DNA of 33,718 bases from Basidioascus undulatus (taxonomy: Eukaryota). The stretch is from NCBI GenBank assembly GCA_000826855.1, contig JTLS01000082.1:1-33718 (forward strand). Direction: 5' to 3'. Positions within the stretch are counted from its first letter, which is position 1, and every line of letters begins with the position of its first letter. Shown here one piece after another: positions 1 through 33,718 of this stretch. A model generated the notes under the pieces. It worked only from the letters and a program-made list of their open reading frames with translations. It made no database searches and was not told the DNA's origin. Position numbers and translations under genes: made by a program.

Positions 1-2698
1 GGCGGGGAAGGGCTTGACCGGGGGTAGCGGCACCTCGCCGTCGAGCTCGACGCTCGTGCGCGCGGACGAGCTGGAGGTCGGGGCCGCCTCGCTCAGAAGC
101 GTCGCCGCAGTCGAAACGGATGCGGAGGTATTGCTGGACGCATCGCGCGACATCGCCTGCCCGCCCTGCAGCCCGAGCTCGCGGAGTGCGGCCGCGCGCG
201 CGGAGGCCATGGGGATGGGGACATCGAGGGGGCTGTGCGGCAGGGGCGTGGAGCTGGCGATGGCGAGAGTCGCTGCGCGGGCGCGGGAGGAGGTGCGGAA
301 TGGGGAAGGGCCGGGAGAGGGCGTGACGGTGCGGAGGGAGTCGATGGAGAGTGGGGTGTCCGAGCGCGATCCGGGCAGGCCAGTCTCGTCCTCGTCGCGC
401 AGCCGGATCGCGCCAACCGCCGCGAGCTCCTCCTCTTCCTCCTCGTCCTCCGTGTCGTCCAGCTCCCCCAACTCCGCGACGTCCAGCACGCCGTCCTGCT
501 CGTACTTCTCCTTGAGGCAACTCAAGCTCGTCGCCTTGCGCCCGAGGAAGCTGAGCGTGTGCTTGCCGCGCCTCGTGCCGCGGCCCTGCGACTCGTCGAG
601 CGACGCCTCGCGCAAGCCCGCCGGGCCGCCCGTGAAGAGGATGTCCACGCCTTGCTCGCCCGACTTGATCGCGAGGCTCAAGCGTACACCCGCGACGCAC
701 TCAACGCCCGCGCGGTGGATGTCCGTCGCGGCGCGCAGTAGGCGCTGCTTGTCCGCGTCCTCCTCCTCATGCGCCGACTCGTCCGCGGCGAGGACCGCGC
801 GCGCAGCGGTAACTAGGGCGGTCGTCGCGACGTAGAGCTTCTCCCTGCCTTGCTCGAGCATGGCGATCTCCCGCGCGCGCTGCGTGCGGAGCGCCGCGTG
901 ACCTAGGACAGCCTCGACGACGGCGATGAGCTCGCGGACGCGGAAGACCGTCTCGCGTGTCATGTCGATGAGGTGGACGGTCGAGCTCGGGTGGCTGACG
1001 GTGGTGTGAGAATGCACGTGGCCGATGAAGGCCGCGACAATGCTGAGGAGCGAGTCGTGCGTGCCGCCGAGCGAGCGGAGGACGTCTGCAGCGTGGCGCG
1101 AGTGCGGGACGCCTGGCGTGCGCGGGCCGCCCGTGCTATCGGACGAGTCGGAGGACGTGTTGGACGCGAAGGAGTGTGGGCGCGAGGTCGGATACCGTCC
1201 GTGGGGGTAGGGGTGGCTGCTGCCCGGCATGAGCGGCGCGTACGAGCTGGAGGAGGACGTGGAGTCGACGGAGAACTTGCGCCCGTTGTGAGGTGGAGAG
1301 GACGGGGAGGAGAACGTCGAGGTGGTGGATACTGTGGAGACGCTGAACTTGCGGGCGCCCGTACGAGCGACTGAGTCGGAGCGAACCCGAGAGCGGAGGT
1401 CGGAGATGCTCTTCGAGCGGTCGGCGGTGCGGGGGAGGCCCGACGCGCGTTGGATGGGGGATTCGGGTTGCAAGGGGGGTCCGAAGAGCGAATCGGGCGT
1501 CTGGCGACCCATGAAACTCGAAGCTTGGCTGTTCGGCCTCGGCGTCCGCTCCTCCCACTCTCCACGACTCGGCATGGGCGTGCGGTCTGGCTCGACCTCG
1601 TCCTCGTACGACTCGCCCAGCGGGCCCTCTTCGATCTGACGTCCGCTCGACCGCCTCCGATCCGGCAGGCTTATCCCGCACTCCCTCGCTACGGCCAAGA
1701 ACCTCCGCACGTTGCTGAGCACGCCCGCGGCGAGACGCAACATCGCGTCCATCTCGGCGTCGCGCGTCTCCTCATCCTCCAACTCGCCCGACGCGAGACG
1801 CGCCTGGGCGACGAGGCGCGAGAGCTCGGAGAGGATGAGCTTGCGTTCGCGGGCGAGGGAGGGGAAGCGCTTGAGCGGCGGCGACTCGCGCGTGAGGCAG
1901 TCGGTCGCGGAGAGGACGGAGCGGACGGAGGAGATGACGCAGGCAGTTGAGGGCTGGAAGTGGGTGATGCGGCGGCTTCGCACGGCGCTCTGGAGGAGGG
2001 CGAGCGCGTGCAGGATGGGCTCCATGATGGGCGAGACGGCGCTCGCGCTCGTACTTGCGCTCGCGCTGGAGTACAAGCTCGCGGTGGGCGAAGCGGGCGC
2101 GAGGTAGAGCGAGGCGGGGTTCGGGGGAGATGAGGGCGAGAGCGAGGTCGCGGTCGAAGCGGCGACCGACGCGCCGTAGAGGCGGACGTTTGAGGAGCGA
2201 CGGGAGAGCACAGGCGACGGAGACTGCGAAGATCGAAGATGCAATATCGAAGCGTCAGCGGAAATGAAAACGGCAAAACAGCAAGCGCGCAGCGCGCCAG
2301 GCACATGACGACAGGAACCCCACGGAACGTCCACCAACGGGCCGTCCTGCCCACCGTCCGCGCCTTGTGCAACGCTTGCGCGGGGACCCCAGACCGGCTG
2401 CAGTGCCAAATGATACCCAGTCCCGAACCCATATTCCCGGATCGCCAGCAAATTTCGACTCGGGAACGAGGAGACCCACCCTGCTCGAATTGGTCTCCAG
2501 CGTTGTCACGTAGTTCATGGGCAACCAGCCGCGGTGGCCATCCACCTCGCCATCCCACCATCCCGACGCATCCTGATTGTAGACCTTGATGATCTGCCCG
2601 GCGCGGAGCGAGAGGCAGGTCGTGTTGCCGGACTGCGGCTCGAAGTCGTGCAGCGCCTGGACGAAGATGGTGTCGTGGAGGGGTGAGGGCGGGCGCAT
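1..2698 (-). CDS. SH3-domain Ras guanine-nucleotide exchange factor (Cdc25/Bud5-like), 5' part; continues beyond the left edge of the window
   Basis: Exon 1 (2698-2480) encodes an SH3 domain: FVQALHDFEPQ...LSLRAGQIIKVYNQDASGWWDGEVDGHRGWLPMNYV. Intron 2479-2224 has a GTGGGT donor, CTGAC branch and GCAG acceptor. Exon 2 from 2223 reads open in the stretches translated toward position 1, including MEPILHALALLQSAVRSRRITHFQPSTACVISSVRSVLSATDCLTRES, a segment I recognise from fungal SH3-RasGEFs. The catalytic domain is not in the window, so the GEF call is by family recognition. Confidence 0.8.
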
Positions 2699-2816
2699 GG
2701 TGGTCAACAGTCGAGTTGGAGGAGTGGGGGCTGGGGAGGGAGTGGGAGTGGGAGAGCGCGAGCGCGTGATGTTGGTGTGCTGGATGAATGGGATGCCGGA
2801 GATGGCGGTGATGGGG

Positions 2817-2905
2817 CTGTAGGTGAAATGCGAGGATCGCTCGTCAGCTGGCTGTGACGCTCGCTCGTCCTCCGACACGGACGGGAAAGATCAGGAGCAA
2901 CTTAC
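2817..2905 (-). other. Putative 5'-UTR intron of the SH3-RasGEF gene
   Basis: Minus strand shows a GTAAGT donor at 2905-2900, a GCTGAC branch near 2845 and an ACAG acceptor ending at 2817, upstream of the ATG at 2698. Confidence 0.55.
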
Positions 2906-5548
2906 TTGGGCCGGAGTGGGAATGGCGGTGTCTGGCCGAAGAGAGAAGAGCAAGACTTGTCGCGGGGACCTGCCCTGGACGCGTGCTCGTTCGCCTAGGT
3001 GTGGTCGATTGGGTAGGGAGAGAAAAGGGGGAAACGAACGGGGAGATTGTCGGTAAAGTATAGCAAGAATGACCGGCCTGTAGACACTCCCCGGAGTGAG
3101 AACGAGAGCGGCTACAACCGTCAGCCTGGCGCGGTGGTGGGGGGAGGACAAGGCGCGTACATACGCACCGCACCCGAAGGCTGTCCAGTCCAGTCCAGTC
3201 CAGCGTTCCCGCGCGCGCGCAGGGGGTGTCCGTGCGAGGTGCGACGGCAGGGGAGGTTCGCCGCGCTAGGCTGTCTGGCAAACGGGGGCTGCGGGCGCTG
3301 ATCCCGCGTCGGTCAAATGAAATGCTCCGCACTAGCGGCTGCGCCTTGGCCGCTCGGAGTCGGGCGTAGGTGTTGCCGGCGGAGGGGGGGAGATGGGGAT
3401 CGCGCGCTCGTCGACGAGGAGGTGGTGGTCGATGATAAACAGGCGAAAGCAGGCCCACAGCGAGGCGGGAAGGGGAGCCGTTGTGGCTGGAGGCCGGGCT
3501 GGCTGGCAAGTGAATGGGACACACGCGTCAGCACGCGACGCGAATCGCTCTCCTGCGAATTGAGTTAAAAGCGCGCACATCTCGAGGAATGCCGCACGCC
3601 AGGCACGCACGCCAGGCATAGAATGGAACGGGCCCAACAAACAAACAATACACACTGACACACTGACCTATCCCAACGGCGACCACGACGAGCGCAACAG
3701 CGAGCAAGACGTGGACGATGAGCGTGGCAGGGCGGCCAATGTGCGAAAAATCCCAGGCCACCAATTAGCAGGCCGAACTTCGCGGCGGCAACACTAATAT
3801 CACTGAGGGTCGACAGCATTCCAATGTCTTGCATGGATTGCGCAGTGCTGCACCTTCATTTCTTGCGAGCCACGCTCACAGCCAGTTAATGAAGATTTGT
3901 ATTACGCCATTGAATGCCTCTCTTCCAGGCCACTCTCAGACTACACTCCAAGCCAAGTGGATACAGCTCCCTGATGGCGACCCCAAATACCTCCGCACCA
4001 AGTCCGAAGTTCCACAAGCAGCGTAGCGTACAGCCCTTCCGGTCAAGTTGCGTCCGGCGGGCAACACTCCTCCTGTACCACGCTCATAGCCAACGTAAAG
4101 TGACAACTGCAAGATTGAATGCTTTCACACAAAACGCATTTACAATGTCGACGGTGATGGACAATGGACAATAATCAGCGCGCAGTCGCTCATGCACCAT
4201 GTCCGTGCCCCGCCCCTCACTGCCGCCCAATTCGAGTCGTCTTCAAGTGTTGTTCTTTCTGTATCCGCTGCAGGACCTCCTCAGGGGCCCACATTAATCC
4301 ATCGCGTACACCCAGTTCCGGGCGCCCATCTCACCGAGTCCACGGGCCTGGGACCTCCATCCCTGTGAACAACTGCGGCCCAGCTCTCATATGGCGAGCA
4401 CACTGCTCAGTGCCCATGTTAACTTTTCCCTCTTGCGTAACTACCCACGGGTAAGGTTGAGTACAGGGCGCTGGATCTTAAAACAGCCCAACCCATCACT
4501 AGCGTTTCACTCCGACATTCGCCTCTTCTTCAACTTCGACCCAACGAGGGCTCGGGCCCTCCCCCGCTCCCCGCGCGTCGACGTCGAAGTACGAACAGGT
4601 CCTGGATCCGGAACCTTGTTGAATGGATATTAGCCTTAATTATGGGGTGGATGGTAGGTGAACAAGTTGGTGTTTTGGTTGTTTGATAGGGGTGAGTGGG
4701 GGGATAGGGGGACGATGCAATGCGGCGGGGGCATGTTGCGAGGAAGTTGGCGAGAGGAGTGTACGATGGACCGAGGACGAGGAGAAGGCATGGAGGTGGA
4801 GTACCGAACTGGGAGAATGTAACGAGGGGAATTGAGGAGGACGAGAATGTATTCGTTAGGGGTGCTCGGGAGCACAAGAAGACGGGGGGATGTCAGACGG
4901 CCGTTGAAGGTGCTTGCAGCGTTTTCAGAACGCCGGAAGTCCACGCTGTGCCTCGCTCGCTAGGACTTCTTGGATCTATAAAGCCTCTGTAAAGCGTCGA
5001 AATACATCGGTGTAATGCACATCCCTGATATCTGAAAATGAGCTCAACCTCCCGGTAGTGAGCTGCTAGCAGCTACGCGGCCCTCCGGGACGCTGAGTGC
5101 CAGTGAAAGCTGCATCGCGGCCCAATATCAATGTAGCTGACCGTCCGAAAGCATGTCACTCTCTAACGAATTTCAAGCTTTGTAGTATCTTTAGCCCAAT
5201 AGAGCAACCGTGGGTTTTCTCACCGCCGCGTTCTACGGTAAATACAGACTGCCAGCAGGGCACCTGCCTGCATCAGGATGCCGCGTCGTCTCTTAGTATC
5301 ACCGGTAACGGTCCCGCATATCTCTGTTTTGGATGTTTCTGGAGATGTCTGTGGAGGACTTCATCCCCAAGCCATGCGTTGTGAAGCGCTGCTGTGTCCC
5401 GAGCCGCCGCACAGTCATCGTAGCACCCGAATTGCACCAGCTTGCGTGTACATCCCCTAATACAACAACAGAAACAACAACACCGTGCCTCATCCACCTT
5501 CTTCTTTCCGCGCACAACACATCGCGCACCTCCTCTCCCTTCCATCCC

Positions 5549-6754
5549 TCACCCCGCCATCCCCCTCAGCCTCTTCCAGAACCACCACCTCAATCCCGCC
5601 CCCTCACCGCCTTGCCTTCCTTCCCTGCCCTCCTGCCCCACCGGCGCCGGATCGACCGCATCGGGGGGCAACAGCCCAAGCGTCTCGAGCACATACAGCG
5701 GCAGTGGTAGGAGCATCCTCCTCCCGCTCCCTGCGCCCTGGGCATGTTCCAGCGCCCTCGCGAGCGCCCGCACGCCCCGCTCCTCCGCGTCGGGGTCCCA
5801 CAGCGTGGGGGTGGGGGTCGTGTCCCCGGGTCGAGGCGTGCGGGTGCCTTCTTCAGAAGGGAAGTCGGAGGAGGGAGAGAGGGAGGGGAAGGAGGAAGGG
5901 GAGGCTTCTGCCAAAAGCTGCAGCGTCTCTTCCTCGACGCCCATCCACCGCCGGAGGAGGCCGCTGAGGAAGACGCGCTCGCCCGGCAGGCCTGTCGATG
6001 CGGGAGGGACGCTTCGTGCGCGCTGGGCGCGCTGGGCGTGAGGGGGTGGACGCCCACGACGCCGGGTGGAGGAGCAAGATGAGGCGGTTGCGGATGCGCG
6101 GGCGGCCCAGCGGCGAGAAGTGGAAATGCCTGCGGCGCGCCGGGGGAGGGACAGCGCGTGGAGGGAGTGCCGGAGGTCGAGTTCGTCGTCTTCCTCCGCC
6201 GCTGCGGCGGGGGAGGGTGAGGGAGACGAGATGGACGTGGAAGCAGATGCATCCTGCACCCTCCTCAGCGCCTCCCTCGTGAGCCGCTCTCCCCCCGGAC
6301 GGCTCGCAGTGGAGCGTCTCGGCGGGCGCATCCCCCGCGGTAGCGGGGGCGGCGAGTGGGTGAGGCTCTCGAGGTCCGTCCCGATCCCCGACGTGGGGAG
6401 GCTCACGCGGTCCAGATCGAACTCGCCCTCCTCAAACTCCCCCTCTTCCTCCTCGGTGGAGACCCCCGCGCCCGCGGAGGAGAGCGGCGCGCGCAGCACC
6501 CCGCCGCCCCGGAAGACGCCCGTCCCGTCGTGCTGGATGAAAGACCAGTCCGCCTCGACGCTGACGTCGGCGTCCCGCCGCGGGTGGGGGAAGAGGATCG
6601 TGGGCTCGTCGTCGATGGCTGCGGGCAACTGTGTGTGTGTTGATGTTGATGCTCCTGCGGAGGGGTTCGAGTGTGCCGTGGGGGAGTGGTGTGTGTAGGC
6701 GGGCGGATCGGGGGAGGAGAGCCGCCGGTGCGGGGGGCGCGCGTAGAGCGCCAT
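5549..6754 (-). CDS. Hypothetical low-complexity protein (~401 aa)
   Basis: Single long GC-rich ORF from ATG 6754 (MALYARPP...) to ...LRWWFWKRLRGMAG*, with acidic and Ser-rich tracts. A pyrimidine-rich leader lies upstream. No recognisable domain. Confidence 0.7.
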   Translation of the reverse strand: MALYARPPHRRLSSPDPPAYTHHSPTAHSNPSAGASTSTHTQLPAAIDDEPTILFPHPRRDADVSVEADWSFIQHDGTGVFRGGGVLRAPLSSAGAGVSTEEEEGEFEEGEFDLDRVSLPTSGIGTDLESLTHSPPPLPRGMRPPRRSTASRPGGERLTREALRRVQDASASTSISSPSPSPAAAAEEDDELDLRHSLHALSLPRRAAGISTSRRWAARASATASSCSSTRRRGRPPPHAQRAQRARSVPPASTGLPGERVFLSGLLRRWMGVEEETLQLLAEASPSSFPSLSPSSDFPSEEGTRTPRPGDTTPTPTLWDPDAEERGVRALARALEHAQGAGSGRRMLLPLPLYVLETLGLLPPDAVDPAPVGQEGREGRQGGEGAGLRWWFWKRLRGMAG

Positions 6755-7941
6755 GATCGGAGGAATGTGGATGGGGAGAAAGATTAGTGAATGTGGGTGG
6801 ATATGGGGCTGATGGATGATGGGAACGCGGATGAGGATGGCAAGGCGCGAAGACGATGGTCGATGACTGAAAGGGATAAGGATGTTCCCACCGAGCTCGA
6901 GTCTCACCCCTCCTAGCATATGGCGTTCGCGTGATCGTCCGCTCGCTGCTGACGCCACTCTGACTCTGCAAGTTCGTCTTTCGCACATGCGCACGCTTCT
7001 TACTTTCGTAAGCGTATCTTGACGACGCTATCAGATACATGAGAATCTTCAGATGTATTAACAAAGGGAAGCGAGCATGCCGCAGACGAGACGCAGCTAT
7101 CATGCTTGACAGCGACAGCGACAGGTCGATGATAAGAGCGATAAGGGGCGTGGGAAAGTGCCACAGCCCAACGAGACGTTCTCCTGCAGCGGACGGACAC
7201 GTAGTATGCTCTCGTATTCACAAAAGAAAATGAATTTTGGCACGGTACAGTAGTTTTCAAGTGGGGATGCGGGGGGAAAGCGCTCCCGGTTTCCACCCTG
7301 GCTTGCAGTATTGGACAAGAGAACAAGGCGCCTGCAAACGTCGATCGGCCTTCCACAGCCCGAACAATTGCACTTGTGCCGTTGGATCAACAATAATTGA
7401 AGTTAGGAGCATATTCCTTTGTGTCAAATGGGCTGTGGTGGTAGCATACGATTCCTATCCCTGTCTGAGCGTTGCTCGCCGCCACAGAGTGTTCCGGCTA
7501 GGACGATACTGCTGAAGTGCAGCTTCTGATACAGGTCTATATAATGGTAATTTTTTTCTCTTAAGATTTGATTCATAGATATCAGCATATTTCACATAAA
7601 CGGAGTCGCGAGACGAGTCCTCGGAATGCCGAACCCGTTCTGCTTCAACGACACGTTCGCAGTCGAGGTGGAGCTAGGCTTTTTCACCAGCCCGTTGGGC
7701 AAAACATAGGTCCATGAGATCAGCGTGTCAAGAAAGATTGACTCACACTCTGCCATCCTCAGTTCCGTCTTTCAGCAGCCGAGTTGCAATGTGTGTGTCT
7801 CGAAAAGAGGCTCTCAGAAGATAGAAAAGGTCGTGATCGCCCATAAATTTCCTCCAGCCCTTTGTACTATGATCTTTGTCCCATTCGATTATGACTGATT
7901 CGACGGCTGAAGGAGCGTTCCGTCACTCAGGCTATTCGCCG

Positions 7942-9008
7942 ATGTTCCGACAATCCGTCTTCCCTTCTCCCCAACACCTCGCCTTCTTCTCTTCGAACTG
8001 ACGGCGTCTTCATACTCTCGTCGATTCGCCAGAGACCAAGGCTGCCCGAGCAGCTCTCAGCACCAGCGTACGCATACCAGCGCTTCTCGCAGCGGCGTCT
8101 GCCCTTCGAAACGGCGTCGTTTGTCGCCTGTCAAAAGCGTAGAGCGCTCGCCAGAGTACAGCCTCTTCAGCGCTGTCTACTGCCTCGTCTTCACCGACCA
8201 CATCCGCTGGGCAGCCAAGTTCTCGCTCGGGCTCGAAAAGACTCAGAACGTGGAGAACCACTCTCCGGAGGACATGGCTGCGGAGGTGTCGTTCCTGCGC
8301 TATGCTGAGCGGGCGCTGCCGGGGCTGCCTGTGCCGCGGGTGCACGCGTACAAGCCGGAGGGGCGGGAGGTCGGAGCGGGGTATGTTTTGATGGACTGGG
8401 TGGGGGACAAACATGTCAACTGGAGAAAGGAGGAGCTTCCGCTAGAGACGCGCCGGAAGATCGTCGATCAGCTCGCAGAATTCCTCATTGAGCTTGTCTA
8501 CGGCACCAACCGGCCTCTGTCCGCGTCCGCCTGCCTGACGTAGGATATGGACGGCCGTATCCTCCGCCGCTGCAGAGGGCGCGGACCGACCGGCTTCGAC
8601 CTGCACGACTTCCTCATCCTCCGCGCGCTGCTAGGCGAAACCATACCGCCAGAGCTCGGGCCCTTTCCCCGTCCTGCAGAACGACTCCACTACGGGAACG
8701 TGTTTTGGAACAAGAGCCAGGCAAGTTTCGGCGCTTTCATGATCTCCATCGCCCGTCCATCTTCGCCCAATTGAACCCATTCAATGACCTCCTCATTTCC
8801 GTTCCCCCACCCATCCTTTCTGCTCCTCACTCCCGCTAATTGCCGCGACGCATGTGCAAGGGCGCAGCTCGGCGCTCGTCAAAGAGTCAAAGAGCAGGTC
8901 GCGGTGGTGATGCTCGACATCTGGGGCGACGGCACGAGGGATGGGTTGGATGTGAATGTAGAGGGGGGAGAGTCGATGAGGGGCAGGAGCCGAAGAATGC
9001 GGATGTGA
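7942..9008 (+). pseudogene. APH/protein-kinase-like phosphotransferase pseudogene
   Basis: Motifs IPALLAAASALRNGVVC, LVFTDHIRWAAKF, EVSFLRY, LPVPRVHAY, GYVLMDWV and RKIVDQLAEFL resemble fungal APH-like kinases. Lesions: in-frame TGA 7999-8001, frameshift ~8130-8140, TAG 8541-8543, and a scrambled catalytic loop near 8665-8700. The 3' end is approximate. Confidence 0.75.
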
Positions 9009-10460
9009 GCGATGAGACGTAGTACCCGAGCGCAGGCGTCGGTGCTAGCCCTTCCAGGCTCTGGCCACCGAAATCTTCGAGCAGAAAATCTAGAGCAGAC
9101 TGTTAGACACGCCGCGATGAGATGTCTACGCGGATTCTGAAAACCCTTGGCCATGCCGGCGAGCGTACCTTGTCTTCCACCATCCGGTTTGCTCCTTCCG
9201 CGCGCACTCCGCGCACCAGTCGATCGTCAGAATGCGTGCAAGCCGTCGCTCGCTAAAGTACGAAGGTGGAGCGGGCCATGCCGGCTCGTGAAGCGCACGG
9301 GCCCCAACCTCCAGATCCTGCATGTCACAAGTTAAGACGCTCAGATATGTCCAGGGAGAGCATCAAGACTATCCTGAGTTATTCCTTACCAAAAATTAGA
9401 CTTACCTTTCGTCTTTGAGGAGTCGTGGACCGACCGGCAGATGGTTGCGGGCCTGTGCAAGTCCCTCGGTATGGGCGTACGAGAGCACGCGGGCCAGAAT
9501 CTCCTTTCCCAGGAGGTTGAAGGAAGGTCTTTCTCCAGACATTGGAAGTTTGGCTGAGGGACTGTGACTGGGTACCGGCGAACTTGGAGTTGGGGAGAGC
9601 GGATGAGGAGGGCTCCACTGAATCCGCTAGGTCACCATCTATCCCGCAAGGTTTCTTCTGCTGTTTCCCATCTCGCTGAACTCCCAAAGTTTCGTGTCCT
9701 CTACTCTCTATAACCACTTTACTCTTTCAAGGAAGGAGCGTTTCTGAAAGCCCAGAAGCCCACGGACTTCAATCACAACGTTTACTTTTCCCGAATGTTC
9801 AGAAGCAGCACTTGAAGGAGCGACCGAGAGCTCTATGCAGAGCCGCAGGTATTGCCCCACGATGCCTACGCCAGTGCACTACGAGCCGGTTCCCGTTGCA
9901 GCACTACAATAGATAAATCGAGCGTCGGAGGATGGGCTTCGCAAGTACAAGGGCGAGCCGGGCATACCAACTGCATCGGGTAGAACCTGACATTCAATTC
10001 AAGTTTGCCTTGCCCTTCAGGACAGGTTCGAAAAGCCCATCGAATCTCGAGATTTCCTTTTCTTTCTAGTGAACAGAATCTTCTAAAGGAGCCAAGAGCA
10101 TCTCAACAGTTGTTCATCGTCGTTCAGCGCCAGTTGTGTGTTAAGTCCCTGCCTCCCTACATCGCCGACATTCACACCTGTTGATGAATATCACCGACAA
10201 AGTTCATTTGCCGCCGGCTGGGGGCCATGGGAGTTTGCGCGTCTGCCAAGTCAAAGGAGCCCGTCAGTCATAAACAGCATCCGCTAGCTCGTTTCTGGGT
10301 GGTGTCCGTTCAGGAAGGATCGCCTCTTGAACAAGCCGCCTCGTCTGTTTTCCGTTTCCCTCTACCCACCACCATCTCTTACCCTCCATCTCGCTCTAAG
10401 CTTCGAGCCCACCCTCCTTACCCACTCCAAAGTAACCCAACCCTACCCACCTCGCACGCT

Positions 10461-10753
10461 ATGCGTCTCCTCGCGATCCTCGCCCTCGCCGCGGCCGCCA
10501 GCGCTGCTCCCCTCTTCGCCCAGGAGGCGGAATGGCACCCGCATTCGTCTCGCCACCATCACGGGAGCAGCGGTCCCGAGAGCATGTCTTCGGTCCAGGA
10601 CCACAGGCCTTACTGAGTGGGTGTAGGGGACGAAGGTGAGCTTGGTGTCCCCTTGCTTGGGGGAAAAGGCTACAGTCTGACGAGGCTATCGCAGACCGTC
10701 GTCGTTCTGTCGCAAACCGATTGGGGGACCCAAATTCAACACCAAGATTATAG
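10461..10753 (+). CDS. Small secreted His-rich peptide (51 aa to TGA 10614-10616), possibly a truncated pseudogene
   Basis: Clear signal peptide MRLLAILALAAAASAAP followed by EAEWHPHSSRHHHG. After the TGA the frame continues (VGVGDE) across a canonical intron 10636-10694 (GTGAGC...CTGAC...GCAG) to TAG 10751-10753. Confidence 0.55.
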
Positions 10754-11304
10754 ACCCAAATTTTACATAACAATGTCCCCTATATATCTGGACCCGTAAT
10801 CCCTCTCCCTAATACCCTTGTCTTCGCTGGATCTATCGCAATGTTGCATCTCGTTCAATGTTGACCGTTCTCGCCTTAGCCTGTAACCTGTTATATCTGT
10901 TAACCATCCCTAGGCTGTGGACCGTTGCATCGCATGCTCTACCTGAATCCTGAAATGCCTGCCAAATGAAGACGGTTCATACTCGCAGTCGGTTGAAAAT
11001 ACAGCATCGCAGTCGCGGTGACACTTGTGCGTGCGGACGGCGGAGACTTGGCACGGGAAAATGGCGAGGACAGTGCAAGTAATATAAACGAAACAGTAAA
11101 TAATGAAGAGATTTGAAGAGACGTTACGTAGAGTTCTGACCGTCCGCCTTCACAGGACCTCAGCGAGACCTGCGTACAGCGTCAAGAGTTCGTGGCACGC
11201 ATACGACAATCCTTTAAGTGATTGTAGTGCGCATCATGGGCTCACAGGTTATGCGAATAGGTCTATGCGATCCACGAGATCCCTCTATCCGTTCCCTCCG
11301 TACT

Positions 11305-12581
11305 CTAAACCCTGCAGTTATCCAGCGCGATGACCAAGATGTCGCTCGCCCCAATTGCCTCCAGCTCGTCCATAGTTTCCGCCAGCTTCTTGCGCTCCAC
11401 CATCGAGCTGACGGCGACCCAGCCCTCGTCGTCGAGCGGGCTGACCGTCGGCGCGCGGCGCCCGGGCGTGAGCGCGACCGCGCGCGGGAGCAGCGTGCGC
11501 TCGACGTTGTAGTTGCAGAGCACGTAGCGCTTCGCGGCGATGACGCCCTTGATGCGCGAGATGATGCGCGAGATGAGCGCGGCGTCTTCGGGGGAGGGAG
11601 GTGTGTTGGAGGTCGAGAGTGTCTTAGAGGACTGGATGAGGACTGCTTCGGAGGTGAGGAGGGTCTCGATCGCGTGGAGACCAGCAGCGCGCATCGTCTC
11701 GCCAGACTCTGTTACGGAGACAGAGATCTACAGTCAGTGAGATGCGGTCTGTGAACGTCGTCAAAGCTGCCCAAAGGCGCCTTAGTGCAACCAGCACCAC
11801 TCACCGACAAGGTCGACTGTGCAGGAAATCCTTTAGTTAGTCACTGCGCACCGTTTCAACGAAAAACAACGACGCACCAATACCGTCCGCAACACCCAGC
11901 GCACACGCCGCCTCCACACTGCCACCAACATACTCCACCTTCGTCCGGCCCTCCTGACCCTCCTTCACCCCGCGTTTCTCGTCCAGCTGAGCAAAGTACT
12001 TGCCCGCCAGGACCTCGAAGCTAGTCGCGACGATCTTGCCACCGAGATCCTCAGGAGTCTTGATGTTTCCACGCTCAGGAACCTGGATCTGCAGAGCGCA
12101 TTTGCCGAAGCCGAGCGGGAGGACCTCGGTGACGAGGTGGTCGACGTCCGCCTCGGCGATCATGTCCTGGCCGGTGATACCGAGAGTGACATTGCCCTCG
12201 CCGACGAACCGGGGAATGTCGGAAGCAGGGAGGAAGACGCTGTATAGCACGCAGGGGGGCCGCTTTAGCTCGAGCGTCGGAGCAAGTTAACGGGGAAGGC
12301 GCACAGAGCCATGTTGAGATTGCGAACGAGCGCAATGTCAAGGCGGTGCGAGCGGGTGAACTGGATGTCGGCGCCTGTGCAGGTCGTTCAGCACTTCTCA
12401 CAAACCCCATATAAAGATGTGCACACCAGACAACAACTCCAAGCACTTCTCGTACAAGCGACCTGAAGCGAGAAGATCGTCAGCCAACTTGCCCGGCCCC
12501 AGCGCCGGCCCGGCCGGACACACCCTTCTTAGGGATCGCAAAAAGCAGGCGGTCCTTGAGCGATTCAGAGAGAAGATCCAT
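11305..12581 (-). CDS. HIS1: ATP phosphoribosyltransferase
   Basis: Six exons (12581-12524, 12462-12427, 12374-12305, 12239-11878, 11816-11805, 11708-11305) splice in frame. Product: MDLLSESLKDRLLFAIPKKGRLYEKCLELLSGADIQF...FLPASDIPRFVGEGNVTLGITGQD...GGSVEAACALGVADGIVDLVESGETMRAAGL...TPGRRAPTVSPL...GASDILVIALDNCRV*. Confidence 0.97.
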
Positions 12582-12987
12582 AGCGGAATCCGAGAATTAA
12601 GAAACGAGCAGAACGAGCGGCGGGAGGAGCGAGCGTGGTGGTACAGGAGAAGAGTCACAAAACGGGGTCAGCGTCGAAGGAGGAAGGCGCGTGGCCGCGG
12701 ACTGTCCGGGCAACTTCCGGCAGGTGCGCCTTGTCGCAGTCGCTTTCACTGCTGTCCAGTGGCTGTCGAGGCTGCTTGAGAGCCATGTTGAAGCTTGACG
12801 ACTTCGTATTGAGTTGTCCAAAACAAGTGCGCAGGGGGTGCTGCTCCATTGATGAGCAGCTTCAATCGAGAACTCAAGAAAGACCATCTTCGCGGATGCG
12901 GTTCCAGCACAGGACCCTCCTAGACAACAGCTCAAGAATGCCATTGAAGCTGTCAAATATGGCTATCCCGAATCTTTGACACTACCG

Positions 12988-15300
12988 CTACAAGTCTCTC
13001 GACACCAAGCGAGCCGGAAGGGGGCCGTGGCCGCGCTCTGCAGCGAGCCATCTCGCCGCCAACATCAGACCTTTCTTACCCCCCCTCGTGAAGGAGGAAA
13101 AGCACGTACACGAAGTAGTCTAATGGACTCTTCAAAGTCGGCCCACTTCAAACCCTCGACACGCTGAAATTCGAAGGCGAGTACCAGGTGGCCAGTGGCG
13201 ATGCGCGTGGTGTTCATCGCGAACGCCTGGCCGACTGGAAAAAAACAGCGTCGGGTGAGCGGCTGTTCAGGAATATGGGACGGTATCGAAATTCGGTCTA
13301 CCACAGTCGAAAGCACCTGGGGAGGTAATGCATAGTAGCCGTCAGCTATCATTGCCAGCCGAACGCAATCGCAAGTGAAGGCGGCATACCTTTGCTAAAG
13401 GGAACGAACGCAGCGCGGTCGGTGGTTTCCGATGAGGAGTCGAACCAGCGTTCGGGACGAAACTCGAGCGGGCTAGCAAGGCAGTAGGAATTTAGACTCA
13501 GCCAAAACATTTTTCAGAGGATAAGCATGCCCCAAAGTACCGCTCATCCCTGTGGATGGTACCGTGGGGCAGCATGACGGTCACCGCCTCAGGCACGAAC
13601 CTGCACACTCCACGTCAGCGACCAGCTTATTGGGAACCCATGAGCATATTCAGCCCAGTGCGTACTCACACGTTGCCCAGCATCACCCCACCGCTGCCAG
13701 GAACCGGCATACGCATCACCCCGCCCAGCTGATTCAGTCTGATCTCCTCGTTGATCGCGCCGTTGAGAAGCGGGAGCTTCGCCAGGGTGCTCGAGTCCGG
13801 CACCTCCCCAGGCAACGGGAATGCGGGAAGGAGCTCGATATGAAGCGCTTCCTGCAAGCGAGGCTGCTGGAGCAATACCGACACCTCCCAATCAATCGTC
13901 AGGTTGCTGCTAATCAAACAAGGAAATGGGAGTGTAATAGACGGACGATGGAAGAATAGAGAACGCGAGGGCGAAAGACGTAGTGCCTCCTCCTGTCAAA
14001 GCCAAGGTCAGACAGGTGAACCGAAAAGATATTGCTATGTGGATGTGGGACGAACCGGCCACGACGAGCAGCAACGCCTCCCATAACACGCTATCAATAT
14101 TCGTGCTGCCTCCGCTCGCTTCGTCGCGGTGCTGGATCTGCAGAGAGAAGCTTCGATCAGTGCGATCCCAGAGACGGCAGAGGTGACTGCAACGAAAACC
14201 TCCTCACCAGGTGCGAGATGACATCTTTTACCCGCGCGCCTCGGCGCATCCGGGCCTCGAGCAAGCGCTTGACCCTCGGGACGAATGGAGGATCGGACAG
14301 GCTGCTCGGGAGATAACTCCAAAGGCTCCTGAGCGACGACAAGTAGTTCAATGTGAAGCCTGCTCGCCAGGAGACAGGAAGTCAGCACGCGAGATCTGCG
14401 TAACTGCGTGAGACTCGTCTGACCGATTCCCATGAAAAAGACCTTGTCAGAGACGAGCCCGTCGGTATCACCGTCGCGCATGAGCTCAAGATTGTGGATG
14501 CTGAAAGCCATGTCGCCCATCCTCAAACGCGAAGAGCCCAATCCAGTGCCCGAGGTCCAGTTCGAAAGCACCATTGCCCGCTGCCGGCGTTCTTGGCTTC
14601 GGAGGTGCGAGACGAGTTGGGCCGCGCGAGCGTACTGCCGAGGTAGGTACTCGAGAAGCCAAGCAGGGGTAAAGGCTATTGTAAACTTAGATGATACATG
14701 GTATTTTTGTCTCGAAGTCAATTGGGTGCAGTATTCCAAGTCACGACGTCCAAGCAGTGAAATTCTGCCCCATGTTGGGGGGGACGATGGTCAGACAGTT
14801 TGAGTTGTCGTGCTTAAGCAGCGTTTCACCCGTGCAATACCTACAGGTTTTTAAAATGAACAAGTCTCCTGACGCGGTATGTTGAAACCTCGTGATTATT
14901 CCGTATGCCTGGCATTTGGCACAGCAGTCGACCTTCAACGTTGAAACGGCCTCCTCGACCCGCCCGGCCCACGTAACAGCAAACGATTTGGTCGTCAGGG
15001 CACGTGCAGTTCCCAGAATTTAAAGATCAAGGTCGTTTCAGGTTGCGACCCGCTCCGGCTTGGTCACAGGCCATGGAGCGAGAGCCTTATTGTCGCACAC
15101 GGACACGGCATTCGTCACTGCTCGTTGCATATATTCAGCAGCTACCGCGATCGTGGCATGGCTGAGTGCACATCAAACGACTTTGTGCACATAAACATCA
15201 CGAATGACGAGCACAAGCAAAGGCCTGAATGAGGGACATCACAAACGACGAGCACAAGCAAAGGCCTGGATGAGGGGCCAGCTCGCCATCTTTCGCCTGG
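12988..15300 (-). pseudogene. Cytochrome P450 pseudogene (resembles basidiomycete CYP5035-type enzymes)
   Basis: Collinear P450 segments: AFTPAWLLEY..RAAQLVSHL, MGDMAF...MRDGDTDGL, I-helix EALLLVVAG|GGTTS, K-helix INEEIRL (ExxR), IHRDERYF, FRPERW, heme motif FSKG|AFDC|VGQAFA and terminal RPLPARLVSRDL* (TAG 12990-12988). Frameshifts at ~13955 and ~13120 (ATT-A-GAC-TAC-TTC), degenerate splice sites and a degraded 5' end. The 5' boundary and subfamily are approximate. Confidence 0.85.
15195..15276. repeat. 41-bp tandem duplication (2 copies, 3 mismatches)
   Basis: ACATCACGAATGACGAGCACAAGCAAAGGCCTGAATGAGGG followed by ACATCACAAACGACGAGCACAAGCAAAGGCCTGGATGAGGG. Confidence 0.9.
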
Positions 15301-15577
15301 CTGCTTCCGCAGGAGACTCCGGCTCAGCCTCCTTTGACCTGAAGCTGCACGTCGCACTCGCACACAAAACAGCCCGGTCGTCTCGCCACCTTTCTTAGGG
15401 ATAATAAGGGCCTGTTTTTTTTCAAATCAAACATGTGGAAGTCGTGCAGTGGCTGTCTGTCCCGAAACTCGCCGCCTCGCGCCACTGCCTCCCTTTTTCT
15501 TCAAAGCATCGAGCGGCCAGCCCGCGTCCCTCAAGATTCCCCCGTCGTCCCTCCTATGCTCCTCAATCCACAACATA

Positions 15578-16380
15578 ATGCGCACAACATTCCAACAAGC
15601 CAGGGCCTTTATATCTCTCTCACTACTCGCCCTCGCCAGCGCGACACCAGTACCCGGGGTCGTGCAAGCTGGCACCGATCTCCTCGGCGGTGTGGTTGGC
15701 GGCGTGGCTGGGGGGGCGAAGAACGCCGTACAAGGGCTAGGGTGGGGTTGGCACCCTCCACCACCACCGCTAGTGCCTTACACTGGCACGGCAACATTGT
15801 GAGTTCTTTCCACATGTCTGTTGGAGATCCTGCTAAAAGCGATGCTTCATTCCCAGCTACTTTACCGAGACCGGACAAGCTGGGCATTGCGGGCAGTTTC
15901 TCCATGACAGCGGTGAGTGCCTGCCTTGTCCTCATAGTCGGCACCGATTGCTGACGCCGTCAGACCAACAGAACCTGTCATCGCTCTCAACTCAGCTCAG
16001 TATGAGGGAGGCGCACATTGTGAGTGCATCTCCATCGTAGCTCTGCGTCCATCTGTGTTCATGTGACTGATCAACTAGCCGCAGGTGGACGATGGGTGCG
16101 CATACGTAATCTCGCCAATGGCGCGACCGCGGAGGGCTACGTAGCCGATTCGTAAGTTGTATCCTGAGGCCTCAGAAAATCGTATGCTGATGGATGTCCG
16201 TAGATGCCCAACGTGCATTGGATGGGGGAGCATCGATGTCAGCCCAATGATGTTCGACAAGTTGACATGGGGTAACCGCGCGCAAGGCGTTGCGACGGTT
16301 GAGTGGTCATGTGAGTTTCGCATCAGAGCGTTTGAATAGACATCCGTGATCTAACATGAGCGAGGTATTAAGTCAAATGA
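15578..16380 (+). CDS. Secreted RlpA-like double-psi beta-barrel (expansin/loosenin-like) protein
   Basis: Signal peptide (FISLSLLALASATP) and a Gly/Pro linker, then six exons splicing in frame to YTGTATFYFTETGQAGHCG...VIALNSAQYEGGAHCGRWVRI...VADSCPTCIGWGSIDVSPMMFDKL...GVATVEWSFK*. These are the hallmark DPBB motifs. Confidence 0.88.
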
Positions 16381-16710
16381 GCTGAGAGTATGGGTGAGGG
16401 GTGTTTCGATATCTCATTGCTTCTACGTCAGTCGGATGATTCTGGCTCGCGTGTCTTTGTAGATGTCAGACGAAAGAAAACCGACTCTTGAACGAGCGTA
16501 AAAGAGTATTGCGACATAAAAAGAAGGAATACGCATGAGATTTGAGCGACCGGAGGAGAGAAGGACTCCCACGAGTCAATCGAAATGCCTGAAGACGGTT
16601 TCGCTTACGGTTGTAAGGCATAGTGTCGATCGAAGTGCGCGAGCAGGAAGGCTCTCCCAAGAATGAAAGGGTGAAAGTGAGGAGAGCCAACAGGCCGAAG
16701 TGGTACCCAA

Positions 16711-17049
16711 TCACTCTTCTGCATCTTCCTCCTCGCCATCGTCCTCCTCGTCCTCGTCCTCCTCCGCCGGTCTCCGCTTCCCACTCAACCTGGCGTCCCG
16801 ACCCTTCTCCGCGTCACCAACCGCCTCCTTCCAGACGCTGAGCTCCTCGTTGACCCGCGATTTCAGCTCTTGTACTGCGGGTATCAGTGCCGCGTAGAAC
16901 GTGCGGGAGTCGCTGGACGCTTGGGACGGCACAGGCTCGACCGGGATAGAGGTGGATGAGGAGGTCGGCCAGGGCATTCCGGAGGCTGAAAGCGGTGCGG
17001 GGACGTTTGCTGGAGGGTTGAGAGACAGCTTCGCGGTGGCTTCGGGCAT
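16711..17049 (-). CDS. Small acidic-tailed protein, probable EKC/KEOPS complex subunit Gon7
   Basis: 112-aa intronless ORF with an amphipathic helix FYAALIPAVQELKSRVNEELSVWKEAVG and an acidic tail EEDEDEEDDGEEEDAEE. Size and architecture fit fungal Gon7, but the family is poorly conserved, so identity is not certain. Confidence 0.55.
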   Translation of the reverse strand: MPEATAKLSLNPPANVPAPLSASGMPWPTSSSTSIPVEPVPSQASSDSRTFYAALIPAVQELKSRVNEELSVWKEAVGDAEKGRDARLSGKRRPAEEDEDEEDDGEEEDAEE

Positions 17050-17299
17050 GATGGTGGGTGAATGTGGTGAAATGTGGATGGGTGTGAGAGAAAGGGTGCG
17101 CACCTCTCGCCGCGTCGAAGTACCGCCGGACCTGCCCTGAAGTATCTTCTCGAAGATCGCCAAAGTTCAAGAGATCCTGAAGCGGCTCTCAGTGCATTTA
17201 TAACTGTTTGTACTTGCTGTAAATTTTGATACATGTCCTTTTCAAGTATCTGCGCCCTGGAATTACCGTAGAAGCCTCACTTCGAAGCTATCTACAGAC

Positions 17300-19800
17300 C
17301 ACAGTAAGAGGTCGGGCGTAGGCGGTGGGTACTATCGGATGTTGCCGCAGCCTCTTGAGATCACAAAGGTGAGATGTTGAGGAAGGAAGATCAGGGGATG
17401 GGACAGTCTGTTTAGCCTGCCTCCTATGCATCATGCGTCTTGCGGGTGGGGTTGGTGTCGCGCAGACCGGCTTGCAACACCGCGAAACCGTGATCTTCGG
17501 CCCTCCTAACCCTCCCTTCTTCAACACCGCCGGATGCCAGGCCCAGGCCGACATCTCAAACTGCCCCAAGTAAAGCTATCAAAGGCACTGCGGAGTAAGG
17601 GACACGGAGGCTCCCATATCTCGGACGGGTGCGTCGATGTTCTATAGCCATTCGTCTGCTGTCTGGCTGACATCGTCCGCTGCCTGCAAACCCTGTCGAC
17701 GCAGCAGGGTCAAATTCTCGAAATCCTTAATCCCATTCATGTGAGTATGCCTTTCCAGGTCGACTATGGTAGTAGAATAAGCTGACGCAGGACTGATGGC
17801 ACCTGTGACGGGCAGGGTCGAACTGCCATCCCTCAATGAGCACGCTGTACCCAAGGGTAGCAGCTCATGGTGGCTTTGCCGAGTCCCCTCACCCGTCGGG
17901 CCCAACTACCAGCTCCATCTTTACCGTCCCGACAAGGTGAAAGACACCCTTGTATTTAGTGGCAGGCATGGTAGCAAAGAGCAGCTTAATCGGATTCTTG
18001 GCCTTCCGAAGCCGACACTGTGCGCACGGGCTATCGCCAACAGCGACCTTCTCCCTCATCTGACCTGCGCTACTCAACCTCTCGACAACGAGCTCGCCGC
18101 CGTCTCCCGACTCGAGAAAACACACCCCATTCTTTTTCGCTGCTCATCTCACTGGAAGGCGCTCGAGTATACGCATCATAGCCGCGGCACGCCGCGCTCC
18201 GGCATCGTCAAACTTGAACAAACACCGGCACCATCCCCTGCTACGGTACGTCTATCTACTTGCTTTCCCCACCGCCCTACTTAACACCATACCCCCTTGC
18301 AACAGTCATCCAAGCCCACGGTCAGGACATGCTTTCCTTGCTTCGGGATGCCCCTGCGCAGCCATTGACGCTTCCGCCCACCCCCCATCAGCCCTCTCTC
18401 TCTCACAGTCCATCGGTCACCATCCTCCCTCTTCAGCACGTCACACCCCCCTCCCAACTTCAGCTCCTCCACCCTCCCTGCCTCCCAATCCGTCGATACC
18501 AGCCGAGCCAACCTGGGCCACCAAGCCGCCAAGCCAGTCACCAACCCCACTTCCCGTTGCGCTCCGTGCTGAACCAGACGTCCTGTACCTGAAGCACCTG
18601 GGCAGTTCATAGCTGGACTCGTACGTTGTCCATAATCTCTACCATCGAACTTCACCTGACCCTGCTCTACCCCAGACGGCTCAGCTGTCCCTGCATGATA
18701 ACCAACCTCCTTCACGCTGCTGCTGTATGTATCATGCTCCAATGGGCAGAAATGTACCCTGACTCCGGCCTGTAACAGACTACCGCAACCACAAACGCGC
18801 TCTCGTCAACAATGTTTGCCCCAGCGCCCAAACCGGCTTCCGGGACCTCAGTACGTGCACAAAATAAATATCTGCAATAATACATTAGTCTCATTCTTTT
18901 CCACCCCAGTTGCCTGGCCTGTATGTGGTGCCCTGGCATTGAATTAATTTTGGCTGATACACCCCCCCCCTTCTTGTAGACCCCTCCCCCTCTTTGTTTG
19001 GCCTGGGTGACGGAACTGACGACGATGATGATGACAGAATAGTGGCAAGTCCGGTCCCATTCTTCAACTGTCCCAATACTACGTGGACATACTCTGCTTC
19101 CCCTTTTTGCTCAGACTGGACAAAAGCATGGTCGCTCACCATCGGAGGCTGTGCCTGCATTCCCGTCATCTTCTGGTCTTCCTGCTCCTGCTACAGTACG
19201 CTTCCACCTCGTCCTCTGCGGCGCCCTGACTGACATGATGACTCCTGCTGCAGCAGCAGCGTCCTAAGAAGACTGCGCGCAAGAATCCACCTCGCTCCAT
19301 GCCCCAAGCTGATGTAGCTCACAGCCCACTTGTTCTTTATGGCGCAACACGAGCTCACGCGCACAGTACCTCTTTTTACAGCCGGAACCACCCGCCAAGA
19401 GCACGCGCAAAAAGGCAGACAAACCTGCTGCAGATGCTCTTGCACCCCCCCGCCACACTCGCCGCACTGCTGCCGCAGCCATGGGGCAGTAGGCGTATTT
19501 TGCCATGTTTGATGCAACTATAGTTCCCTTTTTGCTGTGTATGTATGTCATTTTGCAGGAGTACGACAGACATGCTTGACATTTGGATGTGAAATGTTAC
19601 TGCGGCCCAGCTTGCATGCCACGGTCGCTTCCTCACACTGTCAACGGCGTCTTGTTGGGGTTCACAAGGTGAATTGCAAATAACATTCGATCTGCAGGGG
19701 CAGTGCCTGAAGAGCTGAAGCGAGCGGCATGCAAGTCGGCCTGCCTTTGGACATACCTTCGTAACCGTCCGTGCAAGATGTTCAATGTCCATCGTGCGAA
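17300..19800 (-). other. Highly degenerate coding-like or transposon-like remnant
   Basis: No intact gene. Short protein-like fragments broken by stops in several minus frames (CGECGGG...VCLPFC / GCKKRYC; IQCQGTTYRPGNW...IIADIYF). By eye it appears richer in TG/CA and poorer in CG than neighbouring genes. Confidence 0.25.
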
Positions 19801-19889
19801 CTCCACGAACTCATAAAGCTCTGACCGCTGCCTTTTCTCACTGTTCTTCCCTACCTTGATATTCGCAGCCCTTTTCTCTTCTCCAATTC

Positions 19890-21685
19890 ATGTCTTCCCT
19901 GCCACGCCACTCCAGAACACCTGCCCGCAATTTAGCGAGGACCGGCGCTCGCGCGTGCGGGAAAACATCAACTTCCACCTTCGGAACCCTATCTTGGGCC
20001 GAGGAACACGACTATCAGATACCATGAGATATGTGTCTGTTCGGGTGCTGGTCATGTTGGCTGAGCCAGGGCTGTATCGGGCGCCAGACTTCGTTGCGTG
20101 GCTTGGCGAGTATGTGGGGATTACGCTGGTAAGCCCGCTGGTTTGCTGGCAGGTGTGACGATGACAAGTTATAGCATCTTATCCGGGCATGTTTGAAGCT
20201 CATGATTTTTGCTCTTGGAGGTACGAACGTGAGCCCCTCCATCACGTCCTGCACACTTTGCTAGCAACGCCGGCACAGCGGTCAAAGGCACCATTGGCCC
20301 CAACAGACAATGGGCGGCCCCAAACACTTCCAACCCTGCTCTACATCTCCCTCTCCTTCGGATTGAGCTTGGCGGTGGGTCCCTTCCACGAGCGTACTGC
20401 AAGGGATTTCGCTTAGACGGTAAGGCAGGTAACGGCGTGGATCTTCTTCCGCGTGTCTGGCGCACTGCTCAACCCTGCTATTTTACTAGGAGTGACGTTT
20501 GTCGGGGCCCTGCCGCCCCTGAGAGCGGCGCTGTTGACGGTTTCGCAGATACTGGGTGGGATCACCGGGTATGTCTGTCGCTGCTCCTTGTTAACTCCTC
20601 ACCACCTTCAATGTTCAGCGACTGCTGTCGAGGTTCTCTCAGAGATGCCATCATACAAGCTATAACGCCCGGTGGTCTCTCCGTCCGCACCACCTAGGCG
20701 GCGGGACGACCGTCGCGCAGGGGGTGTTCATCGAGATATTCCTCACCAACCTCCTCATGCTCACGGTGTAAGCGATTCTCTCATCGCCCTCTCACATTAG
20801 TGCTCAAATATGGCGTGTCGGATCCAGCTTCCTTTTGGCGACGGAGAAGCACAAGGCGACATACCTGGTCGAGTCCACGTTGTTTCGACCGACTTTGCAT
20901 CGCATTCTCACAGCCTTCCCCACGCGTGCAGGCCCCAGTCGGCGCATGTTTGGCCATGTTCGTTGCAGAGCTCATGGGATTTTATTGGACTGGCGGTAGC
21001 CTCAATCCGGTATGTCATCCTCCATTTGAAGCTTTCCGGCAGGGCTTCCTGTCTGACAGGCTTTCCGGGAGCAGGCTCGCTCTTTCGGTCTATGCGTTGT
21101 TGAGGCAAGCTTCAACCACTACGAATGGATTGTGAGCTTAATCAGCCTTCACGCATTGGTGAATTTCCCTGATGTCGGACGGATGACTAGTATTGGGTCT
21201 GACCGGGTCTCGATGCAGTGCTGGCTGCTACCAGCTGCTCAGGGGCGCGATGCCCGCATTATCGCTCAACATATCTCCAAACTGACCCATGAGGTTTTGG
21301 AAGATTCTCGAATATGAGACTGTACTTGGCCCAGAGGCGGATGCTAACCATCCCAACATCGAGGAATTCCACGCCGGCCTTACCATCACTGGCGCCGACA
21401 TCCTGACCAAGGGTGACCTAGAGCAGGTAAACTGCGGCTCTTTTAGTAATTATGGAACATGATTCTCACTGTAAGCTATGGTGCTTTCAGGCCCAAGCCT
21501 CCTCCCCCGCCAATCGCGACACGCTCGCGCGGATCAAGCGCTTCGAAGCGCTGCTCTCCGCGTGGGCAGCCGTTGAGCTGGAGCTTAGGTCAGACTGCAC
21601 ATTCTGTGGCCAAAACAGTTTTCATGATGCTCCGATGCTCCAAGTGCGTGTGGGCCATGCGTCTGCGCTTATATCGGTAAACTGA
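19890..21685 (+). pseudogene. Orthodox aquaporin (MIP family) pseudogene
   Basis: Segments FVAWLGEYVG, LLYISLSFGLSLA, AWIFFRVSGALLNPA (NPA1 at 20471), QGVFIEIFLT, EKHKATYL|APVG, YWTGGSLNP|ARSFG (NPA2 split by an intron) and WI|YWV*PG. Lesions: 1-nt deletion creating TAG 20695-20697, TGA 21200-21202 replacing the conserved Gly of YWVGP, and a likely extra C near 20335. Ends approximate. Confidence 0.9.
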
Positions 21686-21793
21686 GTGCTGTTCTGATCG
21701 AACTGCTCCAGTTTCAGTCAAAGTCCAGGGCTTTTCCTGTCCTCAGAGACATCCGAAATTATGCCCGAAAAAATCGCCGCCTAGAGTATATCA

Positions 21794-23260
21794 TCAATTA
21801 ACGGTAGAAACAAGGGTATACGCAAGCAGCGAGACGAGGGAGAAGACAGCGGAGGCACAAGCGAGTAACCTGCAGGCGCTGGACGGGTCACTGTAGCACA
21901 AACGAGCGGATTAGCGGGGCGCTCATAGAGGGAATCGGTATGCTTCATGCTGCACTCACTTGCCAGTACCAGCCGTGTTCGCATCACCTGCTGCCAGCGC
22001 GAGCCCGGCTTTGAACGTGTAGGCGCCAGAGACAGCGAATGCGCCCTGCGTCTGGACGTTGAGCGTGTGGTTCGTGTCTCTGAAGCATTCAGAGCGTCAA
22101 ACCGAACATCAGCATATATTGGCCAAAGCGCGAGTATGGGCAGATGCGAGCGGGTGAACTCACTCCAGGCCGCTGACGAAGAACAGGGTCGCTCCGTCCG
22201 GCTGATAGCTCGTGCGACTTGATCCTATCCCGCTCCTGTTGCTCCTTCTCACGACCTCGGACAGAGGCATGTCGATGGCCGCCCAATACGGCTCGAAACC
22301 GGCATACGACTCGGCGGTTGTCAGGAGAAGAGCGGTGCCTGTGCAAAACTGCGCGTTAGTCGGGCGTGGATGAAGAACGAAACAACGGCTACCGGTGAAG
22401 TTGACAGAGAGTGTGCTGCCCAAGTGCTCGGTATATCTTTGGGAGTCAATGCGACTATGTCAGCGCAAAGCCGTGGTAGTCGCACTGGGAGGCTGAGACT
22501 TGCAGCGATCCGTTCGACGCCAACGTGAAGCGCTCTGCCGGCTCGTACGCAAAGCTGGAGGTGGGTAGACTCTCGTTCAGAGCGACAAGGCTGTACAGGT
22601 GAGTGTGGACGATGAGTACATTCTGTAGCATCGAAGGACAAGCGCATCGCCAGACCTACTTGTCGCCCTCACCAGGCACGCTCGTCGTGATATCGATAGT
22701 CTCGAAGAAGAGGGTTGGGCCGGCCATCCCGTCGGTTTCTCCCAATTCGTAGTTCGTCACCAGCTTGAAGTTGTGCAGCTCGTTCTACTATTCGAAGATA
22801 AGAGGGGTAAGTGTCAGTGGATTGGGAGGAGTTGGCGAAGTAAACTCGTACGAGGTTCGCGTTGCTGTACAAGGTGTTCGCGGGAGACAAGCACTTTACG
22901 AGAGTGCACCCGCCCCACATCTGGATGTCGTAGGTGGATGGCGAGAGAGAGACATTAAACCGCTCGCCCTCCCACTGCATGTTGCCGTAAACCGTAATCG
23001 CCGAGCCTGCCCCCAACCCCCTTTCAGTCAAGCATACTCAGACCGTACGACATGAATTGACTCGAATACCTACCATTGAACGGGAATGAGATTCCGCCGT
23101 CAGGCTCTCCGTAAGGAACATCGCCGCCCCAAGTCTTGATGATCCACTCGTCCCAAACGCCCTGCGATCCGACGTTGTGAATCTGCTGCCAGTTCCCGCC
23201 CGAATGGAGCGTGATGAACGGGTCGGCGAGGTCAAGGGTGAGGTTGAGCGGCACGGGCAT
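21794..23260 (-). CDS. Uncharacterised multi-exon beta-rich cell-surface protein with a C-terminal hydrophobic anchor
   Basis: Starts MPVPLNLTLDLADPFITLHSGGNW; contains two similar modules (GISFPFNG..AITVYG..; TLSVNFTG|TALLL..TLFFVSGL..NHTLNV). Last exon ends NDPSSACRLLACASAVFSLVSLLAYTLVSTVN* (TGA 21796-21794). Middle exon phases were not fully resolved, so intactness is unproven. Confidence 0.6.
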
Positions 23261-24017
23261 GATACCCTGCCTGCAAAAGGTGCGAAGAGAAGTCAAGCGA
23301 AGGGAAATCAAGGCGTAATGTGAAGAGGCGGCTCGACTACTCAAACGCGGCCCCTGCCGCGCTGACAGCTCCGCCGGCCAGAAATACGCGAAGGGTCTGC
23401 GGCAAAAATTGCGTATTTTCTGGACGTGCTGCTCGAAGAGCAGTGCATATTGAAAGAGGAGCAGAGAAATGCGGTTGAGCACATAAAAGCTTACCTCGAC
23501 AGTGTTGAACGTCAAGACAGCAGACATGCAACGAGCGGAGTGCTGCGGGCTGCCAAAGCAAGCCCACTTCGCGCCCGGAGGCCCACTGATAGCGTCGACG
23601 AAGAATACTCGCCCTTCCCAAACAACTGAATGTCAATCAAAACAACGAGGCTGCTGCCAACTGAGAAAACATAGCAAAACCGCTGCATTGTAGCAAACGA
23701 ACAGACTCTAGGAACGCGCAATAAAGCTAATAGAACGCGATCGAGCAGCGAAGGAATATCGTCGTAGGTTGGTTTTTGTTTTTGTAACATAAACATCAAC
23801 ATGGAGGAGTAAAGTACGCTGAGTGAAGTCGTGAGAGAGAGAGAGGGAGAGATGCGATAAGAAAGACATAGCAGATGCGAATGCGACCGGAAGTTAAGGC
23901 GAGACGAGAAGAATGCGACATGGCATGGCAAAGGACATGATGGGAAAGCGAAGATTGGGTGAAAGAAGAGAGACGGGACGCAGAGGGAGAGGAAAGAGGG
24001 CTAACACCGGGGTAGGT

Positions 24018-25578
24018 TTACTCCGGCGCGAACGAGTAGATGCGCACTTCGTGGTCGTCGCCGGCAGAGACGATGCGGTCTCCGCCGAGCTGGACGGCCG
24101 TGACGGCGCCGGCGTGGCCGACGAGCGTCGAGAGGCACTTGCCCGTGTCGCTGTCCCAGATCTGTGCGGGTGCAAGCGCGGTCAGTCCTATGTCGCGGCC
24201 CGCAAAGGGTAGATGAATATAAAAAGACCAAACTCACTTTGATCGTGCGGTCGTGTGAGGTCGAGACGATTCGGAGGCGGTCGGCATCGACGGCCCAGAC
24301 GCCCTCGATGTGTCCGAAGAGCGTCTTGGTGCACCGCCCCGTGGCGACGTCCCACTGCTTGATGGTGTTGTCGAGCGCGCCGGAGAGGAGCATGGGCACG
24401 GGGCCCGAGTCGAGGAGGTCGCTCGTCCTCGCCGAGTTGGGCGCGCGCTTGGGCGGGGAGCCCACAGGCAAGCTCGGCTGGTGGACGTACGAGCGCGCGA
24501 ACGTCGGCGTCTGGGGGACGAGGCCGTTCGCGTGCGGGTCACCAAACGTGAGCGGCGGTGCAGGGGTCCCGAATAACGGCCCGTCCTGCTGCATGAGCGC
24601 CTGCCCAGCGGCCTCGAAGCCGGGGTAGGAGGAGGAGGCGCCGAGCTGCTCGTTCGGGCTCGGCGTGGGCGCGGCGAAGACGCGCTCGGGCGGGCGCTCC
24701 TCGTCGTCGCAGCTGTTGGCGACCGTGGAGCGGTCGACCATGATGACCTTGATACACTGCACCTGCCCGACGTGGCCCTCGAAGACGCGCACGCACTCGC
24801 GCGTCGCGAGCGACCACAGCCGGATCGTCCCGTCGTCTGAGGCGGAGAAGAGCATCTTGGACGCTTCCAAGATCGGGTCGAGCTCGGGGTTCGATGAGCT
24901 CGGCGTGCAGCCGGTCGAGTTCTGCCCGTCCCAGAGCTGGACCGAGTTGACCCAGTCGCGGTGGCCGCGCAGCGTGAAGCAGTCGCCAGTCTTGAACCTG
25001 TGGCGGAGGAGTCAAGTCAGTCTCATTTTGCATTTGAGATACACCGTGAAGAAAGAAACACACCGCCAGACTTTGATTGTCGCATCAGCGGACCCGCTGG
25101 CGAGCACGGTCTTGTCGTAGTTGAGGCAAACGACGCCGTCCGAGTGCCCCTCGAGCGTGCGGATGCACTCGCCCGTTCGCCAATTCTGCACGCAGACATT
25201 TCTTCGTTAGCATGTGCGACAGCTGGAACCCTAGAAAGGGATCCGACGCACCCAAATCTTCAACGTCCGGTCCATGCTGCCCGTGATGAGCTTCGCCTCG
25301 TCGAACTGGAGCGCGCGGACGCCGCGTGTGTGCCCGCGCAGCACGTCGACCTGCTCGCCCGTGTCGAGGTTCCAGACGCGCGCGGTGCGGTCGTAGGAGC
25401 CGGTGATGAGGACAGGGAAGGGGTGGCTGTTCTCGTCGAACTGGAGGCACATCACGCCCTCGGTGTGGCCCGACAGCGTCCGGATCGTACATCGCCCGCG
25501 GCGCCAGTTGCGTTCGATGAGAAGGCGCTCGGTGTAGACGGCCTTCCAGGGGCGGGTGAGCGAGTGCGAGGGGCGTGA
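24018..25578 (-). pseudogene. MET30: WD40 half of the Met30/SconB F-box protein; N-terminus, F-box and promoter missing
   Basis: TRPWKAVYTERLLIERNWRRGRCTIRTLSGHTEGVMCLQF...LITGSYDRT...[28 protein letters not shown]...FTLRGHRDWVNSV...SASDDGTIRLW...LFGHIEGVWAVDAD...IYSFAPE* (TAA 24020-24018). Three in-phase introns and no internal lesion seen. It abuts NOP12 exon 4 directly. Confidence 0.88.
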
Positions 25579-27253
25579 GGGGGGGCGGCTTTGCAGCGCG
25601 AGAGACGCAGCTTGCGGTGCAACAGCTTGAGCTTTTCCTGAGGGAGGATGAGCAGCTCGTCGACTGAGTCGGTGTCCTGTCGTGCGCCACGCCGGGATCA
25701 GCATCTCTTGGCTCTGAAAAGGGACGCAAGACGCGAGGTGGAAGGAAGAGGGTAGGACGTACCACAAACAAAACATAGCCAAAGCCCTTCCCCATCTGCG
25801 TCGCCCCGTCGCGGATCAACCGGACGTCCTCGACCCATGCCTTCTTCCCCTCCGGCTGGCCCCTCTCCTCCACCACCAGCGCCTCAAAGAACGCGCGGAC
25901 GTCCTCCTCCTTCGCGGCGTAGTCCACCCCGCCCACGAAGAGCGAGCGCCTCGCGCGCTGGGGGTCGGTGTGCCACGCGACACGGGCCTTGCCCTCGACC
26001 TTGCCCGCCTTGGACGTGACGCGATCGACGCGGAGCGTGCGGCCCTCAAAGACCGTCCCGTGAGCGTTCTCCACGACCTTCGCAGCCACCTCCTCGGGGT
26101 GCCATGCGCCCTCCGGGGCGCCGGGGCGCGGGTGCGCGAGGACGACGTACGCGTTGACGGACCCCGCCTCCGCGTGCAGCTCGCCCTTGATGAACGCCGC
26201 CTTGCGCTTCTCCCGCGGGTTCTGGTACGTCTTCCCCTCCCGCAAAGCGACCTCGTCGCGGTAGCGCTTCGCGCGCTCCGCACCGTGCGTCGCCGCGGCG
26301 ACCGCGGCAGAGGCAGCGGCGGAGGATTTCTGAGAGGCGGAGGTGGGCACGGAGAAGGCGACGGAGCGGAAGCGGATGGACTCGTGCTTTGCGTGCGCGG
26401 ACGAGGGGAGTGTAGAGAGCAGGTGGCGGACGAGGGACTTGGTGAGGGACTGTGGGGTGGACCGACAGAGATGAGAATGAGGGAAGACGAGTAAGCGGGG
26501 AGGAGGAAACGCACCTTGGACTTGCATACCTCCACACCGACGTTCCCGACGAACACGGTCCGCGCATCGCGCTGCTCGGGCGTCTCGTCCGCGGGCACGA
26601 ACTTCTTCGCCTTTGTCTTCTCGTTCTTGTCGCCCTGCTTCTCCGCCGGCGCCTCCTCTTCGACCTCCTCCCCCTCGTTTCCCGCATCCACCAGCTCCTC
26701 GACCTCCTCCTCCTCGTCCGTGTCCAGATCCCGCCCAAGCTCCTTCGCGAACTCCTCCAGCGCGGCGTCGTCCACCTCGTCGTCGTCGTCGGCGTCAGCA
26801 GCCGCAGCGGGCTTCGCCTTCTTGCTGGATGCGGGCGAGGCAATCGTCACCGCCTTGCGCTTCTTATCGGAAGACGGGGCAGCGGCCGGAGCGGCGGGTG
26901 CGGGGGTGGTGACGGCGGGCGGAGGGGGAAGTTTGGAGGGGCCGGCCTGCGGGTGAAGGGTCAGCCTCAGAGCGTACGGCGGCCTGGAGCGGCTTAGAAG
27001 ATGACCCGCCACGCACCGAGTGCTTGAAGATATCATCCAGCCCACTATCCTTCTCCGTCGCGACCCCAAACAAGAATCCCGACAGCGCCCCGCCGGCAGT
27101 CGCGCTCGCGGCCGGCGCGGGTGCAGCAGCAGGTTCAGCGGGTTCGGGAGCGGCCTTACCCTTCTTGTCCTTCTTGTCCTTTTTGGTCTTCTTGGAGGAC
27201 TTGTCCTTCTTGAACAACTTCGGCGGCTTAATGGGCGTGGTAGAGTCCGACAT
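25452..27253 (-). CDS. NOP12: Nucleolar two-RRM protein Nop12 (RBM34 family), apparently with its native C-terminal tail replaced
   Basis: Lys-rich N-terminus; ETPEQRDARTVFVGNV, ESIRFRSVAFS, KAAFIKGELH..SVNAYVV, FEGRTLRVD, RSLFVGGVDY, VRLIRDGATQMGKGFGYVLF|DTDSVDELL...KLRLSRCK. Exons 27253-27017, 26946-26515, 26449-25763, 25676-25452. The last ~42 codons are an alternative frame of the MET30 sequence. Confidence 0.9.
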
Positions 27254-28503
27254 GGCGATAAAGCGGCGGAGATGGGTTTGGGTAGCGGTCAAGCCGGGAA
27301 GCACAACTTTCTCGCGTGAAGGTGTAGTGATTCCCACGCACCATCCGCGGCCCGGGTAAGAATTCCGTGCAGACAAGAGCAAGGAGGAGGACGCACCACA
27401 CTTGATGCGCTGCAGGGATCCTGCAGAAACGAATACAAGTGATCGAAACTTTCTCCCGGATGCTGAAGTCCCCAAACCCTGCTGATGAAGTCCGTGGAGC
27501 TGGCGTTGGAAATCGTCGAACGTCGACGCTCGCAGTTATCACATCTTCACTGCGGCAGTCCGAGGAAGTATGTCGAGCATGAGAGTATGCCACAGGACAT
27601 TGATTGCAATTTAGTAGTATAATTCTTGTACAATCCCCCTACTTTCTGACAACGTTGCAAAAGGGGATATCGCGCATCCCAGGTGCTTCACACCTGCCGG
27701 GTGGAGGGGATCCGTCTGCCCAAAAGCAACATTTAAGCTTCCAAAGTCCTAACCATGCGCTATACAGGAGATCGACCACCATTCTTGTGAACCAAGAGCG
27801 GGTTACGGACGCCTATTTGTGCGCGTCCACCACAGACTGCCCTCGTGCCTGCAGCCTCCGTCCACACCCAAGCGATGGTGATCACGTCAAGATAAGAAGG
27901 ACCATTTGAAGATTCTCTTGGGATAGCAATTTGTCTTTAACACGACTTCTGACTTCAATTCTTGGGGTTGCTTGCAAACAAAGTGGACATGGTTGGAAAT
28001 TCCGCCGGCAGAGAGATTCAGAAGCGCCATGAAGGTGAGAATGTCGGCCTCTTCAAAGCACGCGGTGAGATTATCAACTTTCATGCTCGATATTCGGGGC
28101 AACCAGAAAGCGCAAAAGACTCATCATATTCTGACGGACGGATTGAGCCTTCGTGCGCCCGCGAGCCGGCCGGAGCGCTGGATCGCACAGCGCCAGCGCT
28201 TGCCAGGAACTTGTGGACGTATTGGTGGACGCGACACCTCATGCTCAAGAGCCGCACTGCTCCCAAACTGCAATTTGGTTCCGGACGCACCGCTCATGAC
28301 TGTCGGCCTTCATGGCAGGAGGATCTCGGCGGCAGGGCTGGGCTGATGGCCGCATTGTCGCCGAGGGCGCATGTTCCTCGCGCATATCCAACATCGTCGT
28401 CTTCCCGAATCCTATAAAGCAAAGAACCACGCTGATCTTTGACCCCCAGATACCCCTCCCACTAGCCACCCACATACCTCCGACTCTCCCTCAAAGCCTC
28501 ACA

Positions 28504-30110
28504 ATGCATATCCCCATTCTCCTCGCCCTCACCCTCGCTCTCACCCAGACCCTCGCTGCGCCCTCCCAAAAAAACTGCCCCTCCACCGCAATCGCCCCGA
28601 ATGGCGCAAGCTCCCGCACGCGCAGAAGGCGCGGTACATGTCCGCGCTGAAGTGCACGGTCAGCGCCCCCACGCTGGCGCTTGACGGTGTGCCGCAGGTC
28701 GGGCGGTACGAGGATTTCGTTTGGATTCACGAGTGGTTGGGGCAGACGATCCATTGGGTCGCAGAGGTCAGTGGTCTCTCTCTTGGTCGCTTTCCGTCAA
28801 AGGTATCGCTGACAACGTGGTGTGGAATGCTTCGCAGTTTCTGCCGTGGCACTGCGTGTAAGTCTTCACACCCCCCTCCGACCTGGCAAAGATCGACTCA
28901 CACCCTATGCTTTTTGTTCACGACAGCTTCCTCTACCTCTTTTACCAGGAGCTCAAGGCGTGCGGGTACGACGCGAGCTGCCGTACCAGGCATGGGACAG
29001 GGACTGGGAGGATCTCAGCCAGAGCCCTGTCTTCGGCCCCGACCCGGAGACGCAGTTTGGTTCGATCGACTACGACGATCCTTCGAAGCCTTTTAGTGAG
29101 CCCTGATATCTTTTCTAGGGCTCAATTTACGTCGCTGACAATGGCGGCGGTTTAACAGACGCGTCTGTGGTCCAGGATGGGGTGTTTGCGAATCACTTTA
29201 TCAACTTCCCGTGAGTTCTTGGCTTTAATCAGCTCTTGAAAGGAGGGAGAAACTGAAAAGGTTTTCGACAGCTTCCCTCATTATCTCGGACGCAACCTCG
29301 GCAGCACCCGGTCGGACACGCCGAATGACAACTGTACTTCTACGGCTAGTCGGTGTTGCCGCTGGTCTTTCTGCTCAACTACAACAACGATCTGACCATG
29401 CTCCTTTGACCGTACAGCAACACCACGGCTATGGAAAGAGTGCTCGCGCTCGACAACTTTGTCGACTTCAGCCAGAATCTTGAAGGTGCGGGCGCTCCGC
29501 AGCGATCGAGCGACCAACTCGTTCACGCAAACAAAGTGTTGAGTGTATGGAGCTTTCCGAATCAGGCTTCTTCGCCACAGAGCCCGGCTTCACCAACGCC
29601 GGTCCGCATGGGGCTATCCACGTCGTCTTCCGAGGAGACCACAGCACGGTCGGCCTCAATGTGTGACTTCTCCTCCCACCTCTTGTCACTTTCTCACCGG
29701 GTAGACTGATCACACAGAACTCAGCTCCCAACGACCCGCGCTTCTACCCTCGTGCGCATCACATATACCCCCGCACCTTTTACAGCTTCACTTACTTTTG
29801 TGTCCTACTCGCCAGACCACACCAACGTCGACCGGTTCTGGGTGACCTGGCAAGGCAGCAACGCGACTCGCCTGACCGACTACGGCGGGAACACCGAGTT
29901 CAACATGTCTGCAGGCCTGAGATATGGGCGTCCAGCGCAAATCAGAGACGATCTGACCTTTGCGGGGCTCACTACCGTGAAGGTAGTCGACGCGATGGAC
30001 ACAAAGTGAGTGGGCTGCGTTTGTGCGCGACGGATAGAGCGTTGGACGGGTGTGACCTGACGCCTCATGTACAAACTACAGAGCCTGGCCGTAGTGCTAC
30101 ACTTACTGGA
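28504..30110 (+). pseudogene. Secreted tyrosinase-like di-copper-centre protein pseudogene
   Basis: Signal peptide MHIPILLALTLALTQTLAAP. CuA region RYEDFVWIH...IHWVAE|FLPWH; CuB region GPHGAIHVV..SAPNDPRFYP|HHTNVDRFWVTWQ; terminal MDT..CYTY. Lesions: 1-nt deletions at ~28594 (I-R-PEWR) and ~28972 (GYD-G-ELPY), WHR changed to WHC, and TAG 30092-30094. Confidence 0.88.
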
Positions 30111-30264
30111 AGTTTGCTCCTGGTTTGAACGTGCTCCCTTGCTTCGATAGTAGCTTCTGAACCCTGGGCTCTTTGCTTCCTCTTCATATGCCTCGATGCC
30201 ACTCTCGCATTGTCGCATGTGCTTGCAGATATGTGTCAGAAGGGGCTCCTCATTTAACCACTGT

Positions 30265-30809
30265 ATGCCAGCCGTGCTGGAAGGTCTTGATGCCTTTGAT
30301 CCTGCTCGATCTCCAGTCCTAACCGCCATCCCCTCCAATAAGCGGAACCCCACAGGAAGGCGGTGCACGCTCCGCTCGCTCTCGGCCGCCCGCGGCACGC
30401 AATTCCACCCCGAGTCTGAGGACGGTCAATCAACCGCAGCTCCCGCGCACCAAGTTCGCGATGGAGGAGACGATCCCTGTGCTCGGCAGGCTCATCAAGA
30501 ACAGGGTGCAGATCGAGGGATCGCAGACGGAGGACCGCGAGGGAAAGTGCTGCCTGTACGAGAGCATCGCGGTCAAGCAGGGTATTGCCATTTGGAAGTT
30601 TAGAGATCTTGAGGAGGTGGAAGGTGGGGAGGCGACGAAGTTGACGGAGAGGATCGAGGGACACTGTCCGGGATGGATGAGGTGGATCGTCGAGAGGGAG
30701 TGCAGGAGCGCGCATCTGTACGTGCTCAGTTTCAGCGTGGTCTTGCGTAGATGATGGACGGCAGGAGGGCAGAGCGCACATGGAGAAATACCATACGCTG
30801 TTTGAGTAG
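30265..30809 (+). pseudogene. DUF7053-like fungal protein with a disrupted or unresolved 5' end
   Basis: RTKFAMEETIPVLGRLIKNRVQIEG...LYES...GIAIWKFRDLEEVEGGEATKLTERIEGHCPGWMRWIVERE...AHL|AHMEKYHTLFE* (intron from GTACGT ~30718; TAG 30807-30809). Upstream frames do not join cleanly. Family assignment is from recall only. Confidence 0.5.
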
Positions 30810-31609
30810 AAATTTCGGTAGCATGGACGGTTTGGGCACACTTCCGGCTATGAAGCTACGCTTGATACCCATTTTGACTGTGGACGCAGTGCGTAGACAT
30901 TGCCTGCGCCCCTACAGGCTCAGCCGCGTCCTTCAGTATTTTTTTTTAATCGTGCATCCCTTGCCGTAAGATACAGAATATTCCAAACACTGAGCGACCC
31001 CGGGGTTCTGTTTGATTTATGGTCATCCTGAGAACTGCTGAGTTGAAAGTTGAAACGCTGCCCGTCGGCGCTCGAGAGCATCTTCGTTCACCACCGGCAA
31101 TCGCTACCAGGTTATGAACCTAGAAGCACAGAATTGAGGTTATTTAGCGAGACACCCTCGATACGTGTATTGACTTCAGAACGAAGGCCTGTGGCATTTG
31201 CACTGAAGCGACTCATTGCGTCGGATTCTCGCATCAGCAGACAAGTTCCCTAAGGGCTTGAAGAATCAATGCGGTTCGCAGGCTGAGGTACCGACCGACC
31301 GCTGTCTCGTTTATGCAGAACCCGGTCCGTCCGACGTCGGCACCTTCGCCCGCCCCTGGTTGTCCTCACCCATCATCACCCATCTCCACCGACCTTGCCT
31401 TTCGAGAAATCACTCCAGCTGCCTCTTCTCTTCCATTCGGTCGACATCTATCACCGGTTTCTTGAGTTTTCCTGTCAGCTGCCGGAAGGGATCAGCCGTG
31501 GGGCTGCACTTAATGGGACTGACCCTCCGTATTCCTCCGTTTGATCTGCAGATTGCGCTCGCTCGACATCAATTTGGCTTCAGCCCTTCTCATTGAGCCA
31601 TCCCCTGAT

Positions 31610-33369
31610 ATGCGAGACAGCACCCACACTTTCGCTCCTCCTGACTCCTTCGCGGCTAAGCCCAAACCGATCTCCAAGTACGGATCGAAATCGAAGTGCA
31701 ACAGGGACGAGGTCGAGGGTTTGCCCATCTCGGGAGGCAGCGCCCGTCGGAGGAAAGTCTCAGTCGAGGATAAGGTCGGTCGGATAAGGTCATGGGCGGA
31801 GGCGCTCCCCGCAGGGCAAGGTAACGCGGACGTGGACGGGGCGACCGCAGGCTGGGGGTCACTCGAGGCGATCCCCAACCTTTCGACCACCCAGCGTCCC
31901 CAGGAGCCCTTTTCCGGCGACTCGAAGACTTTCAAACCCTCTCGGAACCGTCGTTACTTCACACGCCAGCCGCTCTCGCCTCCGATCGCGCCGAGCGCTC
32001 GCTTTCCGCTCCTCACCGCATCGAACGATCTTTCAAACCCTTTCGCATTCGCTGCTCCTCATCCCCGCCGCCCGTCTTCCAGCTTCTCTCCTGCTCTCGA
32101 CCCCATTCATACATCAATTTCCGTGATGGGTCCGCCTCTCGTCCCGGCTGTGCCACCTGCGCTGGACCTTGCACCCCAACTGCAGCGCGGACGGTCGAGC
32201 TCCGAGAGCAGGACAATGAAGGAGTCCAGCCCCGCTGGGGTAAGTCCATGTGGCGTTTCATCTTATGATATATAACCTGCTTAAACCTGGCAAAACAAGA
32301 CCCTTCCTCCCCCACCCCTACCAGTGTCGACACCCCGCGTCCCTATTGCCTGGCAACGCTCGAAGCAGCTCACGAACATTACTCCCCCTCTTGCGCTTTC
32401 GAACGTCCCGTCCCATCGAGTTACGCGATTCGCACCATGCGTGCCCTCCCCCAAGCTTGAGCAAATGAAAGTGCTCAACCCCAGCAAGCAATGTGGGCCG
32501 GAGCAAGCGCCCGTCGGATTCGACATCGCGGGGGAGGAGTGCCCGGGGAGCGCAGTGTCGCAGCCGGACTTTCAGAAGCAGGTGGACGCGGATACGTGTG
32601 AAGATGGGGAGTTCCAAGACGGTGCGTCTGGTGGTCAGAATACTTTGCGCGTGGTGGAGACGGGATACCCCAGTCTTTCGCAAGGCAGACACCGCTGCGC
32701 TGCCTCGCACTCCGTCTTGCACTCCGTTTCCTTCACGATGCTGACTTGACTGCATGGCGCTGCCCCTTCCATATCCCACCCTTACAACTTTACATATATT
32801 TTTCAGATCTAGATCAGTCACTGCCGAGCCCCACACCGACGTCCCGGCCGGCCCTTCCTGCGCATGTCGGCGCACCTCGCCAGCGCGCAGCCGTTTCTTT
32901 CGAGGACACCCCCGCGCTCGCTCAGGCCAACCAAGCGAGCAGTAACGAGCCGTCCACGCAGTCTCCTCAATCCGAGCTCCATACTCCCGCCTCGACACGT
33001 CCCCGTCGCTCCACTCCCTCAACCGCCAAGCGTACCCGGCAGGTCCGCTTTGCAGCACCGCTCGCGGAGACCCCCTCGAGCCCGGACCCTCTCGCGGAGA
33101 CCCCTAGCTTCCTCAAGAAAAAGGGTAAGTTCATCGCCCGGCCTGATCCACAGTCGCCTTCCCGCCGGCGCTCGAGCCGGAAGCGCGCGGCGAAACGCTC
33201 GCAGGGCTCGAGCTCGAGCCCGTCCACGTCGGAGTCGAGTTCGCGGCCGTCGTTCGAGATGCGGATTTTGGACGAGCCTTTGGGAAGGGATGGCGAGAGG
33301 AGCGGGGAGGAGGACGAGGATGAGCTGCTTTTGAAGGAGGGGGGGCGTAAGGCGAATGCGGACGATTAG
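31610..33369 (+). CDS. Hypothetical Ser/Pro-rich, largely disordered protein (3+ exons)
   Basis: Three consecutive long plus-strand ORFs. The first two join through a GTAAGT donor at 32240 and an AAG acceptor near 32299. The last exon follows TTTTCAG ~32806 and ends in a basic NLS-like stretch and EDEDELLLKEGGRKANADD*. Contains a LAETPS x2 internal repeat. Start codon and second donor uncertain. Confidence 0.6.
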
Positions 33370-33718
33370 GCGGTTGACATTGTGTTCGGCGGTGATGCAC
33401 GCTCATCGTGGGGCGATGCGCGTCGTGATCTTGGGACTTGGAAGCGTTCCTTGGACTCTTTATGGAAGCGTGAGGTCTCTAGATTTGTCACTTGAGGAAG
33501 AAATGTGAAGTTGCAGGTGCGACGCGACGCTGCGCAGCCGTATGCCCCACTGTGACCTGCCTGACCTGCGAGCCAGCCAACCAACCACTACTGGCAGCCA
33601 AGCCGAGCACCAAGCCTGATCTAGGACAGCCACTGAGCCGCGCTGCGGTAAAATGGGAGCAGATGCAGAAGAAAACCGATGCAATCTGAGCCGTCCCTCC
33701 ATCCCTCCATTCCTGTCT

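What the first reader, a model, noticed from the sequence alone, without database searches (positions are those of the whole stretch)
25452..25680. NOP12 runs directly into an F-box-less MET30/sconB at a C7 tract, one base out of frame
Seen: on the minus strand, NOP12 exon 4 reads ...KLRLSRCKAA (the end of RRM2). After GCC-GCCCCCCC-TCACGC (plus-strand G7, 25579-25585) the -1 frame reads SRPSHSLTRPWKAVYTERL, the segment that follows the F-box in Met30/SconB. There is no intergenic DNA, MET30 promoter, N-terminus or F-box, and no Lys-rich Nop12 tail. The NOP12 frame continues ~42 codons through MET30 sequence to TGA 25454-25452. One extra C, or a -1 slip on C-CCC-CCU, would give an in-frame Nop12(2xRRM)-WD40 fusion, and I see no lesions in either half. 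Known: Met30/SconB needs its F-box to bind Skp1 in the SCF ligase controlling sulfur metabolism, and MET30 is essential in S. cerevisiae. Inference: a recent multi-kb deletion between tandem genes, a true chimeric or frameshifted RRM-WD40 gene, or an assembly mis-join.
Basis: partly seen in the sequence, partly recalled or inferred. Interest (0 to 1): 0.8.

Follow-up and report, generated by a model that had tools for sequence, protein, structure and literature searches.

The report
Assembly error joining NOP12 and MET30
The apparent fusion of two fungal genes is a genome-assembly mistake at a 21-base sequence that both genes happen to share; each gene is ordinary and its missing half lies on another contig.

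Summary
The sequence is as described, but the junction is an assembly mis-join, not a gene. The window is contig C2790 of a 32-Mb, 2,992-contig basidiomycete assembly. The 'missing' MET30 N-terminus and F-box lie on contig C1410 and run off its end. The 'missing' NOP12 basic tail starts contig C2095, whose first 10 bases equal window 25569-25560, in frame with NOP12. In public contig sets of this DNA no record bridges the junction (0 of 4, 0 of 5 and 0 of 2 laid records in X1, X2, X3). The MET30 records run to 25580 and go on into other sequence. The X1 NOP12 record runs to 25560 and goes on into the C2095 tail. The overlap, 25560-25580, is a 21-bp sequence shared by both genes in different frames; the assembly crossed over there, where X2 depth is about half. 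Five of the seven C's belong to NOP12 only, so the C7 tract is not the junction and not a slip site into MET30. X3 contigs are spliced and carry each gene separately. Verdict: artefact (about 0.95), low interest; useful only as a quality flag for this assembly.

The parts
25560..25580 (.). 21-bp sequence shared by NOP12 (read PHAPRTR) and MET30 (read SRPSHS); the point where the assembly crosses from one locus to the other
   Evidence: X1 record 1 fits up to 25580 and X1 record 2 fits from 25560, each running on into other sequence; frames; exact copy present once in G000
25579..25585 (-). C7 tract; Ala-Pro-Pro codons of NOP12. Only 25579-25580 are shared with MET30, whose own upstream sequence has no C run
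   Evidence: loose end behind 25580 in X1, X2, X3
25560..27253 (-). NOP12, 5' part: exons 27253-27017, 26946-26515, 26449-25763, 25676-25560. Continues in G000:C2095 (in frame from its base 2, stop at 359-361)
   Evidence: homologues, RRM_1, three introns skipped by X3 record 11, C2095 overlap and frame, loose end equal to C2095:11-40
24018..25580 (-). MET30/sconB, 3' part (WD40 region): exons 25580-25252, 25185-25064, 24997-24238, 24161-24018. 5' part with F-box on G000:C1410 (about 2926-3408 and 3515-3974); the linker between is not in the assembly
   Evidence: homologues, WD40, three introns skipped by X3 record 10, C1410 match, F-box PF00646 E 1.3e-11 and PF12937 E 7.8e-16, linker motif not found in G000
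25452..25454 (-). TGA reached by the NOP12 frame only in the chimeric contig; not NOP12's real stop
   Evidence: the real stop is on C2095

Best explanation
Contig C2790 is chimeric. NOP12 and MET30 are two separate, intact, single-copy genes that share a chance 21-bp identity in GC-rich, Pro/Ser-rich linker-coding DNA. The assembler crossed from NOP12 into MET30 at this repeat (shown: the repeat, the non-bridging records, the orphan contigs) because read depth was low there and the true MET30 linker was not assembled (inferred). That left the NOP12 3' end as contig C2095 and the MET30 5' end as contig C1410. In the cell, Nop12 is a normal two-RRM protein of about 607 aa with a basic tail, and Met30 is a normal F-box/WD40 SCF substrate receptor (function from family knowledge, not tested).
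For: C1410:3515-3973 matches Met30 residues 77-227 at 79% and ends at the contig end (3974); it was the strongest of 36 matches and the only one above 40% identity to the N-terminal half; it carries the F-box. C2095:59-355 matches the Nop12 tail. Its first 10 bases equal window 25569-25560, and the in-register frame is open for 119 codons to a stop. 0 of 4 (X1), 0 of 5 (X2) and 0 of 2 (X3) laid records bridge the junction. X1 record 2 leaves the window at 25560 into letters identical to C2095:11-40. X1, X2 and X3 leave at 25580 into the same other sequence, which by hand reads open in the MET30 frame for the 30 letters shown. X2 depth is 8.5 on the record at the junction against 17-19 on its neighbours. 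The distance from the RNP1 motif to KGDP is 75 aa across window plus C2095, against 68-150 (median 79) in the 56 of 102 homologues that have both motifs. About 300 exact matches of 21 bp or more are expected by chance in a genome of this size and GC. No fused form among homologues: 0 of 120 WD40 hits match NOP12 pieces, 0 of 102 NOP12 hits match MET30 pieces.
Against: Only contigs, not raw reads, were laid, and contigs drop rare variants. X1 and X3 are one sample, so two samples and two studies bear on the junction. X2's NOP12-side record stops inside the repeat (25577) and says nothing on that side. The link from C1410 to the window is inferred: the linker is absent from G000 and only 30 letters of the loose end were shown. 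C2095's first 10 bases also match window 15352 on the plus strand, so that overlap alone is weak; the X1 loose end is what ties it. Which run, if any, is the source of G000 is not known.
Confidence: 0.95

Rival explanations
1. A real reciprocal translocation at the 21-bp microhomology in the particular culture behind G000, giving NOP12-5'/MET30-3' (the window) and MET30-5'/NOP12-3' (C1410, gap, C2095).
For: G000 alone cannot exclude it: all four half-genes are present, the repeat is present once, and the MET30 linker is unassembled.
Against: X1, X2 and X3, with 0-1 differing letters over the 3.6 kb laid, all carry the native MET30 continuation, and X1 carries the native NOP12 continuation. X1 and X2 are each flagged as a possible source of this DNA. 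It would break both single-copy genes at once; MET30 is essential in S. cerevisiae (recalled, not checked here for this fungus).
Confidence: 0.035
2. A real RRM-WD40 fusion gene expressed by a -1 frameshift on the C7 tract or by a homopolymer length variant.
For: In the window a -1 shift would indeed join the frames, and neither half has a lesion.
Against: No DNA record carries the junction. The spliced X3 records carry MET30 with its own upstream sequence and NOP12 with its own tail. No length variant was listed in table 4. No fused homologue among 222 proteins. C-CCC-CCU is not the usual X-XXY-YYZ site with Y = A or U (recalled).
Confidence: 0.005
3. A recent multi-kb deletion between tandem NOP12 and MET30 genes.
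For: Both halves lie on the same strand in the window.
Against: The supposedly deleted DNA is in the same assembly. In X1 the genes are on separate records with 36,092 bases past the NOP12 side and 11,500 past the MET30 side, so they would be at least about 47 kb apart if the records do not overlap (non-overlap assumed).
Confidence: 0.01

Closest known systems
Met30 / SconB / Pof1 F-box-WD40 proteins (closest: Wallemia ichthyophaga P0100, 87%, and W. mellicola P0035, 86%, over the first WD40 exon)
   Same: C1410 plus the window give the N-terminal region, F-box and WD40 region in the order of P0035 (residues 33-227, then the WD40 part to 690).
   Different: Nothing biological found; the gene is split over two contigs with an unassembled linker.
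Nop12 (two-RRM nucleolar protein; closest Calocera cornea P0124, 48%)
   Same: Window plus C2095 give both RRM regions, the KGDP motif and the basic tail at the usual spacing.
   Different: Nothing biological found; the tail is on another contig.
Chimeric contig from a short-repeat mis-join in a short-read draft assembly (general knowledge; GC-rich and repeat-rich regions named as hard to assemble in the abstract opening of PMC7757076)
   Same: Shared short repeat at the junction, orphan contigs ending at or near it, lower depth, no bridging record in other assemblies.
   Different: Here the repeat falls inside two coding exons on the same strand, so the error mimics a frameshifted gene fusion.

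Membership tests
Assembly mis-join | Short sequence shared by both loci exactly at the junction | tested here: met
   21 bp, 25560-25580
Assembly mis-join | Displaced halves present on other contigs that end at the junction | tested here: met
   C2095 starts inside the repeat; C1410 ends inside the MET30 reading frame
Assembly mis-join | Other assemblies of the same DNA do not bridge the junction | tested here: met
   0 of 11 laid records of X1-X3; X4 has no depth in that bin
Assembly mis-join | No raw reads or read pairs span the junction | not testable with these tools
   All four listed runs are kept as contigs
Met30/SconB | F-box N-terminal to the WD40 repeats | tested here: met
   F-box on C1410, WD40 in the window; that they are one gene is inferred from complementary coverage of P0035 and from 1,020 further letters in X3 record 10
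Met30/SconB | Binds Skp1 and ubiquitylates sulfur-regulon factors | not tested
   Known for yeast Met30 (PMC11079001, abstract opening and passages)
Nop12 | RRM region followed by a KGDP motif and a basic tail | tested here: met
   RRM_1; tail 31% K+R, matching 53 of 102 homologues; spacing 75 aa
-1 programmed frameshift gene | Both frames lie on one real transcript | tested here: not met
   Spliced X3 records carry the two genes separately, each leaving the window sequence at or before the repeat
-1 programmed frameshift gene | Downstream stimulatory RNA structure | not tested
   Not folded, since the downstream sequence is not native to NOP12

The most novel reading that the evidence does not exclude
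The culture behind G000, or a minor part of its nuclei, carries a real microhomology-mediated rearrangement between NOP12 and MET30 at the 21-bp repeat, too rare to appear in the public contigs, and a -1 slip yields a Nop12 two-RRM/WD40 protein that brings the Met30 substrate-binding propeller to pre-rRNA.
Probability: 0.02. Interest if true: 0.6.

Novelty: not a real feature. Interest (0 to 1): 0.05.

Why it matters
Biologically it does not: both genes are ordinary. Practically, it shows that contig C2790 is chimeric at 25560-25580, so gene order across that point is false. Other apparent fusions, F-box losses or frameshifts in this 2,992-contig assembly need the same check before they are believed. 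How many more mis-joins it holds was not measured.

Tried and rejected
No RNA holder was listed by the run search; this is not used as evidence, and X3 proved to hold spliced contigs when laid. X4 (soil metagenome, share 0.06) gave only short pieces and no depth at the junction; not used. A 20-base motif of the native MET30 linker was not found in G000 with up to 1 mismatch; absence from an incomplete assembly shows little. Synteny test: the extra domains of the fused Wallemia annotations (PF01161 on P0100; PF00787 on P0129 and P0130) gave no tblastn match in the window, C1410 or C2095; uninformative. Earlier scan findings for this genome: none. A literature search for Nop12 with Met30 gave 1 paper, one mention of each, seen as a listing only (PMC4942948); no fusion is reported in that listing. 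The Nop12 and misassembly searches were seen as listings only. Structure and complex prediction were not run, because the fusion has no DNA support. A second MET30 copy was considered: one search showed one strong N-terminal match and one set of strong WD40 exons among 36 matches; the rest are weaker WD40 or F-box relatives at 24-47%.

Full report
Observation. The window is the whole of contig C2790 of G000, a 32,128,072-base assembly in 2,992 contigs. On the minus strand the NOP12 exon-4 frame reads through KLRLSRCKAA and on for 43 codons to TGA 25454-25452; the -1 frame reads SRPSHSLTRPWKAVYTERL into WD40 repeats; the plus strand has G7 at 25579-25585. Six G7/C7 runs besides this one and one C9 run occur in the window, so the tract is not unusual. 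The WD40 exon's closest listed relatives are basidiomycete Met30/SconB/Pof1 proteins: 110 of the 120 listed hits are at 65% identity or more, best 87% and 86% (Wallemia), and 107 of those 110 also match the F-box exon found on C1410; the other three are short, 402-438 aa. The upstream exon matches 102 proteins at 30-48%, mostly named Nop12 or RRM proteins where a name is given.

The missing halves are in the same assembly. Searching G000 with full-length Met30 (P0035) gave, as best of 36 matches, C1410:3515-3973 (residues 77-227, 79%) and also C1410:3277-3411 (residues 33-77); C1410 is 3,974 bases long, so the gene runs off its end in mid-frame. That exon holds an F-box (PF12937 E 7.8e-16, PF00646 E 1.3e-11). 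Searching with full-length Nop12 (P0136) gave 4 matches, three in the window and one at C2095:59-355. C2095 begins with 10 bases equal to window 25569-25560; in the frame in register with NOP12 it is open for 119 codons, includes KGDP and a tail of 31% Lys+Arg, and ends at a stop. The same 10 bases also match window 15352 on the plus strand, so this overlap needed independent support. The spacing from the RNP1 motif to KGDP is 75 aa, within the 68-150 (median 79) seen in the 56 of 102 homologues where both motifs were found.

Other assemblies do not contain the junction. Four public runs were listed for 23800-27400 and all four were laid. In X1, record 1 (28,973 bases, depth 41.7) fits 23800-25580 with no differences and then runs on into other sequence; record 2 (41,051 bases, depth 42.7) fits 25560-27400 with one difference and, beyond 25560, reads letters identical to the reverse complement of C2095:11-40. 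In X2, record 5 fits to 25580 and runs on 26 letters into the same other sequence; record 6 (517 bases, depth 8.5, against 17.1 and 19.1 for its neighbours) stops at 25577, inside the overlap. X3, filed as 'DNA?', skips six introns with CT..AC ends on the plus strand and so is transcript-derived: record 10 holds the four MET30 exons up to 25580 and 1,020 further letters that start with the same loose end; record 11 holds the four NOP12 exons down to 25596 and then 25 letters identical to C2095:314-338. No record bridges the junction: 0 of 4, 0 of 5 and 0 of 2 laid records. X4 has no depth there. X1 and X3 are one sample, so two samples in two studies bear on this; X1 and X2 are each flagged as a possible source of the DNA. 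If one is the source, the mis-join is shown directly; if neither is, near-identical DNA lacks the junction. Four pieces and seven loose ends were not shown in the output.

Mechanism. Records 1 and 2 of X1 overlap on the window at 25560-25580. This 21-bp stretch belongs to both genes: NOP12 reads it PHAPRTR, MET30 reads it SRPSHS. It is present once, exactly, in G000, as expected if two copies were collapsed. A simple base-composition estimate gives about 200-1,000 exact matches of 21 bp or more in a genome of this size at 55-65% GC, so the repeat needs no explanation. The local GC is about 0.7. The MET30 linker just upstream of the repeat was not found in G000. The likely course, inferred, is that the linker was poorly covered, the only path out of NOP12 exon 4 that the assembler kept led through the repeat into MET30, and C2095 and C1410 were left as orphans. 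The one-base frame offset is simply the different frame in which each gene uses the repeat. Five of the seven C's are NOP12's Ala-Pro-Pro codons; native MET30 has no C run there. By hand, the 30 loose letters shown are open in the MET30 frame.

Rivals. A frameshifted fusion has no DNA or RNA record behind it, and none of 222 homologues is fused (0 of 120 and 0 of 102; both searches were limited to proteins longer than 1.75 times the query and the first to its best 120 of 2,262 hits). A deletion between tandem genes conflicts with the presence of the 'deleted' DNA and with X1 records extending 11,500 and 36,092 bases beyond the junction on separate records. A reciprocal translocation in the culture behind G000 cannot be excluded from G000 alone, and contigs drop rare variants, but it would break both genes, and all three informative runs carry native MET30. 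I give it about 0.035.

Known context. The F-box forms the Skp1-binding surface, and SCF-Met30 ubiquitylates Met4 and Met32 in yeast (PMC11079001: abstract opening, passages). That MET30 is essential in S. cerevisiae and that Nop12 acts in large-subunit rRNA processing is recalled, not checked. One search for papers holding both Nop12 and Met30 listed a single paper with one mention of each. No supplements were read. No earlier scan notes exist for this genome.

Verdict. Not a real feature: a chimeric contig that mimics a frameshifted RRM-WD40 fusion. Interest 0.05.

Noticed in passing
window 25596 to G000:C2095:314 (X3 record 11): The NOP12 transcript contig jumps from 25596 to C2095:314, skipping 339 bases in frame across a shared CGCGC. 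By inspection no shift gives GT-AG or GC-AG ends and only 25 letters lie on the short side, so a template switch or contig-end artefact is more likely than splicing.
   Followed up: partly
run X3: Filed as 'DNA?' but its contigs skip six introns, so it is transcript-derived; it confirms the intron positions of both genes.
   Followed up: yes
window 1-2890, minus strand: SH3 domain plus DUF7783 in long frames running off the contig start; looks like the 5' part of a Cdc25-type Ras GEF (name recalled, not tested).
   Followed up: partly
window 7911-8543, plus strand: Phosphotransferase (APH, PF01636) fragment, E 5e-07.
   Followed up: partly
window about 28490-29100, plus strand: Secreted-looking frame with an H-rich motif resembling fungal tyrosinases (recalled resemblance); no Pfam match for the frame scanned.
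   Followed up: partly
window about 8100 and about 30500: If colinear, X1 record 1 would begin near 8108 and record 2 would end near 30518 (from coordinates).
   Followed up: no
G000:C1410:1-570: C1410 also starts in mid-gene, with GC-rich coding-like sequence and an apparent intron, a second break in GC-rich coding DNA; gene not identified.
   Followed up: no
P0100, P0129, P0130, P0166: Public Wallemia and Tremellales protein records fuse MET30 or NOP12 with a neighbouring gene's domains (PF01161; PF00787 and PF19566; PF15456), probably annotation merges.
   Followed up: partly
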